Of a stretch of 64,000 nucleotides of DNA, positions 1 through 64,000 are shown piece after piece (the stretch's first letter is position 1; each line of letters opens with the position of its first letter). The translations under genes and the position numbers were made by a program. Source of the DNA: Vulcanimicrobiota bacterium (GTDB lineage: Bacteria; Vulcanimicrobiota; Vulcanimicrobiia; Vulcanimicrobiales; Vulcanimicrobiaceae); assembly GCA_963758805.1 (NCBI GenBank), contig CAVWWP010000002.1, positions 222,918 through 286,917 on the forward strand, in the 5' to 3' direction. The notes under the pieces are model-generated. The model did not search any database. It was given only the letters and a program-made list of their open reading frames with translations, and was not told where the DNA came from.

Positions 1-90
1 CGAGAGCGATTCGGCCGCGATCATAGCGGCGAAGCTAAAGCCGGTGCGCTCCAGGAACGCTGCGCGGCCGCAGCTGCGTGACTCGGGCAT
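1..90 (-). CDS. First 30 codons of an unidentified gene that runs off the window edge
   Basis: ATG at 90..88 (MPESRSCGRAAFLERTGFSF...) with AAGGAG Shine-Dalgarno on the complement of 99..104. Too short to assign a family. Confidence 0.35.
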   Translation of the reverse strand, partial: MPESRSCGRAAFLERTGFSFAAMIAAESLS

Positions 91-160
91 GCTGAGGGCT
101 CCTTTCGTGAGCGTCGAGAAGTTGCGCATTCTTCGAGCAAACGCGTTCTCGGTGCAACCC

Positions 161-190
161 TTGCGTTCCCCGGCCTCAATGTGTTAGGCT
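161..190 (+). promoter_or_regulatory. Candidate sigma-70 promoter for rplJL (TTGCGT, 18-nt spacer, extended -10 TGtTAGGCT)
   Basis: TTGCGT 161..166, TG 182..183, TAGGCT 185..190. This leaves a ~135-nt leader before rplJ, where an L10-leader autoregulatory structure would be expected (not verified). Confidence 0.3.
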
Positions 191-331
191 AGCCGCGGTT
201 CCGAAGACTGTAGCCGACCGCAAGGTCTCAATGAATGACTACCGAGGACGCGATTCGCGACGCAGCCGGCGCACTGCCGGCCTTTGTTCGAGTTGAAGCG
301 CCCTCCGGAGCCGAAGGAGGGACCCCGCTCA

Positions 332-860
332 ATGCCGACCGCTCGCAAACAAGCTGCAATCGAAGAGCTGACCGCGAGGCTTGCCGCCGCGCAGAATCTG
401 TTTTTGACCGACTATGCGGGCTTGACGGTCGAGCAGATCACAAAGCTACGTGGCGAGTTGCGCAAAGACGGCAGCACGTACGCGGTTGTCAAGAACACGC
501 TCTTTCGCATCGCGGCCGGAGGATCTCGCTTCGCAACTCGAGTCGTTCCTCGCCGGCCCGACCGGCATCGTCTTTGCGGGTGCCGACCCGGTAGCGCCCG
601 CCAAAGCGCTCAAAACATTCAGCGACAGCGTCAAGAAGGTGGCCGTCAAGGCTGCCTATATCGACGGTAAACTAGTCGACGCCGCGCAAGTCGACAAGCT
701 GGCGAAGCTTCCGCCGAAGATCGAGCTCGTTGCGATGCTCGTCGGCACGCTCGCGAATCCATTGCGCGGCCTGCTCACGGTGCTATCGGGAAACCAGCGC
801 GGTCTGGTTCGCGTACTCGACGGCATACGCGAGCAAAAAGCCGGCGCATCCCACGCTTAG
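332..860 (+). pseudogene. rplJ: 50S ribosomal protein L10, frame broken by one extra nucleotide near 518 as assembled
   Basis: SD GAAGGAGG 313..320 and ATG 332. The N-half (MPTARKQAAIEELTARL...VVKNTLFRIAA) lies in the frame of ORF 284..670. The C-half (EDLASQLESFLAGPTGIVFAG...[14 protein letters not shown]) lies in the frame of ORF 450..860. The two halves are colinear with bacterial L10. Confidence 0.85.
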
Positions 861-879
861 TAAGGAGAACACGACCAAC

Positions 880-1251
880 ATGGCCCTGACCGACCTGATC
901 CAACAGATCGATAAACTCACCGTCCTCGAGCTCGCGGATCTCGTGAAACAGCTCGAAGAGAAGTACGGCGTCTCCGCCGCCGCGCCGGTCGCGGTCGTCG
1001 GCGCCGTCGGCGCTGCCGCTGCTGCACCCGAAGCTGAGAAGACCGAGTTCGACGTGATCTTGGCTGAAGCCGGACCCGAGAAAATTAAAGTCATCAAGGC
1101 CGTTCGCGAGCTTACGAGCCTCGGACTCACCGAAGCCAAAGCCTTCGTCGAAAGCGCGCCGAAGCCGGTGAAGGAAGGCGTGACGAAAGACGAAGCCGAG
1201 CAAGTCAAGAAGAAGCTTGAGGAAGCCGGCGCTAAGGTCGAGATCAAATAG
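880..1251 (+). CDS. rplL: 50S ribosomal protein L7/L12
   Basis: TAAGGAGA SD 861..868 and ATG 880. [31 protein letters not shown], an Ala-rich hinge, then [23 protein letters not shown]...[14 protein letters not shown]. Confidence 0.95.
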
Positions 1252-1316
1252 GCGCGCAAACGCTGGGTACCCCAGCATGGGCGCAGCTTCTGCCGCTCGT
1301 CATTGTCGTTGCCATC

Positions 1317-1781
1317 TTGGCCGTTCGGTTGTTGCGCCCCCAGCGCATCAGCGTGACGCGCATGTGGATCAGCCCGCTGATCCTATGCGCGCTGACGGCC
1401 TGGGTGATCTACGCCAACGGCCTGATGAATCCGTCGCCGCTTCCGCAAGTCGCCGTCAGCCTGCTCATCGGGGTTGTTCTCGGCATTCCATTCGGCATTC
1501 TGCGCGGAGCGCATACCGACGTCCGGCTGACCGATCGGCCGGGCGTGATGTATCTCGGTTCGTCGTGGGCGACCCTCGCCGTTTACATCGCCGCGTTCGG
1601 TCTGCGCTACGCGGTGCGGATCATGATGCCGCAGCACGGCAGCCTGTCGGGTGCCGTCGGCGACGCGCTGCTCGCCTTTGCCACGGCGTTCGTCGCCACG
1701 AGTTACTTCATCATCTTCCGGAAATACGAGGCCGAGCTCGCCGGAAAGATTGCGGCGCCACGGGCGCCGCCGGTTCCCTAG
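1317..1781 (+). CDS. Small integral membrane protein (tentatively CcdC/DUF1453-like); true start probably upstream
   Basis: Several hydrophobic helices. The first canonical start is TTG 1317, but hydrophobic coding ([16 protein letters not shown]) continues upstream in the same frame. Confidence 0.5.
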
Positions 1782-3892
1782 TGCGCTAGGAATCCGACCA
1801 ACAGCAGCGCGACGATGTTGAGCACCTTGATCATCGGGTTGATTGCCGGGCCGGCGGTGTCTTTGTAGGGGTCGCCTACCGTGTCGCCGGTGATCGCAGC
1901 TTGGTGCGCGATCGAACCCTTTCCGCCGTAGTTTCCCTCCTCGATGTACTTCTTCGCATTGTCCCACGCACCGCCGCCTGACGTAAACGAGACGGCGACG
2001 AAGAAGCCGGTCACGATCGAACCGACGAGGATGCCGCCCATGATCTGCGCGCCCGTATCGCCGGGCAGGATCCGAAAATACGAGAGCAGCACGACGAGTA
2101 CCGGCACGCCGACCGGAATCAACGCGGGCAAAATCATCTCGCGCAGCGCGGCGCGCGTGACGATGTCGACGGTCGTGCCGTAGTCTGGCCGAGCCGTTCC
2201 CTGCATAATGCCGGGAATCTCACGGAACTGTCGCCGCACTTCTTCGACGACCGCGCCCGCGGCGCGCCCGACCGCCTCCATCGAGAGCGATGCGAAGAGA
2301 TATGGCAGCAGGCCGCCGATGAAGAGGCCCGAGAGCACGAACGGATTTCCGATCGCGAAGAGATTACGAACCGCTTCAACGCACGGCCCGGCTTCCGCGG
2401 CGCCGCATTTGTGTTTGACGAGCTGTTCTAAGAACGATGCAAAAAGGACGACCGCGGCGAGTGCCGCCGATCCAATCGCATAACCCTTCGTCACCGCTTT
2501 GGTTGTGTTGCCCACGGCATCGAGCGGATCCGTCACATTGCGAACGCCCTCGGGCATATCGGCCATTTCGGCGATACCGCCGGCGTTGTCGGTTATGGGC
2601 CCGAAGGAGTCGATCGCAACGATGATGCCCGCCATCGAAAGCATCGCCACGGCGGCGATTCCGACGCCGTAGACGCCGGCTAGTCCGTAACTGACGAGTA
2701 TACCGATGACGATGATGATCGCTGGAAGCGCCGTCGCCTGCATCGAGACCGCGAGGCCGGCGATGATGTTGGTCGCGTGTCCCGTGACGGAAGCCTTCGC
2801 GATCCGTTGGACCGGCGCGAACTGCGCGCCCGTATAGTACTCGGTTACCAACGTGAGTAGCGCGGTGATGACAACGCCGATCAGCGCGCAGATGTATATC
2901 CCGAACTCATTGACATTCGCCGCGTCGTGGAAGACGTCGCGCGTTGCAAAGTGGAAGCCAATTAGAGCGAGAATGCTCGCTACGATCATGCCGCGATAGA
3001 GCGCCGCCATGATCTTGTTCCGGCTTACTCCGCCGATGCCGACGAAGATCGCGCCGACGATCGACGCAACGATCGATATCGCGCCGAGCAGTATGGGGAA
3101 CGTCGTCGCGCCCGGCAGCGTCGTTCCGAAGACGAGATTGCCGAGCAGCATAGCCGCGACGGTCGTGACGCAGTAGGTTTCGAAAAGGTCGGCCGCCATG
3201 CCGGCGCAGTCACCGACGTTATCCCCGACGTTGTCGGCGATGACGGCCGGATTGCGTGGGTCGTCCTCGGGAATTCCGGCCTCAACTTTTCCGACGAGGT
3301 CGGCGCCGACGTCGGCCGCTTTCGTATAGATACCGCCGCCCAACCGAGCAAAGACGGAGATGAGCGAACAGCCGAAGGCGAGCCCGACCATCGCATTGAG
3401 CGACGTGGTCGCGTCGCCGTTGTTGACGTGCAAGAGTACTGCGTAGTAGCCGGAGACGGCAAGCAATCCAAGGCCAACGACGAGCATCCCCGTGACGGAG
3501 CCGCCGCGGAACGCGACGTGCAGGGCGGGCGCGAGGCCGCCGCGCGCCGCTTCAGCCGTACGGACGTTCGCCCGCACCGAGACGATCATGCCGATGAATC
3601 CTGCCGCACCCGAGAGGATCGCGCCAATCAAGAAGCCGATTGCGGCCTGCTTCCCGAGCGTCGGCGCGAAGAGAATAATGATCGCGAGAATGACCGCGAC
3701 GATTGCAATCGTACGGTATTGGCGCTGCAAGAAGGCCATTGCGCCTTCCTGAATTGCAGCTGCGATGTCGCGCATCCGTTGGTTGCCGGCCGGTTGCGCC
3801 AGCACCCAAAAGGTCAATGCGATGCCGTAGACCACGGCCAGCACGCCACCAATCAATCCGGAGACAATCGCTGTCTGTGCGGTCATTTCCAT
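1778..3892 (-). CDS. hppA: Membrane-bound proton-translocating pyrophosphatase, K+-independent type
   Basis: 704 aa, many TM helices. Motifs [41 protein letters not shown] and [17 protein letters not shown] (Lys in the GNTT-K-A motif marks the K+-independent class). Confidence 0.95.
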
Positions 3893-4135
3893 CCTCGGTT
3901 AAGGCGATGTAAAAAGAGTGGCCCAGCAGGGCCGAGCGGGCAGCCTACTCCGCAGAACGCGCTAAGTCCTCTGCCCCTACAAGGCTGCCAAGGTGCGGTG
4001 CGACGAGCGGCGCCAGGCTCGCTACGGCTTGCTTTTTCGCACCTTGCGAGGACTCCGCGCTTCGCCGAGGTATTGCAGCGAGAAGATTGCGAACGAACGA
4101 TGAGGGGAGCGAGCTCTCGCGGGGTGTAGGGTAGC

Positions 4136-4894
4136 ATGCAGCACGCGATGCCGTTGCGCCGATACACGATCGGCGGCGAGAGTCTTTCCCGCGATGAGGT
4201 CATTCACAAGTATCTGCATCTCGTGAAGTACGTTGCGGGTCGCATCTCCATGAGCTTGCCGGCCAACGTCGAGATCGACGACCTGATCAATGACGGCATT
4301 TTTGGCCTCATCGACGCCATTGAGAAGTACGACAACACCCGGGCGGTTAAGTTCGAGACGTACGCGATCACGCGCATCAACGGCGCGATCCTCGATGCAC
4401 TGCGTTCGCTCGACTGGGTTCCGCGCGGTCTGCGGCAGAAAGCGCGCGAGCTCGAACGCGCTTCGCAACAGTTGGAGGCCGAGCTCGGGCGGATGCCGCG
4501 CAACGACGAGATCGCGGAGCGCATGGGGCTCTCGCTCACCGAGTTCGATCACCTCATCGCGCGCGTAAAAGGCAGCGCGGTCGTGTCGCTGGAGGAAGCG
4601 CTGCCCACCAAGCGCGGACACGAGGTCTCGCTCGCGGAGACACTCGAGGACAAAGGGATCGATGTGACGAGCGAGTTCGAACAGCAGGAAATCCGCGCTG
4701 AGCTCGTTCGCGCAGTCGAAGCGCTCTCGCCGCAAGAGCGCACCGTGATCCGGCTCTACTACTTCGAGGGACAGACGCTCAAACAGATCAAGGGAACCTT
4801 GGGCGTTTCGGAATCCCGCGTCTCGCAGATCCACGCGCAGGGCGTCGTCCACTTGCGCCAGCGTTTGCTCGACCTCCGCGCGGAGCTCGGCTAG
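4136..4894 (+). CDS. fliA: Sigma-28 (FliA/WhiG family) RNA polymerase sigma factor
   Basis: DDLINDGIFGLIDAIEKYD, YAITRINGAILDALRSLDWVPRGLRQKAREL (close to the FliA signature) and a region-4 HTH (QTLKQIKGTLGVSESRVSQIH). Confidence 0.8.
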   Translation: MQHAMPLRRYTIGGESLSRDEVIHKYLHLVKYVAGRISMSLPANVEIDDLINDGIFGLIDAIEKYDNTRAVKFETYAITRINGAILDALRSLDWVPRGLRQKARELERASQQLEAELGRMPRNDEIAERMGLSLTEFDHLIARVKGSAVVSLEEALPTKRGHEVSLAETLEDKGIDVTSEFEQQEIRAELVRAVEALSPQERTVIRLYYFEGQTLKQIKGTLGVSESRVSQIHAQGVVHLRQRLLDLRAELG

Positions 4895-6132
4895 GTACCC
4901 GCTTCAACGAAGCTTGCGTTGCGCGCTTCGTCGCGCACCAGATAACCGAGTGCGCTCAGCGCAAAGACGCACAACAATACGCCGAGAACCGGCCACGCCA
5001 TTGCGGCAGCATAGTTGAAGAGCCCGCCTGCTAACGGAAGACGCTGTGCGAGCGTTGCTTCGAGCTGTGCGACCGGGGACGCAAAGAGGTTGCCTAACTG
5101 GTAAGTGAAGCCGGGAAACGTGCCTCGCGCGCCGGGCGGAGAGAGCTCGTTGAGATGCGCGGGAATGACGCCCCAGCAGCCTTGGATGGCGAACTGTATG
5201 ACGAACGCGCCCGCCGCTAGCCAGAGCGCCGACGGACCGAAAGCCCAGAGCGGGATCGCGCACGCGGCGAGCACGGCGCAAAGCATCACGATGGGGCGCC
5301 GGCCCAGCCGTTGCGAGAGTGTCCCAAAGGTCATGCTGCCGGTCATCGCGCCGAACGCCGCTACGATCGCAAGCGTCGCGGTGGTACCGGCCGCAAAGCC
5401 GCGCTGTTTCTGCAGGAACGTGGCGTACAGATCTTGCGTCCCGTGCGACATGCCGTTAAGCGCGGTCATGAATACAACGGTGTAGACGAAAAGCGGCCAG
5501 TGCGCGAGCACCGATCGAATCTGAAGCCTCCGCGGCCGCGCGTCGTTGCGCGCGCGGGCGGCTAACCACGCGGGCGATTCCGGTACGCTCGAACGAATGA
5601 AGAAAATGAGCAACGCCGGCAGCGTGCCGATGACGAAGAGAGCACGCCAGTCCCAGTGCGTGAAGTGGAAGACGACGAAGTATGCCAGCGCGGCGAGCAG
5701 ATAGCCGGCCATGTATCCGCTCTGGAGAATACCGCTAAAGACGCCGCGGCGTTGTGGCGGGAGCGCTTCCATCGTCATCGCAGCGCCTAGGCCCCATTCG
5801 CCGCCCATTGCAACGCCGTAGAGCGCGCGAAGAAGGAGAAACGTTGCGAAGTTCGGCGAGAATGCCGTGAGCAACTCGACGAGCGAGTAGAACGCAATGT
5901 CGATCATCAACGGCGCTCGGCGGCCATAACGATCGCCGAGCCAACCGAAGAGCAGGGCGCCAAGTGGCCGGCACATCAACGTCAGCGTGATCGCGAACGC
6001 TACCTCGGTGATGGCGACGCTAAACGTCGCCGCGACTCTTGTGATGACGAATGTAAGAAGAAAAAAGTCGAACGCGTCGAGCGCCCAACCCAGGTAGCTC
6101 GCGATGAAGGTGTTACGAGCGGCGGCTGTCAG
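4891..6132 (-). CDS. MFS transporter (metabolite:H+ symporter-like); no canonical start codon for the full N-terminus
   Basis: 12-TM style sequence with GWLGDRYGRR and GGEWG motifs. MFS-like N-terminus (TFIASYLGWALDAFDFF) extends upstream of the first ATG/GTG/TTG (5979), up to the TAA at 6141..6139. The only candidate start is CTG 6132..6130. Confidence 0.75.
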   Translation of the reverse strand: MTAAARNTFIASYLGWALDAFDFFLLTFVITRVAATFSVAITEVAFAITLTLMCRPLGALLFGWLGDRYGRRAPLMIDIAFYSLVELLTAFSPNFATFLLLRALYGVAMGGEWGLGAAMTMEALPPQRRGVFSGILQSGYMAGYLLAALAYFVVFHFTHWDWRALFVIGTLPALLIFFIRSSVPESPAWLAARARNDARPRRLQIRSVLAHWPLFVYTVVFMTALNGMSHGTQDLYATFLQKQRGFAAGTTATLAIVAAFGAMTGSMTFGTLSQRLGRRPIVMLCAVLAACAIPLWAFGPSALWLAAGAFVIQFAIQGCWGVIPAHLNELSPPGARGTFPGFTYQLGNLFASPVAQLEATLAQRLPLAGGLFNYAAAMAWPVLGVLLCVFALSALGYLVRDEARNASFVEAGT

Positions 6133-6138
6133 CGCTGC

Positions 6139-7062
6139 TTACGGGGATGACGAGGCGCTTGATGATGGAGAGGGCGAAGCGGCGGGCGTCGGCGACGGCG
6201 TCGGGGTGCTTCCAGGCGGAAGCTGCGCGCCGTACATTGCCAGCAACCAGATCTGTCCGTGTCTGACCGTTACTTTCGGCACGTTGAATGTAAACTGTAC
6301 CGTCGAGCTGCCGGGTGCCGTCCACTTTGCGTAGCTGGCGAGGATTTGATCCGTCCGCTTCCCGCGGAGGTAGGTTTCGTTGTAGAGCTGCAACGCGAAG
6401 ACGCGGCCCGCGTACTGCATTGCGGGGAGCGTGTACTGCGCCAAGGCGCCGCCGGAAAGGTGGAAATCCGTGTCGCTCTGCAGCCGAATCGCGACGAGCG
6501 GCGTGATGCGCATGAGCCGTGTATCGGGATTCGACATCGCCGGAACGTCTTTGGGCAGCGGCTCGACCTGCATCGTGATCGTGCCCGGCGGCGTCGGCGA
6601 GGGCGATGCCGAGTCGTCGTCGTCGCTGTCGTCTGAGTCGGAGCTCGGCTGCGCAGTCGGCGTGGCAGTCGGCGTCGGCGAGGGCGTGGGCTTCGAACTG
6701 CCGCTCGACGCCGGCGCCGGTGTCGGCACGTTGAACGCAAGCGAGCACGTATACTGCTGGTTATATTGCAGCACGTTGGGACACTTCATCCCGCTGGGCC
6801 CTTGCCCGACGGGGTACTGCGCTTCATTCGGCGGCAGCGTCGCGCCGGGATTTGCAAGCTCGGCTTGTCCGTTGGCAGAGATCGTCGGGCCGTTCATCTC
6901 GCCCTGCTCCTCGCCCGGCTGCGTCGCATTGCTCCCATTAATCGAGCCGGGCTGCGAGACCGGCGGCGACATGTCGCCCATCCCGCTGTCGAGGCCGGAG
7001 CCTTGACAGGAGGCGAGCACGAGCGCGAGGGCCGCAAATGCGGCGCGGAGATCGAATCTCAT
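6139..7062 (-). CDS. Secreted lipoprotein, Ser/Pro/Thr/Asp-rich low-complexity linkers, function unknown
   Basis: Signal peptide plus lipobox MRFDLRAAFAALALVLASC. PTPSPTPTATPT and DSDDSDDDDS tracts. Confidence 0.6.
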   Translation of the reverse strand: MRFDLRAAFAALALVLASCQGSGLDSGMGDMSPPVSQPGSINGSNATQPGEEQGEMNGPTISANGQAELANPGATLPPNEAQYPVGQGPSGMKCPNVLQYNQQYTCSLAFNVPTPAPASSGSSKPTPSPTPTATPTAQPSSDSDDSDDDDSASPSPTPPGTITMQVEPLPKDVPAMSNPDTRLMRITPLVAIRLQSDTDFHLSGGALAQYTLPAMQYAGRVFALQLYNETYLRGKRTDQILASYAKWTAPGSSTVQFTFNVPKVTVRHGQIWLLAMYGAQLPPGSTPTPSPTPAASPSPSSSASSSP

Positions 7063-7065
7063 CCT

Positions 7066-8811
7066 TTATTCTTTTGCCCCGATGACGGTGCGTAGCTCCT
7101 CGGCGAAGGACTCGATCGAGAGTGTCCGCTTCTCTTCGCGGCCGCGTTGATTGACGTTGACGGTCCCGTCTGCGAGCTCTTGTGCCCCCACAACCAAAAT
7201 GTAAGGGACTTTCTCTTTCTTCCAGTGCCGAATTTTGTATCCGAGTTTCTCATTCGTTTCGTCCACCGCGATGCGAAAGCCCGCCCCTTCGAGCCGTGCG
7301 CCCACCTCGCGCGCGTACTCGGCCTGGTGCTCCGAGATCGGCACCACGACCGTCTGGACGGGCGCGAGCCAAGCGGGGAAGGCGCCGGCGAAGTGCTCGA
7401 TGACGATACCAAAGAAACGTTCGAGCGAGCCGGCAAGTGCCCGATGTATCATTACTGGGGGGTGGTCGGCCCCATCGGCTGCCCGGTATTTGAGCCCAAA
7501 GCGGGCCGGCAAGAGGAAGTCGACTTGGACCGTCCCCAGCTGCCACGGCCGGCCGATCGCATCGCGAACGTTGATGTCGAGCTTGGGGCCATAGAAGGCG
7601 CCACCGCCCTCGTCGATCTCGAACGGCAGCCCGTAGCGCTCGAGCGCCTTGCGGATTGCCGCCTCGGCAATAACGTCGCTCTCACTTCGCTTCGCCGGAT
7701 CGCGCGTCGAGAGCACGTAGGTGAAGTCGGTGAAGCGGAAGGCTTTCATGAGCCGCAGCGCCTCGTCGAGCGTTAGCTCGAACTCTCCCTGAAGCTGCTC
7801 GGGCGTACAGAAGAGGTGCGCGTCGTCTTGCGTAAAGCCGCGAACGCGCGTCAAACCATGCAGCACGCCCGAACGCTCGAAGCGATAGACGGTGCCGAAC
7901 TCGGAGAACCGGATCGGAAGGTCCCGATAGCTGCGTAACCGGCTCTTATAAATGAGGATGTGGCCCGGGCAGTTCATCGGCTTGAGCCGGAAGCGCTGCT
8001 CTTCGACCTCGAGCGGACCGAACATATTCTCGCTGAAGTTTTCGAGATGCCCGGAGATTTCATAAAGGCGTTCGCTCACGACGTGCGGCGTGACGACGGG
8101 TTGATAGCCGCGTTCGCGCAGGCCGTCGCGGATGAACTGCTCGATAACGCCGCGCACGATCGCGCCCTTTGGATGCCAGAAGATCAGTCCGCCGCCGGCT
8201 TCGTCCTCCACGGAGAAGAGATCGAGCTCTGCGCCGAGCTTGCGATGATCGCGCCGCTGTGCCTCCTCGATCTGCGCGAGATAGGCATCGAGTTGCTCGC
8301 GATCGTACCATGCGGTCCCGTAGATCCGCTGCAGCATCGGATTGCGCTCGTCGCCGCGCCAGTACGCGCCGGCGACACTGGTGAGCTTGAACGCGCCGAT
8401 CGCCCCGGTCGAGCTTGCGTGACCGCCACGGCAAAGATCCGTGAAAGCGCCGATCGTGTAAAGCGTAATCGCCTCGCCTTCGGGAATCTCGCGGGCAATC
8501 TCGATTTTGTATGGGTTGCCGGCGAATGCTGCGATAGCGTCATCGCGGCTTACGGCGCGCCCAACCATCGGATAATCGGCCGCAACGATCTCGTTCATCC
8601 GCGCCTGCAGGCGCTCTAAGTCCTCGGGCGTGAACGGCTCGGTCCGGTCGAAATCGTAGTAGAAGCCGTTCTCAATGGCGGGGCCGATTGTCGGTTTCGC
8701 ATCCGGAAAGAGCTCCACGACGGCATACGCCAGCACGTGAGCGGCCGTATGGCGCAGCTCGGGCAAGGACGGCCGCCGCACCTCGACGTGCGACTTAGGG
8801 GGGACCGGCAT
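7066..8811 (-). CDS. thrS: Threonine--tRNA ligase (short form without N-terminal TGS domain)
   Basis: HTAAHVLAYAV and GPAIENGFYYDFD (editing domain), RDHRKLGAELDLF, class II catalytic core and anticodon-binding domain. 581 aa. Confidence 0.95.
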   Translation of the reverse strand: MPVPPKSHVEVRRPSLPELRHTAAHVLAYAVVELFPDAKPTIGPAIENGFYYDFDRTEPFTPEDLERLQARMNEIVAADYPMVGRAVSRDDAIAAFAGNPYKIEIAREIPEGEAITLYTIGAFTDLCRGGHASSTGAIGAFKLTSVAGAYWRGDERNPMLQRIYGTAWYDREQLDAYLAQIEEAQRRDHRKLGAELDLFSVEDEAGGGLIFWHPKGAIVRGVIEQFIRDGLRERGYQPVVTPHVVSERLYEISGHLENFSENMFGPLEVEEQRFRLKPMNCPGHILIYKSRLRSYRDLPIRFSEFGTVYRFERSGVLHGLTRVRGFTQDDAHLFCTPEQLQGEFELTLDEALRLMKAFRFTDFTYVLSTRDPAKRSESDVIAEAAIRKALERYGLPFEIDEGGGAFYGPKLDINVRDAIGRPWQLGTVQVDFLLPARFGLKYRAADGADHPPVMIHRALAGSLERFFGIVIEHFAGAFPAWLAPVQTVVVPISEHQAEYAREVGARLEGAGFRIAVDETNEKLGYKIRHWKKEKVPYILVVGAQELADGTVNVNQRGREEKRTLSIESFAEELRTVIGAKE

Positions 8812-8853
8812 GGGGACGGCGCTTCGGCGGTCGCGTGGCCCGAGGCCTGTGCC

Positions 8854-8885
8854 TTAACGTCATGTTAATCGGCTTAGATTACAAC
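8854..8885 (+). promoter_or_regulatory. Candidate Pho-box-like direct repeats upstream of pstS
   Basis: TTAACG (8854), TTAATC (8865), TTAGAT (8874), TACAAC (8880). TTAAC-like hexamers sit about one helical turn apart, 30-60 nt upstream of the pstS start. Resemblance only. Confidence 0.25.
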
Positions 8886-8916
8886 TAGAACAAACCTTCG
8901 CTATAAGGAGTCCTTC

Positions 8917-9945
8917 GTGACACGATCGTTCATTCGTCGGATGCTGACGCTTGCGCTTGCCGCCTTCATGACGCTCCCGGCGGCCGCCGCGACGCAGCTC
9001 ACCGGCGCAGGATCGACCTTCGACTATCCTTTCTTCTCCAAAGCGTTTTACGTCTATAACCAAAAGAATCCGGACGTCACCGTCAACTATCAATCGATCG
9101 GCAGCGGCGGCGGCATCCAGCAGTTTACCGCTAAGACGGTAGATTTCGGTGCGACCGACGTGCCGATGAGCTCGGCCGAACTGGCCCGCGCCGGCGAGCC
9201 GGTGCTCCAGTTTCCGGTGACGCTCGGCGGCGCCGCGATCGCATACAATGTACCCGACGTTACGGCGACGATTCACTTGACGCGTCAGGTCATCGCCGAC
9301 ATCTATCTCGGCAAGGTCCTCAAGTGGAACGATCCTGCGATTGTGAAACTCAATCTGGGCGTGAAACTTCCCGACATGCCGATCGTCGTCGTGCACCGCT
9401 CCGACGGTTCGGGAACGAGCTACATCTTCACCGACTTCTTGAGCCACATTTCGCCGGAGTGGAAGAGCAAAGTCGGCACCGGCAAGAGCGTATCGTGGCC
9501 CGCGCCGAGCAGCGTCGGAGCGAAGGGCAACGAAGGCGTTGCCGGACAGGTCCGCAGCACGCCGGGTGCAATCGGCTACGTCGAGATGGCGTACGTCGTC
9601 GAAAATCACATGCCGGCAGCAACGCTCCAAAACAAAGCCGGCAAATGGGTCGCCTGCACGCCGGACACCGTCGCAGCCGCGGCTGCAACGAAGCCCGAAG
9701 TGAGCGCGACGAACTTCTCGATCGTCGATGCCGCGGGCGCGAACTCGTATCCGGTCGCCGGTTACTCGTGGATCGTCGTCTATAAGAAACCGGCCGACGC
9801 GTCCCGCGCCAAACTCATCAATAGCGTGCTCAGGTGGTTGGTCGGCCCGGAGGGTCAGGCCAACGCGAAATCCGTCGACTACGTGCCGCTTCCGCCCAAC
9901 GTGCAAGCGGCGGCCGATGCGACGCTCAAGCAGATGCAACTCTGA
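8917..9945 (+). CDS. pstS: Phosphate ABC transporter substrate-binding protein
   Basis: TAAGGAG SD 8904..8910 and GTG 8917. Signal peptide, then GAGSTFDYPFFSKAF and HRSDGSGTSYIFTDFL motifs. Confidence 0.9.
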   Translation: MTRSFIRRMLTLALAAFMTLPAAAATQLTGAGSTFDYPFFSKAFYVYNQKNPDVTVNYQSIGSGGGIQQFTAKTVDFGATDVPMSSAELARAGEPVLQFPVTLGGAAIAYNVPDVTATIHLTRQVIADIYLGKVLKWNDPAIVKLNLGVKLPDMPIVVVHRSDGSGTSYIFTDFLSHISPEWKSKVGTGKSVSWPAPSSVGAKGNEGVAGQVRSTPGAIGYVEMAYVVENHMPAATLQNKAGKWVACTPDTVAAAAATKPEVSATNFSIVDAAGANSYPVAGYSWIVVYKKPADASRAKLINSVLRWLVGPEGQANAKSVDYVPLPPNVQAAADATLKQMQL

Positions 9946-10019
9946 TCTGGGCTGCCTCGGACACCTATCGCGGGTCGGGGCCGAACGGCCTCGACCCTGT
10001 CATTCCGTGAGTAGGACCA

Positions 10020-10973
10020 GTGGAGAAGGCTGAACCACAATTTCGGCGCCTAGCGCGCTTCGTCAGTCCGGCCGACCGCACGTTCGCTGCGGTCGTCTAC
10101 GGCGGAAGCCTGCTGTTTGCGGTCCTCGTCGCAGGCCTGTTTTTCGTCTTGCTGCGCGGCTCGTGGCCGGCGATCGTCGCGTTCGGCCCGTCGTTCATTT
10201 GGAAGAGCTCGTGGAATCCAATCACGAGTAACTTCGGTGCGTTGCCGATGATCTACGGAACGGTCGTGACGTCGTTGATCGCGATCGCGCTGGCAGCGTT
10301 CGTAGGCATTCTGGCGGCGGTCTTTCTCGCCGACTTTGCTCCGCGGTGGCTCGCAACGCCGCTCTCATTCCTCATCGAGCTGCTCGCCGCCGTCCCGAGC
10401 GTCGTGTACGGACTCTGGGGATTGTTCGTGCTTTCGCCTTTCGTTCGAACGCAAATCGGACCGGCGTTGAAAGCCGTGTTGGGCTGGACGCCGCTTTTTT
10501 CAGGCCCGATCTACGGCGTCGGACTCCTGACGGCGGGAATCATCCTCGCGCTCATGATCGTACCGACGGTCACGGCGATTTCGCGCGACGTTGTCGCCGC
10601 TATTCCGCGCGATCTGCGCGAAGCCTCGATGGCGTTAGGATCGACAAAGTGGGAAACGGCGATTCGGGTCGTCCTGCCGGCTGCGCGGGTCGGCGTCTTT
10701 GGCGCGTGCGTCTTGGCGCTCGGCCGTGCGCTCGGCGAAACGATCGCGGTAACGATGGTCATTGGGAATCGCCCCGACATATCGGCCTCGCTCTTCGCGC
10801 CCTCGTACACACTCGCAAGCGTAATCGCGAACGAGTTTACCGAAGCGACCACTGACATTTACATCAGCGCGCTGATCGAGCTGGGGTTGATCTTGTTCTT
10901 CGTCAGCGTGGTCGTCAATGCAATCGCACGTCTCATGATCTGGAGCGTGCGCGGCTCCGAGCGGACGATGTAA
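10020..10973 (+). CDS. pstC: Phosphate ABC transporter permease PstC
   Basis: 6-TM permease with EAS..LG..KWET.. motif (REASMALGSTKWETAIRVVLP). Confidence 0.9.
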   Translation: MEKAEPQFRRLARFVSPADRTFAAVVYGGSLLFAVLVAGLFFVLLRGSWPAIVAFGPSFIWKSSWNPITSNFGALPMIYGTVVTSLIAIALAAFVGILAAVFLADFAPRWLATPLSFLIELLAAVPSVVYGLWGLFVLSPFVRTQIGPALKAVLGWTPLFSGPIYGVGLLTAGIILALMIVPTVTAISRDVVAAIPRDLREASMALGSTKWETAIRVVLPAARVGVFGACVLALGRALGETIAVTMVIGNRPDISASLFAPSYTLASVIANEFTEATTDIYISALIELGLILFFVSVVVNAIARLMIWSVRGSERTM

Positions 10974-11857
10974 TGGCCACTGCGGTCGCTCGCCTCATGC
11001 AGGCGCGCCAAGGCTCGCTACGGCGGCGGCGTATCAACGGCATTCTCGGCACCGGGTTGGCACTGCTCTGTGCGATTATTGCAGCGGCCTCGCTCGTGGC
11101 GATCCTCGGCTACGTCGTGGTCCAGGGCGTCGGCGCGATCAACTGGGCGTTTCTTACGCAGCTGCCGCATCCGGTCGGCGTTCCCGGCGGCGGCGTGGGC
11201 AACGGTATCCTAGGCAGCATCATCATCATCGGCGTCGCGACGGGGATGGCAATTCCGATCGGCCTCCTCACGGCCATCTATCTCTCGCTCTTCGGGCGCG
11301 GCGTGATTCCGGAGACATTACGCTTTCTCTCCGACGTACTCTCCGGCATTCCGAGCATCGCTATCGGACTCTTCGCATATACGCTGCTCGTCGCGCCGTT
11401 CAAGCATTTCTCGGCATTTTCGGCGTCGTTCGCGTTCATGATGCTCATGTTGCCCCTTCTCATCCGCACGTCGGAACAGGCGATTCGATCGGTACCGCAA
11501 GCAGTGCGCGAGGGCGCGCTGGCGCTGGGAATGTCGAACTTCCGCGCGACCGTACGTATCGTGTTGCCCACAGCCATGCCCGCGATCATTACGGCTCTGC
11601 TACTCGCGATCGCACGCGTGACCGGCGAGACGGCGCCGCTGCTCTTCACTGCGTTCGGCAGCCAGTTCTGGGAGAGCAATCCGGGCAACCCGATGGCCGA
11701 GCTTTCGCTGCAAGTCTTCACGTACGCGATCTCGCCTTATCCGAGTTGGCAGCAGCAGGCGTGGGGCGGTGCGTTGTTGCTGATCTGCGCCGTTTTCGTG
11801 CTTAGCTTGGGCGCACGCCTGATGTTGCGACGCGCAATGAAGGGATTGGGCGAATGA
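10973..11857 (+). CDS. pstA: Phosphate ABC transporter permease PstA
   Basis: Start overlaps the pstC stop. [21 protein letters not shown] permease motif. Confidence 0.9.
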
Positions 11858-12642
11858 CCGCAACCGAGGCCGTCGGCACGGAGGTTCTCGCATCGCGGGC
11901 GCTCAGCGCGTACTACGGCGATCGAAAAGCCGTCGGCGAGGTAACGATCGAGTTCCGGCGCAAGGCGGTCACCGCGCTCATCGGCCCGTCGGGATGCGGG
12001 AAGACGACGTTTCTGCGCTGCCTGAACCGGATTCACGAAGTCTTATTCGATGCGCGCGTCGAGGGCAGCGTGCTCCTCGAGGGCGAGGATATCTACGAAA
12101 CCGGCGTGGATCCGATGTCGATTCGACGGCGTATCGGCATGGTATTTCAGCGTCCCAATCCGTTCCCGACGCTCTCGATTCTCGATAATACGGTCGCGTC
12201 CGCAGGCCGCTCGCTCAACGGTGCGCGGCGTCTGGAGACGGCCGAGCGCGCGTTGCGTGCCGCGGCGCTTTGGGACGAGGTCAAGGACAAGCTCAAGACG
12301 AGCCCACTGCGCCTATCGGGCGGTCAGCAGCAGCGTCTCTGCATCGCGCGCGCCGTCGCCGCCGAACCCGACGTGCTGCTCATGGACGAACCGACGGCAT
12401 CGCTCGACCCGATTGCGACTGCAACCATCGAGGAGCTGATGGCGACGCTCGCGCAGAACTTCACAATCGTTTCAGTGACGCACAACATGCAGCAAGCGGC
12501 GCGCGTCTCCGACGTCACGGCGTTCATGCTGGCCGACGAGACGGGCATCGGGCGCCTCATCGAAGTCGACGACACCGCAAAACTCTTTACCAAACCGCGC
12601 GATCGTCGCACCGAGGATTATATTACCGGGCGTTTTGGTTAG
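11854..12642 (+). CDS. pstB: Phosphate ABC transporter ATP-binding protein
   Basis: Walker [10 protein letters not shown], signature [14 protein letters not shown], Walker B LLMDEP. 4-nt overlap with pstA. Confidence 0.95.
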
Positions 12643-12717
12643 CGTATTCGCAAGCCTAGGAACGCGCGGAACGAAGCGGAACCTTCCATGCCCGAACAGA
12701 CTGGAGGGAGGCGTTTC

Positions 12718-13458
12718 GTGTTTGAAGGACGGGTAGCATTGGTCACGGGCGGCACGCGTGGAATCGGTGCTGCGATCACGCAGGCGCTCGCTGCCAGCGG
12801 CGCATCGGTCGCGGCGGGATACAGTCGCGGTAAAGGGAGCGCGGAAGCCTTCGCGCAGCAGATGGCCGCTAAGGGCGCCAACGTCTCGACTCATCAAGGA
12901 CGCGTCGATGATGCGGCGGATTGCAATCGGGTCGCCGAAGAGGTCATGCAGCGTTTCGGGCGGATCGACTACTTGGTCAACAACGCCGGCATCACGGTCG
13001 ACAAAACCGTCCGCAAAATGACGATTGAGGATTGGCATCAGGTCCTCCGCGTGAATCTCTCGGGCGCCTTTCACATGACCAAGGCCGTGCTCGAGCATAT
13101 GATCGAACGCGGCTCGGGCCGCATCGTCAATATCAGTTCCGTGATTGGCGAGACCGGGAATATCGGTCAGGCGAACTATGCGGCGTCAAAAGCCGGTCTG
13201 TCCGGATTCACGAAGAGCCTCGCGCTCGAGATGGCGCAGCGCGGCATCACCGTCAACTGCGTCGCGCCGGGCTTCATCGAGACCGAGATGGTTGCGGCGA
13301 TTCCCGAGGCGACGCTGGCGAAGGTCGTCGAAAAGATCCCTCAACGGCGGCTCGGACGACCGGAGGAAGTCGCGCGCGTCGTGCGGTTTCTGCTCGAAGA
13401 CGAGTCGAGCTACATCACTGGGGCCGTCTACTCGATCAACGGCGGTTTAGATATGTAA
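12718..13458 (+). CDS. Acetoacetyl-CoA / 3-oxoacyl reductase (PhaB/FabG-type SDR), copy 1
   Basis: GGAGGGAGG SD then GTG 12718 (an ATG at 12688 is also open). TGGTRGIGAAI, NNAG and S..Y...K (SSVIGETGNIGQANYAASKAG). Confidence 0.8.
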   Translation: MFEGRVALVTGGTRGIGAAITQALAASGASVAAGYSRGKGSAEAFAQQMAAKGANVSTHQGRVDDAADCNRVAEEVMQRFGRIDYLVNNAGITVDKTVRKMTIEDWHQVLRVNLSGAFHMTKAVLEHMIERGSGRIVNISSVIGETGNIGQANYAASKAGLSGFTKSLALEMAQRGITVNCVAPGFIETEMVAAIPEATLAKVVEKIPQRRLGRPEEVARVVRFLLEDESSYITGAVYSINGGLDM

Positions 13459-13504
13459 GCGGCCGGCAAAGGTCTGAAGGCACGATGCTGCGTAAACCTA
13501 GCGC

Positions 13505-14260
13505 GTGGATAGTTTACCGCTCTCAGGCCGCGTCGGAATCGTTACCGGCGGCGGACGCGGCATCGGCGCCGCAGTCAGTTCCATTCTCGCCCACGACGGC
13601 GCTTCGGTCGCAGTTTTAGGGTTGCCCGAGGATCACGCGCGAACCGCACATCTGCGTTCCCGGCTCAACGGCGCCTCGGAGCGCATTCATTTTTACGAGA
13701 CCAACGTCGGCATCTTCGACCAATGCCGCGCCGCGATCGCGACCGTACTGGCCGAACACGGCCGGATCGATTATCTGGTGAACAACGCCGGGATTACGCG
13801 CGACCATACGGTCCGCAAGATGACGATCGACGAATGGGAGGCGGTCCTGCAGGTGAATCTTTCAGGGCCGTTTTTCATGATCAAGGCCGTCCTCGAAACG
13901 ATGGTCGAGCAGAAGTTTGGGCGGATCGTCAACGTCAGCTCGGTCGTCGGCGAGACGGGAAACTTCGGGCAAGCGAACTACGCGGCGGCAAAAGCCGGAC
14001 TGATCGGATTGACGAAGAGCGTCGCGCGCGAAGTCGCAAAGCAGGGCGTGACCGTCAATGCCGTCGCGCCGGGCTTCATCGACACCGACATGACGAAAGC
14101 GATGCCCTCCGAAGCGATCGAACATGCGATCTCGCGAACGCCGAAGCTGCGGCTGGGGCAGCCGGACGAAGTCGCACACGTCATCCGGTTCCTCCTGGAC
14201 GAGCGTGCGGCGTATATCACAGGCGCGGTCTACGACATCAACGGCGGATGGTACATGTGA
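13505..14260 (+). CDS. Acetoacetyl-CoA / 3-oxoacyl reductase (PhaB/FabG-type SDR), copy 2 (tandem paralogue)
   Basis: TGGGRGIGAAV, NNAG, SSVVGETGNFGQANYAAAKAG. Long blocks are near-identical to copy 1. Confidence 0.8.
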   Translation: MDSLPLSGRVGIVTGGGRGIGAAVSSILAHDGASVAVLGLPEDHARTAHLRSRLNGASERIHFYETNVGIFDQCRAAIATVLAEHGRIDYLVNNAGITRDHTVRKMTIDEWEAVLQVNLSGPFFMIKAVLETMVEQKFGRIVNVSSVVGETGNFGQANYAAAKAGLIGLTKSVAREVAKQGVTVNAVAPGFIDTDMTKAMPSEAIEHAISRTPKLRLGQPDEVAHVIRFLLDERAAYITGAVYDINGGWYM

Positions 14261-14261
14261 G

Positions 14262-15980
14262 ATGAACGGCGCAATAGGACCCGATGAGTTAAGCTACGGA
14301 ATCGACGTCACCGGACTGGATCCGGCGTCGCTAACGGATGCGCTGCGCGCGGTGATAGCCGACGCGATGATGGATCCGCTGCGCATGAGCACGTGGCTCT
14401 CTGGATTGGCGCTCGCCGAGCAGAGCGTCGGCGTCAATATGCTGCGACGCTTGGGGGGCGAGCCGGCGCCGAACGCCGGCAGCGACGACAAACGGTTCGC
14501 TGAGCCGGAGTGGAGCACCAACCCAATGCTCGCGGGTCTGGTCGAGGATTATCGCATCCGCACCCAGGCGGCGCTGCAACTCGTCGACTCCGCCCGCCTC
14601 CCCGAGGCAACGCGGCGCAAGGCGCGCTTCGCCATGCAGCTCATGTGCGATGCATTCGCGCCGAGCAACATTCCGTGGCTCAATCCCGGCGTCGTAAAGG
14701 AAGCCGCCGAGAGCGGCGGCCTCAGCCTCGTACGCGGCCTGCAAAACTTTCTCGACGACGTCCAGAGCAATGGAGGCTATCCGCGACAGGTCGACCGCTC
14801 CAGCTTCGAACTCGGCGTAAGCCTCGCCGCCACACCGGGTCGCGTGGTGATGCGCAACGACCTCATCGAGTTGATTGCATACGAGCCGCAGACGCCGGAG
14901 GTGCATAAGAAGCCGCTTCTCTGCAGTCCTCCGTGGATCAATAAGTACTACATTATGGACCTTTCGCCGGGCCGATCGTTCGTCGAATGGGCGATCAGAC
15001 ACGGACACCAAACGTTCATGATCTCGTATCGCAACCCTGATGAGTCGATGGCCGGCTACACGATGGACGACTACCTGCGTCAAGGCGTCCTCGCTGCGCT
15101 GGATGCCGTCTGCGACATCACCGGCGCCAAGAAGGTGAATATCGCGGGGCTGTGTCTGGGTGGAACGCTCGCACTGATCGCGATGGCCTACCTGGCTGCG
15201 CACGATCACGCCAAGCGCATCGGCTGCGCGACGGTGACGAACACGCTCATCGACTTCGGAATGCCCGGCGATCTGGGCGTCTTTACGGACGAAGAGACAA
15301 TCGTTCGCCTCGAGCGTCGCATGCACGAGCGCGGCTACCTCGACTCGGCCCAGATGGGGAAGACCTTCGATTGGATGCGCTCGAGCGACCTGATCTGGAG
15401 CTACGTTGTGAACAATTGGTTCAAGGGAAAGCAGCCGCCGGCATTTGACATCCTGGCCTGGAACAACGACTCAACGCGAATGCCGGTCGCGATGCACTCG
15501 CAGTACCTGCGCTCCTGCTACCTGCACAACGCGGTCGTGAAGCCGAACGAGTTCGTCATCGACGATACGCCGATCGACCTCAGTGAGATCGAGACGCCGC
15601 TTTACGTGCTTGGAGCGGAGAGCGATCATATTGCGCCGTGGCGCGCGAGCTATCTCACGACGCAATACGTCGGGGGTAAATCGCATTATGTCCTAACCAA
15701 CTCCGGCCACATCGCGGGAATCGTGAATCCACCGGGGGGGAAGAAGAGCTCGTATTATTCCAAGCCGCTCGCGCGCCACGGTGAGAGCGCAGACGATTGG
15801 CTGGCGAGCGCGAAGCGCCACGAGGGCTCGTGGTGGCTGGATTGGGCCGAGTGGATCGAGGAGTATGCAGGTGCGTTACGGGCCCCCTATCCGCTTCCGG
15901 AGGGTGAACCCGCGCCTGGCCGGTACGTTCGGAACGAAAGCGGGCCGCGGTTTAGCGAAGGTACGGCAGTACGATCATGA
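14262..15980 (+). CDS. phaC: Poly(3-hydroxyalkanoate) synthase, class I/II type
   Basis: ATG 14262 directly after the SDR stop. PPWINKYYIMDL, lipase-box GLCLGG, and C-terminal alpha/beta-hydrolase region with catalytic-type Asp/His context (SDHIAPW, NSGHIAG). Confidence 0.9.
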   Translation: MNGAIGPDELSYGIDVTGLDPASLTDALRAVIADAMMDPLRMSTWLSGLALAEQSVGVNMLRRLGGEPAPNAGSDDKRFAEPEWSTNPMLAGLVEDYRIRTQAALQLVDSARLPEATRRKARFAMQLMCDAFAPSNIPWLNPGVVKEAAESGGLSLVRGLQNFLDDVQSNGGYPRQVDRSSFELGVSLAATPGRVVMRNDLIELIAYEPQTPEVHKKPLLCSPPWINKYYIMDLSPGRSFVEWAIRHGHQTFMISYRNPDESMAGYTMDDYLRQGVLAALDAVCDITGAKKVNIAGLCLGGTLALIAMAYLAAHDHAKRIGCATVTNTLIDFGMPGDLGVFTDEETIVRLERRMHERGYLDSAQMGKTFDWMRSSDLIWSYVVNNWFKGKQPPAFDILAWNNDSTRMPVAMHSQYLRSCYLHNAVVKPNEFVIDDTPIDLSEIETPLYVLGAESDHIAPWRASYLTTQYVGGKSHYVLTNSGHIAGIVNPPGGKKSSYYSKPLARHGESADDWLASAKRHEGSWWLDWAEWIEEYAGALRAPYPLPEGEPAPGRYVRNESGPRFSEGTAVRS

Positions 15981-16339
15981 GCGACGACGAGAAGAACGGG
16001 ACCTGGAGCAGTCTGGGTGAGTTCATTCGCTCGCAGCGAGAGCTGGCGAACCTCTCGATGCGGCAGCTTGCCGAGATCGCGAAGATCTCGAACCCATACC
16101 TGAGCCAGGTCGAGCGCGGGCTCTACAAACCGTCGGCCGACGTGCTCAAGAGCATCGCCAACGCACTGCACATGTCGGCTGAGACGATGTACGCCCAAGC
16201 CGGCCTCTTGGACGATAGCGATACCGGCGGCGCGAGCCATCATGGCGTCGAGCAGGCGATCAAGCTCGACCCGCGCCTGACCGTGGACCAGAAGGAGGCC
16301 CTGATGCGCATCTACCGGAGCTTCGTCGGCCGCGAATAG
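15977..16339 (+). CDS. XRE-family helix-turn-helix transcriptional regulator
   Basis: ATGA overlap with the phaC stop. LSMRQLAEIAKISNPYLSQVERG HTH. Confidence 0.8.
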   Translation: MSDDEKNGTWSSLGEFIRSQRELANLSMRQLAEIAKISNPYLSQVERGLYKPSADVLKSIANALHMSAETMYAQAGLLDDSDTGGASHHGVEQAIKLDPRLTVDQKEALMRIYRSFVGRE

Positions 16340-16371
16340 TCGACCAGCCGCTGGGTTGGCTTGGTTCGAGC

Positions 16372-16401
16372 TTGACAGATACAGCGGGTGCTTGGTATAC
16401 T
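16372..16401 (+). promoter_or_regulatory. Near-consensus sigma-70 promoter for the phasin-like gene
   Basis: TTGACA 16372..16377, 18-nt spacer with TG at 16393..16394, TATACT 16396..16401. Confidence 0.55.
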
Positions 16402-16444
16402 TAGCGCATCCCAAACCAATAGCCTAAAGGAGAGCGCAGATACC

Positions 16445-16765
16445 ATGGCCGTCAACGTCGCAGAGTACATGACCAAACTTCAAGAAGAGAGCCTTGCCGC
16501 GATCAAGCAGACTCAAGAGTCCAGCCTGGCCGCGATGAACACGCTCACCGAGATGAGCAAAGAGTTTGCCGGCAAGCCCGGCGAGATGCCGGCGATCGAG
16601 AACTTGCCGACCCCCACGCAGCTGGTCGAGCTTTCGTTCGGTTTCGCCAGCCAGGTGCTCGAGCTTCGCAAGGCGTTCACGCTCAAAGTCGCCGAGATGA
16701 TCGTCGACACGCAGAAGCAAGCCGAGACGACGTTCAAAGCCGCCGTCGAGAAGGCTTCGAAGTAA
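16445..16765 (+). CDS. Small all-helical protein, phasin-like by context (tentative)
   Basis: AAGGAGAG SD and ATG 16445, downstream of the predicted TSS. 106 aa, amphipathic and Ala/Glu/Lys/Gln-rich, adjacent to phaC. Confidence 0.5.
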   Translation: MAVNVAEYMTKLQEESLAAIKQTQESSLAAMNTLTEMSKEFAGKPGEMPAIENLPTPTQLVELSFGFASQVLELRKAFTLKVAEMIVDTQKQAETTFKAAVEKASK

Positions 16766-16800
16766 GGGTTTCGTCCCAAACAGGACCTCTATCGGGAAAA

Positions 16801-16830
16801 AGGCCGCTCGCATGTCGGGCGGTTTTTTTT
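16801..16830 (+). terminator. Rho-independent terminator
   Basis: Stem CCGCTCG / CGGGCGG (one G-U), loop CATGT, followed by T8 (16823..16830). Confidence 0.7.
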
Positions 16831-16853
16831 ATTACATGCGGAAGGCTCGCTCT

Positions 16854-17708
16854 ATGGACGCCGTCGCGACGCAAACAATTCGAATCGGCGAAGAGCTGAT
16901 CGTCAATCGGCTCGGCTTCGGTGCGATGCGGTTGTGCGGTCCGCGCGTTGTAGGCTGGCCGGCGGATCGCGAGAATGCGCAGCGCGTCTTGCGCCGGGTC
17001 GTCGAACTCGGTGTCAACTTCATCGATACCGCCGACGCCTACGGGCCGGCTGTCAACGAGGAGCAGATCGCGCAGGCGCTCTATCCTTATCCGCGCGATT
17101 TGGTTATTGCAACCAAAGGCGGTTCCGTTCGCACTCCGGACGGGGCGTGGGAGCGCGACGGCCGCCGGGAACATCTCGTACGCGCGTGCGATGAGAGCTT
17201 GCGGCGTCTGCGACTCGACCGCATCGATCTCTATCAGCTTCACGCCGTTGACACCGAAGTGCCGTTCGACGAGCAGATCGGCGCGCTGCGCGAGCTACGC
17301 GATGCCGGCAAAATCCTGTACGTCGGCCTTTCGAACGTGAGCCTCGAGCAGCTGCAGCGCGCGCGAGAGATCGTCGAGATCGCTTCAGTCCAGAACAACT
17401 ACAACGTAGGCAATCGTGCGAGCGAACCGATTCTCGAGTACTGCGAGGCGCACCGGATCGCGTTCATTCCGTACTTTCCGCTCGATGGCGGGGATATCCA
17501 TGCGGTCGAAGCACTGGAACCGATCGCGAAGGCGCACGGCGCGACGATTTGGCAAGTCGCGCTCGCATGGCTGCTCCACCGATCGGCGGCTTTGTTGCCG
17601 ATTCCCGGAACTTCTTCGATTCGACATCTCGAGGAGAACGTTTCCGCGCAGCACTTGCGGCTAAGCGCCCAGGAGTACGCGGCACTCGACGGCGTCGCGG
17701 CCGAGTAG
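16854..17708 (+). CDS. Aldo/keto reductase
   Basis: LGFGAMRL, FIDTADAYG, LDRIDLYQLH and LLPIPGTSSIRHLEEN motifs. ATG 16854 chosen because the ORF start at 16812 lies inside the terminator. Confidence 0.85.
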   Translation: MDAVATQTIRIGEELIVNRLGFGAMRLCGPRVVGWPADRENAQRVLRRVVELGVNFIDTADAYGPAVNEEQIAQALYPYPRDLVIATKGGSVRTPDGAWERDGRREHLVRACDESLRRLRLDRIDLYQLHAVDTEVPFDEQIGALRELRDAGKILYVGLSNVSLEQLQRAREIVEIASVQNNYNVGNRASEPILEYCEAHRIAFIPYFPLDGGDIHAVEALEPIAKAHGATIWQVALAWLLHRSAALLPIPGTSSIRHLEENVSAQHLRLSAQEYAALDGVAAE

Positions 17709-17710
17709 CA

Positions 17711-18637
17711 GTGAGTCCGGCAGGCGCCGTGCTTGCTATACTGGCGGCGCTCAGCTGGGGAACCTCATTTCCGGCAATCGCGCAGTGCATGATTCTCATT
17801 GCGCCGCTCTGGGTCACGACGATCCGCTTCGGCGCCGCGTTGCCGCTGCTCGCCGCGGTCACCTATCGGCTCGAGGGCGCCAAGGCCTTTCGGCTCGAGG
17901 GACGCGGGATGCGCGTCTTTCTGATTGGTGCGATTGGAATGGGCGGCTACAACGTGTTTGCCGTCTTTGGTATCAAGCTCGCCGGAGCGGAACATGCGGC
18001 GCTGCTCTTCGCGATGGTTCCGTTGTTAACGGCGCTCGTGAACGCCATTCGTACGCGCCGCCCGCCTACGGCGTTGACGCTCGTCTGCATGCTTGTTGCG
18101 CTGGGCGGCATCGCGCTCGTCATCACGGGAGGACGCCTCGATACGTTTGCACGCACGGCGTCGTTCGGAGGCGACGCGTTGCTGCTAATCGCGTCGTTTA
18201 CGTGGGTCTACTATACGATCGCGCGCGTCGATTATTCAACGTGGTCGGCGCTACGCTTTACAACGTTAACGCTCGTCGGCGGGGAAATCGCGATCGTCAT
18301 CGCCACCATTATCGCCTCGACGTTCTTCGGCCAAGCGATTCCGACGGCCGAAAACCTAGCATCCTCGGCGTGGCTCTTCGCCTACGTGAGCGTCGTGCCG
18401 GTGATCGTCGCGCTGCTCTGCTACAACGGCGCGATCGCGCGTCTCGGGCCTGACCGAGCCGCGCTCTTCATCAATCTCGTTCCCGTCGTGACGTTCGGCG
18501 TACAGGTCGCGCTCGGCGTGCATCTCGCGCCGATCGAATATGCCGGCGCGGCGATCGTACTGGTCGCGCTCGTCGCCAACAACCTATTCTCACCCGCGGC
18601 CGCAAGCCAGGCGCACGCGCATCCGCGCGTGGCCTAA
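17711..18637 (+). CDS. DMT-superfamily (EamA-like) transporter
   Basis: GTG 17711, 3 nt after the AKR stop. 10-TM pattern with two EamA repeats (LAALSWGTSFPAI...). Confidence 0.8.
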   Translation: MSPAGAVLAILAALSWGTSFPAIAQCMILIAPLWVTTIRFGAALPLLAAVTYRLEGAKAFRLEGRGMRVFLIGAIGMGGYNVFAVFGIKLAGAEHAALLFAMVPLLTALVNAIRTRRPPTALTLVCMLVALGGIALVITGGRLDTFARTASFGGDALLLIASFTWVYYTIARVDYSTWSALRFTTLTLVGGEIAIVIATIIASTFFGQAIPTAENLASSAWLFAYVSVVPVIVALLCYNGAIARLGPDRAALFINLVPVVTFGVQVALGVHLAPIEYAGAAIVLVALVANNLFSPAAASQAHAHPRVA

Positions 18638-18996
18638 AACTTTAGCTTGTAGGTTGCGGGGAACGGATTGGCGCAATGTCCGGCAAACTGCGCGGAGCTG
18701 CCGATACCTTGCGCTGCGCTGACGCAGAGTATCTGGTTGGTCGGCAGATTCGAAAAGGTGACCTGACCATTCGTGTTAGTCGTTTGGGTCGTTATCACGC
18801 CGGTCGGGGTGGTACCGTTAAGACCCGACGAGAGGGTCACGACGATCCCGGCAACGGCAACGCCGCTTGCGGTTTGGACGGTCACGATCGTGGAAGGTCC
18901 GAAGGTCGGCGTCGGGCCGGTCGTCGAGTTCGTGTTGCATCCCGCCAAGAGTCCAAACAATCCGACGATTCCGATGCAGCGACGTATCACAGTCAT
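18634..18996 (-). CDS. Small lipoprotein, Thr/Gly-rich beta-type domain, function unknown
   Basis: Lipobox GLFGLLAGC. VQTASGVAVAGIVVTLSSG resembles carboxypeptidase-regulatory/Ig-like folds. Confidence 0.5.
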   Translation of the reverse strand: MTVIRRCIGIVGLFGLLAGCNTNSTTGPTPTFGPSTIVTVQTASGVAVAGIVVTLSSGLNGTTPTGVITTQTTNTNGQVTFSNLPTNQILCVSAAQGIGSSAQFAGHCANPFPATYKLKF

Positions 18997-19120
18997 ACAG
19001 CCTTTCCTCGTAAGGTCTCTCCGCCAACGCGGCGAGTTAGGCTCATTCTACCAAAGCTTCCGTTATCGACAAGGCCAAGCGTGCAAGGCTTTATTCCGAT
19101 TTAATCTAACGAGCAGACAC

Positions 19121-19957
19121 TTGACCGTACAGGATTGGTATCTTGACGTCGAGTCGCCGGACGGCGTCTGCTTGCACGTGCGAGCTCAAGGCGAGAAGAC
19201 GTCACCTGCGATCATCTTCATTCATGGGTTCTCGCAATCCCATCTGTCGTGGGCGCGTCAGTTTGACGGTCCTTTGGCCGACGAGTTTTATCTCGCCGCG
19301 CTCGACCTGCGCGGCCATGGCTGGTCGGATAAGCCGGATGATGCGGCAGCGTACCGGGAGTCGCGACGGTGGGGCGACGACGTGGCTGCGGTGCTCCGGG
19401 CGCTCGACGTACCGCGCGCCGTGCTCGTCGGGTGGTCGTATGGCGGTCGCGTCATCCTCGACTATCTCGCCGCGCATGGCAGCGAGGCGATCGCTGGAAT
19501 CAACTTCGTCGCGCCGGGGATTGCGGACGAGGATTCCTACTACGGCGCAGACATAGGCTTGATACGCAAGACCATCTCGAGCGATCCGGCTGAGAGCATC
19601 GAGGGGACGCGGGCCTTTCTCCGGGCGTGCTTTGCAAGGGAACCGGATCGCGAGGACTTCGAGCGGATGCTCGCATACAACGCCATGACGCCGCCCGCAA
19701 TTCGCGCCATGCTGCTCGGTCGCGACCTCGACGCGTACGATCTCCTGACGCAAATCGACGTGCCGGTACTCTTTACGCACGGGACCGAGGATGGAATCTT
19801 CACGCCGGCAATGAGCCGCTACGGCGCCGCGACTGTTCCGGGCGCAAAACTCTCGCTCTACGAAGGCATAGGCCATTCGACGTTCTTCGAAGATGCGCCG
19901 CGGTTCAATCGTGAGTTACGCGATTTCGTGCGCGCATGCGTCGGGAGGGCTACATAA
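19121..19957 (+). CDS. Alpha/beta hydrolase
   Basis: TTG 19121. IIFIHGF, nucleophile elbow GWSYGG, C-terminal GIGHSTFFE. Confidence 0.8.
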   Translation: MTVQDWYLDVESPDGVCLHVRAQGEKTSPAIIFIHGFSQSHLSWARQFDGPLADEFYLAALDLRGHGWSDKPDDAAAYRESRRWGDDVAAVLRALDVPRAVLVGWSYGGRVILDYLAAHGSEAIAGINFVAPGIADEDSYYGADIGLIRKTISSDPAESIEGTRAFLRACFAREPDREDFERMLAYNAMTPPAIRAMLLGRDLDAYDLLTQIDVPVLFTHGTEDGIFTPAMSRYGAATVPGAKLSLYEGIGHSTFFEDAPRFNRELRDFVRACVGRAT

Positions 19958-20597
19958 CCTCTTTGACGCCGGCGCGGATGAGTAACCAATTGGCCGGGTA
20001 CGACGTAAGAAAGCCGAGGATCATCCCGATCTGCATCATGAACCAGTAGGCAGGCTGATCCGGGCGCATCTGCGCATGGAAGAAGACGAAGTACGTGAGC
20101 GCCATCCAGCCGAAGAGGCCAATCTCGAAAGCGGTCAGCGAGAGTGTGTCGGCTTTGATCGCCGCCCACAGCGTTGCGCTAACGCTTGAGTGCCGCATTG
20201 GAGCCAACGCGAAGTACTGGAACGCGATCCCAAAGATATAGGCGAGCAGGTAGTCGCCGGCGTACTGCGTTGCGAGCATTGAGTTGAAGAGTATAAATCC
20301 TGTATAGAAGATCGCGAACTCCGCCACAATGTCGCCGAGCACGCACCCGGCGCCGCAATGGGAGACGCCGATCGCAACGCGTGCGAAGAAGGGACGTTCG
20401 CGTTCGGAGGGACGGCCGAGTTTCACGTACATCCACAGTGCTATCGGGCCGCCGTAGAGCGCGGTGATTGGCCAGACCCAGTTCATGATCGCCATCGGCT
20501 GCGGAGAGCGAATCACGTCTACGAGAACGATGAGCGCGCAGGCTGCACCCAGAGCGAGCGATGCAATCGCAAGCGCATTGAGCCAATTCGGAACCAT
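19950..20597 (-). CDS. DUF4396-family integral membrane protein
   Basis: MAIMNWVWPITALYGGPIALWMY and HCGAGCVLGDIVAE motifs typical of DUF4396. Starts 16 nt downstream of the mocA remnant on the same strand. Confidence 0.7.
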   Translation of the reverse strand: MVPNWLNALAIASLALGAACALIVLVDVIRSPQPMAIMNWVWPITALYGGPIALWMYVKLGRPSERERPFFARVAIGVSHCGAGCVLGDIVAEFAIFYTGFILFNSMLATQYAGDYLLAYIFGIAFQYFALAPMRHSSVSATLWAAIKADTLSLTAFEIGLFGWMALTYFVFFHAQMRPDQPAYWFMMQIGMILGFLTSYPANWLLIRAGVKEVM

Positions 20598-20612
20598 CGT
20601 GTCAGGGTGCCG

Positions 20613-20936
20613 TTAGAGACGTTCGAACTCCTCCGCAGTGTCGACGTCGAAGAACGCACCGCGATCGGATGTCGGCACGGCGTGACGCGCGAGTGACGGG
20701 TCGTCGCGCAGCGCACGGAGCGTATCGCCGTCGCGTAGCGCCGCGATGCGGCGGCGTGCGAGCGGCGAGAAGATGACCGGATGTCCGGGTTCGCCGCTAG
20801 CATCATGGAGGGGGTAGGCCACGTCGGCATCTCTTAGCGAGTCGTTCATATGTTGAATGAGTGCCGGCGTAACGAACGGCTTGTCGCCCAACAATACGAT
20901 AAGCGCAACGTCGGGCGGCGCGAGACGCGGTAAGAG
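20613..20936 (-). pseudogene. 5'-truncated remnant of a MocA/MobA-like molybdenum-cofactor nucleotidyltransferase
   Basis: Only the C-terminal ~105 codons are present (VALIVLLGDKPFVTPALI...GEPGHPVIFSP...GDTLRAL...FFDVDTAEEFERL). Homology runs right up to the stop codon of the upstream gene. The nucleotide-binding N-half is absent. Confidence 0.7.
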
Positions 20937-22292
20937 TCAGGCGCCGTCTTGTTCGAACTCCGTTCCGGAGACAGCGCATTGCTCGGCTCGCGCGAGCTCT
21001 TTACCCAAGTAGGCGGCGTGATCGAGCTTCGTCACCCAGCCGTTTGAGATGAGCGTCCAGTAGAGCGTGCGCGCATCGCGCCCTTCCGTGAGATGCAGCA
21101 GGTGCTCGCGGTAGTCGTAGTGCTCGAGCTGGATCGTCCGGCCATCGACCGTAATCACGAAGTAGCCTGCGCGATCGAGCTTGATACGATCGGGCAACGG
21201 TGCGCTGGCGGCGACCCGCGGAACGGCCGCCGCCGCGAGAGGCCGTGACTGGGAAGGCGCGACGTCGCGATAGCTGTGCGCAAGCTCCTCGACGACGACG
21301 GCAATTTTCGCGACATCCGTGCAGCCTACCATGTCGACGATTTCTATCTGGGCTCGGAAGCGGTCGATTTCGGCGCGCGTCGTGTTCGGTAGAACCGGTC
21401 GCACGCCCGGCGATCCCACGACGCGTTGCGTCGCATCCGTTCCGTGTTTGTGCAGCGCGAGCAGCGTCGCGCCGGGAAGATGTCGCGGCGTCTCAACGCC
21501 GGCGCAGACGAGCGATCGTATCGCAGGGTTCGTTATGACGTTTCGGACGATCTTCTCGATCCCGATGTTCTCGGTCTCGACCTTGCCTACGATGCAGAGC
21601 CCCGGCGGCGCCGCAAGCGCAATTGATTGAGCGAGGGCGATGCTTCCGAGCGTCGTTACTGCGATGGGAGCCGCTGGGTCGACGACGACGTACGCACCGG
21701 TGACGCGCGGCCATCGCGCCGGGGTTTGACGCAATTTTGGCAATGCGCGCCCCGTGCGATCCATATAGTCGCGATACGCGTCACCAAATCGGCCGAGCAG
21801 AAATCGCTCCTCGCGGCGTACACGAACGGTCAGAAAGAGCGCTGCCACGCCGGCCATCGCCGCGGAAATGACCCAGTTGTGCAACACAGGCGTGAGACCC
21901 ACGGCGCTGACGAAAAGCGCCGCATACATCGGATGCCGAATTCGCGAGTATATCCCGGACGTAATCAGCGTGTGCCCCTCGCGGGCCTGTACGTGAACCG
22001 ACCAGTTCAACCCGAGGTCGTGGTGTGCGCGCCACGCTAGCCAGAACGCCACTAGCAGCAGTACCGTGCCCGCCCAGAAGAGCATCGGCGAGACTGTGAA
22101 GTCGGCGAAATGCAACGTGGATGTGAAAAGGCTCAACAACGGGAGCACGCACATCGCGCCGAACGCGGCGACGATCAGCGCCGTATCGCTCCACGAACGG
22201 CCCCGGATTGCGACGCGCGTCCCGCGTGCTTTCCAGCGGAAGAAGAGCCGCAGCGCGATCACCGCAGCCGCGAAAACGGCGTAGACGATCAC
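20937..22292 (-). CDS. Fusion protein: membrane ICMT/PEMT-family methyltransferase + MtrA-like corrinoid-binding domain + DUF4346
   Basis: aa 1-185: TM helices plus LITSGIYSRIRHPMY...EERFLLGRFGDAYRDYMDRTGRALP. aa ~190-350: WPRVTGAYVVVDP..PIAVTTLGS, GKVETENIGIEKIVRNVITNPAIRSLVCAGVETPRHLPG, LHKHG, VVGSPG (MtrA family). C-terminus: IKLDRAGYFVITVDG...AAYLGKELARAE (DUF4346). Confidence 0.8.
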   Translation of the reverse strand: MIVYAVFAAAVIALRLFFRWKARGTRVAIRGRSWSDTALIVAAFGAMCVLPLLSLFTSTLHFADFTVSPMLFWAGTVLLLVAFWLAWRAHHDLGLNWSVHVQAREGHTLITSGIYSRIRHPMYAALFVSAVGLTPVLHNWVISAAMAGVAALFLTVRVRREERFLLGRFGDAYRDYMDRTGRALPKLRQTPARWPRVTGAYVVVDPAAPIAVTTLGSIALAQSIALAAPPGLCIVGKVETENIGIEKIVRNVITNPAIRSLVCAGVETPRHLPGATLLALHKHGTDATQRVVGSPGVRPVLPNTTRAEIDRFRAQIEIVDMVGCTDVAKIAVVVEELAHSYRDVAPSQSRPLAAAAVPRVAASAPLPDRIKLDRAGYFVITVDGRTIQLEHYDYREHLLHLTEGRDARTLYWTLISNGWVTKLDHAAYLGKELARAEQCAVSGTEFEQDGA

Positions 22293-22690
22293 ATGCGGAA
22301 CATCCCGTGGAGCATCGGGCTGTTCAAGACGACGTGGACGATCGCGAGGATTGCGATCGCAAGCATCAACGCAAAATGCCAGCGTTTCAAACCGCTGCGC
22401 CCACCACTACGACGCGCCATCGAGGTCCCCAAAATGATCTGCCCGACGATCAGGAGAAGCGCAAGCGTCGCAATATCGAGGCCCACGACGCTGGTATGCG
22501 CCGCCATTCGACCCGACATCGAGATCATCATATGGACGATGACGAGTGCGGCGATGATGTAGCCGACGACGTAATGCAGGCGCATCGGCGGCGTACCGCG
22601 GCGTAGGCAATAGGGTAATGCGATCGTCACCCCGATGAGTAGCAGCGCGAAATAGCCGGTCGCACTTGTCGTAAGAACTGCGCCACTCAT
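22289..22690 (-). CDS. His-rich 4-TM membrane protein, function unknown
   Basis: 133 aa, four hydrophobic helices each carrying His (LHYVVGY, VIVHMMIS, RWHFALM, AIVHVVLN). 4-nt overlaps with both neighbours. Confidence 0.55.
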   Translation of the reverse strand: MSGAVLTTSATGYFALLLIGVTIALPYCLRRGTPPMRLHYVVGYIIAALVIVHMMISMSGRMAAHTSVVGLDIATLALLLIVGQIILGTSMARRSGGRSGLKRWHFALMLAIAILAIVHVVLNSPMLHGMFRM

Positions 22691-23217
22691 GGAGCATCAT
22701 TGCTCAAGCGTTTGAGCGCGCGGTCGATCCAAGCGAGCTCTGCGTCGACCATCGCGATGACGTGATCGGCTGATACTTGCGCGAAGACACCTCGTGCGTG
22801 GACGCCGGAAAACTCTTCGACAAGGAGTTTCTTACGGGCCTGCACGACAGTGCGCCGTTCGCGGAGAAGGGCCAACGATTCCGCGATCGGCAGATCGGCC
22901 AGCAATACGACCGCAACTTCGATGCCGGAGTGCAGCGTTTCGTAGCTGCAAACGACGTCGCGCAAGAGGGACGCAAGACGCCGGCGCCCTTTCGGCGTGA
23001 TCGCATAAACGACGCGCTCGCCGCGCCGCCCGCGTGTGCCCGGCTCAGTGCGCGTCTTCAAGTAGCCTTGCTCGGCCAGGCGCGCGACGAGGTGATAAAG
23101 GTTGGCCTTCTTGAGGTCGGCGTAGAGCTCGCCGTGCGCCTGCACGATGCGGTGTAGCTCGTGGCCGTGCATCGCGCCGCCCTCGAGGATCCCCAAGACG
23201 ATTAGTTCCTTATGCAT
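22687..23217 (-). CDS. PadR-family transcriptional regulator
   Basis: LIVLGILEGGAMHGHELHRIV...LYHLVARLAEQGYL...VYAITPKGRRRL winged-helix signature plus a C-terminal helical domain. Confidence 0.85.
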   Translation of the reverse strand: MHKELIVLGILEGGAMHGHELHRIVQAHGELYADLKKANLYHLVARLAEQGYLKTRTEPGTRGRRGERVVYAITPKGRRRLASLLRDVVCSYETLHSGIEVAVVLLADLPIAESLALLRERRTVVQARKKLLVEEFSGVHARGVFAQVSADHVIAMVDAELAWIDRALKRLSNDAP

Positions 23218-23219
23218 GT

Positions 23220-23237
23220 AAAGTCACCACTGACTTT
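23220..23237. promoter_or_regulatory. Operator-like palindrome 1 (AAAGTCA-N4-TGACTTT) abutting the padR start codon
   Basis: AAAGTCA 23220..23226, CCAC, TGACTTT 23231..23237. Perfect 7-bp arms. Confidence 0.4.
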
Positions 23238-23253
23238 ATCGTGTCGCTCCGTT

Positions 23254-23270
23254 AAAGTCAATACTGACTA
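23254..23270. promoter_or_regulatory. Operator-like palindrome 2 (AAAGTCA-N4-TGACTA)
   Basis: AAAGTCA 23254..23260, ATAC, TGACTA 23265..23270. Same half-site and spacing as palindrome 1, centres 34 bp apart. Confidence 0.4.
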
Positions 23271-23334
23271 TCTGATCGTCCGGCATATTCCGGCAGCGGG
23301 GACCGAAGGGCTGTCGGCTAACTATCCCCGGCCT

Positions 23335-23559
23335 ATGACCAATCCCGAACTTCGTGAGTATCTTGGCCAGACAGTCGAAGTGCGGATCGGCCAGGAGACG
23401 ATCATCGGCGACCTCCAGGCCGACGACGCAGGTAACGGCTTCGTAATAGAGATTCCGCCTGCGAAGATTGACGGAAAGAGCCTGCGCCACGCTATCCGCG
23501 ACGCTTCACTCGTTGACAGCGTACGGATCCTCGGCGAGTCCCCGGAGATGATCGACTAG
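23335..23559 (+). CDS. Small hypothetical protein (74 aa)
   Basis: ATG 23335 is the first start clear of padR. No obvious SD. MTNPELREYLGQTVEVRIGQETIIGDL suggests a small beta-barrel (Sm/SH3-like); weak. Confidence 0.3.
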   Translation: MTNPELREYLGQTVEVRIGQETIIGDLQADDAGNGFVIEIPPAKIDGKSLRHAIRDASLVDSVRILGESPEMID

Positions 23560-23619
23560 GAAAGGCGGTCTTGCTGAGGTCGTTGCGATGCAACTCTTGA
23601 GCTCGCGGGTACCTTTGAA

Positions 23620-24273
23620 GTGGATATGCAGACGACATCAGAGTTAAACCGCCGCCCCGCGCCGGCAAACCGGCCGTGGGCGTTGGCAAAGTTCGAAGGA
23701 TCCCTTTGGATGGGATCGTGGGAGACCGACCGCGTGTACGTTATGGACCCAGAGACCCTGGAGGTTCGCAACGAAATCCAGGCGCCTGGTAGGCCGTACG
23801 GCATAGCAGTAGTCGGGGACGAGCTTCGCGCCGTGGTCGCGCACGAGCACGGCGATGAGGACGACCGTTATCTCTATCGCGTGCGCGATGGCGCGTACGA
23901 TCTTGCCAGCAAGGCGCCGTGCCCCGATCTCACGGGCTCGTATATGACCGCTCGAGGCTCGACCATCTATCTGGGACAGATGCATTACGAGCGCATTCTC
24001 GAGATGGACTCAGACTACGCGATACGCCGTGAGATCGCGCTGCCGACGAAATGCGCAGGGTTTGCGTTCGGACCCGATGGACGCTTCTACCTGATCTCCG
24101 CCGATGACGAGTTCGAGAATCTGAGGTTAGGCACGCTCGACATTACGCAAGATCGTCCAGAGTTCGAGAGCATCCGACCGTTGCCCGATGAAGCGCGCTA
24201 CCTTCTCCACGACGGTTCGATGTGGTGGACGTCGCTGCGCGATGACAACGAGCTCGCGACATTTACAGACTAA
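23620..24273 (+). CDS. Hypothetical protein, repeated beta-strand (propeller-like) pattern
   Basis: 217-aa ORF with coding-like composition and recurring hydrophobic-Gly-Asp strands (SLWMGSWETDRVYVMD, GRPYGIAVVGDEL, TIYLGQM, RFYLISADD, SMWWTS). No family recognised. Confidence 0.5.
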   Translation: MDMQTTSELNRRPAPANRPWALAKFEGSLWMGSWETDRVYVMDPETLEVRNEIQAPGRPYGIAVVGDELRAVVAHEHGDEDDRYLYRVRDGAYDLASKAPCPDLTGSYMTARGSTIYLGQMHYERILEMDSDYAIRREIALPTKCAGFAFGPDGRFYLISADDEFENLRLGTLDITQDRPEFESIRPLPDEARYLLHDGSMWWTSLRDDNELATFTD

Positions 24274-24520
24274 TGAGACGGTGGCTGACGCCTAATCGTT
24301 GCTAGCTTGGACCGCTTAGGCAAGATGCTAAGCAATGTCGGACGGACAGTCATCTAGCGAACAGACTGACCGTGATACGATTGTTAGCGGAACAGGTTTC
24401 CAAATGGCAAGGCCTCGGCGTTAAGTCCCTTTTTCGCTGGGGCTTTTTGCTGGCCCGGTCTGCTTCCACTCCAACGACATCGTGGTTGCGGGTCCCAACG
24501 ATGTGAACTGTCCTTCGGAA

Positions 24521-24595
24521 TGGTGGGCGGTACATGGATTGAACATGTGACCTCTTCCGTGTCAAGGAAGCGCTCTCCCACTGAGCTAACCGCCC
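24521..24595 (-). tRNA. tRNA-Val (anticodon GAC), CCA encoded
   Basis: GGGCGGT acceptor, GCTCAGTGGGAGAGC D-arm, CTTCC-TTGACAC-GGAAG anticodon arm, ACATG-TTCAATC-CATGT T-arm, ACCGCCC-A-CCA. 75 nt. Confidence 0.9.
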
Positions 24596-24623
24596 GCGCC
24601 GAAACGCCTACTTCGCACCAGGT

Positions 24624-24653
24624 TTGACAGAGCCTTTGCCTGCGTGGTAATGT
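24624..24653 (+). promoter_or_regulatory. Strong sigma-70-like promoter (TTGACA-18-TAATGT)
   Basis: TTGACA 24624..24629, TAATGT 24648..24653. Faces away from tRNA-Val(GAC). Confidence 0.45.
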
Positions 24654-24689
24654 TGCCGACATATTCCTTTTATCGACCATGGAGGACGC

Positions 24690-24782
24690 ATGACGAATCG
24701 CAACGATCGAATCAGCCTCTCCACGCCGGCAAACGACGGCGGGTCGATGTGCTATGGACCTTCGGATGCCGGACTGACATAA
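24690..24782 (+). CDS. Candidate 30-codon small ORF (MTNRNDRISLSTPANDGGSMCYGPSDAGLT); may instead be part of a small RNA
   Basis: GGAGGA 24681..24686 then ATG 24690, TAA 24780..24782. Framed by a promoter and a terminator. Confidence 0.3.
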   Translation: MTNRNDRISLSTPANDGGSMCYGPSDAGLT

Positions 24783-24808
24783 GCGTCAGTCTATAAATAG
24801 CTAATCCG

Positions 24809-24842
24809 AAGGCCTCCGCGATCGAGTGGGGGCCTTTTCAAT
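24809..24842 (+). terminator. Rho-independent terminator-like hairpin
   Basis: AAGGCCTCC 24809..24817 pairs with GGGGGCCTT 24828..24836 (one G-U), followed by TTTCAATT. Confidence 0.5.
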
Positions 24843-25055
24843 TGCTGCCATTCTGCTTGTAAGCGAATGATGAACTTGTGGATTGAAATCGAAGTCCGAA
24901 AACGCCATGCCGATGCCGCCGAAAGTGCGCGGCGCCGTCGGCTCGCTCGCATCGCGCAGTGCCCGGGTATTCGGGATCGAGCTGCCGATAGCGCGCAGGC
25001 GATGAGCAACGCACTGGCTACCCTGGCGCGGACGCTACGCCGGCGCGAAACAGCG

Positions 25056-25084
25056 TAGACGAACGGACGGGGGTAGGGTAAGCT
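25056..25084 (+). promoter_or_regulatory. Weak candidate promoter for the tRNA Val-Asp-Phe operon
   Basis: TAGACG 25056..25061, 17-nt spacer, TAAGCT 25079..25084, about 30 nt upstream of tRNA-Val(CAC). Confidence 0.25.
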
Positions 25085-25112
25085 ATGGTTTTGTCCAAGG
25101 AGCCGTCGGTTC

Positions 25113-25187
25113 GGGCGCGTAGCTCAGTGGGAGAGCATCCGCTTCACACGCGGGGGGTCGTTGGTTCAATCCCAACCGTGCCCACCA
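25113..25187 (+). tRNA. tRNA-Val (anticodon CAC), CCA encoded
   Basis: GGGCGCG acceptor, GCTCAGTGGGAGAGC, TCCGC-TTCACAC-GCGGG, GTTGG-TTCAATC-CCAAC, CGTGCCC-A-CCA. 75 nt. Confidence 0.9.
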
Positions 25188-25212
25188 CGCCCGATCCGGC
25201 GTACCGATTCTT

Positions 25213-25289
25213 GGCGCTGTAGCTCAGTTGGTTAGAGCGTCGCCCTGTCACGGCGAAGGTCGTGGGTTCGAGCCCCATCAGCGTCGCCA
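25213..25289 (+). tRNA. tRNA-Asp (anticodon GTC), CCA encoded
   Basis: GGCGCTG acceptor, GCTCAGTTGGTTAGAGC, TCGCC-CTGTCAC-GGCGA, GTGGG-TTCGAGC-CCCAT, CAGCGTC-G-CCA. 77 nt. Confidence 0.9.
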
Positions 25290-25351
25290 TCGTCACGAGC
25301 GCACTGCATCAACCCGGTGCGGTGCGCTCGCTACAATTGAGAATAACGCGC

Positions 25352-25424
25352 GCCAAGGTAGCTCAGTTGGTAGAGCACGCGCCTGAAAAGCGCGGTGTCG
25401 CCGGTCCGATTCCGGCCCTTGGCA
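25352..25424 (+). tRNA. tRNA-Phe (anticodon GAA), no encoded CCA, atypical T-loop
   Basis: GCCAAGG acceptor, GCTCAGTTGGTAGAGC, CGCGC-CTGAAAA-GCGCG, GCCGG-TCCGATT-CCGGC, CCTTGGC-A. 73 nt. Confidence 0.85.
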
Positions 25425-25437
25425 GACTTGCGGACCG

Positions 25438-25468
25438 ACGAGGTCTCGTCGTTAGGACGAGACCTCGT
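25438..25468. terminator. Perfect 13-bp hairpin between the convergent tRNA-Phe and dienelactone hydrolase genes (bidirectional terminator candidate)
   Basis: ACGAGGTCTCGTC 25438..25450, loop GTTAG, GACGAGACCTCGT 25456..25468. Confidence 0.6.
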
Positions 25469-25473
25469 GGTTC

Positions 25474-26163
25474 TTACGCGTTCAAGGTGCGGTTGAGAAA
25501 GTCGATGGTGCGGTTCCACGCGGTTTCGGCGTGCTGACGGTGATAATGTCCGAGACCGCCTCTGCCCGGTTCGCCGGTGTTGTAGAAGCCGTGTTTGGCA
25601 TCGTAGCGGTGAAACTCGTACTCGCGACCTTCGAGCTTGAGCTTGCTCTCGATCGCGTCGACGCCCTCGGGCGTGAAGAACGCGTCCTCCATCGCCCAGT
25701 GACCTTGAATGGGAACCGCGATCCGGCCCGGATCACCGGCTTCGGGCGGCGGATATCCGTACCATATCGACGCCGAGTCGAAGTCGCCGCCATGCATAAC
25801 GGCGAGCATCGCAAGCGCGCCGCCCATGCAGAACCCCATCGCGGCAACACGCTTAGAACCGTGCTCACGTAAGAAGCGCGCGGCGCCGGGGCCATCTTGT
25901 GTGGCGGCGTCGCCGAAATCCAAGCCTTCCATTAGATGGTTGGCTTCGTCACCGGTGGCGGCGACGCGGCCGCGATAGAGATCCGGAACGACGACGTTAA
26001 AGTCGTTTGACGCTAAACGATCGGCCGTCGCTTTGATACGCTCGTCGAGGCCCCACCACTCCTCGAACAGCACGACGCCCGGCGCGTCCTTGCGCGACGA
26101 CTCTGCGAAGTAGCCCCGAGCCGTCTCTCCGTCCGGGCGCGCGAACTCGATCATCGTCCCCAC
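25474..26163 (-). CDS. Dienelactone hydrolase family protein
   Basis: GVVLFEEWWG, nucleophile motif GFCMGG, C-terminal HGF. 229 aa. Confidence 0.85.
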   Translation of the reverse strand: MGTMIEFARPDGETARGYFAESSRKDAPGVVLFEEWWGLDERIKATADRLASNDFNVVVPDLYRGRVAATGDEANHLMEGLDFGDAATQDGPGAARFLREHGSKRVAAMGFCMGGALAMLAVMHGGDFDSASIWYGYPPPEAGDPGRIAVPIQGHWAMEDAFFTPEGVDAIESKLKLEGREYEFHRYDAKHGFYNTGEPGRGGLGHYHRQHAETAWNRTIDFLNRTLNA

Positions 26164-26164
26164 G

Positions 26165-26533
26165 CTAGCGGTGTTCCACCGGAGCGCCTTCCTCGGCGTC
26201 TTGGCGGTCGAGATTCTCCGCCCGCTCGGTCACCAGCCACGTGTTGGCGCGCTCGATGTCCTCCTGTTTCACGCGCCGTGTAAACCATGCGTGAAGCTCG
26301 TCGTCGGTTTTATGCCGGCTGAGAGCTTCTTCGAACTCATCCACCGGAACACGCCATCGTTCGAGCATTCCTCGATCCATGGGACACGGATAGACGTAAT
26401 CATGTATAGTGCCGGCGGCTGCGGCGCGCCCCTTGTCGGCCACGCGGAGCAACCAGAGCGCGGTACCGATTGGTTCCCGACCGCGCCGCGGGAAGGTTTT
26501 TCCATCGCGAAAGTCTGTAGCCATGCGCCCCAT
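26165..26533 (-). CDS. DUF5069-family protein
   Basis: FPRRGREPIG...LLRVADKGRAAAAGTIHDYVYPCPMDRGMLERW matches the DUF5069 pattern as I remember it. Confidence 0.65.
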   Translation of the reverse strand: MGRMATDFRDGKTFPRRGREPIGTALWLLRVADKGRAAAAGTIHDYVYPCPMDRGMLERWRVPVDEFEEALSRHKTDDELHAWFTRRVKQEDIERANTWLVTERAENLDRQDAEEGAPVEHR

Positions 26534-26589
26534 AATGCGCCTCCGGTGCGGCGGGTTGCGCGGCGCCGGCGCGCGAACGATGCCTCGTC

Positions 26590-27279
26590 ATGCAAGGGGA
26601 TCTGCTCGTGCCTCACGAGCCGCGCTGGCACGCTTCGTGCGCCATCATCGCAGCGGTGATCCTCTACATTACGCTCCCGCCCCGGTTGACGATCGGTCCC
26701 GGTTGGGTCGCACCCGTGCTCGTTCTGCTCGTGCTCGTTCCGCTCTCGATTCTCGCGCCACGGCGTGGGCGGGAGACGCAGCGCACGCGGCTCTGGAGCA
26801 TTCTGCTCATCGCGATCGTTACGTTTTTCAATTTAGCGTCAGTGCTGCTGCTCGTCGCGGGCTTCTTTCATCCTGCGAAGGCGCAACTGCAATCGGCCGC
26901 GATACTGCTACGAACCGGCTCGCAGATATGGCTGACGAACATTCTCGTTTTTGGATTATGGTATTGGGAACTCGACGGCAACGGTCCCGAGGCCCGGGCA
27001 CATTGTACGACCACAAGCGAATTTCAGAACGCAGACTTTCTCTTTCCGCAGATGCAGATCATCGCCGCCAGCGGCGGGACGGCGACGTTTATCGATCGGA
27101 ACTGGAAGCCGCAGTTCTTCGATTACCTCTATCTGGCGCTGACGAATGCGACGGCGTTCAGCCCGGCCGACGTCATGCCGCTCAGCCGCTGGGCAAAGGC
27201 ACTCATGGGCGTCGAGGCGCTCGTCTCGTTGATAACCATCGCGATCGTCCTCGCGCGCTCGGTCAGCTTGATCCAGTGA
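26590..27279 (+). CDS. DUF1345-family membrane protein
   Basis: TM helices plus NILVFGLWYWELDGNGP, DFLFPQ, WKPQFFDYLYLALTNATAFSPADVMPLS. Confidence 0.7.
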   Translation: MQGDLLVPHEPRWHASCAIIAAVILYITLPPRLTIGPGWVAPVLVLLVLVPLSILAPRRGRETQRTRLWSILLIAIVTFFNLASVLLLVAGFFHPAKAQLQSAAILLRTGSQIWLTNILVFGLWYWELDGNGPEARAHCTTTSEFQNADFLFPQMQIIAASGGTATFIDRNWKPQFFDYLYLALTNATAFSPADVMPLSRWAKALMGVEALVSLITIAIVLARSVSLIQ

Positions 27280-27328
27280 AGCCCATAGGACGCGGTCCCG
27301 CGCGGCTCGAACCGGAAGGGTCGCCTAG

Positions 27329-27402
27329 CGCGGGTATGATGTAATGGCAGCCTGCGACCTTCCCAAGGTTGATGCGTGGGTTCGATTCCCACTACCCGCT
27401 CC
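27329..27402 (+). tRNA. tRNA-Gly (anticodon CCC), CCA encoded, weak D-stem
   Basis: GCGGGTA acceptor, CGACC-TTCCCAA-GGTTG, GTGGG-TTCGATT-CCCAC, TACCCGC-T-CCA. D-stem ATGT/GCCT has one U-C mismatch. 74 nt. Confidence 0.8.
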
Positions 27403-27428
27403 ACCATTCGAAGTTCGCAGTGTGACAA

Positions 27429-27503
27429 GGCGACGTAGCCAAGTGGTAAGGCAGGGCTCTGCAAAAGCCCCATTCGGCAGTTCGAATCTGCCCGTCGCCT
27501 CCA
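27429..27503 (+). tRNA. tRNA-Cys (anticodon GCA), CCA encoded
   Basis: GGCGACG acceptor, GCCAAGTGGTAAGGC, GGGCT-CTGCAAA-AGCCC, GGCAG-TTCGAAT-CTGCC, CGTCGCC-T-CCA. 75 nt. Confidence 0.9.
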
Positions 27504-27525
27504 TCCTCTCCAAGACGCGTGAAAC

Positions 27526-28464
27526 ATGCGCGTAGCCATTGTTGGTGCGGGCGCGATTGGCGGATTTATCGCGGCGGCGTTGGCGCGGTCGGAAGTAGAG
27601 GTCGGCGTCGTTGCGCGCGGCGCACATCTTGAAGCGATTCGGCGCGAAGGGCTGCACGTCGAGAGCGATCTTGGAGTTTTTCACGCGTCCGTCAACGCTG
27701 CAGACGACCTGCGCGAGCTTGGCGCGCTCGACATCGTCATCCTCAGCTTCAAATCTCATCAGTGGCCGGCGCTTCGCGAGCAGATCGATGCACTCGCTGA
27801 AACGCCGGCTCAGATCGTCACGCTTCAGAACGGCGTTCCGTTTTGGTACGTGCGCGACCCGCCGCTGCGCAGCGTCGACCCTCAGGGACATGTCGGCCGG
27901 CATTTCGGCGACGACCGTATCGTAGGCGGCGTCGTGCACGTGTCGGGGACGATCGTCGAGCCGGGCCGCATTCGCCAGAGCGGCGGATTGCGCTACGTTT
28001 TCGGGGATCCGCGCGGTGGCACGGGCGCGCGAGTCGATGCGCTCGTCGACCTCTTTCGGCGCGCCGGTTTGGCCGCCGAAGCCGATCCGGACGTTCGAGC
28101 GACGGTGTGGCTGAAGCTGGTCAATAATGCCGGGCTCAATCCCATCAGCGTGCTCCGCCGGATGACGATCAAACCGATGCTGGAAAATCCGCAGGCGCGC
28201 GCCGAGGTGCGCGAGCTAATGGAAGAAGCACTTGCGGTCGGGCAGGCGATGGGCGTCGTGGCAGAGGTCGACGTCGATGCGCGCATCGCGTACGCGGCGC
28301 GTCTCGAGGACGTGAAGACGTCGATGCTCCAGGATTTCGAGCGTGAGCGCCCCCTGGAGCTCGATCCGATTCTTGGCGCGGTCATCGAACTCGCCGGCCG
28401 CTACGCGGTTGCCGTCCCCCGCGCGCGCGCCGCGTACGAGAAGCTCGCGAACCTCGTCGCGTGA
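27526..28464 (+). CDS. panE: 2-dehydropantoate 2-reductase (ketopantoate reductase family)
   Basis: MRVAIVGAGAIGG Rossmann start, VTLQNG, KLVNNAGLNPIS, SMLQDFERERPLELD. Confidence 0.8.
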   Translation: MRVAIVGAGAIGGFIAAALARSEVEVGVVARGAHLEAIRREGLHVESDLGVFHASVNAADDLRELGALDIVILSFKSHQWPALREQIDALAETPAQIVTLQNGVPFWYVRDPPLRSVDPQGHVGRHFGDDRIVGGVVHVSGTIVEPGRIRQSGGLRYVFGDPRGGTGARVDALVDLFRRAGLAAEADPDVRATVWLKLVNNAGLNPISVLRRMTIKPMLENPQARAEVRELMEEALAVGQAMGVVAEVDVDARIAYAARLEDVKTSMLQDFERERPLELDPILGAVIELAGRYAVAVPRARAAYEKLANLVA

Positions 28465-30533
28465 CCGTTGAAGAGCGCCCGGAACTGCGCCTGGCAGATC
28501 TTGCGGGCGTCGGTCCGAAGACGGCCGTGTTACTAGCAGAACTCGGCCTCGAAACGCCCCAGGCGCTTCTCGAATACTTTCCCTTCAGATACGATGACTT
28601 GCGTTTTCCAACGCCGGCTATCCGGCTCGGCGAGAGCGGCGGCGAGGAGAACGCGGTCGGATGCGTCACCGAAGTGCGCGAGCGGCGGGTCCGCGGCCTA
28701 GAGATCGTCGAGGTCAAGCTGGTCGACGACGCGGGCGACACGTTCGGCGCTAAGTGGATCGGCCGGAACCGGTACGTCTACGGCCGCTTCCACGAAGGGA
28801 TGCGGCTCTTCGTACGCGGTCGCGTCGAGCGCACGTTCTCCGGGCCGGTAGTCAACGTCATGCAGTACGCGGAGCTCGGGCCGCGCGAGGAGTATCGTGG
28901 CGAGCTCGTTCCCGTCTATCGCTCGAGCAAGGATCTGGCGACGCGGAAGATCGCGTCGATCGTAAAAAAGAATCTGCCGCGGCTGCTCGAGCTGGCGCCG
29001 GCGGACCCGTTGCCCGGAGCGCTCGCGGAGGAACGGCGCTATACGTCGCTGCGCGAAGCATATCGCGGCGTTCACGGTCCGCGCGACCCGGAGGAGGCGG
29101 CGCGCGCACGCGAGCGCTTCGTCTTTGCCGAGTTTCTTGCGCTCGCCACGGCGGCGCAGTTGCGGCGCGCCGAACGCGAGCGCGATCACGATGCCCGCGC
29201 GTTGCGCGTGCCGCCGGAGCTCCTGGCGAGATTCGAGGCCAGCCTTCCGTTCGCTTTGACCGGCGCGCAGCGAGGCGCGGTGCTCGAGATATGGAACGAC
29301 ATGACGCGCGACGTTCCAATGAATCGCCTGCTCCAAGGCGACGTCGGAAGCGGCAAGACGCTGGTCGCGGCCGCGGCCGTCGTGCTTGCGTCGAGCAACG
29401 GCGTTCAATCGGCACTAATGGCGCCGACGGAGTTGCTTGCGTCCCAGCATGCGAGCAAACTCGCGCCGCTCTTACTGCCGTTTGGGATTGCGGTCGAGGC
29501 ACTATACGGCGATCAGTCGCAGCGCTCGCGTACCGCGGCACGCGAAAAACTCGCCAGCGGCGAAGCGGCGCTCGCTATCGGCACGCACGCGTTGATCGTG
29601 GAGAGCGTTGCCTTCGATCGCCTTGGGCTCACGATCATCGACGAGCAGCATCGTTTCGGCGTCGAACAGCGGGCGCGGTTGCGCGCAAAGGGTCTCTCGC
29701 CGCACACGCTGCACATGACGGCGACGCCGATTCCGCGAACGCTTGCGCAGGTGCTCTACGCGGATCTGGAGGTCTCGACGATCGACGAGTTGCCGCCCGG
29801 GCGGACGCCGATTGAAACGTTTGCCATCCGCGCGAGCCGGCTCGGCCCCGCCTACGAGTTCGTTCGGCGCAGCGTTGCACTCGGGCGCCAGGCGTACATC
29901 GTAGCACCGGCGATCGCCGAAGGTGACGGTTCGCTGACGAGCGCAGTCGCAGAAGCCGAGCGACTCGGCAACGATGTCTTGCCCGACCTGCGCGTCGGCT
30001 TGCTGCACGGCAGGCTCTCCAGCCGTGAGAAGGACGCGGTGATGGGTGCCTTCGTACGCGGCGAGCTCGACGTGCTCGTTGCAACGACGGTCGTCGAGGT
30101 CGGCATCGATGTACCGAACGCGAGCGTCATGATCGTCCTCGACGCGCATCGGTACGGCTTGGCGCAACTCCATCAGCTGCGTGGGCGCGTCGGGCGATCC
30201 TCCGCGAAGTCGTATTGCGTCCTCGTCTATCCCGACGATGCGGTCGATCGCGAGCGGATCGAAATCCTCACGCGTTCGAATGACGGCTTTGCGATCGCTG
30301 ACGAAGATCTGCGGCTGCGCGGCCCGGGCGAGTTTGCGGGCACGGTGCAGTCGGGCGCGGCCGAACTTCGACTAGGCGACTTGGTCGCCGACATCGACAT
30401 CTATCGGGCGGCAAAAGCCGCCGCCGCGCGCATCGTCGCGCGGGATCCGTCGCTGGCCAAGCCCGAGCACGCCGGGTTGCGCGCGCAGCTGGAGATACAG
30501 CCCAGTACGCGCGCGCTCGTCCTTTCGTCGTGA
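28461..30533 (+). CDS. recG: ATP-dependent DNA helicase RecG
   Basis: Wedge domain, then LTGAQ, Walker A GDVGSGKT, DEQHRFGV, TATPIPRTL and QLRGRVGR motifs. Confidence 0.95.
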   Translation: MTVEERPELRLADLAGVGPKTAVLLAELGLETPQALLEYFPFRYDDLRFPTPAIRLGESGGEENAVGCVTEVRERRVRGLEIVEVKLVDDAGDTFGAKWIGRNRYVYGRFHEGMRLFVRGRVERTFSGPVVNVMQYAELGPREEYRGELVPVYRSSKDLATRKIASIVKKNLPRLLELAPADPLPGALAEERRYTSLREAYRGVHGPRDPEEAARARERFVFAEFLALATAAQLRRAERERDHDARALRVPPELLARFEASLPFALTGAQRGAVLEIWNDMTRDVPMNRLLQGDVGSGKTLVAAAAVVLASSNGVQSALMAPTELLASQHASKLAPLLLPFGIAVEALYGDQSQRSRTAAREKLASGEAALAIGTHALIVESVAFDRLGLTIIDEQHRFGVEQRARLRAKGLSPHTLHMTATPIPRTLAQVLYADLEVSTIDELPPGRTPIETFAIRASRLGPAYEFVRRSVALGRQAYIVAPAIAEGDGSLTSAVAEAERLGNDVLPDLRVGLLHGRLSSREKDAVMGAFVRGELDVLVATTVVEVGIDVPNASVMIVLDAHRYGLAQLHQLRGRVGRSSAKSYCVLVYPDDAVDRERIEILTRSNDGFAIADEDLRLRGPGEFAGTVQSGAAELRLGDLVADIDIYRAAKAAAARIVARDPSLAKPEHAGLRAQLEIQPSTRALVLSS

Positions 30534-30567
30534 GGGATACGCGGCTACCTCCCGAATAGCGGCAAGC

Positions 30568-33225
30568 ATGCGTGTTCATCAGTTCGTATTCGCTCTGCTC
30601 GCAGCCGTTCTCGCCGTTGCAGCCCTCCCGCTTCGCACCGTCGCTGCGGTCGAAACCGTACGGGCGACGCTCTCCAACGGGTTGCGCATTATCGTCGTCC
30701 GCGATACACTCGCACCGGTCGTCACCGCCGTCATCAACTATGAGGCCGGCTCGGACGAACAATGGATTCCTGGGCTGGCACACGCAACCGAACACATGAT
30801 GTTCCGCGGGAGCAAGACGCTGTCGTCGTCTGGGCTCATGGAGTCGCTCGGCATCACCGGCGGCGATTTCGATGCCGACACGCAGAGCAACATCACGCAG
30901 TACTACTTTACGGTACCGGCTGCGTATCTCGACGTCGCGCTGCGGTCGGAGCGGTCGCGCGCGACGGGGCTTCTGATGTCGCCGTCGCTCTGGGCGCAAG
31001 AACGTGGCGCGATCACGCAAGAAGTGACGCAGGACAATAGCGATGCGTTTTACCGCCTCTTCATACGCATGCAAGACCGCATTCTCGGCGGAACGCCGTA
31101 TGCGAAGAATACGCTGGGTACGGTGCAAGACTTCGCGCACACCGTCAACAGCGTGCAGCTGCTGAAGTTCTACCACACGTGGTACCATCCCAATGACGCG
31201 GTCTACGTCATCGCCGGAGACGTCGATCCCGCCGGTACGATCGCTCGGATCCGCACGCTCTTCGGCGACGTCCCCGCGGCGAAGCTCCCGGCTCGCGCGC
31301 CGGTCCGTCTTGCGCCGTTACGCGGCGCGCTCTATCACGATTTATCGGACCAGCCGTTCACGGCCGTCCTATTCGGTTACCGTTTCCCCGGCTACGATAG
31401 CCCTGACTACGCGGCGGGTGAGATTCTCAGCGACGTGCTTTCGAGCCCGCGCAGCGCACTGGGTTCGCTGCCGTTCACCGGGCAGGCGTTGGCGACGGGG
31501 TTTACCGCACAGACCTTCCCTAAGGCGGCGATCGGCATCGCCTACGGTGTGGTTCCGGTGACGACACCGCCGGCGACGATCGATCGCGAGTTGCGCGCGA
31601 TCATCAACGGCTACGAGAAGAGCGGCGTCCCTGCGGACTTGGTCGAGGCCGCGAAGCTGCGCGAGGTATCGCAGCTGGAGTTCAGTGCAAACTCGATTGA
31701 AGGTTTGGCGCTGGAGTGGAGCCAGGCCGTCGCGGTGCAGAATCTGCAATCCCCTGACGACATGATCGCTCAGTTCAATCGCGTCACGCCGGCGGACGTC
31801 AACCGCGTTATGCGTACATATCTCGACAACTCCCGGGTCGTCGTAGCCTACGCTGTGCCAAAAAACAGCGGCGCGACGAGTACCGGCGGCGGCATGGCTA
31901 AAGAAGATAACGAGATCCCGCCGACGTCGCACGAGCCGTTGCCTCCGTGGGCGCAGCACGTGCTCGACAACCTGCGCGTCCCCGAGCAGACGCTCGATCC
32001 GGTCGACATGCGGCTCTCCAATGGAGTCCGGCTCATCGTGCAGCCCGAGCATATCACCCACACGGTCGTCGTCGACGGCGAGATCCTCAGCAACGCGCGG
32101 GTGCAGGAACCTGCTGGTCAAGAAGGCGTCGCGCGCGTGACGACGGACCTCTTGCCGTATGGAACGACGACGTACGGGCGCGTTGCGTTCCAAACCGAGC
32201 TCGATAAGATCGCCGCGACCACAACGGCCGGCACGGATTTCGGCGTCGACGTGTTGTCGAGCGATTTCGATCGCGGTGTCGCGTTACTGGCGGATGAGGA
32301 ACTGCACCCGGCGCTCAACGCCGCCGATTTCAAGATCGTGCAGGGACAGAGCGTCGGCGATCTGACCGGCCAGATGACGTCGCCCGATCATCTGGCATCG
32401 GTCGCGCTCGAGAAGGCGCTCTATCCTGCCGGCGATCCGGAGCAGCGGTTTGCGACGCCGGGCACGGTCGGAACGTTGACGCTTGCCGACGTGAAGCAAT
32501 GGTATGCGAGCGTCTACCGGCCGGATATGACGACGATCGTCGTCATCGGCGATACGACGCCCGGCGCCGCAAAGGCGATCTTCGAGAAGTACTTCGGCGC
32601 CTGGCAAGCCTCGGGACCGAAACCCAATGTCGAGCCGCCGGCAGCGCCGGCGAACGCTCCCGCGCAAATCACCGTTCCGGCGACTGGCCGCGTACAGTCG
32701 TCGGTGGATCTCGTGGAGACCGTTCCGCTCGTGCGCACCGATCCGAACTGGGCGCCGCTGCAGCTTGCGAACACCGTGCTGACCGGTGGCTTCTACTCGT
32801 CGCTGCTCTACCACGATCTCCGCGAGGTGCACGGCTACGCATACTCGGTCAGCAGCGACGTCGTCGCGGGCCGCGTTCGCGGAAGGTTCAGCGTGAGCTA
32901 CGGATGTGATCCGCAGAATATCATTCCGGCACAAGGGCAGGTCGCCGCTATCCTCACACAGCTTCAACAGCAACCGATCGAGGCAAATCGGCTGCTGCGT
33001 TCGAAGGCGCTGCTCATGGGCGAGGTGCCGATCGCGCTCTCGAGCTACGACGGCGTGACCGGGCAGCTACTGGAGTATGCGGTCGACGATCTGCCGCTCG
33101 ACCAGAACATCATCGACGCGCAAGCCGAGCTATCCGCGACGGCGAGCACCGTGCAACAGGCGCTTGCGAAATACGTTCGTCCGAACGGCTTCGTGCGGGT
33201 CGTCACCGGGCCGGGGCCGCGCTAG
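30568..33225 (+). CDS. Secreted M16-family (pitrilysin-like) zinc peptidase, double-length
   Basis: Signal peptide. Inverted zinc motif HATEHMMFRG (HxxEH). Two tandem M16 active/inactive domain pairs in 885 aa. Confidence 0.9.
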   Translation: MRVHQFVFALLAAVLAVAALPLRTVAAVETVRATLSNGLRIIVVRDTLAPVVTAVINYEAGSDEQWIPGLAHATEHMMFRGSKTLSSSGLMESLGITGGDFDADTQSNITQYYFTVPAAYLDVALRSERSRATGLLMSPSLWAQERGAITQEVTQDNSDAFYRLFIRMQDRILGGTPYAKNTLGTVQDFAHTVNSVQLLKFYHTWYHPNDAVYVIAGDVDPAGTIARIRTLFGDVPAAKLPARAPVRLAPLRGALYHDLSDQPFTAVLFGYRFPGYDSPDYAAGEILSDVLSSPRSALGSLPFTGQALATGFTAQTFPKAAIGIAYGVVPVTTPPATIDRELRAIINGYEKSGVPADLVEAAKLREVSQLEFSANSIEGLALEWSQAVAVQNLQSPDDMIAQFNRVTPADVNRVMRTYLDNSRVVVAYAVPKNSGATSTGGGMAKEDNEIPPTSHEPLPPWAQHVLDNLRVPEQTLDPVDMRLSNGVRLIVQPEHITHTVVVDGEILSNARVQEPAGQEGVARVTTDLLPYGTTTYGRVAFQTELDKIAATTTAGTDFGVDVLSSDFDRGVALLADEELHPALNAADFKIVQGQSVGDLTGQMTSPDHLASVALEKALYPAGDPEQRFATPGTVGTLTLADVKQWYASVYRPDMTTIVVIGDTTPGAAKAIFEKYFGAWQASGPKPNVEPPAAPANAPAQITVPATGRVQSSVDLVETVPLVRTDPNWAPLQLANTVLTGGFYSSLLYHDLREVHGYAYSVSSDVVAGRVRGRFSVSYGCDPQNIIPAQGQVAAILTQLQQQPIEANRLLRSKALLMGEVPIALSSYDGVTGQLLEYAVDDLPLDQNIIDAQAELSATASTVQQALAKYVRPNGFVRVVTGPGPR

Positions 33226-33268
33226 AGAGACTAAGGGCAGGCAGGTTCGAGCGTCGAACGCGGGCCTC

Positions 33269-33970
33269 GTGGAGGCCCCGGCGGGAATCGGTTTTGACAT
33301 CGATCACACGCTCGCGATCGACAACCGGCTGGAGCGGGTTGCGTTTCTGCGCCTGTTGGAACTGTTGCTGAACGAAGGAGGGCGGAGCATTGGGACGCTC
33401 GCGGACGAGATCGACGCTATCGACGCGCTCCTGGCGGAGCAACGCAGCGGGGCGTTCTCCATCGACATCGCTGTCGAGCGCTTCGCGAGCGCGCATGGCG
33501 TCGCGATGAACTCAAGCTACGCGCGATACTTTCGCGACCGAGCCGTCGAGATGGTCGACGAGTTCGTCGTTCCGTTGCCGGGCGCTCGGGCGGCGCTCGA
33601 TTCGCTGCAGGAACGCGGAATCGCGCTCGTCGTGCTCAGCAACGGTTGGAATCCGCTGCAAGTTCGCAAGGCGGAGCGAATAGGTTTTCGCGGGCCCGTC
33701 ATAACGAGCGCGGATATCGGCGTGCAGAAGCCCGCGCTGCGTGCCTTCGACGCCATGCTCGAGTCTCTCGGGACGCCGGCGTCGCGAACGTGGTACGTCG
33801 GGGACGATCCGCGAGGCGACATTGCGGGTGCCGACGCAGCCGGTATCGCGACCGTCTGGCTCGACTGGGAGAAGAAGACGTACCCGGCAGACGTTGCACC
33901 GCCGACGCATACGGTTCACACTTTTGCGCAGCTGCTCGATATTGCGCTCTCGGCTGAGCGCGCCTCGTGA
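33269..33970 (+). CDS. HAD-superfamily hydrolase
   Basis: GTG 33269. Motif I GFDIDHTL, LSNG, motif IV YVGDDPRGDIAGA. Confidence 0.7.
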   Translation: MEAPAGIGFDIDHTLAIDNRLERVAFLRLLELLLNEGGRSIGTLADEIDAIDALLAEQRSGAFSIDIAVERFASAHGVAMNSSYARYFRDRAVEMVDEFVVPLPGARAALDSLQERGIALVVLSNGWNPLQVRKAERIGFRGPVITSADIGVQKPALRAFDAMLESLGTPASRTWYVGDDPRGDIAGADAAGIATVWLDWEKKTYPADVAPPTHTVHTFAQLLDIALSAERAS

Positions 33971-35730
33971 TGCGCGTAATTGGCTCGATCCTGGCGCTGT
34001 GCATCGCGCTCGTTGCGACCGCGCCCGCGCGATTGCGAGCCGGCGACGCCGGCGCTGCGCCGGTATTCTCGGCGTACGACATGAAGCTCATCGCGCTGGA
34101 GAAACGTTATACATACTGGTCGTTTTCGCAGGATCCGCCATCGGCGACCGATGCGGGCATTCACACGTACGATACGCGCCTTGCGGACTACTCGGCCGCG
34201 ACGCAGGCGGCGCAAATGGCGCAGTTGCGGAGCTTTCGCAACGAGCTCGCGGCGCTGCAGCCGGCAACGGATGCAACCCCCCACGATCGCGTCGATTATC
34301 TCCTGATCCGTTCGGAGATCGAGGGTGACTGGTGGTCGCGCACCGTCCTGCTCGGCTTGCAGCGTAACCCGACGATTTACGAAGGCGAATGCACCGACGG
34401 CATCTTCTCGATCGTCAAGCGGCCGTACGCGAGCGATCAAGTACGTGTCGAGGATGCAATCGCGCGGCTGCACCAGTGCCCACGTGTGCTCCAGCAAGGA
34501 GAGGCAAACCTGACCGATACGGTTCGCGAATTCGCTCAGATCGCGTCTGAAGACGTTCGCGACGGCGATGCGCTCTATACGACGACGCTCGACGTCGTCG
34601 CGCGCCGAACTTCGCCCGCGACGCGCGCCGACCTGCGCTCCGCACAAACGACGGCGCTGACGGCGCTGCACGCGTATCGCGCTTGGCTCGACTCGCACAT
34701 GTCGAGCTTCCACGCCGGCGGCTTCGCGGTCGGCACCGAGCAGTACAACTGGTTCCTGCATCGCGTGCTCTTGCTTCCGTTCGACGCGCAGCAGATTGCG
34801 GCGATCGGAACGCTCGACCTCGCACGCGACCGCGCGCTCGAGGTCTGGGAACAGACGCGCGACGCTCACATACCACCCTCGCAACCCGAACCGGCATTCA
34901 AGTCCAAGAGCGCATTTCTGGCCTACTACGAGCGCAGCCTGAAAAGAATCATCACGTTCATTCAGTCGCACCAAATCCTCGACATTCCCGGCTACATCGG
35001 CCCGTTTCACATCGTCGAGGTTCCAAAGGCGTTGGCCGCGACGTATCCCGGCGGCTTCATGAATCCGCCCGGGATGTTTTCGAAGGATCCGGAGGGGTTC
35101 TACTTCGTTCCAGATTTTAGCCCGAGCAACCAAAGTTTCTTCGTCGAACAAGCGCGGCAATCGGTCTTACCGTTGCTCGGTCATGAAGGGATTCCGGGGC
35201 ACTTCCTGCAGTTCAGCGAGGCGTATCACAATCCCGATTTCATCCGGCACGTCCACGACGACGGGGTCTTCGCCGAAGGCTGGGCGTTTTACGGCGAAGA
35301 GATGCTCATGCGCACCGGTCTGTATGATGGCGATCCGGGCGCACGCAAGCAGGTCATTCATCTCATGCGCCACCGCGCGACTCGCATCGGCGTCGACGTC
35401 GGCCTCGCGACGGGGGCGATGACGCTGCCCGAAGCAATCGCATACTTTCAGCGCAATGCCGGCATCGACTACGACACTGCGCGCGGCGAGGGAACGCGCT
35501 TCGCCATGGACCCAGGTCAAGCGATCGATTATCTCGTCGGCAAGACGCAGGTCGAGACGCTCATCGGGCTCGTGCATGATCGCGAAGGTACGGCATTCGC
35601 GCTGCGGAACTTTCACAATCGGTTACTCTCGTACGGCACCGTGCCGTACTCGACGATTCGCTACGAATGGCTCGGCGACGACAGTTGGCTGCAGCCCGCA
35701 CTGACGCCGCTGGCGCCACAGGAGTTCTAG
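33967..35730 (+). CDS. DUF885-family protein (putative secreted metallopeptidase-like)
   Basis: Signal peptide MMRVIGSILALCIALVA. HEGIPGHFLQ motif typical of DUF885. 4-nt overlap with the HAD gene. Confidence 0.8.
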   Translation: MMRVIGSILALCIALVATAPARLRAGDAGAAPVFSAYDMKLIALEKRYTYWSFSQDPPSATDAGIHTYDTRLADYSAATQAAQMAQLRSFRNELAALQPATDATPHDRVDYLLIRSEIEGDWWSRTVLLGLQRNPTIYEGECTDGIFSIVKRPYASDQVRVEDAIARLHQCPRVLQQGEANLTDTVREFAQIASEDVRDGDALYTTTLDVVARRTSPATRADLRSAQTTALTALHAYRAWLDSHMSSFHAGGFAVGTEQYNWFLHRVLLLPFDAQQIAAIGTLDLARDRALEVWEQTRDAHIPPSQPEPAFKSKSAFLAYYERSLKRIITFIQSHQILDIPGYIGPFHIVEVPKALAATYPGGFMNPPGMFSKDPEGFYFVPDFSPSNQSFFVEQARQSVLPLLGHEGIPGHFLQFSEAYHNPDFIRHVHDDGVFAEGWAFYGEEMLMRTGLYDGDPGARKQVIHLMRHRATRIGVDVGLATGAMTLPEAIAYFQRNAGIDYDTARGEGTRFAMDPGQAIDYLVGKTQVETLIGLVHDREGTAFALRNFHNRLLSYGTVPYSTIRYEWLGDDSWLQPALTPLAPQEF

Positions 35731-36008
35731 AGGAACCTCTGAGGAAATTGATGCACCGATCGTTTGAGCCACAAAGCCGCCAGATGCGAGAAGAAGGCGA
35801 GGGAGCATACTCGAAGGAGTCTGTTACTGAGCCTTCGACAACGCAGGTGGCGGCTTTGTGGCCAAACCCTTCGGGCAGCCGCAGTTTTGCCGCAACTCAT
35901 CGTTGCGGCCTCGGTCACAGAGTTCTCGGCTATGCTCCCTCGGCCGCGCCTCGATCTGCGGCAAAACTGCTCGCTGCGATCGGTGCAGCCATTTCTTCAG
36001 AGGTTCCT
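35731..36008. repeat. 278-bp modular palindromic element (nested and crossing inverted repeats) filling the whole intergenic gap
   Basis: Outer arms 35731..35762 / 35977..36008 (29 paired positions, one G-U on the + strand). 14-bp hairpins 35768..35781/35849..35862 and 35881..35894/35957..35970. 12-nt loop-loop complementarity 35798..35809/35931..35942. Confidence 0.7.
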
Positions 36009-36011
36009 TAA

Positions 36012-36557
36012 ATGCCGCGCATCACCGGCGGACAGCTCGGCAGCCGCAAACTGCGCTCGCCCAAAGGCATGCACGTGCGCCCAACGCCGGGCCGCGTGAA
36101 GGAGTCGCTCTTCTCGATCCTCGTGCACCGGCTCGCAGGCGCGCGCGTTCTGGACCTGTTTGCCGGGACGGGCGCAATCGGATTCGAAGCCGCCTCGCGC
36201 GGTGCGGCACGTGTCGTCTCGGTTGAGGCCTCGCGGGAAGCCGCCGCAGCGATCGAAGAAGCGGCGAAAGATCTTGGAATCGATGACGTCGTGAGCGTCT
36301 TTCCGGCGCCCGTCGAGCGCGCGCTCTATCGGCTCGACGAGCGCTTCGATATCGTCTACTTGGATCCGCCGTACGCGGATCCAGTCCCGCTGCAGCTTTT
36401 ACGCCTCCTGCGCGAGCGTGAGCTGCTCGCACCCGATGCGGTCGTCGTCTACGAACATGCTGCGAAGCGAATTCTTCCCGACATTCCCGGATTTCGCTCG
36501 ACGCGCGAGGAAGTCTACGGCGATGTCGCACTCGCCTTCTTGGCACCGTCAGAGTAA
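36012..36557 (+). CDS. rsmD: 16S rRNA (guanine966-N2)-methyltransferase
   Basis: MPRITGGQLGSRKL..P.G..VRPT..RVKESLFSIL, GTGAIGFEAASRGA, LDPPYA. Confidence 0.9.
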   Translation: MPRITGGQLGSRKLRSPKGMHVRPTPGRVKESLFSILVHRLAGARVLDLFAGTGAIGFEAASRGAARVVSVEASREAAAAIEEAAKDLGIDDVVSVFPAPVERALYRLDERFDIVYLDPPYADPVPLQLLRLLRERELLAPDAVVVYEHAAKRILPDIPGFRSTREEVYGDVALAFLAPSE

Positions 36558-37083
36558 CATCGTCCGCGCCGTATATCCCGGCTCGTTCGATCCGCCGACC
36601 AACGGACACCTCGACGTCATCGAGCGGGCCGCGCGCTGTTTTGACGAGCTCGTCGTGGCGGTCGTCGTCAATCCGCAGAAGCGCGCGCCGATGTTCTCGC
36701 TCGAAGAGCGCGAGGCGATGCTCAGGGAATGCACGCAGCGTTTAAAGAACGTGCGCGTCGAGCATTTTCGCGGACTGCTCGCCGGCTACGTGAAAGCTGC
36801 CCAAGCAGCCGTAATCATAAAAGGACTGCGCGTCGTCTCGGATTTCGAAAGCGAAATGTCGGCCGCGCTGATGAACCGAGCGCTCTCAGACGTCGATACG
36901 CTGTTTCTCATGTCGGATCAAAAGTATTCGTTCGTGAGCTCGAGCATGGTGAAAGAGGTCTTCTTCTTGGGAGGCGACGTTTCGGGCCTCGTGCCGGAAG
37001 CGGTGCTGCAGGTGATGGCGAAGAGGCGCGCGGCGTCGGGCCGCGAAGCCGCAAGCGAAGTGCGAGGGCCAAGCGCGCAATAA
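36523..37083 (+). CDS. coaD: Phosphopantetheine adenylyltransferase
   Basis: AVYPGSFDPPTNGHLDVIERA, KGLRVVSDFESE, SSSMVKEV. ATG 36523 overlaps the rsmD end. Confidence 0.9.
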   Translation: MSHSPSWHRQSNIVRAVYPGSFDPPTNGHLDVIERAARCFDELVVAVVVNPQKRAPMFSLEEREAMLRECTQRLKNVRVEHFRGLLAGYVKAAQAAVIIKGLRVVSDFESEMSAALMNRALSDVDTLFLMSDQKYSFVSSSMVKEVFFLGGDVSGLVPEAVLQVMAKRRAASGREAASEVRGPSAQ

Positions 37084-37097
37084 CGGAGGTAAGCAGA

Positions 37098-37643
37098 GTG
37101 TCGGTCTATCGTGTGCTCGATAAACTTGAAGCCTACGTCCACGAAGGGACGTGGTTGCCGGCCGGCTACCGGATTCTCTCGGAAGAACGTCTCGTCGAGC
37201 TGGTGGAGAAGATTCGCGCTTCGTTGCCCGAGGAAGTCGGCCGGGCGAAGATCATTGCCAAGGACCACGATCGGATGATCCGTGCCGCGCACGAGAAGGC
37301 ACAAGCCATCGTCGACGAGGCCGCGAGCAAACACGAGGAGTTGGTCGACGAGAGCGGGATCGTCCAACGGGCCCGCACCACCGCCGAGGTCGTGCTCAAA
37401 GAAGCCGAGGAGCGCGCGCGCAAGGTTCGCGAAGGCGCCGATCACTACGCGGGCGGCGTGCTCGGCGAGATGGAGGCGCGCCTCTCTAACGCGCTGGGTG
37501 CGGTGCGCAAGGGCCGCGAGATGCTCGAACGCCAGGCTTCACCGGCCGGACAGCCGCTGGCCGACGCCGCGGCAAAGAGCAAGCGAGCGGCATTCGACCT
37601 TCAGAGCGCGCCTGACGAGACGGCAACCCTCGAATCCGTGTAG
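37098..37643 (+). CDS. Coiled-coil protein of unknown function (ATP-synthase b/E-like heptad pattern)
   Basis: GGAGG SD and GTG 37098. Long charged helices (AKIIAKDHDRMIRAAHEKAQAIVDEAASKHEELV...). No catalytic motif. Confidence 0.45.
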   Translation: MSVYRVLDKLEAYVHEGTWLPAGYRILSEERLVELVEKIRASLPEEVGRAKIIAKDHDRMIRAAHEKAQAIVDEAASKHEELVDESGIVQRARTTAEVVLKEAEERARKVREGADHYAGGVLGEMEARLSNALGAVRKGREMLERQASPAGQPLADAAAKSKRAAFDLQSAPDETATLESV

Positions 37644-37673
37644 CCCACCCATGTTTGCGGGAACAATGCGAAC

Positions 37674-38090
37674 ATGAAAAAGCTAGGAATCATGCTCGCG
37701 CTCGGCGGGCTGCTCGCACTGCCGGCGCTCGGTGACGAACCGGGCGGCATTAGTGGTACGGTCGTCGACATCGCTACCGGCCAGCCAATTCCGCACGCGA
37801 CGCTCTACTATTACCGCAGCCCCTACTCGGAGAGCGGCGCGAATCACATCGTGAAGCTCGTGACCAACGCTCATGGCGCATTCAGCACGATCGGGTTGGA
37901 TCCCGGACGATACGTGCTGATGGCGCGCGTTCCGAACAGGGTCGAAGGGTGCGCCCTCGACGACGTGATGGGCGGTGAGGTCGCACGCGTGCGCATCGAG
38001 ATCGGTCACGACACGGTGATGTGCAGCGGACCGCGCGTTCATCCGGCGCTCGTCGATCCGAACGCCGTCGGAGACGTCTACCGGATCTAG
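37674..38090 (+). CDS. Secreted carboxypeptidase-regulatory-like domain protein
   Basis: Signal peptide MKKLGIMLALGGLLALPALG, then ISGTVVDIATGQPIPHATL. Confidence 0.55.
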   Translation: MKKLGIMLALGGLLALPALGDEPGGISGTVVDIATGQPIPHATLYYYRSPYSESGANHIVKLVTNAHGAFSTIGLDPGRYVLMARVPNRVEGCALDDVMGGEVARVRIEIGHDTVMCSGPRVHPALVDPNAVGDVYRI

Positions 38091-39038
38091 TTAGACCGGC
38101 GGCGCCTGCACGTTGTGCGCGAACGCCTCAAGGCGCGCGCGATCGATCGCCGTAACGCGTCCACGATCGAGTTCGAGCGCGCCTGCATTCTTTAGACGGA
38201 GCAACGCTCGGGCAGCCATGTCGCGGACGGTTCCGGCGGCGGCCGCAATTTGGGCTTGCGACAGATTCTCGACGCCGGGAAGACCGCGCGCCATTCCGCT
38301 GGAAGCACGCGCGTAGCCGGTCAAAAACTTCGCAACGCGTTGAAGTACGTGCGCGAATGCGAGATCGGCAATCGTGTCGATCGACCGGCGCCGCGCCTGC
38401 GACGACGCGATCAGAAATCCGAGCGCGAGCTCGGCATCGTTGCGCGCTGCGTGGAGGACGGCCTCGCTCGGCAGCGTGACGATCGTAACGTCGGTGAGCG
38501 CCTCGGCGCGCGTCGTCGCGCCGCCACCGTCGAACGTACCGCTTTCGTTGAGCGTGTCGTGCGTGAGCCGTTCGCCGATCGTGTGCGTCTTGCCGTCGGG
38601 CGAGAGCAGCGTATAGATGACCTTGCCGCTCTTGACGATGCCGAGATATGGCCACATCTCACCTTCGTCGAAGATCGCATCGCCCGATTTGTAGCTGCGC
38701 TCGGCCATTTGGGCGGCGAGCTCTTTCACCGTGTTCGCCTTCGCAGCGTTGAACGCCGGCACGTGGGTAAGGAATCCTTCGCCGTCGGCATTCTCGTCGA
38801 TGCGTTCGAGACGAACGGTCCAGCGATTGTTGCCGAGATTGCGCGCGTCCCACGAAAAACGTCCCGGACGAAGCTGCGCCATCTCGTTGCGCAACGCGCG
38901 CGGGTCGGTCTCCTCGTTGATCTCCACCGCGCTGCCGATCTGCAATCTGTCAAAACTCTCGAGAATTTGCTCGGTCTTCGTCGTGAATGGGAGCGAGCGG
39001 GCGTCGAGCGTGACGGCAGCGGGGCGATTCATCGGCAT
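38091..39038 (-). CDS. Crp/Fnr-family transcriptional regulator with N-terminal DUF2249 domain
   Basis: aa 8-80: LDARSLPF..KTEQILESFDRLQIGSAVEINEETDPRALRNEMAQLRPGRFSWDARNLGNNRWTVRLERI (DUF2249 pattern). This is followed by a cNMP-binding beta-roll and a C-terminal HTH (SQAQIAAAAGTVRDMAARALLRL). Confidence 0.8.
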   Translation of the reverse strand: MPMNRPAAVTLDARSLPFTTKTEQILESFDRLQIGSAVEINEETDPRALRNEMAQLRPGRFSWDARNLGNNRWTVRLERIDENADGEGFLTHVPAFNAAKANTVKELAAQMAERSYKSGDAIFDEGEMWPYLGIVKSGKVIYTLLSPDGKTHTIGERLTHDTLNESGTFDGGGATTRAEALTDVTIVTLPSEAVLHAARNDAELALGFLIASSQARRRSIDTIADLAFAHVLQRVAKFLTGYARASSGMARGLPGVENLSQAQIAAAAGTVRDMAARALLRLKNAGALELDRGRVTAIDRARLEAFAHNVQAPPV

Positions 39039-39106
39039 AGCTCCGGCGTTTTAGGGGCGGTCAACAGCGGTGCCTGCCGGGAGCGCGCGGAATACATGGC
39101 ACCCCT

Positions 39107-40309
39107 ATGAGTTATGCACCATCCGACCATGACGTCGTCATCGTCGCCGGAGCTCGCACGCCGTTTGGCAACCTTGGCGGAGCCCTAGCCGATCTCACCG
39201 CCACCGACCTTGCCGTGGCCGCCGCCGAGGCGGCGATCGCGCGCAGCGGCGTCCCAAAGGATCGCATCGACGAGGTCGTCTTCGGCAACGTCATTCAGAC
39301 CAGCGCTGACGCCATCTACCTCGCGCGCCACGTCGGTCTGCGCGTGGGACTGCCGATAGCGGTTCCGGCGCTTAACGTGAACCGTCTCTGTGGATCGGGA
39401 CTGCAGGCGATTCTATCGGCGGCGCAATCGCTCGCGCTCGGAACGGCCAGCTACGCACTCGCGGGGGGAACCGAGAACATGAGCCAAGCGCCGCACGTCG
39501 TGCGCGGGGCGCGCAAAGGCTTTCACTTGGGACAGAACGTGCAGTTCGAAGATTCGCTCTGGAGCGCCCTCACCGATTCCTACGGAAACACGCCGATGGC
39601 GATTACAGCCGAGAACCTCGCCAAGCGCTATCGCATCTCTCGCCAGGAGTGCGACGCGTTTGCGCTGGCCAGCCAAGAGCGCGCGCTCGAAGCGCAGACG
39701 AGCGGATTCTTCGCCGACGAGATCGTGGCGGTTGACGTGCCGGGACCAAAAGGCGCCGCGGTCAGCGTAAGCGCCGACGAAGGCCCGCGGCAGGGATTGA
39801 CGATGGAGAAGCTCGGACGCTTATCGGCGCGCTTCACTGCCGACGGCGTTGTGACACCTGGAAATGCGAGCGGCATTACCGATGGCGCGGCAGCAGTCGT
39901 CATGACGACGGTGAGACAGGCGAAAGCGGATGGCGTTGCATGGTTGGGCCGGCTCGTTGCATCGAGCGTTGTCGGCGTCGACCCCGTCGTCATGGGCATC
40001 GGTCCGGCGTTCTCAATTCCAAAAGCGTTGGAGCGTGCGGGCATCGGTGAGCCCGATCTCGCGGTGATGGAGATCAACGAAGCCTTCGCGCCGCAGGTGC
40101 TCGCATGTTTGCGCGAGATGGGCAGCGACGGTGCGCGGCTCAATCCGCACGGCGGCGCGATTGCGCTCGGGCATCCGCTCGGCGCATCGGGCGCGCGGTT
40201 GGCGCTCACCGCGCTGCACGAGCTGCGAGCGCGCGGGGGTGGGTACGGGATCGCGTCGGCATGTATCGGTGGAGGACAGGGCATCGCAGCCGTACTCCTC
40301 GCGGAGTGA
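39107..40309 (+). CDS. Acetyl-CoA C-acetyltransferase (thiolase II)
   Basis: Active-site NRLCGSGLQA, NEAFA, HGGAIALGHPLGASG, CIGGGQG. Confidence 0.95.
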   Translation: MSYAPSDHDVVIVAGARTPFGNLGGALADLTATDLAVAAAEAAIARSGVPKDRIDEVVFGNVIQTSADAIYLARHVGLRVGLPIAVPALNVNRLCGSGLQAILSAAQSLALGTASYALAGGTENMSQAPHVVRGARKGFHLGQNVQFEDSLWSALTDSYGNTPMAITAENLAKRYRISRQECDAFALASQERALEAQTSGFFADEIVAVDVPGPKGAAVSVSADEGPRQGLTMEKLGRLSARFTADGVVTPGNASGITDGAAAVVMTTVRQAKADGVAWLGRLVASSVVGVDPVVMGIGPAFSIPKALERAGIGEPDLAVMEINEAFAPQVLACLREMGSDGARLNPHGGAIALGHPLGASGARLALTALHELRARGGGYGIASACIGGGQGIAAVLLAE

Positions 40310-40832
40310 GCGACCGCGTAAGGCCCGCGCGTCAGCGGCGATCGTCTGGGACGTCGTCGCCGTGGTCGCGATCGCGTTTGCGCTGTGGAAGATCGTTGTG
40401 GCCCCGCGTTCGTTTATTCCAGCCGGGACGCAACACGCCCCGTTCGCAACGTACGAACGGCTCGACGGAGGCAAATTTGCCGTGGCGCGCGAGCGCGGGC
40501 ACGTACTCTTCCTCGATTTCTTCGCGACGTGGTGCGAGCCGTGCAAGGTCGAGTTGCCTATGGTCATGGCATGGTCCAGGCGCAACCCCGGAGCACGCGT
40601 CGTCTTCGTCGACGTCGGCGAATCGCGCGCACTCGTCGCGCCTTTTGCGCGACGTTACGTCCTCAAAGACGTCGCGCTCGACCAGGGGTTAACGGCGCGC
40701 GCGCACTTCAACATCGTCGGCTTCCCTACGCTGGTCGTCATCGATCCAAAGGGGTACGTTCGCGCAAAATGGGAAGGCTTCAATCCAGCAGTGGCACTGG
40801 CTATGAGCAACGCCGAATCGCGGTTACGCTAA
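40269..40832 (+). CDS. TlpA/ResA-like membrane-anchored thiol:disulfide oxidoreductase (start uncertain, 40269-40362)
   Basis: TM anchor VVAVVAIAFALWKIVV, thioredoxin motif FFATWCEPCK, FPTLVVID. Confidence 0.7.
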   Translation: MEDRASQPYSSRSERPRKARASAAIVWDVVAVVAIAFALWKIVVAPRSFIPAGTQHAPFATYERLDGGKFAVARERGHVLFLDFFATWCEPCKVELPMVMAWSRRNPGARVVFVDVGESRALVAPFARRYVLKDVALDQGLTARAHFNIVGFPTLVVIDPKGYVRAKWEGFNPAVALAMSNAESRLR

Positions 40833-41614
40833 CGCCCCTTCCAAACCGGAGCCCGTTTTTCGAGGAACGCGCCGGTGCCTTCCTTGATGTCTTCGGTGTC
40901 GACGAGCGTTCCAAACTCCAGGGCTTCGATCTCCAACGCGTCGTCGATCGAAAGATGTGCACCGTTGTTGATCGCGCGTTTGCAGGCCGCGATGGCGAGC
41001 GGAGCCTTCGATGCAATGACCGTGGCGATGCGCGTTGCCTCCGTCATGAGCTCGGAACGCGGCACGACCTTCTGGACGAGACCCACGCGCAGCGCCTCCT
41101 GTGCATCGATCATCTCGCCGGTCAGACACAGATACATGGCCGTGCCCTTGCCGAGCAGCCGGGTCGTGCGCTGCGAACCGCCGTAGCCCGGGATCAACCC
41201 GAGATTTACTTCGGGTTGACCGAAGCGCGCATTCTCGGCGGCGATGAGGATGTCGCCCGCCATCGCCAGCTCGCAGCCGCCGCCGAGCGCGAAGCCGTTG
41301 ATCGCCATGATCACGGGCTTTCGAAGCCGTTCGATTTGGCGAGTCAGGCGTTGTCCACGCCGAGCTTGATCGGCGCCCGATCCGGCCGAGGCGAGCGCGC
41401 TGAGCTCGGAGATGTCGGCCCCGGCGGCGAAGGCCTTTTCGCCCGCGCCGGTGACGACGATCGCACGAATGGCGTCGTCGCCTTCGAGCTCGCGCAGCGC
41501 TTGTGAGACTTCGTCGAGAAGCCGCCCCCGCAACGCGTTGAGCACGTTGGGCCGGTTGAAGGTAATGACGCCTACGGGCGGTGCGCTTTCGACGAGTATA
41601 TCTTCAAACAACAT
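40829..41614 (-). CDS. Enoyl-CoA hydratase (crotonase family)
   Basis: ATG 41614. ITFNRPNVLNAL, VVTGAGEKAFAAGADI, GGGCELAM, GQPEVNLGLIPGYGGSQR. Confidence 0.9.
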   Translation of the reverse strand: MLFEDILVESAPPVGVITFNRPNVLNALRGRLLDEVSQALRELEGDDAIRAIVVTGAGEKAFAAGADISELSALASAGSGADQARRGQRLTRQIERLRKPVIMAINGFALGGGCELAMAGDILIAAENARFGQPEVNLGLIPGYGGSQRTTRLLGKGTAMYLCLTGEMIDAQEALRVGLVQKVVPRSELMTEATRIATVIASKAPLAIAACKRAINNGAHLSIDDALEIEALEFGTLVDTEDIKEGTGAFLEKRAPVWKGR

Positions 41615-41659
41615 TAGCAATCTTATGATTTGATAAAGGCCGCAGGTTCTTTCGTCGCG

Positions 41660-41688
41660 TTGCGGGGAACCCACCTTTGACCTATACT
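41660..41688 (+). promoter_or_regulatory. Candidate promoter of phoU (TTGCGG-17-TATACT)
   Basis: TTGCGG 41660..41665, TATACT 41683..41688. GGGAGG SD precedes ATG 41715. Confidence 0.35.
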
Positions 41689-41714
41689 CAGAAGGCGTTG
41701 TACGGGAGGTGTGA

Positions 41715-42356
41715 ATGGCAATGCGGACGGCGTATCACGAGGCACTAGAGGGGACGCGACTCGACGTCGTCCGTCTAGGAGCCTTAGTGGGGGACGCGAT
41801 ACGCGTTGCCGTGGAAGCGCTCAATAACCGCGACGCATCGGCCGGCGCACGTGTCGTCGCGGGCGACGACGTTGTCGACGACCTGCGACGCCGCATCGAA
41901 GCGCACTGCATCGAACTCATCTGGCGCCAACAGCCCGTAGCCGGCGAGCTGCGAGAGATCGCTGCGATGCTGGAGATCGCGACCGACCTCGAACGCATCG
42001 GCGACTACGCGGTAGACATTTCGAAGAACGCGATCAAACTTTCGGATCAACCGATGCGTCCGCAGAAGGTAGAGATCGATCGCATCGCCGGCGTCGCGCA
42101 CGCGATGCTGCTCGACGCAATGCGCGCCTACACCGAGCGGGACGTCCATTTGGCCGAAGACGTCATCGATCGCGACGACGAGGTCGACAAACTCTACAAA
42201 CGGAGCATCAAGCTGCTCCAAGAAGAGATGCGATCGGATCCAGAGATCGTCCGCCCCGGCACGCGCTACCTCTTCGTCCTCGCATCGCTCGAACGGGTCG
42301 GCGATCGCGCCGGCAACATCGCCTGGCACACGAAAGACATGATCGGGGCCGAGTAG
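41715..42356 (+). CDS. phoU: Phosphate-transport system regulatory protein PhoU
   Basis: Two PhoU repeats with the E..D...ERIGD motif (ATDLERIGDYAV, LASLERVGDRAGNIA). Confidence 0.9.
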   Translation: MAMRTAYHEALEGTRLDVVRLGALVGDAIRVAVEALNNRDASAGARVVAGDDVVDDLRRRIEAHCIELIWRQQPVAGELREIAAMLEIATDLERIGDYAVDISKNAIKLSDQPMRPQKVEIDRIAGVAHAMLLDAMRAYTERDVHLAEDVIDRDDEVDKLYKRSIKLLQEEMRSDPEIVRPGTRYLFVLASLERVGDRAGNIAWHTKDMIGAE

Positions 42357-42374
42357 GGCGCATCGCGAGCGCCG

Positions 42375-43817
42375 CTATCTGGAGTTTGGTGGTTCTTTAA
42401 GGATTGAGGAAGTCATCACGGCGTCGGTCATGCCGTGGATCAAACGCTTGTCCGACGGCGCTATAGTTGCCAGAATGCCGCCGAGCTGGACGCTCTCCCG
42501 GTCCGTCACGAAGTAGTAGGGGCAGAGGCGCACGCGCCCGTCGTAGGTTCGAATCTCGTCGCCCTCGCGATCGAAATACTCTTGGCGCACGCGCTTGCCT
42601 TTGTGAAAGCGCTGGAGGATATACGGGGTTCGGTCGTACGCGTTTAGTGCGGTTTCGATCGTTGCCGCCCACTCGTCGCGCGTGAGGTCATCGCCGATCT
42701 TCACGCCGCGCGATCCCCACGCAAGCTCTGAAAAGCCCGATGGTTTGAGCACGTAATCGCGCTCGCTCTTTCCGAGATCGGCGAGCTGGCGAAAGTCTGA
42801 GACCGGCTTGCCGCCCGCCGTGAGTCCCTCGATGATGGCCTGCGGCGGCAGCGGCGTCGGATCGACGATCCAGGTGCGCGGAAAGACCGCTTGCAGCCGT
42901 TCATAGACGCCCGGCCCGAGCTCAGCCCGCCAGAGTGATTCCAGCGCGCGCTGACCAAAGAGCGCAAACGCAAGCTTCTCTTCGAGCGTTGCCTTCGGCG
43001 GTGGCGTGATCTTGACGCGATTGTGGCGCGCCGCATACAGGATGAGCTCTTGCTTGGGCACGTTGAGGAGATCGAAGAGCTCGAAGTTGCGGTAAAGCGC
43101 GTGCAGCCGCGCTTCGCGTCCGTCCTCCAGACGAATGAAGAGCCCGTCCTCGGTGAAGAAGATGTCCTGCGGTTTGCGCAGCCACGCATCGGCGAGATTC
43201 AGCCGGCGCAACGCCTCTGCAAGCCAGGCCATCTCGTTGCGATAGTCCGCGGATTCGTCGGAGACGACGATTGCAACGGTTGGATACTCGACGCCGGTCA
43301 CGTTGCGGAGCATCGCCGCAAACCCAACGGGAATGCCGTCGGCACCGCCGACGCTCTCGAAGCCGAGTTGACAGTACGCCTCGGTCATCGCACCGACGAA
43401 ACCCATACCGCCGGGGACGCTGTCGAGTTCGGTCGCCACGAATCCGTCGGAGGTAAGAATGAGATCCGGCCGGATGACGCCCGGGAGTTCTTGTTTGAAA
43501 CGGTTCTGCCGGGCGAGCTTGACAATGTTCTCCGGCTTGCCGTGATCGAGGTACTCCGCGATGAACGCCGGTGCGGTTCCGCGAGTGCTGCGATTGTAAA
43601 GGTTGTTGAGCGCTCGGTAAAACGCGAGGAGATCGCTGCCGAGGCGTTCGAGGTCGTCGACTTGCTGCTTCGATAACGCAAACGGCTCGGGACTTACGCG
43701 CCAGGCGATACGCTCGCTTTCATCGTTGACCCGGAAGAGGCCGGGCGGTATCGCTTCGTACAGGTGGCGCGCTTGCGCGCGAGCCGTGAGATTGGGAATA
43801 GTCGCCGTGCATGCCAT
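42375..43817 (-). CDS. Uncharacterised 480-aa protein, ATP-grasp-like (tentative)
   Basis: IRPDLILTSDGFVATELDSVPGGMG resembles the N-lobe of glutathionylspermidine-synthase / circularly permuted ATP-grasp enzymes. DYVLKPSGFSELAWGSRGVKIG resembles an ATP-grasp nucleotide lobe. No firm family call. Confidence 0.45.
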   Translation of the reverse strand: MACTATIPNLTARAQARHLYEAIPPGLFRVNDESERIAWRVSPEPFALSKQQVDDLERLGSDLLAFYRALNNLYNRSTRGTAPAFIAEYLDHGKPENIVKLARQNRFKQELPGVIRPDLILTSDGFVATELDSVPGGMGFVGAMTEAYCQLGFESVGGADGIPVGFAAMLRNVTGVEYPTVAIVVSDESADYRNEMAWLAEALRRLNLADAWLRKPQDIFFTEDGLFIRLEDGREARLHALYRNFELFDLLNVPKQELILYAARHNRVKITPPPKATLEEKLAFALFGQRALESLWRAELGPGVYERLQAVFPRTWIVDPTPLPPQAIIEGLTAGGKPVSDFRQLADLGKSERDYVLKPSGFSELAWGSRGVKIGDDLTRDEWAATIETALNAYDRTPYILQRFHKGKRVRQEYFDREGDEIRTYDGRVRLCPYYFVTDRESVQLGGILATIAPSDKRLIHGMTDAVMTSSILKEPPNSR

Positions 43818-43969
43818 AAAGCGAGGCAGTCTCCTCTATCGACAGCCGTCGGGGATTTTCGAGCTGCGCAATGCGATGTAGCGCCGCCGCATACGACCTT
43901 CTAAAGGGCGCCGGCGGCCGAAAAGGTTGCGGGCCGGGAGCTCGGGGCTCGGCTTCGAAGGACCTTTCG

Positions 43970-44215
43970 ATGAAGATTCAGGTGCTTGCCTTCGCTCGGC
44001 TCCGCGAACTGCTCGCGCGGGCGGATCCGACGCTCGAGCTGCCCGACGGCGCGAGGGTCCGCGACGCGTGGAAGGCGCTTGCGGAACGTCATCCGGGAAT
44101 GGAAGATCTGCGCGCGTCGACGCGGATCGCGTGCAATGGCGCGCTCGTCTCCGCCGAGCAGCAGCTTCATGCAGGCGACGAGCTTGCGCTTCTGCCTCCG
44201 GTGGGCGGTGGATAG
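43970..44215 (+). CDS. moaD: Molybdopterin synthase sulfur-carrier subunit (MoaD/ThiS fold)
   Basis: 81 aa, MKIQVLAFARLRELL..., C-terminal ...LLPPVGGG. Confidence 0.8.
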   Translation: MKIQVLAFARLRELLARADPTLELPDGARVRDAWKALAERHPGMEDLRASTRIACNGALVSAEQQLHAGDELALLPPVGGG

Positions 44216-44621
44216 CTTTCGCATCGTAACCGAGCCGATCGATCCACTCGGCATGCAGCCGGAAGCCGCGGAGGGCGCAAGCGTGAGCTTTCTCGGCAGC
44301 GTGCGCGACGCCGATGAAAACGGCCGTCCGGTGCGTGCCTTGTTCTACGAGGCCTTCGAACCCATGGCCCTGAGCGAGTTCGAAAGCATAGCGCGCGAGG
44401 CGCGCGAGCGATTTGGCCAAGTGCGTCTCACGATCGTCCATCGCGTCGGCGAGGTCGCGGTGGGCGACGTGTCGGTTGCGGTAACGACGTGCGCCGCGCA
44501 TCGCACCGCCGCATTCGACGCGTGCCGGTATGCAATCGACGAGCTCAAACGACGCGCGCCGATCTGGAAGAAGGAGCTTTATGTCGACGGCGGCGGCGAT
44601 TGGATATCCAATGGGTTCTAG
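44208..44621 (+). CDS. moaE: Molybdopterin synthase catalytic subunit
   Basis: GTG 44208 (8-nt overlap with moaD). GASVSFLGSVRD, HRVGEVAVGDVSVAV, RAPIWKKE. Confidence 0.85.
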   Translation: MDSFRIVTEPIDPLGMQPEAAEGASVSFLGSVRDADENGRPVRALFYEAFEPMALSEFESIAREARERFGQVRLTIVHRVGEVAVGDVSVAVTTCAAHRTAAFDACRYAIDELKRRAPIWKKELYVDGGGDWISNGF

Positions 44622-45354
44622 CGTCGACCTCGTTCGCATCGAGGCCGAACGCAATCCCGTCGCCGTGCTGCGCTATGCGCCGCGCCGAACACGCGGCGTC
44701 TCCGTCGTCGCGGGTCACGGCTACTCTTCGAGCAAGCAGAACCTAGACTTGCTCTGTTCCTTTCTCGCGAGCCACGGGTTCACGGCGTACAACTTTGATT
44801 TTCCGGGCCATAAGCTTGGGGCAAGCGGCGGAGAGTTGCGCGGAGTGGACGATTGCATAGATGCGATGTCGAGCGTCGTCGCTTACGCGCGCGGCGAAGG
44901 CGACCGCGCGGTCTATACGCTAGGCCATAGTATGGGCGGTATGACGGCAATCTTCACCGCGGCGCTCGATCCCACGCTGCTCGGGACGATTGCGGTCGCA
45001 ACCGGTTACGGGCGTCCGAGCTCGCTCGAGGCGCTACAGAAGGCGGGGATTGCGGATTTCCGATCGTCGTACGTCGTCGGCGTCACCTTGCCGCAGCTCG
45101 TAGCCGACGTCGACGAACGGTATGCGCTGCTGTTGCCGATGTTGTCGGGCCGGCACGCGCTCTACGTCGCGGCGGATCACGATGCGATGGTCAGCCCGAC
45201 CAGCGTCCGCCGGCTCTTCGATCGAGCGCCTGAGGCAAAAGCATTCGCGACCATCGAAAGCGATCACACCTACGCGGCCGAGCGGGCGCGCGCGACGGTC
45301 TTGGAGTGGCTAGCCGCGCGCCACCCAGCGCCCGCCGCAGCAGCGATACCGTGA
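44581..45354 (+). CDS. Alpha/beta hydrolase embedded in the molybdopterin gene block
   Basis: AAGGAG SD and ATG 44581 inside the moaE 3' end. Nucleophile elbow GHSMGG. ESDHTY near the C-terminus. Confidence 0.7.
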   Translation: MSTAAAIGYPMGSSVDLVRIEAERNPVAVLRYAPRRTRGVSVVAGHGYSSSKQNLDLLCSFLASHGFTAYNFDFPGHKLGASGGELRGVDDCIDAMSSVVAYARGEGDRAVYTLGHSMGGMTAIFTAALDPTLLGTIAVATGYGRPSSLEALQKAGIADFRSSYVVGVTLPQLVADVDERYALLLPMLSGRHALYVAADHDAMVSPTSVRRLFDRAPEAKAFATIESDHTYAAERARATVLEWLAARHPAPAAAAIP

Positions 45355-46454
45355 ACCCGCAAGCGCTGCGCCGTTACAGCCGGCATCTGCTCATACCCGA
45401 GATCGGCTTACCAGGGCAGGAGCGTCTCGCTCGAGCGCGCGCGCTGGTCATTGGGGCAGGCGGATTGGGATCCGCCGCATTGCAGTACCTCGCGGCCGCC
45501 GGCATCGGGCGAATCGGTATCGTCGACGACGATTGCGTCGACGAGACAAACCTCCAGCGCCAAACGATCTTTGCTACCGCCGATATCGGACGAAAGAAGG
45601 CGATTGCGGCGGCCGAGCGCGTGCGCGCCATTAATCCGCTCGTCGCTGCGGACGCGCTACCGGTGCGCTTCGACGAGACAAGCGCGCGCGAACTGGTCGG
45701 GGTCTACGACGTCGTGCTCGACTGCACCGACCGATTCGAGTCGCGCTATTTGATTAATGACGCGTGCGTCTTGGAGAAGAAGCCGGACGTGTACGGTTCG
45801 ATCTTTCGGTTCGACGGTCAAGTGAGTGTCTTCGGGGTCGCCGGCGGTCCGTGCTATCGTTGCCTTTATCCGCAACCGCCTCCGGCGGGAAGCGTACCGA
45901 GTTGCGCCGAGGGCGGCGTCTTGGGCGTGCTGGCGGGGATCGTCGGAACGTGGCAGGCAAACGAAGCCCTGAAGTTTTTACTTGGTATTGGTGAGCTCTT
46001 GGCGGGACGGCTGCTGCTCGTCGACGCGCTCGGCGCGCACGTCCGAGAGGTGCGCTTCGAACGCGACGCGGCGTGCGAGCTCTGCGGCGAGAGGCCGACG
46101 ATCGCCGACGCAAAGGCCAGTCCGGCCGACGAGCCGCCTGCGCCGGATCTCTCCGAGATCGATCCGGAGCGGCTCGATGAAACGCTGCGCGCGGCGATAT
46201 TACTCGACGTACGCGAACCGCATGAGATGGTGCTGGGTACGCTCGACGGAGCGGTAAACATCCCCGCTTCGCAGCTCGAAGAGCGCATGCATGAGCTCGA
46301 TAGCGCCCAATGGTACGTCGTAGCGTGCCGCGTCGGGGTCAAATCATCGTGGGCAGCGGGACGCCTGCGGGATGCCGGCTTCCGCCGCTTGCACCATCTG
46401 CGTGGCGGCCTGCTCGGATACGCCGCAAGTCATGCGGACTTTGACGTTTTTTGA
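45351..46454 (+). CDS. moeB: Molybdopterin-synthase adenylyltransferase/sulfurtransferase (MoeB/ThiF domain + C-terminal rhodanese, MoeZ type)
   Basis: GTGA overlap with the upstream stop. RYSRHLLIPEIG, GAGGLGS, NLQRQ, CYRCLYP...PSCAEGGVLG. Rhodanese domain with active-site CRVGVKS. Confidence 0.9.
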   Translation: MNPQALRRYSRHLLIPEIGLPGQERLARARALVIGAGGLGSAALQYLAAAGIGRIGIVDDDCVDETNLQRQTIFATADIGRKKAIAAAERVRAINPLVAADALPVRFDETSARELVGVYDVVLDCTDRFESRYLINDACVLEKKPDVYGSIFRFDGQVSVFGVAGGPCYRCLYPQPPPAGSVPSCAEGGVLGVLAGIVGTWQANEALKFLLGIGELLAGRLLLVDALGAHVREVRFERDAACELCGERPTIADAKASPADEPPAPDLSEIDPERLDETLRAAILLDVREPHEMVLGTLDGAVNIPASQLEERMHELDSAQWYVVACRVGVKSSWAAGRLRDAGFRRLHHLRGGLLGYAASHADFDVF

Positions 46455-46458
46455 CGCA

Positions 46459-47310
46459 ATGAAGTACAAACTTTTCGGGACGACGGGCGTCGAGGTTCCG
46501 GCGATCGGCCAAGGGACGTGGAATATGCCCGAGAGCGGGTCGCGTCTCGCGGAAGCGACGCGCGCGCTTCGGCGCGGCGTGGAACTCGGCATGACCCACA
46601 TCGACACTGCCGAGATGTATGGCTCAGGTCGCGTCGAGGAGTTAGTCGGCCTGGCACTTGCGGACATCTCGCGCGAGCGGCTGTTCATCACGACGAAGGT
46701 TCTTCCAAGCAACGGACGCTATGCGGCGACACTCGCGGCCGCCGACCGGAGCATCCGCCGGTTGCAATGCGATTATTTGGATCTCTACCTCCTCCACTGG
46801 CCCGGTTCGCATCCGCTTGAGGAGACGATGCGCGCGCTTGAAACCTTGGTCGAGCAGGGCAAAAGCCGCTTTATCGGTGTCAGCAACTTCGACGCCGGCG
46901 AGATGCTCGAGGCCGCATCGTATCTGCAGTCGGTGCCGCTAACCTGCAATCAAGTGCTCTACCATCTCCACGAACGCGGCATCGAACATCAACTCGTGAG
47001 GGTCGCGCGCGAACGCGGGGTTGCAATCGTCGCGTACACGCCTTTCGGCCGCGAGCGGCTTCCCGCCGCTGAGATGGAACCATCCGGCGCCATAGGGCGC
47101 GTCGCGCGTAAGCACGGCGCGACGCCGCGCCAAGTAATTCTCGCTTTCCTGACTCGGGAACCGAACGTTTTTGCCATACCGAAGTCGGCTACCGTGGCGC
47201 ACGTGGAAGAGAATGCCGGCGCGGGCGATCTTGCGCTCGATGCCGGCGACGTAGCGCTCATCGATGCCGCGTTTCCGCTCGACGCCGAAGGTCCGCTGGC
47301 GATGTTATGA
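46459..47310 (+). CDS. Aldo/keto reductase
   Basis: IGQGTWNM, HIDTAEMYG, YLDLYLLHWP, IPKSATVAHVEEN. Confidence 0.85.
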   Translation: MKYKLFGTTGVEVPAIGQGTWNMPESGSRLAEATRALRRGVELGMTHIDTAEMYGSGRVEELVGLALADISRERLFITTKVLPSNGRYAATLAAADRSIRRLQCDYLDLYLLHWPGSHPLEETMRALETLVEQGKSRFIGVSNFDAGEMLEAASYLQSVPLTCNQVLYHLHERGIEHQLVRVARERGVAIVAYTPFGRERLPAAEMEPSGAIGRVARKHGATPRQVILAFLTREPNVFAIPKSATVAHVEENAGAGDLALDAGDVALIDAAFPLDAEGPLAML

Positions 47311-48453
47311 GGGCGACGATGCCGGACGCGGCGCGAATCAAGGTGCTCGCGGTCGAGAAAGCTAGACAACTTGGCGCGCGCGACGTGCGCGTTGCGCCCG
47401 CATTCGTGGATGCGCGATCTCGCGAACGCATGCGTGCCGCATTCAAGCGTGGAGACTTGCAGAGTTGGGGATATAGCGATGAGTATGCTCGCCGGGCCTG
47501 CGATCCTCACGATCTGCTGCGCGAAGCACGCAGCGTCGTCTGCATTGCTATGTCGTATGCGACCGCGGAACCCGACGGCTACCAACCTTTGCACGGGCGC
47601 GTCTCGAACTACGCATGGTCGTCCGACTACCATGTGCGCGTGCACGCGCTGTTGGCCGGCGTCGCACGGACGATCGACGAAGCGGCCGGCGCTGCCGGTC
47701 ACGGCGGTTGCATGCGACACGCGACCGTTAGCAGAGCGTGCGTTTGCGGCACGGGCCGGCCTTGGCTGGATTGGAAAGCACACGAATCTCATCTCGCCGT
47801 CGCTCGGCTCGTTCGTCTTTTTGGGCGAGATCGTCACGAGCGTCGAACTGCCGCCGGACGCGCCGCTCTCGAAGAGCTGCGGCGCGTGCGTCAGGTGCAT
47901 TGACGCCTGCCCGACACGGGCGCTGCGTGGAGATTATACGATCGATGCCAACCGGTGCATCTCGGATCTGACGCAGCGGGTCGGCGCGATCCCGATGGCG
48001 ATGCGACCGTTGGTCGGCGACTGGGTCTGGGGCTGCGACGTTTGCCAATCGGCCTGTCCTCCGACGCAACGCGCGGGGAACCAGGGGAGCCAAGCCGACC
48101 GGCCGCTCGACGATGCTGCAGCGCGCCCGTCGCTCGTCGCACTCTTGAGGATGCGTAGCGGGGAGTTCAAACGCCGGTACCGGGCGACGGCAATGGGTTG
48201 GCGGGGGCCGGCCGTCTTGCGCCGGAACGCCGCCGTCGCGCTCGGAAATGCGCTCGACCGTTCGGCCGTGGAGGCGTTGATCGAAAGTTTGTGTGCCGAT
48301 CCCCATCCGATGGTACGGGGGCATGCCGCCTGGGCGCTAGGCCGCATCGGCAGCCCGAAGGCGCTAGCAGCATTGCGGACGCGGCTGGACGCCGAAGAGG
48401 GGGAAATGGTACGCACCGAGATCGCCGCCGCCCTGGAGTCCTTCGAGCGGTGA
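47307..48453 (+). pseudogene. queG: Epoxyqueuosine reductase, frame broken by one extra nucleotide near 47697 as assembled
   Basis: The N-part (...HGRVSNYAWSSDYHVRVHALLAGVARTIDEAAG) is in the frame of ORF 47307..47903. The remainder (VACDTRPLAERAFAARAGLGWIGKHTNLISP, CGACVRCIDACP, CDVCQSACP, HEAT repeats) is in the frame of ORF 47371..48453. Confidence 0.85.
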
Positions 48454-49085
48454 GCTGCCTGCGGCCGCCGATCTTAGCGGCGCTGCTTGCGAGCGCGGCA
48501 ACTGCACTGCCGCTTGCGAGCGAATCGGCGGAAAGCTTGCTTACCCGGATGGCGGCGGTCAACCCGGATCTGCGCTCCTTTAAGGCGACGCTGCACGCGC
48601 ACGTAGCGCTGCGTTCGTTTCCGTTCCTCTCGACCGATTTGGTCGGTACGTACTACTACCGGCAACCCGACAAGAACAAGGTCGTCTTTAATAGCGGCGT
48701 CCCGTCGGTCGACCAGCAGTTCGACAAGCTCTACGCACGAATCGAGAGTCCATCGCAATGGATGGACCTCAATACCGTGACTGTCGTCTCTGACGATGGG
48801 AAGACGACGACCTTCAATTTGGTTCCGCGTAAGCACGGCAACGTCGACCGCATCGTTGCGACCGCCGACGACAAGAGCGCCACGGTCGAGTCGATGCGCT
48901 GGGAGTACGCGAACGGCGGCTACGCGGAGATGACCAACCATTACGAACGTATCGACGGGAATCTTTTGGTCACGGCGCAGAGCGCGCACGTCGACGAGCC
49001 GAGCTACAGCGCCGACGTTACCTCGACGATCGACAACTATACCATCAACCCGGCGCTGCCCGACAGCGTCTTTGCGCAGCCGTAA
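48450..49085 (+). CDS. Secreted protein of unknown function (LolA/RseB-like by size and pattern, tentative)
   Basis: GTGA overlap with the queG stop. Signal peptide VSCLRPPILAALLASAATALPLASE. Confidence 0.45.
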   Translation: MSCLRPPILAALLASAATALPLASESAESLLTRMAAVNPDLRSFKATLHAHVALRSFPFLSTDLVGTYYYRQPDKNKVVFNSGVPSVDQQFDKLYARIESPSQWMDLNTVTVVSDDGKTTTFNLVPRKHGNVDRIVATADDKSATVESMRWEYANGGYAEMTNHYERIDGNLLVTAQSAHVDEPSYSADVTSTIDNYTINPALPDSVFAQP

Positions 49086-49086
49086 C

Positions 49087-50082
49087 GTGATCGCGCTTTC
49101 GTTGATCGACGGTTTCAACCGCCCGATCACGTACCTGCGGATCTCCGTGACCGACAAGTGCAACCTGCGCTGCGTCTACTGCATGCCCGAGGAAGGTCTG
49201 GCGTGGCTGCGCCGAGAGGACATCCTCAGCTACGAAGAGATCACCGCCATCGTGCGCGCCGCGGCATCGGTCGGCGTTCGTTCGATTCGTTTGACCGGCG
49301 GCGAGCCGTTGCTGCGCCGCGATCTCAACCGGCTCGTTGAGGCAATCGCAAGCGTGGAGGGTATCGAGGATATCGCCCTTTCGACGAACGGACTGCTCCT
49401 TGAAAGCCAGGTGGAGGCCTTAGCCGCGGCCGGCCTGACCCGCGTCAACGTCTCGCTCGATACGCTGCGCACCGATCGATTCGAGCAGATCGCACGTCGC
49501 AGCGGCCTGGACGCGGTTCTGCGCGGCATCGATGCTGCAATCGCAGCCGGTTTGACGCCGGTCAAACTCAACTGCGTAGTCATGCGCGGGACAAACGACG
49601 ACGAGTTGCCGGCGTTTGCGGCACTGACGCGCGAGCGCGCGCTCTTCGTCCGGTTCATCGAGGTCATGCCCGTGCACGAGAATCTGGGGCTTCAGCAGAG
49701 TACGTTCATTTCCGCAGCCGAGATGCTCGAATCCATCTCGTCGATCGGCGAAGTGCGGCCGGCATCGGGGCCGGGCGGCAACGGTCCGGCGCGCTACTTT
49801 GCATTCCCGAACTCGGCCGGAGCATTCGGCGTAATCAGTCCGCTTTCGCACGAGTACTGCGAACGCTGCAACCGCGTTCGGCTAACGGCGGACGGGCGAC
49901 TGCGCCTATGCCTGTTCGGCGACCAACACCTCGATTTGCGCGCGCCGCTGCGCGCGGGAGCGAGCACCGGCGACCTCGCGGAGCTCCTGCAGTCGGCGAT
50001 GCTCATCAAGCCCGAGCGCCATCACCTGCGTCTTGGGGAGGCAAGTTCGCGGATGCGCGCCTTTTCCGAGATCGGCGGATGA
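49087..50082 (+). CDS. moaA: GTP 3',8-cyclase (radical SAM)
   Basis: YLRISVTDKCNLRCVYCMPEEG, LTGGEPLLR, C-terminal CERCNRVRLTADGRLRLCLF. Confidence 0.9.
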   Translation: MIALSLIDGFNRPITYLRISVTDKCNLRCVYCMPEEGLAWLRREDILSYEEITAIVRAAASVGVRSIRLTGGEPLLRRDLNRLVEAIASVEGIEDIALSTNGLLLESQVEALAAAGLTRVNVSLDTLRTDRFEQIARRSGLDAVLRGIDAAIAAGLTPVKLNCVVMRGTNDDELPAFAALTRERALFVRFIEVMPVHENLGLQQSTFISAAEMLESISSIGEVRPASGPGGNGPARYFAFPNSAGAFGVISPLSHEYCERCNRVRLTADGRLRLCLFGDQHLDLRAPLRAGASTGDLAELLQSAMLIKPERHHLRLGEASSRMRAFSEIGG

Positions 50083-50139
50083 CCGCCCCGGCGTCACAGC
50101 CGTACGGCTCGTGACGTTGAGGTGGTAGAGGAGGCGGGC

Positions 50140-50676
50140 ATGGATGACGCCTACGCGGAGATCGACGCAACATCGTTGGCGCAGGCCCGCGTCGATGCGA
50201 TGGCACGCGGCTATCAGACGAAGCTGGCGCGCTACCTGCGACGCATGGTCGGCGATGCCGAGACGGCGCTCGATTTGACGCAGGACGTCTTTCTCTCCGC
50301 GTACCGCATGCTGCGTGCTGACCCCAGCCGCGAGCTGACACCCGGCTGGCTCTATCGAGCGGCGACGAACGGCGCGATCTCGCTCATGCGCCGAAAGAAG
50401 ATTCTGCGCATCCTTCCACTCGATCGGGACGTGGATCGTCCCGCGATCGCGGGGAGTGCGAGCTGGCGAATCGACGAGCGCAGCGCGGCGAGCGTGGACC
50501 TGCAAGCCGCATTGCGGCGCCTGCCGGCGGAGCAGTCTGCAGCGTTGCTCCTGACGAGCTACGCGGGTTACTCTTCGGCCGAAGCGGCGGAGATCCTCGG
50601 GACCACCGCAGATGCGGTACGGCAGCGCGTCTGCCGCGCGATGCGCGTGCTGCGAAATGTGATGAAGGAGACATAA
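50140..50676 (+). CDS. ECF (group 4) RNA polymerase sigma factor
   Basis: GGAGG SD and ATG 50140. Region 2 DAETALDLTQDVFLSAY. Region 4 YSSAEAAEILGTTADAVRQRVCRA. Confidence 0.85.
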   Translation: MDDAYAEIDATSLAQARVDAMARGYQTKLARYLRRMVGDAETALDLTQDVFLSAYRMLRADPSRELTPGWLYRAATNGAISLMRRKKILRILPLDRDVDRPAIAGSASWRIDERSAASVDLQAALRRLPAEQSAALLLTSYAGYSSAEAAEILGTTADAVRQRVCRAMRVLRNVMKET

Positions 50677-50678
50677 CG

Positions 50679-51434
50679 ATGGTTCAGTTGGATTGCCTGG
50701 GTGCCGAAGCTCTTGCCGGTGCGATCGCGCTGCGCGAAGCGACCGATGTGGAACGCCAGGCGTTCCGCCTGCACCTGACATCGTGCAAACGCTGCGTCGA
50801 AACGATCGGCGGCGAGCACGAGATCGAACGGATCGCCGATAGCGTTGCACAGGCGCGCGAGAGCGAGCGCTGGGAGCCGGCGCTGCCGAAGGTTACCGGC
50901 AAGTCGGCCAGCAGGCTGCGCCGGATCCCGCAATGGACGGGCGCGGTTGCGGCGGTTGCCGTCATCGGGCTCGGCATCTACACACTTGCGGAACGCGCCG
51001 CCGAGCATCCGATCGTCGTCGTGCAGAACGTCGTCACGCTCGCGCGTCCGACGGCCCAAGAGAAACGCTCGATCGCGGCGCTGAGCACGCAGATCACTCC
51101 GAAATCCGAACAGCAAGCCGAGTCGCTCAAGCTGGAATCGGGGTCCGCGGCGGTGCGCGACGTCACCCCGGTCGGCGGCGAGGGCGCGCTCGTGCCGCAT
51201 CCGCCCGCGATTGCGTATCAAGAGGGCGCGGAGGGAACCACGGCGTTCGGGGTCCTGGTCGATCGCCATGGCAAGCCGCTCGGCTGCACGATCGAGAAGA
51301 GCTCGGGCTACAAGGCCCTGGACGACGCGGTCTGCCACGCCGCGATGCAGGCGCGCTATGTGCCGCGAACGATCGACGGACATGCGGTCGACGCGGTCTA
51401 TCGCGACGCGTTCACCTTTCGATCGAGTAATTAG
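50679..51434 (+). CDS. Zinc-binding (ZAS-type) anti-sigma factor with single TM helix and C-terminal TonB-C domain
   Basis: C6 plus H32-x3-C36-x2-C39 (HLTSCKRC). TM WTGAVAAVAVIGLGIYTL. C-terminal YQEGAEGTTAFGVLVDRHGKPLGCTIEKSSGYKALDDAV...Y.P (TonB_C pattern). Confidence 0.7.
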   Translation: MVQLDCLGAEALAGAIALREATDVERQAFRLHLTSCKRCVETIGGEHEIERIADSVAQARESERWEPALPKVTGKSASRLRRIPQWTGAVAAVAVIGLGIYTLAERAAEHPIVVVQNVVTLARPTAQEKRSIAALSTQITPKSEQQAESLKLESGSAAVRDVTPVGGEGALVPHPPAIAYQEGAEGTTAFGVLVDRHGKPLGCTIEKSSGYKALDDAVCHAAMQARYVPRTIDGHAVDAVYRDAFTFRSSN

Positions 51435-51506
51435 AACCCATCTCGAAAACCCGCGTGGCCGGCTAGGCCGGGGGACCGCCACGGTTCGCCCGAATCGAGC
51501 CTGCCA

Positions 51507-52928
51507 ATGGACGGACCGTTCGTCTATCGGTTCACAAACGATCTGCGTCTCGACGACCACGCCGGCCTGGCGGCGGCGGCCTCGCATGGCAACGTGCTTC
51601 CGTTGCTCATTGTCGATCCGGGCCTTCACCAGCGCCTCGCCCACTCGCCGCGACGCGCGGCGTTCTTCTGCTCCGCCGTTGCCGCACTCGACGAAGAGCT
51701 TCGCGAGCGCGGCAGCAGGCTGGTCGTCCGGCGGGGTCCGCTCGACCGCATCCTGATCGAACTTTCGCGCGGCGTCGGAGCCTCCGGCGTCGCATGGAGC
51801 GCTTCGTACGGCGACGAACCGATCGGCGACGAACGGCGGCTGCAGGCCGCGCTCGAAGAAGCGGGCCTTGCGGCGCTCGCCGTGCACGATGCGCCTGCGG
51901 TGCCGCCCGAAGAGACGTCGGCCTCGCGATCGATAGCCGGACTCGGATACCGCGCGTTCGCACCATACTTCGACGTGTGGCAAGAGCGGCCGGTCGTGTC
52001 GCATGAGTTTCCGTTGCTCGTGCGCTTCGATGCCGCCGGTCTCGAGAGCGAGCCGCTCCCGCGCGCACAGGAGTTTGGCGCGACCGCAGCGCCGCCGGAA
52101 GCAAGCGCGCGTGCGGCGCGGGCAATATTCGAGCGGTTTCTAAGGAATGACGCGACGCAATATGCTTCGGCGGCGATCGTGCCGGCGCAGGATCGAACCT
52201 CGCATCTCGCAGCGCATCTTTCGTTCGGCACCATCTCGGCTCGAGCAATCGTTCGCGGCGTGCGCGACCGGCTGTCGGATCCGCTTGCGCTCAGCGAGGA
52301 GCGGCTCTCGCTCAAACGGTATCTGCGCGCGATCGCTCGACGCGATTTCTTCCTCCAGCTCGCGTGGTACCACCCCGATGCGCAGGAACGACCGCTTCAA
52401 GACCGGCTGGCGGATTTTCCGTGGAGCCGGACGCATACGGCGCTCGAGGCATGGAAGACCGGCACGACCGGCTTTCCTTTGGTCGACGCCGGCATTCGGC
52501 AACTCCACGCGACGGGCTGGATGCATCCGCTGGTGCGTGCGGTTGCAGCATCGTTTCTCTGTTTCGATCTGAACGTGGATTGGCGCGTCGGACGCGCCGA
52601 GTGGGAGAAATGGTTGATCGAGGACGATCCGGCTCTATCCGCTGGCAACTGGCAGTGGGTTGCGGGCGTGGGTGCCGATATGGCGCAATACCCGAGAATC
52701 TACAATCCCGAACGGCAGCGCCGCCGCTGCGACCCCGACGGGCTCTACGTTCGCCGATGGATCGAGGAGTTACGTCACACGCCGATGACAGCGTGGCAGC
52801 ATGCCGAAACGAACGCGTCGCAGCTCGCACTTGCGCTCTTCGAGAGTGCGTATCCTACGCCCGTGCTCGATCACGCGCCGGCGGCGCGGGCTTTTCTGGC
52901 GCGTTACCGCGCGTTCGTGTCGCTTTGA
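51507..52928 (+). CDS. phr: Deoxyribodipyrimidine photolyase / cryptochrome family
   Basis: N-terminal DLRLDDHAGL. FAD domain GTTGFPLVDAGIRQLHATGWMH, DDPALSAGNWQWVAG, RIYNPERQ. Confidence 0.9.
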   Translation: MDGPFVYRFTNDLRLDDHAGLAAAASHGNVLPLLIVDPGLHQRLAHSPRRAAFFCSAVAALDEELRERGSRLVVRRGPLDRILIELSRGVGASGVAWSASYGDEPIGDERRLQAALEEAGLAALAVHDAPAVPPEETSASRSIAGLGYRAFAPYFDVWQERPVVSHEFPLLVRFDAAGLESEPLPRAQEFGATAAPPEASARAARAIFERFLRNDATQYASAAIVPAQDRTSHLAAHLSFGTISARAIVRGVRDRLSDPLALSEERLSLKRYLRAIARRDFFLQLAWYHPDAQERPLQDRLADFPWSRTHTALEAWKTGTTGFPLVDAGIRQLHATGWMHPLVRAVAASFLCFDLNVDWRVGRAEWEKWLIEDDPALSAGNWQWVAGVGADMAQYPRIYNPERQRRRCDPDGLYVRRWIEELRHTPMTAWQHAETNASQLALALFESAYPTPVLDHAPAARAFLARYRAFVSL

Positions 52929-53476
52929 GCGAGGCGCTCGTCGATCCAACTCGTGATCACAGGAACGCTAAACTCATCGCCGTTCCAGGTCTTGATGCCG
53001 TAGTAGACGCTAGCGACGATAAACAGCGGCCCGAGCAGCGGCACCAAAATCCACGCCGAGATGCCGAGGAGCGGGATCTGCGCGAGAAGCGTCAGTAAGC
53101 CCGCGAATGCGTAGAAGCCGACGTTGAAGCCCAGCGCCTGAAACGTTTGCCGGCGCAGCTGCCGGGATTGCTTGCGGTCGAAGAGCGATACGAGCGCCAG
53201 TGGCCAGAGCGGATAACCGAGGGCGACGAGCGCGCGCGATTCGACCGGATCCGCCGGCGCTGCAACGGTCACGCTGCCGCGCACGGTCGCAGCCGCAGCA
53301 CGCGGAGGCACTTGGCCGGGAAGCTGTTGGCGGGTTGCGGTAGCGGCGTCGACCTTTGCGGCGAGCCGGCAGCTCGGGCAGCCGCCCCGCTCGTCGCGGC
53401 ACGTCGCACAGATCGGCTTCCCGCACTCGATGCATGGTGCAATCGACGGCACGTTGGCGTGAAAATAGCAGTCCAT
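52904..53476 (-). CDS. Zinc-ribbon + DUF4870 membrane protein
   Basis: N-terminal CYFH...CIECGKPICATCRDERGGCPSC, then TM region LWPLALVSLFDRKQSRQLRRQTFQAL typical of DUF4870. Confidence 0.6.
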   Translation of the reverse strand: MDCYFHANVPSIAPCIECGKPICATCRDERGGCPSCRLAAKVDAATATRQQLPGQVPPRAAAATVRGSVTVAAPADPVESRALVALGYPLWPLALVSLFDRKQSRQLRRQTFQALGFNVGFYAFAGLLTLLAQIPLLGISAWILVPLLGPLFIVASVYYGIKTWNGDEFSVPVITSWIDERLAQSDTNAR

Positions 53477-53564
53477 ATGCTCTCGCGGTCTCCTCTTTCA
53501 TTCCCACGTACCGTATTGCTCGCGGCAGGTTTCACCCCGCGGCGGCCGCAAGACCCTGGCCGCG

Positions 53565-55316
53565 ATGAGCCGTCGCTCGATCCTCTTGCGCCTGGCACGC
53601 GAGGCCCGGCCATACTATCCTCGCCTTGCCGTTGCGATGGGTCTCGGAGTCCTCGCCGGCGTCCTCTCGATCGTCCCTCCGCTGGCATTCCGCGTGATCA
53701 TCAACCAGGTGCTGGTTCCTCCGCGGGGTCATGCGCCGGACCTCAATGCGCTCTATCTTGCCTTGGGCGTGACCTCGATCGCGCTGCTCGTTGCCAACGC
53801 AATGATCTATGGGCAGACGTACCTGACTGCGTGGAGCGGACAACATCTCGTCGCCAGGTTGCGGGTGCGGCTGTTCTCGCGGCTCTTGAATCTGCCGCTC
53901 GGCGAGTTCGCCAAGTGGCGTCCGGGCGAGCTGATCGCCCGCTTCTCGACCGACCTGCAGATGATGATCGATGCGGTGAGCGTCTCCGTGCCGCAGTTGG
54001 TCGTCGCGCTCGCCACGTTCGTCTCATCCTTTGTGGCGATGATCTACCTCGATTGGCTGCTGACGCTTTCGCTCGTGCTGGTCGCACCGATCGTCTCGTT
54101 TGCCGTTTCAAAGTTTCAGCGGCTGATCACCGCGAGCACGCATCGCGCGCAGGAGCGCATCGCGGACCTCTCGGCCAATCTCGCGGAGATCCTCCAGGGT
54201 CAGCGCGTCGTCAAGTCCTTCGGACGAGAGGCCTTCGAAGTCGAACGGTTTCGCAATCGCAACGACGACTTCTTCGGCGCATACATGAAGCTCACGCAGT
54301 TCATCCAAACCCAGCCGCTGGTTGTTTCGACGATCATGGTCGCCGCCGTCGTCGCCATCATGTGGCTGTCCGTGCGCGAGGTCTTAGTCGGTCGCCTCGA
54401 TACCGGAAAAGTCTTCATGTATTGGGGCCTGCTAGTGAATCTCATGAATCCGATGAATCGCGTCGCCGCGTTCTTCGGCGACATCAGTAAGGCGATCGTC
54501 GGCGCCGGAAGAGTCTTCGAGCTGATGGACTTGCCCGTCGAAGTCGAGGATCCGCCGAATGCCGTGCCGTTGCGGGCGGTGCGCGGGCGCATCGAGTTCG
54601 TCGACGTAACTTTCCGGTACGCTCCCGGGGAGCCGCCGGCATTGCGCTCCGTGAACGCTACGATCGAAGCGGGCGAGATCGTCGCCTTCGTCGGACCTTC
54701 GGGTGCGGGAAAGACGACGATAGTCAATCTCGTGCCGCGCTTTTACGAGCCGCAGGAGGGTTGCGTCCGCGTCGACGGCGTGGACATCGCCGGCGTTCGT
54801 CTTTCGGATCTGCGCGCGTCGATTGCGATCGTCCCACAGGACGTGCAGCTCTTCCGAGCCTCGATTCTCGAGAACATTCGATACGGCCGGCTCGATGCAA
54901 GCGATGATGAGGTTCGCGCTGCGGCGCGCGAAGCGAACGTCGACGATTATGTGCAAACGTTCCCCGCGGGATACGCGACGGAAGTCGGCGAGCGAGGGGC
55001 GAGGCTCTCGGGCGGCGAGCGTCAGCGCATCGCTATTGCCCGCGCCGTACTGCGCGATCCGCGGATACTCATCCTCGACGAGGCGACGAGCGCGCTCGAC
55101 AGCCACTCCGAAGCGATGATCGAAGAGGCGCTCGACCGGCTCCTAAAAGGCCGCACGACCCTCATCATCGCGCATCGTCTCTCAACCGTGCGGCGCGCGC
55201 ACAAGGTACTCTATATCGAGAGCGGCCGAGTGCTCGAGGTTGGTACGCACGAAGAGCTGCTCGCGAAGCAGGGCCCTTACGCGCGATTGCACGCAGCGCA
55301 GTTTGCGGGTCTGTAG
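53565..55316 (+). CDS. ABC exporter, fused permease/ATPase (MsbA/multidrug type)
   Basis: 6-TM domain, Walker A GPSGAGKTT, LSGGERQRIAIARA, ILILDEATSALD. Confidence 0.9.
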   Translation: MSRRSILLRLAREARPYYPRLAVAMGLGVLAGVLSIVPPLAFRVIINQVLVPPRGHAPDLNALYLALGVTSIALLVANAMIYGQTYLTAWSGQHLVARLRVRLFSRLLNLPLGEFAKWRPGELIARFSTDLQMMIDAVSVSVPQLVVALATFVSSFVAMIYLDWLLTLSLVLVAPIVSFAVSKFQRLITASTHRAQERIADLSANLAEILQGQRVVKSFGREAFEVERFRNRNDDFFGAYMKLTQFIQTQPLVVSTIMVAAVVAIMWLSVREVLVGRLDTGKVFMYWGLLVNLMNPMNRVAAFFGDISKAIVGAGRVFELMDLPVEVEDPPNAVPLRAVRGRIEFVDVTFRYAPGEPPALRSVNATIEAGEIVAFVGPSGAGKTTIVNLVPRFYEPQEGCVRVDGVDIAGVRLSDLRASIAIVPQDVQLFRASILENIRYGRLDASDDEVRAAAREANVDDYVQTFPAGYATEVGERGARLSGGERQRIAIARAVLRDPRILILDEATSALDSHSEAMIEEALDRLLKGRTTLIIAHRLSTVRRAHKVLYIESGRVLEVGTHEELLAKQGPYARLHAAQFAGL

Positions 55317-55320
55317 CGGC

Positions 55321-55680
55321 TTACTTGCGTTGGTGGACGCCGAAGGCGTTCCCGTCGGGATCTGCGCACCAGCCCGACGTGCACGAATCTCCTCCGTAGT
55401 TGGCATATAGCGTGCCCCCGAGTTCGACGATGCGGGCAACGGCTGCGTCGACGTCCGGCACGCCAAACATCGCACCACCGGTTGCGACGTGCGCGCCCTC
55501 CGGGGCGACGCCGAGCGCAAATGTGTTGCCGTCGGGCAGATCGTACTCGACGAAGCCGTCGGAATCGTACTGTCCGATCTTGAGATCGAAGAGGGTTTCG
55601 TAAAACACACGAGCTCGCTTGTGATCTTTGACCAGATACATGATGAAATCGAAGCCCGATGGCCGCACTTTATCGCTCAC
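55321..55680 (-). CDS. VOC/glyoxalase-family protein
   Basis: 119 aa, beta-alpha-beta-beta-beta pattern (FIMYLVKDHKRARVFYETLFDLK...DPDGNAFGVH). Confidence 0.75.
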   Translation of the reverse strand: MSDKVRPSGFDFIMYLVKDHKRARVFYETLFDLKIGQYDSDGFVEYDLPDGNTFALGVAPEGAHVATGGAMFGVPDVDAAVARIVELGGTLYANYGGDSCTSGWCADPDGNAFGVHQRK

Positions 55681-55767
55681 ACGGCGCCGGTTCTCGCTTG
55701 CAGCCGATCGCGCCTCCGGACAAGGCGCCGGCGCGGCGACGAACGAAGGCGTCGCATACTACTCGCC

Positions 55768-55986
55768 ATGGAGGGCAACGGCGTGCTCGTGCTCAGTCGC
55801 AAGATCAATCAATCGATCATGATCGGACCCGATATTCGCGTGCTCGTCGTGGGTGTCGACCGCGATCAAGTGAAGCTTGGGATCGAAGCGCCGCGCCGCG
55901 TACCGGTCCACAGGTTCGAGATCTACGAAGATATCCAACGCACCGATCCGCCCGCCGCTACATCCGAAGAGGATCGGGGACGGTAG
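55768..55986 (+). CDS. csrA: Carbon storage regulator CsrA
   Basis: LVLSRKINQSIMIG.DIRVLVVGVDRDQVKLGIEAPRRVPVHRFEIY. Confidence 0.85.
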   Translation: MEGNGVLVLSRKINQSIMIGPDIRVLVVGVDRDQVKLGIEAPRRVPVHRFEIYEDIQRTDPPAATSEEDRGR

Positions 55987-56019
55987 GAAAAGCGACGAGC
56001 CGAGCCGATACTTCCCGAG

Positions 56020-56829
56020 ATGCCCACGGCCACCGATTCCGATCTCGACGTACTCGAGTCACGGACGCTCTATATCCTGCGCGAGGCTTTCTCGTGCGTT
56101 TCACCACTGGCGATGCTCTGGTCGATCGGCAAGGATTCGACCGCGTTGCTGTGGATGGTACGCAAGGCATTTCTCGGGGAGGTTCCGTTTCCGGTCGTGC
56201 TGCTCGACACCGGAATGGAGTTTCCGGAGGTCTACGAGTTCCGCGATTGGCTCGTTCGCGAATGGCGCTTGCCTGCTCAAAACGAGGCGTGCCCGCCCGA
56301 GGAGAGCGTCGATCCAACGCTCCCGCCGGCGGCGCGGCACGCAGCGCGTAAGACCGCTGGGCTTCGCGCGCTGATCGCACGCGAAGGCTATCGCGGCATT
56401 ATCTTGGGTATCCGTCGCGACGAGCAGGCGATTCGCGCGAAAGAGCGGATATTCAGCCCTCGGAATGCCGATGGTTCGTGGGATCCGCGCACGCAGCCGC
56501 CGGAGTTGTGGGATTACTTTCCGTACGAGGTTCCCGACGGCGCGCACGTGCGGATTCATCCGCTGCTCCACTGGACGGAGCTCGATATTTGGCGCTATAC
56601 GCAGCGTGAGAAGATACCCTTCGTTCCGCTCTACTTGGCGCGCAACGGGCAACGCTTTCGATCGCTCGGCGAGAGCAATATCACGATCCCAATTGCGAGC
56701 ACGGCCGAGACGCTCGACGAAGTGATCGCGGAGTTGGAGAAGACGCGCGAACCCGAGCGGGCGGGACGTACGATGGACAATGAAAGCGAAGACGCTTTCG
56801 AAAGGCTGCGCACGACGGGATACATGTGA
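56020..56829 (+). CDS. cysD: Sulfate adenylyltransferase subunit 2
   Basis: LESRTLYILREAF, SIGKDS (PP-loop), HPLLHWTELDIWRY, RSLGE. Confidence 0.9.
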   Translation: MPTATDSDLDVLESRTLYILREAFSCVSPLAMLWSIGKDSTALLWMVRKAFLGEVPFPVVLLDTGMEFPEVYEFRDWLVREWRLPAQNEACPPEESVDPTLPPAARHAARKTAGLRALIAREGYRGIILGIRRDEQAIRAKERIFSPRNADGSWDPRTQPPELWDYFPYEVPDGAHVRIHPLLHWTELDIWRYTQREKIPFVPLYLARNGQRFRSLGESNITIPIASTAETLDEVIAELEKTREPERAGRTMDNESEDAFERLRTTGYM

Positions 56830-58700
56830 GACAAGTTCGGATCGTAATGGTAGGAGACGTCGACGCCGGAAAGTCGACGATCCTCGGCAGAATGCTCGTC
56901 GATCTCGGTCAGGTGACGCCGCAGAAGCTTGCTGAACTGCAGGATTCCAGCGACAAGCGTGGCGTTCCGATCGAATACTCTTTCTTACTGGACGCATTTC
57001 AGCTCGAGCGCGACCAGGCGATCACACTCGACATCTCGCGCATTTGGCTACGCATGCCCGAACGCGACTACGTCTTCGTCGACGCGCCTGGTCATCGCGA
57101 GCTCATTCGCAATCTCCTGACGGGTGCGTCCGAGGTCGATGCTGCGATCATGGTCGTTGCGGTCGACGAAGGCATCACGCTGCAGACCCGCCGCCAAGCT
57201 CTTTTCCTTCAGTGGTTTGGTTTCAAAGAGGTGCTGGTCGCAATCAATAAGCTCGATCTCGCCGAACCCGGTTCGTCCCCCGACCGGATCAACGGAAAGC
57301 TGCGATTCGACGATGCGGAGACCGCATTCGCGCAGCGGCGCGCCGAGGTCCGCAGCTTTTTGGAGCAGCTCGACATCACCCCGCTGGACATCATTCCCAT
57401 TGCCGCACGCGACGGCGACAACATCGCCATCGCGAGCCGGCGATGGTCGTGGTGGAAGGGCCCGACGCTGCTCGAAGCCCTGGAGCAACTTCATTCGTAC
57501 ACGCCGCACTCGGGCGGTCCATTGCGCCTGGTCGTGCAAGACGTCTACCGCCGCGACGGCAATCGGATCGTCGCGGGGAGGGTCGAAGCCGGGACGCTCC
57601 GTGCCGGTGAGCGGATCGTCTTTTGGCCGCTTCAGACCGACGCCGTCGTGAGCACAATCCACCGATGGCCGCACGAGGTTCGCGAAGCGCGTGCCGGCGA
57701 CGCGGTCGCTATTGTGCTCGACGAGCGCATCTTTGTCGATCGCGGCGCCGTGGCGAGCTACCTGGGCGACGGACCGTCGCTGGGACACGCACTTCAGGCT
57801 ACCGTTGTCTGGCTCGGTGCCGAGCCGGTGGCAGCCGGCGAGGCGCTCCGCTTGCGAATCGGCACGCGCGAAGTCGCGGTGAGCCTGCAGCGCATCGACG
57901 AGCTCATCGATCCCGACACGCTGGCGGGAAAGCCGAGCGATACGATCGCGAAAGGTGACGTCGCCGTGGTCACGTTGGCGTCGCGCGAGCTCATCGCTGC
58001 AGACGACGATCTCGACGCTACCAGCATCGGGCGCTTTGTGCTCCTGCAGGGCACCAACGTCATTGCAGGCGGGCGCGTTCGAGCGGTGATCGGGCGTCCG
58101 CGCTCCGAGGGCGCGACCGACGTCGTCGCGCAAACCTCTTCCGTGCCCCCAACCGAGCGGTTCGCACGCAATGGCCATGCCGGCGGCGTCTTCTGGTTGA
58201 CGGGTCTTCCCAGCGCCGGAAAATCGACACTGGCGATGACCGTTCAGCGCATGCTCTTCGACAGCGGCAGATTGGTTTACGTCCTCGACGGCGACACGCT
58301 GCGCACGTCGCTCAACGTCGACCTGGGCTTCTCCGAAGAGGACCGGTCGGAGAACGTGCGCCGGACGGCTGCCGTCGCGGCCGTGCTGGCAGACGGCGGT
58401 TTTGTCGTCATTTGTGCGCTGATCTCGCCGTTTGCCGCCGACCGCGAGAAGGCGCGAGCTTCGTATCCCGGCCGCTTTCACGAAGTCTACGTCGCGTGCG
58501 ATCTCCAAACGGCGGAAGGACGCGACGTCAAGGGTCATTACAAACGCGCGCGGCTGGGCGAGATCCCGCGTTTTACGGGCATATCCTCGCCATACGAGGT
58601 TCCGGAGAATCCGAATCTAGCTATCGATACGACGAAACAGACGATCGCCGAATCGGCGGCCTCGCTCATTGAGTACATCGAGGCAATGACGCGACCGTGA
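56826..58700 (+). CDS. cysNC: Bifunctional sulfate adenylyltransferase subunit 1 / adenylylsulfate kinase
   Basis: GTPase G1 GDVDAGKST, DAPGH, NKLD. C-terminal APS kinase P-loop GLPSAGKST and ISPF. Confidence 0.9.
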   Translation: MRQVRIVMVGDVDAGKSTILGRMLVDLGQVTPQKLAELQDSSDKRGVPIEYSFLLDAFQLERDQAITLDISRIWLRMPERDYVFVDAPGHRELIRNLLTGASEVDAAIMVVAVDEGITLQTRRQALFLQWFGFKEVLVAINKLDLAEPGSSPDRINGKLRFDDAETAFAQRRAEVRSFLEQLDITPLDIIPIAARDGDNIAIASRRWSWWKGPTLLEALEQLHSYTPHSGGPLRLVVQDVYRRDGNRIVAGRVEAGTLRAGERIVFWPLQTDAVVSTIHRWPHEVREARAGDAVAIVLDERIFVDRGAVASYLGDGPSLGHALQATVVWLGAEPVAAGEALRLRIGTREVAVSLQRIDELIDPDTLAGKPSDTIAKGDVAVVTLASRELIAADDDLDATSIGRFVLLQGTNVIAGGRVRAVIGRPRSEGATDVVAQTSSVPPTERFARNGHAGGVFWLTGLPSAGKSTLAMTVQRMLFDSGRLVYVLDGDTLRTSLNVDLGFSEEDRSENVRRTAAVAAVLADGGFVVICALISPFAADREKARASYPGRFHEVYVACDLQTAEGRDVKGHYKRARLGEIPRFTGISSPYEVPENPNLAIDTTKQTIAESAASLIEYIEAMTRP

Positions 58701-59476
58701 GCTTCGTCATCGTCGGGTTTATCGTCGGCGTCTGTATCGCGTACAGCGGTGTGGGCGCGGGCGCGTTGACGACGCCGCTGCTCGTACTCCTTCTCGGCGT
58801 CGGGACGAACGTTGCCATCGGATCGGATCTGCTCTTTGCACTCGGCACGAAGCTCGTCGCGATGATCGCGCACATTCAGCGGCGCACGGTCCAGGTGTCG
58901 GTCCTCTGGCGTCTCTCGCTCGGCGGACTGCCGGGCGCGATCATCGGCGTCGCCGTCAGCGCGCAGCTGCACCGCATTCTCGACATTCACCAGCTCGAGC
59001 ACGTGCTGCGCCTCGCCGTGGCCGCCGCGCTGCTCGCCGCGGCAGCGGGGATCATCTTCAACCGCGGCCTGGCGGGCGATCGCGCGAACGACGACCCGAA
59101 TGCGATGCCGACGTTTCGGATCGCATTCATCGGCTTTTTCGTTGGCCTGACCGTCAGCATCACGTCCATCGGGGCCGGCTCGATGACGTTGCCTTTGCTG
59201 CTGCTCGTCGCGCCGGCGGTCGCGTTGCGGCGTTTAGTCGGGACCGACGTCGCCTTTGCAATCGTCGTCCTCGTACCCGCCCTCATCGGTCACTGGAAGC
59301 TTGGCGACGTGAATCCGAGGCTCGCCGGCCTGCTATTGGTCGGGTCGATCCCGGGCGTCTTTGTCGGATCGCACCTGGTTACGCGGCTGCCTGAGCGATG
59401 GTTCCGAGGAGCGCTGGCGGGGGTGCTCGTCGTAGTCGCGATCTTCCTCCTACCGATCGGCTTGCCGCACTCCTGA
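58697..59476 (+). CDS. TauE/SafE-family (DUF81) sulfite/anion exporter
   Basis: Two-repeat 7-8 TM protein with GVGAGALTTPLL and SIGAGSMTLPLL motifs. 4-nt overlap with cysNC. Confidence 0.8.
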   Translation: MSFVIVGFIVGVCIAYSGVGAGALTTPLLVLLLGVGTNVAIGSDLLFALGTKLVAMIAHIQRRTVQVSVLWRLSLGGLPGAIIGVAVSAQLHRILDIHQLEHVLRLAVAAALLAAAAGIIFNRGLAGDRANDDPNAMPTFRIAFIGFFVGLTVSITSIGAGSMTLPLLLLVAPAVALRRLVGTDVAFAIVVLVPALIGHWKLGDVNPRLAGLLLVGSIPGVFVGSHLVTRLPERWFRGALAGVLVVVAIFLLPIGLPHS

Positions 59477-60220
59477 GTCTTTGCGACGCACGCGTTCGCG
59501 CGCGACGAGCTCACCGGCTCGAAACAAGCTTTCGAACGTTCCCGCGTCGCTCCACCAGCCCTCGAGCACGTCATATGCAAGGGTCCCCTCGTGGATGTAT
59601 CGATTGTTGACGTCGGTGATTTCTAGCTCACCGCGCGCCGATGGCTCGAGCGAACGGATGAACTCGAAGACGCGCGCGTCGTACATGTAGACGCCCGTGA
59701 CGGCGTACCGGCTCTTCGGCTGCGCGGGCTTCTCTTCGATCGAGATGATGCGCTCGCCGTCGAGCTCCGCGACGCCGAAGCGCGCGGCGTCGTCGACCTC
59801 CTTGAGGAGAATGCGCGCCCCGCGCTCTTGCGCCGCAAAGCGGCGAACGTACGCCGAGATGTCGTCTTGTAGAATGTTGTCTCCCAGGACGACGACGATG
59901 CGTTCGCCCTCGGAAAAATGCTCGCAAAGGCTCAGCGCGGCAGCGATCCCGCCCTCGCCCTCCTGGTACGTGTAGTAAAGGTCCTTCAATCCGAACTCGC
60001 GGCCGTTACCGAGAAGACGGAGAAACTCGCCGGCCGCATTTCCGCCCGTCACGATCATGATGTCCGAGATTCCCGCGTTGCAGAGCATTTCGATCGGATA
60101 GTAAATCATCGGCCGGTCATAGATCGGCAGGAGGTGCTTGTTCGTGACGTTCGTGAGCGGTCGCAACCGCGTGCCGAGTCCGCCGGCCAAGACCACGCCT
60201 TTGAACCGTACGTCTTTCAT
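59450..60220 (-). CDS. rfbA: Sugar-phosphate nucleotidyltransferase (short-form glucose-1-phosphate thymidylyltransferase)
   Basis: ATGA overlap with the rfbB stop. GVVLAGGLGTRLRPLTNVTNKHLLPI. EGGIAAAL. Confidence 0.75.
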   Translation of the reverse strand: MKDVRFKGVVLAGGLGTRLRPLTNVTNKHLLPIYDRPMIYYPIEMLCNAGISDIMIVTGGNAAGEFLRLLGNGREFGLKDLYYTYQEGEGGIAAALSLCEHFSEGERIVVVLGDNILQDDISAYVRRFAAQERGARILLKEVDDAARFGVAELDGERIISIEEKPAQPKSRYAVTGVYMYDARVFEFIRSLEPSARGELEITDVNNRYIHEGTLAYDVLEGWWSDAGTFESLFRAGELVARERVRRKDSGVRQADR

Positions 60221-61185
60221 AGCCGGCGTTGTAGCGGAAGCCACCACGCTTCGTTGGCGCGATACCAGGCAATCGTCCTGCGGATGCCTTCGTCAAACGG
60301 CGTCTGGGGCTCCCATCCGAGCGCGCCAAGCTTCGTCGCGTCGAGCGCGTATCGCCGGTCATGGCCGGGACGATCGGTAACGTGACGGACGTGCGTGATG
60401 GTCGAGCGGCCGCACTCGGTGACGAGAAGCTCGGTGAGCTCGAGATTGGTGCGCGCATTTCCGGCGCCGACGTTGTAAACTTCTCCGACGCGGCCGCGTT
60501 CGAGTACGGCAAGCACGGCACGAGCATGATCCTCGACATAGAGCCAATCGCGCACTTGGAGGCCGTCACCGTAGACTGGAACCGGCTGGTCGGCAATGAG
60601 GTTGGTTACGAAGAGCGGGACGATCTTCTCCGGATATTGGTTCGGTCCGTAGGTGTTGCTCCCGCGCGTGATGAGGACGGGCGCGCCATACGTCGCGTGG
60701 TATGCGAGCGCCTGCAGGTCTGCGCCGGCTTTGCTTGCGGAGTACGGACTGCTAGGCGCAAGTGCGTCTCCTTCGCGTGATTCGCCGTCTGCGACGCTAC
60801 CGTAGACTTCGTCGGTCGAGACCTGGACGAACCGCGGCACGTTGCACTCGCGCAGCGCCTCGAGCAAGACGTGGGTTCCGAAGATGTCGGTGCGCAGGAA
60901 CGCCGCCGGATCCACGATCGAGCGGTCGACGTGCGTCTCGGCCGCGAAGTTGACGATCGCGTCGGTGCCTTTCCCAAGCGCCGCACGGACGGCGGCGGGA
61001 TTGCAAATATTTCCCTTCACAAAGCGATAGCGAGGATCGTCGGCGACGTCGCGAAGGTTCTCCGTATTGCCCGCGTAGGTCATCGCGTCGAGGTTCACGA
61101 TCTCGATGTCGGGGCGCTCGCGCAATGCGAGGCGGATAAAATGGGAGCCGATAAAGCCGAGTCCGCCGGTGACGAGCCAACGCAT
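60217..61185 (-). CDS. rfbB: dTDP-glucose 4,6-dehydratase
   Basis: VTGGLGFIGSHF, AAETHVDRS, YSASKAG, RPGHDRRYALD. Confidence 0.95.
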   Translation of the reverse strand: MRWLVTGGLGFIGSHFIRLALRERPDIEIVNLDAMTYAGNTENLRDVADDPRYRFVKGNICNPAAVRAALGKGTDAIVNFAAETHVDRSIVDPAAFLRTDIFGTHVLLEALRECNVPRFVQVSTDEVYGSVADGESREGDALAPSSPYSASKAGADLQALAYHATYGAPVLITRGSNTYGPNQYPEKIVPLFVTNLIADQPVPVYGDGLQVRDWLYVEDHARAVLAVLERGRVGEVYNVGAGNARTNLELTELLVTECGRSTITHVRHVTDRPGHDRRYALDATKLGALGWEPQTPFDEGIRRTIAWYRANEAWWLPLQRRL

Positions 61186-61202
61186 GGCGCGTCGAGTTCG
61201 GC

Positions 61203-61655
61203 GTGCGTCGCGCTACGTCATCTCACGGTGCGACTCCAACGTCGCGTCGCGCGGGCGTCGGCGACCGAGTCGAGTTCGAAACGGTTTCGGCAAAGTCGAT
61301 GCCGGGACACGACTTCGACCTCGTGTGCTGCTTCGATTGCGTGCACGATATGGGTGACCCCGTTGGTGCACTCGCACGAGTGCGCGCAATGCTCAAGCCG
61401 TACGGTACGCTGATGATCGTGGAGCCCTATGCGGCGGACAACCTGGAGGAGAAGCTGACGCCGGTCGGCCGGATCTTCTACGGTGCCTCGACGATGCTGT
61501 GCACGCCTTCGGCGCTCGCGCAGGACGCGGGTTTCGCGCTCGGCGCCCAGGCCGGAGAAGCCAGGATGCGCGAGGTCGCCGAAAAGGCGGGCTTCCCGCG
61601 CTTTCGCCGCGCGGCCGAGACGCCGTTCAACCTCGTCTACGAGGCCCGTCCCTAG
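61203..61655 (+). pseudogene. 5'-truncated remnant of a class I SAM-dependent methyltransferase (Rv2258c-like family)
   Basis: Only the post-motif-I half is present ([37 protein letters not shown]...MIVEP...[12 protein letters not shown]...[16 protein letters not shown]). The SAM-binding GxGxG region and N-terminal domain are absent. The upstream space is taken by the rfbB start. Confidence 0.7.
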
Positions 61656-61680
61656 CCCGTTCGGAGATTGGTGGCCGCAG

Positions 61681-61715
61681 AGGCCCGGCGCATGGGGCGG
61701 CCGGGCCTTTGCCTA
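61681..61715 (+). terminator. Hairpin terminator candidate
   Basis: AGGCCCGGC 61681..61689 pairs perfectly with GCCGGGCCT 61700..61708, followed by TTGCCTATTTG. Confidence 0.5.
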
Positions 61716-61741
61716 TTTGCGCAGCGCGGCGCGCCGTGTGG

Positions 61742-61770
61742 TTGGAGGGTCACAGGCCGCATGGTATAAT
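61742..61770 (+). promoter_or_regulatory. rpsB promoter candidate with perfect extended -10
   Basis: TTGGAG 61742..61747, 17-nt spacer, TGgTATAAT ending at 61770. The ~105-nt leader contains the 8-bp hairpin CACCCGGC/GCCGGGTG. Confidence 0.5.
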
Positions 61771-61882
61771 CGCGCGGCTGTCCATTACTTCACCCGGCAT
61801 GGAGGCCGGGTGCCGATGGCTCCAGGACGAGGCCGCAACGCCAGGATGGCCGGCGGCCGGGAGCCAGAAAGGTTACCCAACC

Positions 61883-62650
61883 ATGTCCGTCATCACCATG
61901 CGAGAACTCTTGGAGGCGGGCGTTCACTTCGGGCACCAGACGCGCCGATGGAACCCCAAGATGAAGCCGTACATCTTCCAAGAGCGCAACGGCATCTATA
62001 TCATCGATCTCGCTCTTACCGTACAGAAACTGCGCGAGACATACCAGGTCGTCAAGAATCTCGCGCGCGAAGGGCGCGTCATTCTCTTCGTCGGGACGAA
62101 GAAACAAGCTCAGGACGTCGTACGCGAGGAAGCCGAGCGCGCCGGGACATTCTTTGTGAACCAGCGCTGGCTCGGCGGCACGCTGACGAACTTCGCGACG
62201 ATCCAGAAGCGCATCGCGCGCCTGCGCGAGCTCGAGAACATGAAGACGCAAGGCGACTTCGACCGTCTTCCGAAGAAGGAAGTCGCAAAGCTCCAAGACG
62301 AGATGAATCGCCTCGAGCGCTTTCTCGGCGGCATCAAAGACATGCACCGTTTACCGGACGCGATCTTCGTCGTCGATCCGAAGAAGGAGCGCATCGTTAT
62401 CCTCGAAGCGCGCAAGCTGAAGATCCCGATCATCGCGGTCATCGATACAAACTGCGACCCGGACGAGATCGACTATCCGATACCCGGCAACGACGACGCG
62501 ATCCGCGCGGTCAAGTTGATCGTCGGGAAGATCGCCGACGCGATCATCGAGGGGAAGACCGAGAGCGAGAGCGCCTACGACGAGGAAGAATACGTTGAGG
62601 CGCAAACCGGCAATGCCGAACCTTCCGCGATGGTGGAGGCGGCAATTTGA
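61883..62650 (+). CDS. rpsB: 30S ribosomal protein S2
   Basis: [50 protein letters not shown]. Confidence 0.95.
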
Positions 62651-63246
62651 TCTCCTACCAACCGAAGGCCGAAGAGATCAAAGCGCTGCGGGAGGCAACG
62701 AGCGCACCGATGCTCGATTGCCGAAAGGCGCTCGTCGACGCCGAGGGCGACCCCGACAAGGCCAAGGCATTGCTCATCGAACGTGGCGCCTCGCAGGCAG
62801 CGAAAAAGGCAGAACGCACGGCGAAAGAGGGCCTCATTGCGAGCTACGTACACGCCGGGGGAAAGATCGGGGCGCTCGTCGAGGTCAACAGCGAGACCGA
62901 TTTTGTCGCTCGCAATCCGAAGTTTGTCGAGCTAAGCCGGGACGTCGCGATGCACGTAGCCGCGATGTCGCCTCAGTACCTCGACCGGGAAAGCGTGCCG
63001 CCCGAGGTCGTAGCTGAACTGCGTGAGGAGTTTGCAGCAGGCGTTCCGGCGGGCAAGCCGGCCGAGATCGGAGCGAAGATCGTCGATGGAAAACTGAACA
63101 AGTGGTTTGAGGAGCACTGTCTGCTCGAGCAGCCGTTCGTCAAAGACGACGCGATCACAATCGGCGATCTCATTCACCGTTCCGTCGGAGCGCTCGGAGA
63201 GAACATTCGCATTCGTCGCTTTACGAAGTACGCGCTCGGTGAGTGA
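62647..63246 (+). CDS. tsf: Elongation factor Ts (short ~200-aa form)
   Basis: TTG 62647 overlapping the rpsB stop. [38 protein letters not shown]. Confidence 0.9.
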
Positions 63247-63994
63247 GCGTAGCGAGCCGCGGTTCTCCCGCGTGCTCCTGAAGATATCCGGAGAGGCGTT
63301 CGCGGGCGCGGATACCGGCGTCGACCTTACGACGACGCGCATTATGGCCGAACAAATCGCCGAAGTGCGGCGCGGCGGCGTCTCGGTCGCCGTCGTCGTG
63401 GGCGGCGGCAACATCTGGCGCGGGAAGGTGCACGAAGAAGCCGGTATGGACCGGGCCACGGCCGACTACATGGGCATGCTCGCGACGGTCATTAACGCAC
63501 TTGCGCTTCAGGATGCGCTCGAGCGCATGGACGTGCCGTCACGCGTCCAAACCGCTATCGCGATGCATCAGATAGCCGAACCGTATATCCGGCGCCGTGC
63601 CATCCGCCATCTCGAAAAAGGGCGGGTCGTGATCTTTGCAGCCGGAACGGGGAACCCGTACTTCACAACCGATACAACGGCGGCGCTACGGGCCGTTGAG
63701 GTAAACGCGCAAGCGATTCTGAAGGCGACGAAGGTCGACGGCATCTATTCGGCCGATCCGAAAAAGGATTCGACGGCTACGCGCTTCGAGCGACTCGAAT
63801 ACATGGAGGTCCTGCAGCTCGGACTGGAAGTCATGGACTCGACGTCTATGGCTCTCTGCATGGACAACGCACTGCCCGTGATCGTCTTCGATATGTCGGT
63901 GCCCGGCAACATCCGGCGCGTCATCTGGGGCGAGCCGATCGGAACATACGTCGGACGCCGAGAAGCGTCGGCGCCAGTCGGTGCGAGGGCCTAA
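63239..63994 (+). CDS. pyrH: UMP kinase
   Basis: GTG 63239 (8-nt overlap with tsf). [46 protein letters not shown]. Confidence 0.95.
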
Positions 63995-64000
63995 GCCGAT

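Follow-up and report, generated by a model that had tools for sequence, protein, structure and literature searches.

A membrane ICMT-fold methyltransferase fused to an MtrA-fold cobamide domain in Vulcanimicrobiota: an apparently undescribed membrane enzyme system, probably dependent on B12

Described systems closest to the fusion

So far, studies of MtrA-type cobamide binding have been confined to the archaeal Mtr sodium pump, in which MtrA (5L8X, 5LAA, 8Q3V) is a membrane-associated corrinoid methyl carrier whose cobalt ligand, His84, was established by experiment (PMC4915002). MtrA-like proteins and MtrAH fusions are also found outside the Mtr complex in Asgard archaea that are not methanogens (PMC11291895). 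The protein described here, encoded by a single gene of a member of the Vulcanimicrobiota, is likened to archaeal MtrA by sequence and fold, since it shares the Rossmann-like fold, the His84 ligand, the Glu54 relay and the residues of the nucleotide-tail pocket. It differs in being only 37-38% identical, in scoring below the NCBIfam equivalog cut-offs and in coming from bacteria, including probable aerobes; moreover, it is anchored through an N-terminal enzyme domain and continues into a DUF4346 domain after the MtrA domain. With the Asgard MtrAH proteins it has in common an MtrA fold outside the Mtr complex that is fused to a methyltransferase partner, but that partner is the pterin-dependent MtrH, whereas here it is a membrane SAM-dependent ICMT, accompanied by DUF4346 and a cytochrome b. 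The N-terminal domain resembles Ma-ICMT (4A2N) and the Ste14-type enzymes in its full-length five-helix transmembrane (TM) fold and in all SAM-binding and catalytic motifs, and departs from Ma-ICMT in carrying a C-terminal corrinoid module.

Other described systems are related in arrangement or in chemistry. CmuA-type proteins of chloromethane utilisation are soluble and combine an MtaA/CobA-type methyltransferase with a MetH-type B12 domain, with chloromethane as methyl donor; as in CmuA, methyltransferase and corrinoid-binding domains lie here on one polypeptide, but this one is a membrane protein and SAM is its presumed methyl donor. MetH reductive reactivation and the B12-dependent class B radical-SAM methylases (TsrM-type) rely on the methylation of Co(I) by SAM. 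The likeness to these is limited to the proposed chemistry, in which an electron donor and SAM would give methyl-cobalamin and then a methylated substrate; there is no homology, the SAM and B12 folds differ, and the proposed electron donor is a membrane haem b in place of flavodoxin or Fe-S. Pfam found no MetH B12-binding or activation domain and no radical-SAM domain in the fusion, and its fold match to 1bmt was non-significant (E 0.067). The comparison with HgcA that had been made in the original prediction holds for the logic, that is, a corrinoid domain joined to a TM domain, a dedicated electron-transfer partner and soft-metal carbanion chemistry, but not for domain homology. HgcA has a CFeSP-type domain with a Cys-on cap helix and receives its methyl group from methyl-H4folate, and HgcB is a 2[4Fe-4S] ferredoxin where the partner here is a predicted cytochrome b; neither a CFeSP-type corrinoid domain with its Cys cap helix nor an HgcB ferredoxin was matched by Pfam or NCBIfam in the fusion or its neighbours.

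The literature that we found on ICMT together with corrinoids consisted of generic reviews, and that on MtrA-like proteins of archaeal cases. Databases name the fusion only automatically, as "protein-S-isoprenylcysteine O-methyltransferase" or as "MtrA", and each of these names covers half of the protein. The expectation that no ICMT-corrinoid fusion had been described is thus upheld, and to all appearances the locus encodes a B12-dependent membrane system of enzymes that has yet to be described.

The fusion protein and its operon

The fusion gene (20937-22292, minus strand) is a single intact open reading frame with a GTG start, encoding 451 amino acids plus stop, in a window of 64,000 nucleotides, the whole stretch of DNA that was analysed. 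A Pfam profile search bore out the proposed three-domain make-up, with ICMT, MtrA and PterinBD-DUF4346 all above their gathering scores. The motifs quoted in the original prediction were all found at the places claimed, and its descriptive claims (three domains, a conserved axial His, no assigned function, an undescribed fusion) hold, so that as an observation it is confirmed in every detail. Profile matches and structure models indicate that the gene product is a genuine three-domain membrane protein and, as predicted from them, the catalytic core of a three-gene operon. The AF2 model of the whole protein has a pLDDT of 87.8 and a pTM of 0.60, so its inter-domain packing is not reliably predicted. 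The host is a soil bacterium.

The N-terminal domain (21735-22292, minus strand; aa 1-186) had been read as a polytopic SAM methyltransferase, and profile, fold and topology agree, with about five TM helices. Pfam ICMT (PF04140) matches residues 78-165 (E 3.6e-16; 59.8 bits against a cut-off of 24), Pfam PEMT matches as well (E 2.3e-10), and the NCBIfam model isopcys_mtase (NF040696) covers residues 2-187 at 175.6 bits against a cut-off of 160. Ma-ICMT (4a2n) is the PDB sequence match (E 2e-26), in an alignment that reaches residue 192 of its 194, and Foldseek superposed the ICMT domain of the AF2 model on it with a TM score of 0.88 over 188 columns. In the catalytic half (aa 85-187), the query is identical at all 29 of the 29 family-conserved positions, defined as those at least 80% conserved among 46 stand-alone ICMT homologs, and the SAM-binding and catalytic motifs HxDLGxNWS, GxYxxxRHPMY and EE…FGxxYxxYxxxTxR are all kept. 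The domain is therefore predicted to be a complete and intact ICMT-fold SAM-binding methyltransferase. In the ICMTs linked to MtrA the SAM motifs are kept, and positions close to the acceptor site (aa 95 and 126-147) carry derived substitutions; the Arg of DLGRNWS is missing from this subgroup, as are the Trp residues that follow RHPMY. The nearest stand-alone ICMTs showed no linkage to MtrA-DUF4346 in the three contexts examined. Bacteria are not known to have the CaaX prenylation pathway.

The stretch that follows (21273-21725, minus strand; aa 190-340) is a predicted MtrA-fold cobamide-binding domain. Its proposed alignment to MtrA was recovered by Pfam (PF04208, residues 190-339, E 3.6e-39, 134.6 bits against a cut-off of 25) and by PDB sequence matches to archaeal MtrA (5laa and 5l8x, about 1e-30), and the AF2 model has the expected Rossmann-like fold of MtrA, lying on the same two structures with a TM score of 0.84 and an rmsd of 1.7-2.1 Å (Foldseek). 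The His put forward as cobalt ligand is conserved: His271 (codon 21480-21482, minus strand), within ETPRHLPG (encoded at 21471-21494), aligns with archaeal MtrA His84 and is the predicted lower axial ligand. All 21 family members compared, which come from many phyla, have this His, and equally invariant across the same family alignment is Glu241 (codon 21570-21572, minus strand), which corresponds to MtrA Glu54 in the hydrogen-bond relay to the axial His. When the contacts of the cobalamin nucleotide tail in archaeal MtrA are taken as listed in PMC4915002 (section 6), Y201, T240, N242, G244 and N251 are identical to Tyr18, Thr53, Asn55, Gly57 and Asn64, and the position of Val61 is occupied by I248; like the axial His and the relay Glu, these residues do not vary between phyla. 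The domain would hence have a complete base-off/His-on cobamide pocket. It is not an ortholog of the MtrA of the Mtr complex, as TIGR01111 scores 122 bits against a cut-off of 249 and the other NCBIfam MtrA models are also below theirs (NF002128, 276.9 against 568; NF002126, 129.3 against 161). No TM segment follows aa 340, unlike the C-terminal anchor of MtrA, and no mtrB-H genes were found in the neighbourhood of the fusion.

The tail, which had been called DUF4346, is indeed that domain (20940-21179, minus strand; aa 372-451), matched over residues 372-449 by PterinBD-DUF4346 (PF14251; E 2.2e-20, 73.7 bits against a cut-off of 29.6) and consisting of three β-strands followed by two helices. 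Across 30 sequences 23 residues are invariant, and a model of DUF4346 by itself reached a pLDDT of 91. A fold assignment was attempted and rejected, the best Foldseek match in the PDB having an E of 0.066 and the matches, ribosomal proteins and ASKHA fragments, being unusable. Our literature search found no paper on DUF4346.

Two genes precede the fusion on the same strand. The first (22687-23217, minus) encodes a PadR-family transcriptional regulator (Pfam PadR, E 3.2e-12), and its stop overlaps by 4 nt (ATGA) the start of the second (22289-22690, minus), whose stop in turn overlaps the GTG start of the fusion by 4 nt (GTGA). The second gene encodes a 133-aa protein with four TM helices and four invariant His, predicted to be a dihaem b-type cytochrome. 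H39 and H53 lie on one TM helix and H105 and H119 on another, each pair spaced i/i+14 with 13 residues between its members and, as judged by the positive-inside rule, lying at corresponding depths in the membrane, and all four are invariant in an alignment of seven sequences. This spacing is the classic pattern of dihaem cytochromes b, and haem binding is predicted from it. The protein falls below the cut-offs of known families (Ni_hydr_CYTB, PF01292, E 4.4e-4 and 20.5 bits against 30.1; DUF4405, 16 bits against 26.7) and has no significant PDB sequence match; a single JGI homolog carries the name "thiosulfate reductase cytochrome b subunit", and the family is small, with 20 clusters that are confined to the same lineages. 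On the strength of the overlaps, we regard the fusion as translationally coupled to the PadR regulator and to the putative dihaem cytochrome, which contradicts the "self-contained" methyl-relay that had been envisaged. The PadR gene holds the same position in nine loci, and the gene order of the operon is repeated in at least nine independent loci.

Other neighbours of the fusion are a MobA fragment and DUF4396. A weak sigma-70-like promoter match (9 of 12 positions) lies upstream of padR (23233-23261, minus strand), and promoter-like sites in the region are no more numerous than in shuffled sequence (promoter/terminator scan). The RNA scan of the window returned six tRNAs and no cobalamin riboswitch or other regulatory RNA, and no B12 genes were found near the fusion. 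For a TM+β protein of 103-115 aa present in some of the operons, a comparison with the C-terminal tails of four other proteins gave no homology.

Module combinations in the wider MtrA-DUF4346 family

MtrA-DUF4346 is a widespread, highly conserved and uncharacterised bacterial family, of which the fusion represents a rare variant. It has more than 1,000 clusters in many bacterial phyla, including probable aerobes, and its stand-alone members are 55-65% identical across phyla. Acidaminobacter hydrogenoformans DSM 2784, which has a stand-alone member, was the sole cultured carrier among those found. The fused form itself amounts to essentially a single cluster at 50% identity; more than 40 sequences from independent samples are known, mostly from Candidatus Cybelea (Vulcanimicrobiota/Eremiobacterota), and three further genome loci have the same architecture.

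Cytochrome b, ICMT and MtrA recur in a Rosetta-stone pattern in which every pairwise link is seen. In two Rhodospirillaceae, ICMT adjoins MtrA-DUF4346 as a separate gene, 42-45% identical to the fused ICMT; locus L045 has cytochrome b with a stand-alone MtrA-DUF4346 and no ICMT; and in two proteins a cytochrome-b-like part is fused to ICMT. That the three recur fused, adjacent and split argues for one membrane complex. Two further loci have Ferric_reduct haem-b membrane proteins directly upstream of stand-alone members. In Bacteroidota, class-I SAM methyltransferases that are unrelated to ICMT flank the family at two loci and as a remnant at a third. The apparent class-I methyltransferase-DUF4346 architecture of this third locus was rejected, as BLAST revealed a deletion chimera of half a methyltransferase, the last part of MtrA and DUF4346; it has lost its axial His and is retained as gene-order evidence only.

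The N-terminal modules of the family vary between an amphipathic helix, a 6-Cys domain (with no significant PDB or Pfam relative), a Cys-rich TM domain and ICMT, so that what they have in common could be a need to be held at the membrane or supplied with electrons, and not a need for SAM. Single relatives have other partners: an ArsR/SmtB helix-turn-helix (HTH) is fused to the module in one metagenomic gene call, an archaeal-type thymidylate synthase is fused to another relative, and a CDF transporter occurs as a neighbour. Neither all-vs-all clustering of open reading frames in 43 loci nor a Pfam tally of the 126 closest neighbours gave a universal neighbour of the stand-alone genes, the leading families in the tally, MFS and LysR, occurring in only four loci each, and about 30 of 40 stand-alone loci have no nearby methyltransferase, haem protein or any conserved neighbour. 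It follows that methylation from SAM cannot be an input shared by all members.

Candidate mechanisms and their meaning

The original prediction had coupled a SAM methyltransferase to a corrinoid, and as an interpretation it finds partial support. This coupling has become more credible, given the 29 conserved catalytic-half positions and a cobamide pocket conserved well beyond the His, and given that ICMT adjoins MtrA-DUF4346 in Rhodospirillaceae and class-I SAM methyltransferases flank the family in Bacteroidota; the flow of methyl groups from SAM to corrinoid to acceptor is what we infer from it. We tentatively favour, at somewhat less than even confidence, that the cytochrome b and the parts of the fusion assemble into a single complex in the membrane, in which methyl-cobamide is both made and used. 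The cytochrome would relay electrons across or along the membrane and keep the cobalt reduced, the ICMT domain would methylate the reduced cobamide from SAM, and CH3-Co(III) would hand the methyl group to an acceptor that SAM does not methylate directly or efficiently, at a site possibly formed by DUF4346. Since haem b potentials lie far above that of Co(II)/Co(I), the reduction would need to be coupled to methylation. The leading guess for the acceptor is a soft metal(loid) or a thiol, in view of the Cys-rich modules, the ArsR/SmtB fusion and the CDF transporter neighbour.

A more far-reaching possibility, which we hold to be rather doubtful, is an unrecognised class of B12-dependent membrane methyltransferases, independent of radical-SAM enzymes and of HgcAB. 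Here cytochrome b would reduce a His-on cobamide, ICMT would load it with the methyl group of SAM, and a SAM-refractory substrate would be methylated, for example through carbanion transfer to a soft metal(loid) or at a carbon or thiol centre buried in the membrane; the stand-alone proteins would be the same enzyme with other donors and reductants.

It is unlikely, but worth weighing, that the protein is a conventional ICMT that uses SAM directly to methylate a substrate of its own (probably a small thiol, or a carboxylate on a lipid or peptide), and that MtrA-DUF4346 is a cobamide sensor that switches it on and off in response to redox state, B12 availability or light, with cytochrome b setting or reporting the redox state of the cobalt. 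CarH-type B12 photoreceptors are the analogy for a ligand-sensing HTH with a B12 module, and the ArsR/SmtB fusion has just the architecture of a ligand-sensing transcription factor, although it is a lone metagenomic gene call. The operon begins with a PadR regulator, the ICMT domain is complete and passes its equivalog cut-off alone, and the module is joined to very different partners, all of which would suit a sensor. However, the stand-alone form, conserved as strongly as it is across phyla, has no output domain, which one would sooner expect of an enzyme; the only role known so far for MtrA-fold domains is that of catalytic methyl carrier; and the derived changes near the acceptor site of the MtrA-linked ICMTs suggest a changed substrate, not just regulation.

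A membrane-tethered redox corrinoid enzyme is likewise improbable. In such an enzyme Co(I), with electrons from cytochrome b, would carry out non-methyl chemistry (reduction, dealkylation, dehalogenation or cobamide processing), and ICMT would in this lineage be chiefly the anchor by which the module docks to the cytochrome, perhaps with some unrelated activity retained. In each architecture of the family the module is combined with something that could anchor it to the membrane or act in redox, L045 does without ICMT, and most members have no methyltransferase nearby, as this would predict. A mere anchor, however, would not retain 29 of 29 catalytic-half positions, the independent association with two unrelated SAM-methyltransferase folds points to methyl chemistry, and all MtrA-fold proteins characterised so far carry methyl groups.

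Much less probable still is a pterin-linked carrier, in which the cobamide would be methylated from methyl-H4folate or methyl-H4MPT as in archaeal Mtr, DUF4346 would take part in binding the pterin or a partner, and the fused ICMT would have a downstream or a parallel role. That archaeal dihydropteroate-synthase-like proteins also end in DUF4346 (TIGR00284 matches), that one relative is fused to thymidylate synthase and that Pfam has renamed the domain "PterinBD-DUF4346" is compatible with it. Against it, neither the operon nor the set of recurrent neighbours includes an MtrH-, MeTr- or DHPS-type pterin methyltransferase, no structure that binds pterins matches the fold of DUF4346, and ICMT enzymes use SAM, not methyl-cobamide. 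Finally, the joining of adjacent ICMT and MtrA-DUF4346 genes by an assembly or sequencing indel is effectively refuted already, even though split genes exist in other bacteria and frameshifted family members occur in MAGs at two loci, because the identical 451-aa protein is found on a second, independent assembly (Logan), the continuous architecture recurs in a 40-member cluster (contigs up to 2.3 Mb) and in several further clusters with samples from NCBI, JGI, ENA and Logan, and the short, flexible linker between the ICMT and MtrA domains has a conserved position, exactly at the natural, cytoplasmic C-terminus of ICMT.

The fusion is the most informative member of the MtrA-DUF4346 family, since its corrinoid domain is physically linked to a SAM methyltransferase and, by way of the operon, to a putative membrane haem protein, and so provides a concrete, testable hypothesis for the family as a whole. 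If methyl-cobamide is indeed made from SAM at the membrane, this would be a new route of B12-dependent methylation and the first physiological role for a prokaryotic ICMT, and, as Vulcanimicrobiota abound in soils and peat, it may bear on the methylation of metal(loid)s in these habitats.

Domain architecture and cobamide pocket of the fusion protein

As originally predicted, the gene at 20937-22292 (- strand) encodes a single 451-aa protein with a GTG start, and a profile search bore out its three modules, all above the Pfam gathering thresholds: an ICMT domain at residues 78-165 (E 3.6e-16, overlapped by a PEMT match), an MtrA domain at residues 190-339 (E 3.6e-39) and a PterinBD-DUF4346 domain at residues 372-449 (E 2.2e-20). 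Residues 2-187 score 175.6 bits against the NCBIfam equivalog NF040696 (protein-S-isoprenylcysteine O-methyltransferase; cut-off 160), and the NCBIfam MtrA models match strongly, yet all under their equivalog or subfamily cut-offs. In sequence searches of solved structures the N-terminal domain retrieved the Methanosarcina ICMT 4a2n (E 2e-26) and the middle domain the archaeal MtrA structures 5laa and 5l8x (E ~1e-30). Both folds were recovered in an AlphaFold2 model (mean pLDDT 87.8, input alignment of 114 sequences), the check that the original prediction had proposed, with Foldseek matches to 4a2n at TM 0.88 and to 5l8x/5laa at TM 0.84 (rmsd 1.7-2.1 Å); confidence is low in the linkers 187-192 and 355-374 and in the final few residues of the chain. 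The protein is a bona fide member of the ICMT family in score, in fold and in motifs. Its alignment with 4a2n reaches residue 192 of the 194, so the fusion joint falls exactly where the methyltransferase naturally ends, on the cytoplasmic side, and the corrinoid part is therefore cytoplasmic too. MtrA-linked ICMTs, fused or adjacent, are set off from stand-alone ones by a cluster of subgroup-specific substitutions, lacking the Arg of DLG-R-NWS and the Trp residues after RHPMY, which hints at an altered acceptor site.

In archaeal MtrA the cobalt has His84 as its lower axial ligand, Glu54 hydrogen-bonds to that His, and Tyr18, Thr53, Asn55, Gly57, Val61 and Asn64 touch the nucleotide tail and propionamides (Wagner et al., PMC4915002). 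Counting chain 5laa_A along its alignment with the fusion, a numbering that is right because His35, Glu54 and His84 land on H, E and H, we found H271 in the place of His84 and E241 in that of Glu54 (codons checked by translation), and Y201, T240, N242, G244, I248 and N251 in those of the other six, the sole exception to identity being the conservative Val→Ile change. These residues are invariant in a 21-sequence alignment covering Proteobacteria, Verrucomicrobia, KSB1 and others, so that conservation, predicted for the cobalt-ligating His, extends to the whole cobamide pocket.

The operon and its small membrane protein

The original prediction was right about the fusion gene itself and overlooked the operon upstream, in which a PadR regulator (22687-23217, -) is followed by a 133-aa four-TM protein (22289-22690, -) and then directly by the fusion, both junctions being 4-nt overlaps (ATGA, GTGA). 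The same order is found in other genome loci (L002-L004, L008, L010, L035) and in L050, L052 and L053, in which the contig ends within the third gene. Four His residues of the small protein are invariant, H39/H53 and H105/H119, the members of each pair 14 positions apart on one of two helices, and the positive-inside rule places each inter-helix pair at equal membrane depth, a pattern characteristic of transmembrane dihaem cytochromes b (compare helices B and D of bc1 cytochrome b). Profile matches are weak (Ni_hydr_CYTB 4.4e-4, below cut-off; DUF4405 0.017), and JGI names one homolog a thiosulfate reductase cytochrome b subunit. Since the family comprises only 20 clusters, all of the same lineages, the small protein is a dedicated partner, and the fusion is tightly operon-coupled to what its sequence makes a probable dihaem cytochrome b.

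An extra gene lies between padR and the cytochrome b gene in other loci (L010:4679-4990, L045:5167-5514, L050:1523-1870, L052:5683-5994) and is absent from the window; its product (103-115 aa) combines a TM or signal segment at the N-terminus with a β-rich domain that matches DUF5666 weakly. A 93-aa ORF 43 nt downstream of the fusion (20613-20894, -), also present on the independent contig L001 (called as 78 aa), aligns to MobA/MocA-like NTP transferases over their C-terminal third alone (Pfam profile positions 93-154 of 160; TIGR03310 positions 97-188) and is probably a truncated gene remnant. Downstream of the operon on the same strand, and again in L001, is a DUF4396 integral membrane protein gene (19950-20597, -; E 9e-40; Cys motif SHCGAGCVLGD); in the Cybelea loci it does not adjoin the fusion, and an FMN_bind_2 (PaiB-like) gene follows (L002, L004; homologs L008, L010, L035). 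About 1.3 kb past the padR end, six tRNA genes form two small clusters, at 24521-25424 (Val-GAC, Val-CAC, Asp, Phe) and 27330-27503 (Gly-CCC, Cys).

The parent family and its recurring partners

Stand-alone MtrA-DUF4346 proteins (~285 aa, with an N-terminal amphipathic 'MEDFGFFLSRTFA' helix) form >1,000 clusters with 55-65% identity across phyla, and no universally conserved neighbour was found in the loci examined. Many distant members, those encoded in L037-L039 and L043 among them, are extended at the N-terminus by ~105 aa. In P0213, P0215, P0217, P0218, P0222, P0223, P0226, P0228 and P0233 this extension is a six-Cys domain (KCxxCGC…Y-x-CLGCxxCxP) that falls within NCBIfam NF002128 and for which no Pfam or PDB relative was found; like the [4Fe-4S] domain in CFeSP, it might bind an Fe-S cluster or a metal. 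Others bear membrane domains with a GCCGSP motif: a vicinal-cysteine GCCGSPM multi-TM domain, N-terminal in P0227, P0249, P0266 and P0267 and C-terminal in P0245, has no family assignment, and its motif may resemble those of thiophilic-metal transporters. C-terminal TM segments with thioredoxin-like tails occur in some, and single metagenomic gene calls join an ArsR/SmtB metalloregulator HTH and the 6-Cys domain to MtrA and DUF4346 (P0216), or MtrA and DUF4346 to an archaeal-type thymidylate synthase (P0357). In two MAG loci (L012:1982-2839, L044:5932-6791) the gene is split into two overlapping ORFs, by either a frameshift or a sequencing error. We found only one cultured carrier, Acidaminobacter hydrogenoformans DSM 2784 (L042), whose gene is flanked by an MFS transporter on one side and by a PLP enzyme plus RidA on the other. 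For DUF4346 we found no solved or curated relative; that the bacterial family lacks an assigned function, as had been suggested, agrees with a literature search that found no paper on it and none matching 'DUF4346', the nearest work being on archaeal MtrA-like and MtrAH proteins, whose activity, per the authors, 'remains unclear'.

Two Rhodospirillaceae MAGs have ICMT and MtrA-DUF4346 as separate, neighbouring genes (CDF transporter, ICMT, DUF2569-like membrane protein, MtrA-DUF4346, in this order), and their ICMTs share 42-45% identity with the fused domain, the level of its best stand-alone relatives. Cytochrome b precedes a stand-alone MtrA-DUF4346 without ICMT in L045 (Cybelea), a cytochrome-b-like domain is fused to ICMT in P0240, and the genes immediately preceding the stand-alone members of L030 and L044 encode Ferric_reduct haem-b membrane proteins, in one case fused to DUF2569. 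Unrelated class-I SAM methyltransferases adjoin MtrA-DUF4346 in Bacteroidota (upstream in L017, downstream in L012, a deletion remnant in L011). These combinations make a Rosetta-stone-type argument for a partnership of the corrinoid module with a SAM methyltransferase and with a membrane haem protein.

In L005 (same contig as L019; 5837-8858) the Rhodospirillaceae split version forms an apparent operon, with a CDF cation-efflux transporter and a 4-nt overlap at the ICMT gene, and L006 has a HupE/UreJ Ni/Co permease gene two genes upstream; both metal-transport associations are isolated. A methyltransferase-DUF4346 ORF (L011:615-1439) was rejected as an in-frame deletion chimera without the His ligand: its residues 28-120 share 74% identity with the class-I methyltransferase preceding MtrA-DUF4346 in L017, this part is joined directly to the end of MtrA plus DUF4346, and an intact copy lies 4.5 kb away. 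The ORF represents a pseudogene or else a chimera made in assembly.

Proposed methyl relay, alternative readings and known systems

Judged by alignments and model, one chain unites DUF4346 with a SAM-methyltransferase fold and an MtrA-type cobamide pocket, both of them intact. We hypothesise that the cytochrome b would feed electrons to the cobalt, that the ICMT domain would methylate the reduced cobamide from SAM, a reaction established for MetH reactivation and TsrM-type enzymes, and that the methyl-cobamide would pass its methyl group to an acceptor, perhaps at DUF4346. The proposal as a whole is tentative, its chances a little below even: around most stand-alone members there is no methyltransferase and no haem partner, haem b is on thermodynamic grounds a poor Co(II)/Co(I) reductant unless reduction is coupled to methylation, and the model's pTM of 0.60 makes its inter-domain geometry uncertain.

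The B12 module could instead be a sensor regulating a conventional ICMT, a reading that the ArsR fusion and the PadR in the operon favour and that we consider unlikely. Comparably doubtful is a non-methyl redox corrinoid enzyme in which ICMT serves mainly for membrane docking; the ICMT domain is not a decayed anchor, and across fusion residues 85-187 all 29 conserved positions (at least 80% among 46 stand-alone homologs) are identical to those of stand-alone ICMTs. A pterin-fed methyl carrier is very improbable. An assembly artefact, raised in the original prediction as genes joined by an indel, is hardly conceivable, as an identical protein is encoded in an independent Logan assembly and the architecture recurs in other clusters. 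At ~60% identity the architecture is shared by a 40-member 90% cluster annotated as Candidatus Cybelea sp. (Vulcanimicrobiota, alias Eremiobacterota), with contigs reaching 2.3 Mb, by a number of other clusters (P0003-P0007; P0009, labelled Dormibacteraeota) and by loci L008, L010 and L035. When 1.84 billion representatives at 50% identity were scanned exhaustively with HMMER, 163 proteins came up at E<1e-30, with the full three-domain form only in the query's own cluster; the fusion is therefore genuine, rare and confined to its lineage. A cytochrome-b-like/ICMT/MtrA chain with a frameshift occurs as P0212. ORF clustering gave L035 (labelled Candidatus Acidiferrales) and L008 (Candidatus Cybelea) common neighbour families (phosphoesterase, amidohydrolase, cytochrome b, fusion), and the L035 cytochrome b is also preceded by an ORF beginning with PadR sequence; this likeness despite different phylum-level labels could be a recent transfer or a mis-binned contig.

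Automated databank names each cover half of the protein ('protein-S-isoprenylcysteine O-methyltransferase' at NCBI, 'MtrA' at JGI). The fusion shares the fold family of MtrA and is ruled out as an Mtr-complex subunit, falling below the equivalog score and lacking the TM anchor and the mtrB-H context. Its likeness to HgcAB, MetH reactivation and class B radical-SAM methylases is one of logic only, their defining domains being absent in Pfam searches, and the earlier comparison with HgcA holds to that extent. The fusion system is classified among the corrinoid-dependent methyl-transfer systems, and the chance that it stands for a membrane B12 methyltransferase of a new class is modest but real.

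Follow-up and report, generated by a model that had tools for sequence, protein, structure and literature searches.

The palindromic element lying between the DUF885 and rsmD genes is, judged from its sequence and from that of its relatives, almost certainly a MITE, and the explanation that best accounts for the observations as a whole, which we hold to be very likely, is that a non-autonomous MITE of IS5 type occupies this junction. The family is new, with no description in the literature searched; the kind to which it belongs (IS5-type MITE) is already known. The window, by which we mean the whole 64,000-nt stretch of DNA that was analysed, comes from a genome of 2.69 Mb in four contigs with 62.5% G+C.

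Boundaries and architecture of the element

The DUF885 open reading frame (33967–35730; PF05960, E = 3e-73) ends with the TAG stop codon at 35728–35730, and rsmD (36012–36557; TIGR00095, E = 8e-39) begins with the ATG at 36012. The original prediction of a 278-nt spacer filling the gap between the two genes was borne out, with 0 nt left after the stop codon and 3 nt before the start codon. This 278-nt span is made up of a 276-nt core on the + strand (35732–36007, GGAACC...GGTTCC), which runs from GGAACCTCTGA to TCAGAGGTTCC, and of one further base on each side (A at 35731 and T at 36008). The boundaries are sharp in an alignment of 34 copies with their flanks, and also in 54 copies. Whether taken as 276 or as 278 nt, the element is without transposase coding capacity.

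The features of the element are given here as read on the + strand. The left terminal inverted repeat (35731–35761) forms the 5′ arm of the outer stem and contains a TGA (35740–35742) that is the stop codon of the upstream open reading frame in many other copies. The right terminal inverted repeat (35978–36008) forms the 3′ arm of the same stem and carries a GAGG motif (36000–36003) placed 8 nt before the ATG of rsmD. Between the arms lie hairpin H1 (35762–35867), with the conserved tip GAGGGAGCATA (35798–35809) and four conserved tandem G·A/A·G mismatches, a mini hairpin of two base pairs (CC-nnnn-GG) with a variable loop at the H1/H2 junction (35868–35874), and hairpin H2 (35875–35977), whose tip (35910–35942) is an inverted copy of the H1 tip and which shows U·C/C·U loops where H1 has G·A/A·G. 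On the left side of the element, a CTAG tetramer (35727–35730) that contains the TAG of DUF885 probably corresponds to the left target copy, shifted by a single base (the A at 35731), and on the right side a TTAA tetramer (36008–36011), directly followed by the ATG of rsmD, represents the right target copy.

An open frame of 86 codons (window 35751–36011) runs from a conserved ATG at element position 21 to a TAA abutting the rsmD ATG. It is gene-like and could be picked up as a gene by automatic annotation. This "relay ORF", which closes with TAA/TAG at the right flank and might have accounted for the orientation bias described below, was rejected as a selected coding sequence: the frame is intact in 36 of the 72 copies, including copies in antisense context, and codon position 3 is no more variable than positions 1 or 2, so that no codon periodicity is seen.

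Dispersed copies and empty sites

Copies of the element were sought by BLAST and by exact-pattern scans. The original prediction had named additional copies as a pointer to the MITE/REP class, and such dispersed copies were found. The genome of the window holds three full copies, the further two at C2:303238–303515 and C1:1113762–1114039. The three have the same boundaries and are only 83–89% identical to one another, and the proposal that the element was recently inserted is therefore not right. The same genome also contains an internally deleted copy of ~105 nt (C3, about 473990–474098, minus strand) with TTAA on both sides, and a lone end without a partner (C2:294968–294985). Derivatives of 72–186 nt that keep both ends and have one or no hairpin are present in other genomes.

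In total, 72 distinct full-length copies were collected, comprising a set of 54 and an independent set of 18 from metagenome contigs. Matches to the family occur in 17 of the 36 congeners, in two of five genomes from a second family and in none of the 19 genomes of a third; the carriers have 1–18 each (these are matches, not copy numbers). Among the matching public genomes its range covers Ca. Eremiobacterota / Vulcanimicrobiota, mostly Ca. Cybelea and soil MAGs. In viral contigs no copy of the MITE was found, the single match being a chance 21-mer.

The orthologous sites of relatives are empty. Of 60 congeners, 58 yielded the DUF885–rsmD junction, in every case without the element; in the relatives that were read the two genes are spaced by 2–16 nt, the empty site consisting of TAA/TAG, then 2–14 nt, and then the ATG/GTG of rsmD. 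At the other two filled sites the element is absent in all 40 congeners searched, and all three sites are empty in every congener with both flanks matched side by side. Elsewhere, two copies in one genome (L077 and L110) are 98.6% identical and differ in their flanks, which indicates that the family moved fairly recently somewhere. Past mobility is what the empty sites, the dispersed copies and this nearly identical pair indicate.

A different, tiny repeat of the form CCCTTCGAC-(2–30 nt)-GCTCAGGATGACA was also observed, with at least seven occurrences in this genome (C1:1241861, C1:1048542, C1:97342, C2:324232, C2:29775, C3:171287 and C4:4433) and none in the window. It is nested as a 23–48-nt insert in MITE copies of other genomes at two different places, in H2 (L056, L066, L067, L068 and L057) and in H1 (L069).

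IS5-type ends, target and transposase

The ends GGAACCTCTGA...TCAGAGGTTCC are common to the 54 distinct full-length copies of the family. The tetramers flanking them are CTAG, TTAA, CTAA or TTAG on most sides, and both sides are identical in 7 of the 54 copies. In the window copy the IS5-type ends give the non-identical flanks TAGA and TTAA, with CTAG offset by one base. IS5 of E. coli begins with GGAAG and duplicates a 4-bp YTAR target, and the IS5 group in the ISfinder classes is defined by a 4-bp YTAR duplication and by ends beginning with GG. Both characters, the YTAR tetramers and the GG ends, are found in the MITE family.

Screening the genus for DDE_Tnp_1 genes brought to light, in the congener G006, an intact IS of 1,135 bp (L181:1335–2469; C1:1207477–1208611) with 12-nt perfect ends and a CTAG duplication on both sides. 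The ends of this IS (GGAAGCTCTGAAG...) match 11 of the 12 terminal bases of the MITE, and its protein of 321 aa matches NF033581 (IS5 family transposase, E = 7e-102) and PF01609. Like the IS5 family and the IS of G006, the MITE begins with GGAA(G/C)CTCTGAAG and is inserted at YTAR tetramers (CTAG), which are duplicated around the IS and identical on both sides in some of the MITE copies. However, the interior of the G006 IS is unrelated to the MITE beyond ~19 nt, and therefore the MITE is not a simple deletion derivative of this IS. The two also differ in size and content, since an IS of the IS5 group measures about 1.1–1.2 kb and encodes a transposase, whereas the MITE has 276 nt and no transposase gene. 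The absence of a DDE transposase gene (PF01609 / NF033581) from these 276 nt makes the element an IS5-family derivative and not an IS.

G006 itself has no match to the MITE, so that the parent-like IS and the MITE copies are found in different genomes. Neither this genome nor the four other copy-rich genomes searched yielded an intact matching transposase, which makes present-day mobility here doubtful; one copy-rich genome contains degenerate remnants of such a transposase. The genome of the window has a PF01609 transposase ORF (260 aa), whose surroundings are devoid of MITE-like ends, and a short degenerate fragment with stops that is similar to the G006 transposase (sites of the ORF and the fragment: C1:1255871–1256311, minus strand, and C3:347693–347872). 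The PF01609 transposases of 61 genus genomes were considered as drivers of the MITE and rejected, because their presence does not track that of the MITE; in four of the five most copy-rich genomes PF01609 is absent or represented by a fragment only. In five copy-rich genomes no long partner bearing identical 19-nt ends was found either; the pairs of ends there are at most about 330 nt apart.

In the scenario that we propose, an IS5-type DDE transposase supplied in trans would recognise the GGAACCTCTGA... ends, and the element would be pasted into a YTAR tetramer centred on TA (CTAG/TTAA). YTAR has a density of 1.8 per kb in the genes of this genome, and 549 of 1,804 stop codons (30%) lie within one. 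Since the tetramer is rare in genes and nearly a third of the stop codons fall in one, insertions that are retained only where they disrupt nothing would gather at the stop/start junctions of tightly packed operons, which would explain why the copy in the window "exactly fills" the gap between DUF885 and rsmD. In most of the 54 copies the upstream stop codon lies at 0, −1 or −12 nt relative to the left end, the −12 stops being the TGA inside GGAACCTCTGA; 38 of the 54 have a start codon no more than 45 nt from the right end, mostly at 2–18 nt.

Predicted fold and covariation

A closer inspection of the pairings on which the original prediction was built revealed the outer arms, recovered by a repeat search as 35731–35762 and 35977–36008 (32 nt, 91% complementary in the window copy, and conserved in the 54 copies), the hairpin 35768–35781/35849–35862, which extends to 35756–35788/35842–35874, the perfect 14-bp pair 35881–35894/35957–35970 and the local 8-bp hairpin 35889–35896/35902–35909. 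The outer stem of the window copy has three non-Watson-Crick positions in all. One is a G·T wobble, given as G-U in the original prediction; the two further mismatches are located in the 3-nt gap between the 18-nt and 11-nt arms described at first.

The minimum free energy (MFE) of the window element is −170 kcal/mol for the + strand and −164 for the − strand. Dinucleotide shuffles reach about −101 ± 5, which gives the element a z of about −12.5, and none of 200 shuffles folds as well. The consensus structure derived from an alignment of 44 copies consists of an outer stem of 29 pairs, H1, the 2-bp mini hairpin and H2. Double changes are seen in 57 of its 100 pairs, against 18.2 ± 2.4 in shuffled alignments (0 of 500 as high) and 11–21 in slid controls, and standard pairs fill 97.3% of the cells, against 92.3% (shuffled) and 37–41% (slid controls). 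Both sides have changed in 18 of the 29 pairs of the outer stem, and double changes affect 24 pairs in H1 (helices 2 and 3) and 14 pairs in H2 (helices 5 and 6); the mini hairpin (helix 4) is uninformative in this respect because it is invariant. The outer stem and the two hairpins are thus strongly supported by compensatory changes. Such changes are also known from REPINs, which are DNA-level mobile hairpins (PMC3116915), and therefore covariation alone is no proof of an RNA role.

The complementarity between the loops (35798–35809/35931–35942) is present as well, within the longer blocks 35787–35814/35926–35953. The kissing-loop or pseudoknot topology proposed on its basis is not supported: a double change is seen in one pair, against an expectation of 2.1, and 482 of 500 shuffles perform no worse. 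Where one side of the loop blocks varies, the partner stays unchanged. A second 12-nt block (35820–35831/35910–35921) shows complementarity in the family consensus, broken by two mismatches in the window copy, and it is also free of compensatory change. The loops are complementary because the H2 tip is an inverted copy of the strongly conserved H1 tip, both being one module.

Strand asymmetry and orientation bias

The hint that the + strand matters, drawn at first from a single wobble pair, holds across the family in the G·U pairs, in the MFE and in the sense orientation. With flanking genes called by a codon-usage score trained on this genome, 30 copies between co-directional genes are in sense and 1 in antisense orientation (both sets together). 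In the arrangement stop-element-start the 54-copy set gives 21 sense versus 1 antisense (p = 1e-5), and the independent metagenome set of 18 copies gives 9 versus 0. Five copies on one 2.9-Mb contig run in both chromosome directions, each of them sense to its local genes, and the same applies to copies only 15 kb apart on one contig that point in opposite directions. Replication direction is therefore not the cause of the bias.

The + strand has three fixed G·U pairs and no fixed A·C, and at Watson-Crick pairs the G·U and A·C cells stand at 88:50. The MFE of the + strand is the lower one in 48 of the 54 copies, by −7.6 kcal/mol on average, although the copies are related by descent, so that the G·U and MFE counts overstate independence. 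Copies found only in antisense context have largely lost the + strand advantage (−2.2 vs −7.9 kcal/mol, p = 0.02), a result that is only suggestive since the sample is small (n = 5). The sense bias and the better fold of the sense strand suggest that the transcribed RNA may be under selection, as with ERIC and Correia elements, and we give selection at the RNA level an even chance of being the cause of the orientation bias.

The same MITE could also be a neutral passenger of operons whose orientation bias and strand asymmetry are due to the way it inserts or to shared ancestry, either through a transposition complex that is directional relative to transcription or through the inheritance of the G·U pairs of one founder. 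We lean against this explanation while regarding it as a serious one. The fixed G·U pairs and the GA mismatches could be the inheritance of a master copy, and the pairs that ever show G·U (41) are not many more than those that ever show A·C (34). The same GAGG is present at both ends, for which reason the supply of a ribosome-binding site is not enough to account for the orientation bias, and no obvious functional asymmetry was found. Within the element no promoter-like site was detected, and a terminator was rejected as the source of the asymmetry, the one weak terminator-like hairpin (35973–35989, near the right end) being not convincing. The compensatory changes of REPINs, too, need no RNA role (PMC3116915). 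On the other hand, the ends of the MITE are near-identical over 19–22 nt and the preferred targets are palindromic (CTAG/TTAA), which leaves a DDE transposase without an evident way to sense gene direction. The neighbouring copies with opposite directions, each locally sense, and the + strand advantage lost in antisense-only copies also speak against neutrality.

Other origins of the element

A chromosomal, non-mobile structured ncRNA or cis-regulatory RNA gene belonging to the DUF885–rsmD operon would be in keeping with the very stable fold, the strong covariation and the sense orientation, but this reading, which we consider extremely improbable, is refuted by the empty junction in all 58 congeners and is further opposed by the copies between unrelated genes, by the IS5-type ends and target tetramers, and by the lack of an Rfam family at threshold. 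Searches of Rfam on both strands with permissive thresholds returned only sub-threshold noise from microRNA models, the best match being a plant miRNA model with 27 bits versus a threshold of 99. Of the two possibilities raised by the original prediction, the functional RNA gene thus falls, with Rfam empty and the site empty in congeners that have both flanks side by side, and the MITE/REP-like DNA element stands, on the strength of its scattered copies, of orthologous sites that lack it, and of its IS5-type ends and target tetramers.

A REP/REPIN-like or IS200/IS605-derived element, transposed in single-stranded form by a Y1 (HUH) enzyme, would naturally give the strand and orientation bias observed, and would agree with two imperfect hairpins that carry compensatory changes, but there is hardly any likelihood of it, as PF01797 (Y1_Tnp) has 0 matches in this genome and four copy-rich congeners (control genomes do match), the element possesses 30-nt terminal inverted repeats and TA-centred flanking tetramers, both of which to our knowledge are lacking in IS200/IS605 and REPINs, its ends match those of an IS5-family IS, and its orientation tracks local gene direction and not chromosome position.

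Possible working at the DUF885–rsmD junction

For the IS5-type MITE, the state of the junction before insertion can be seen in relatives with empty sites (L146–L156), in which an AGGAG in the last codons of DUF885 is located 8 nt before the start of rsmD. The position of this motif within the last DUF885 codons (window 35715–35730) argues that DUF885 and rsmD are translationally close-coupled. The insertion moved the native AGGAG signal 281 nt away. GAGG/GGAG is enriched ~twofold over background upstream of genes in this genome, with a peak of spacing at 5–9 nt. In the predicted fold the GAGG of the element is paired in the outer stem, whose opposite arm starts right after the DUF885 stop codon.

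From its position, the element would be co-transcribed with DUF885 and rsmD. Its RNA would then fold out as a compact three-way junction that brings the upstream stop codon beside the downstream start codon, and the GAGG of the right end would take over from the native ribosome-binding site of rsmD, which the insertion displaced. On reaching the left junction, a terminating ribosome could open the outer stem and free the GAGG, which would amount to translational coupling, and only the sense orientation would be tolerated or useful at the RNA level. That the family is in this sense a mobile "operon-junction cassette", selected as a sense RNA with a three-way junction, four tandem G·A motifs and a coupled ribosome-binding site, is a tentative proposal that we think rather unlikely.

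At the second copy of this genome (C2:303516–303540), an ATG immediately follows the right end and shares the reading frame of the gene downstream. The ancestral start codon of that gene, ATG in relatives and GTG in this genome, lies 5 codons beyond it. The insertion may have provided the downstream protein with an N-terminal extension of 5 residues.

Comparison with known palindromic elements

ERIC, like the MITE described here, is an imperfect palindrome with terminal inverted repeats and TA-containing targets; it is situated in transcribed intergenic regions and forms long RNA stem-loops, as would be expected of the MITE too. ERIC differs in its length of 127 bp, its single stem-loop and its occurrence in Enterobacteria, whereas the MITE has 276–278 nt, a three-way fold, IS5-type 4-bp targets and a distribution in Eremiobacterota. 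We know of no sense bias in ERIC as strong as the 30 to 1 of the present family. In Yersinia, ERIC is co-transcribed with the flanking genes, and its effect on the mRNA depends on orientation, with ribosomes unmasking an RNase E site (PMC2229807, PMC10969869).

The Correia (NEMIS) elements of Neisseria share with the MITE the long inverted repeats and the TA targets. Correia elements are co-transcribed, and RNase III cleaves the stem that their RNA forms (PMC10969869, PMC2229807); we infer that the 30-bp outer stem of the MITE may be a comparable substrate for RNase III. Correia elements measure 100–155 bp, have IHF sites and outward promoters and reach hundreds per genome; the MITE family, in contrast, shows 1–18 matches per genome and no detected promoter. 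REPINs, which are REP doublets moved by RAYT, resemble the MITE in being mobile palindromes in which compensatory changes preserve the hairpin (PMC3116915), but they are without terminal inverted repeats and target duplications of the MITE type and need a Y1 transposase.

Significance

The element provides a natural example of how target choice (YTAR) and purifying selection place a transposon between a stop and a start codon. The explanation of a striking "structured RNA" signal as a transposon guards against its annotation as a regulatory RNA in MAGs of Eremiobacterota. Experiments on host-transcript selection on bacterial MITEs have so far been done mainly with ERIC and Correia, and this family, with its near-exclusive sense orientation, conserved fold and outward-facing GAGG, is a good system in which to test for such selection. 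If the operon-junction cassette were real, the MITE could insert between overlapping or abutting genes without breaking their translational coupling, or while retuning it, and the 30-to-1 sense bias would then be the trace left by this coupling requirement.
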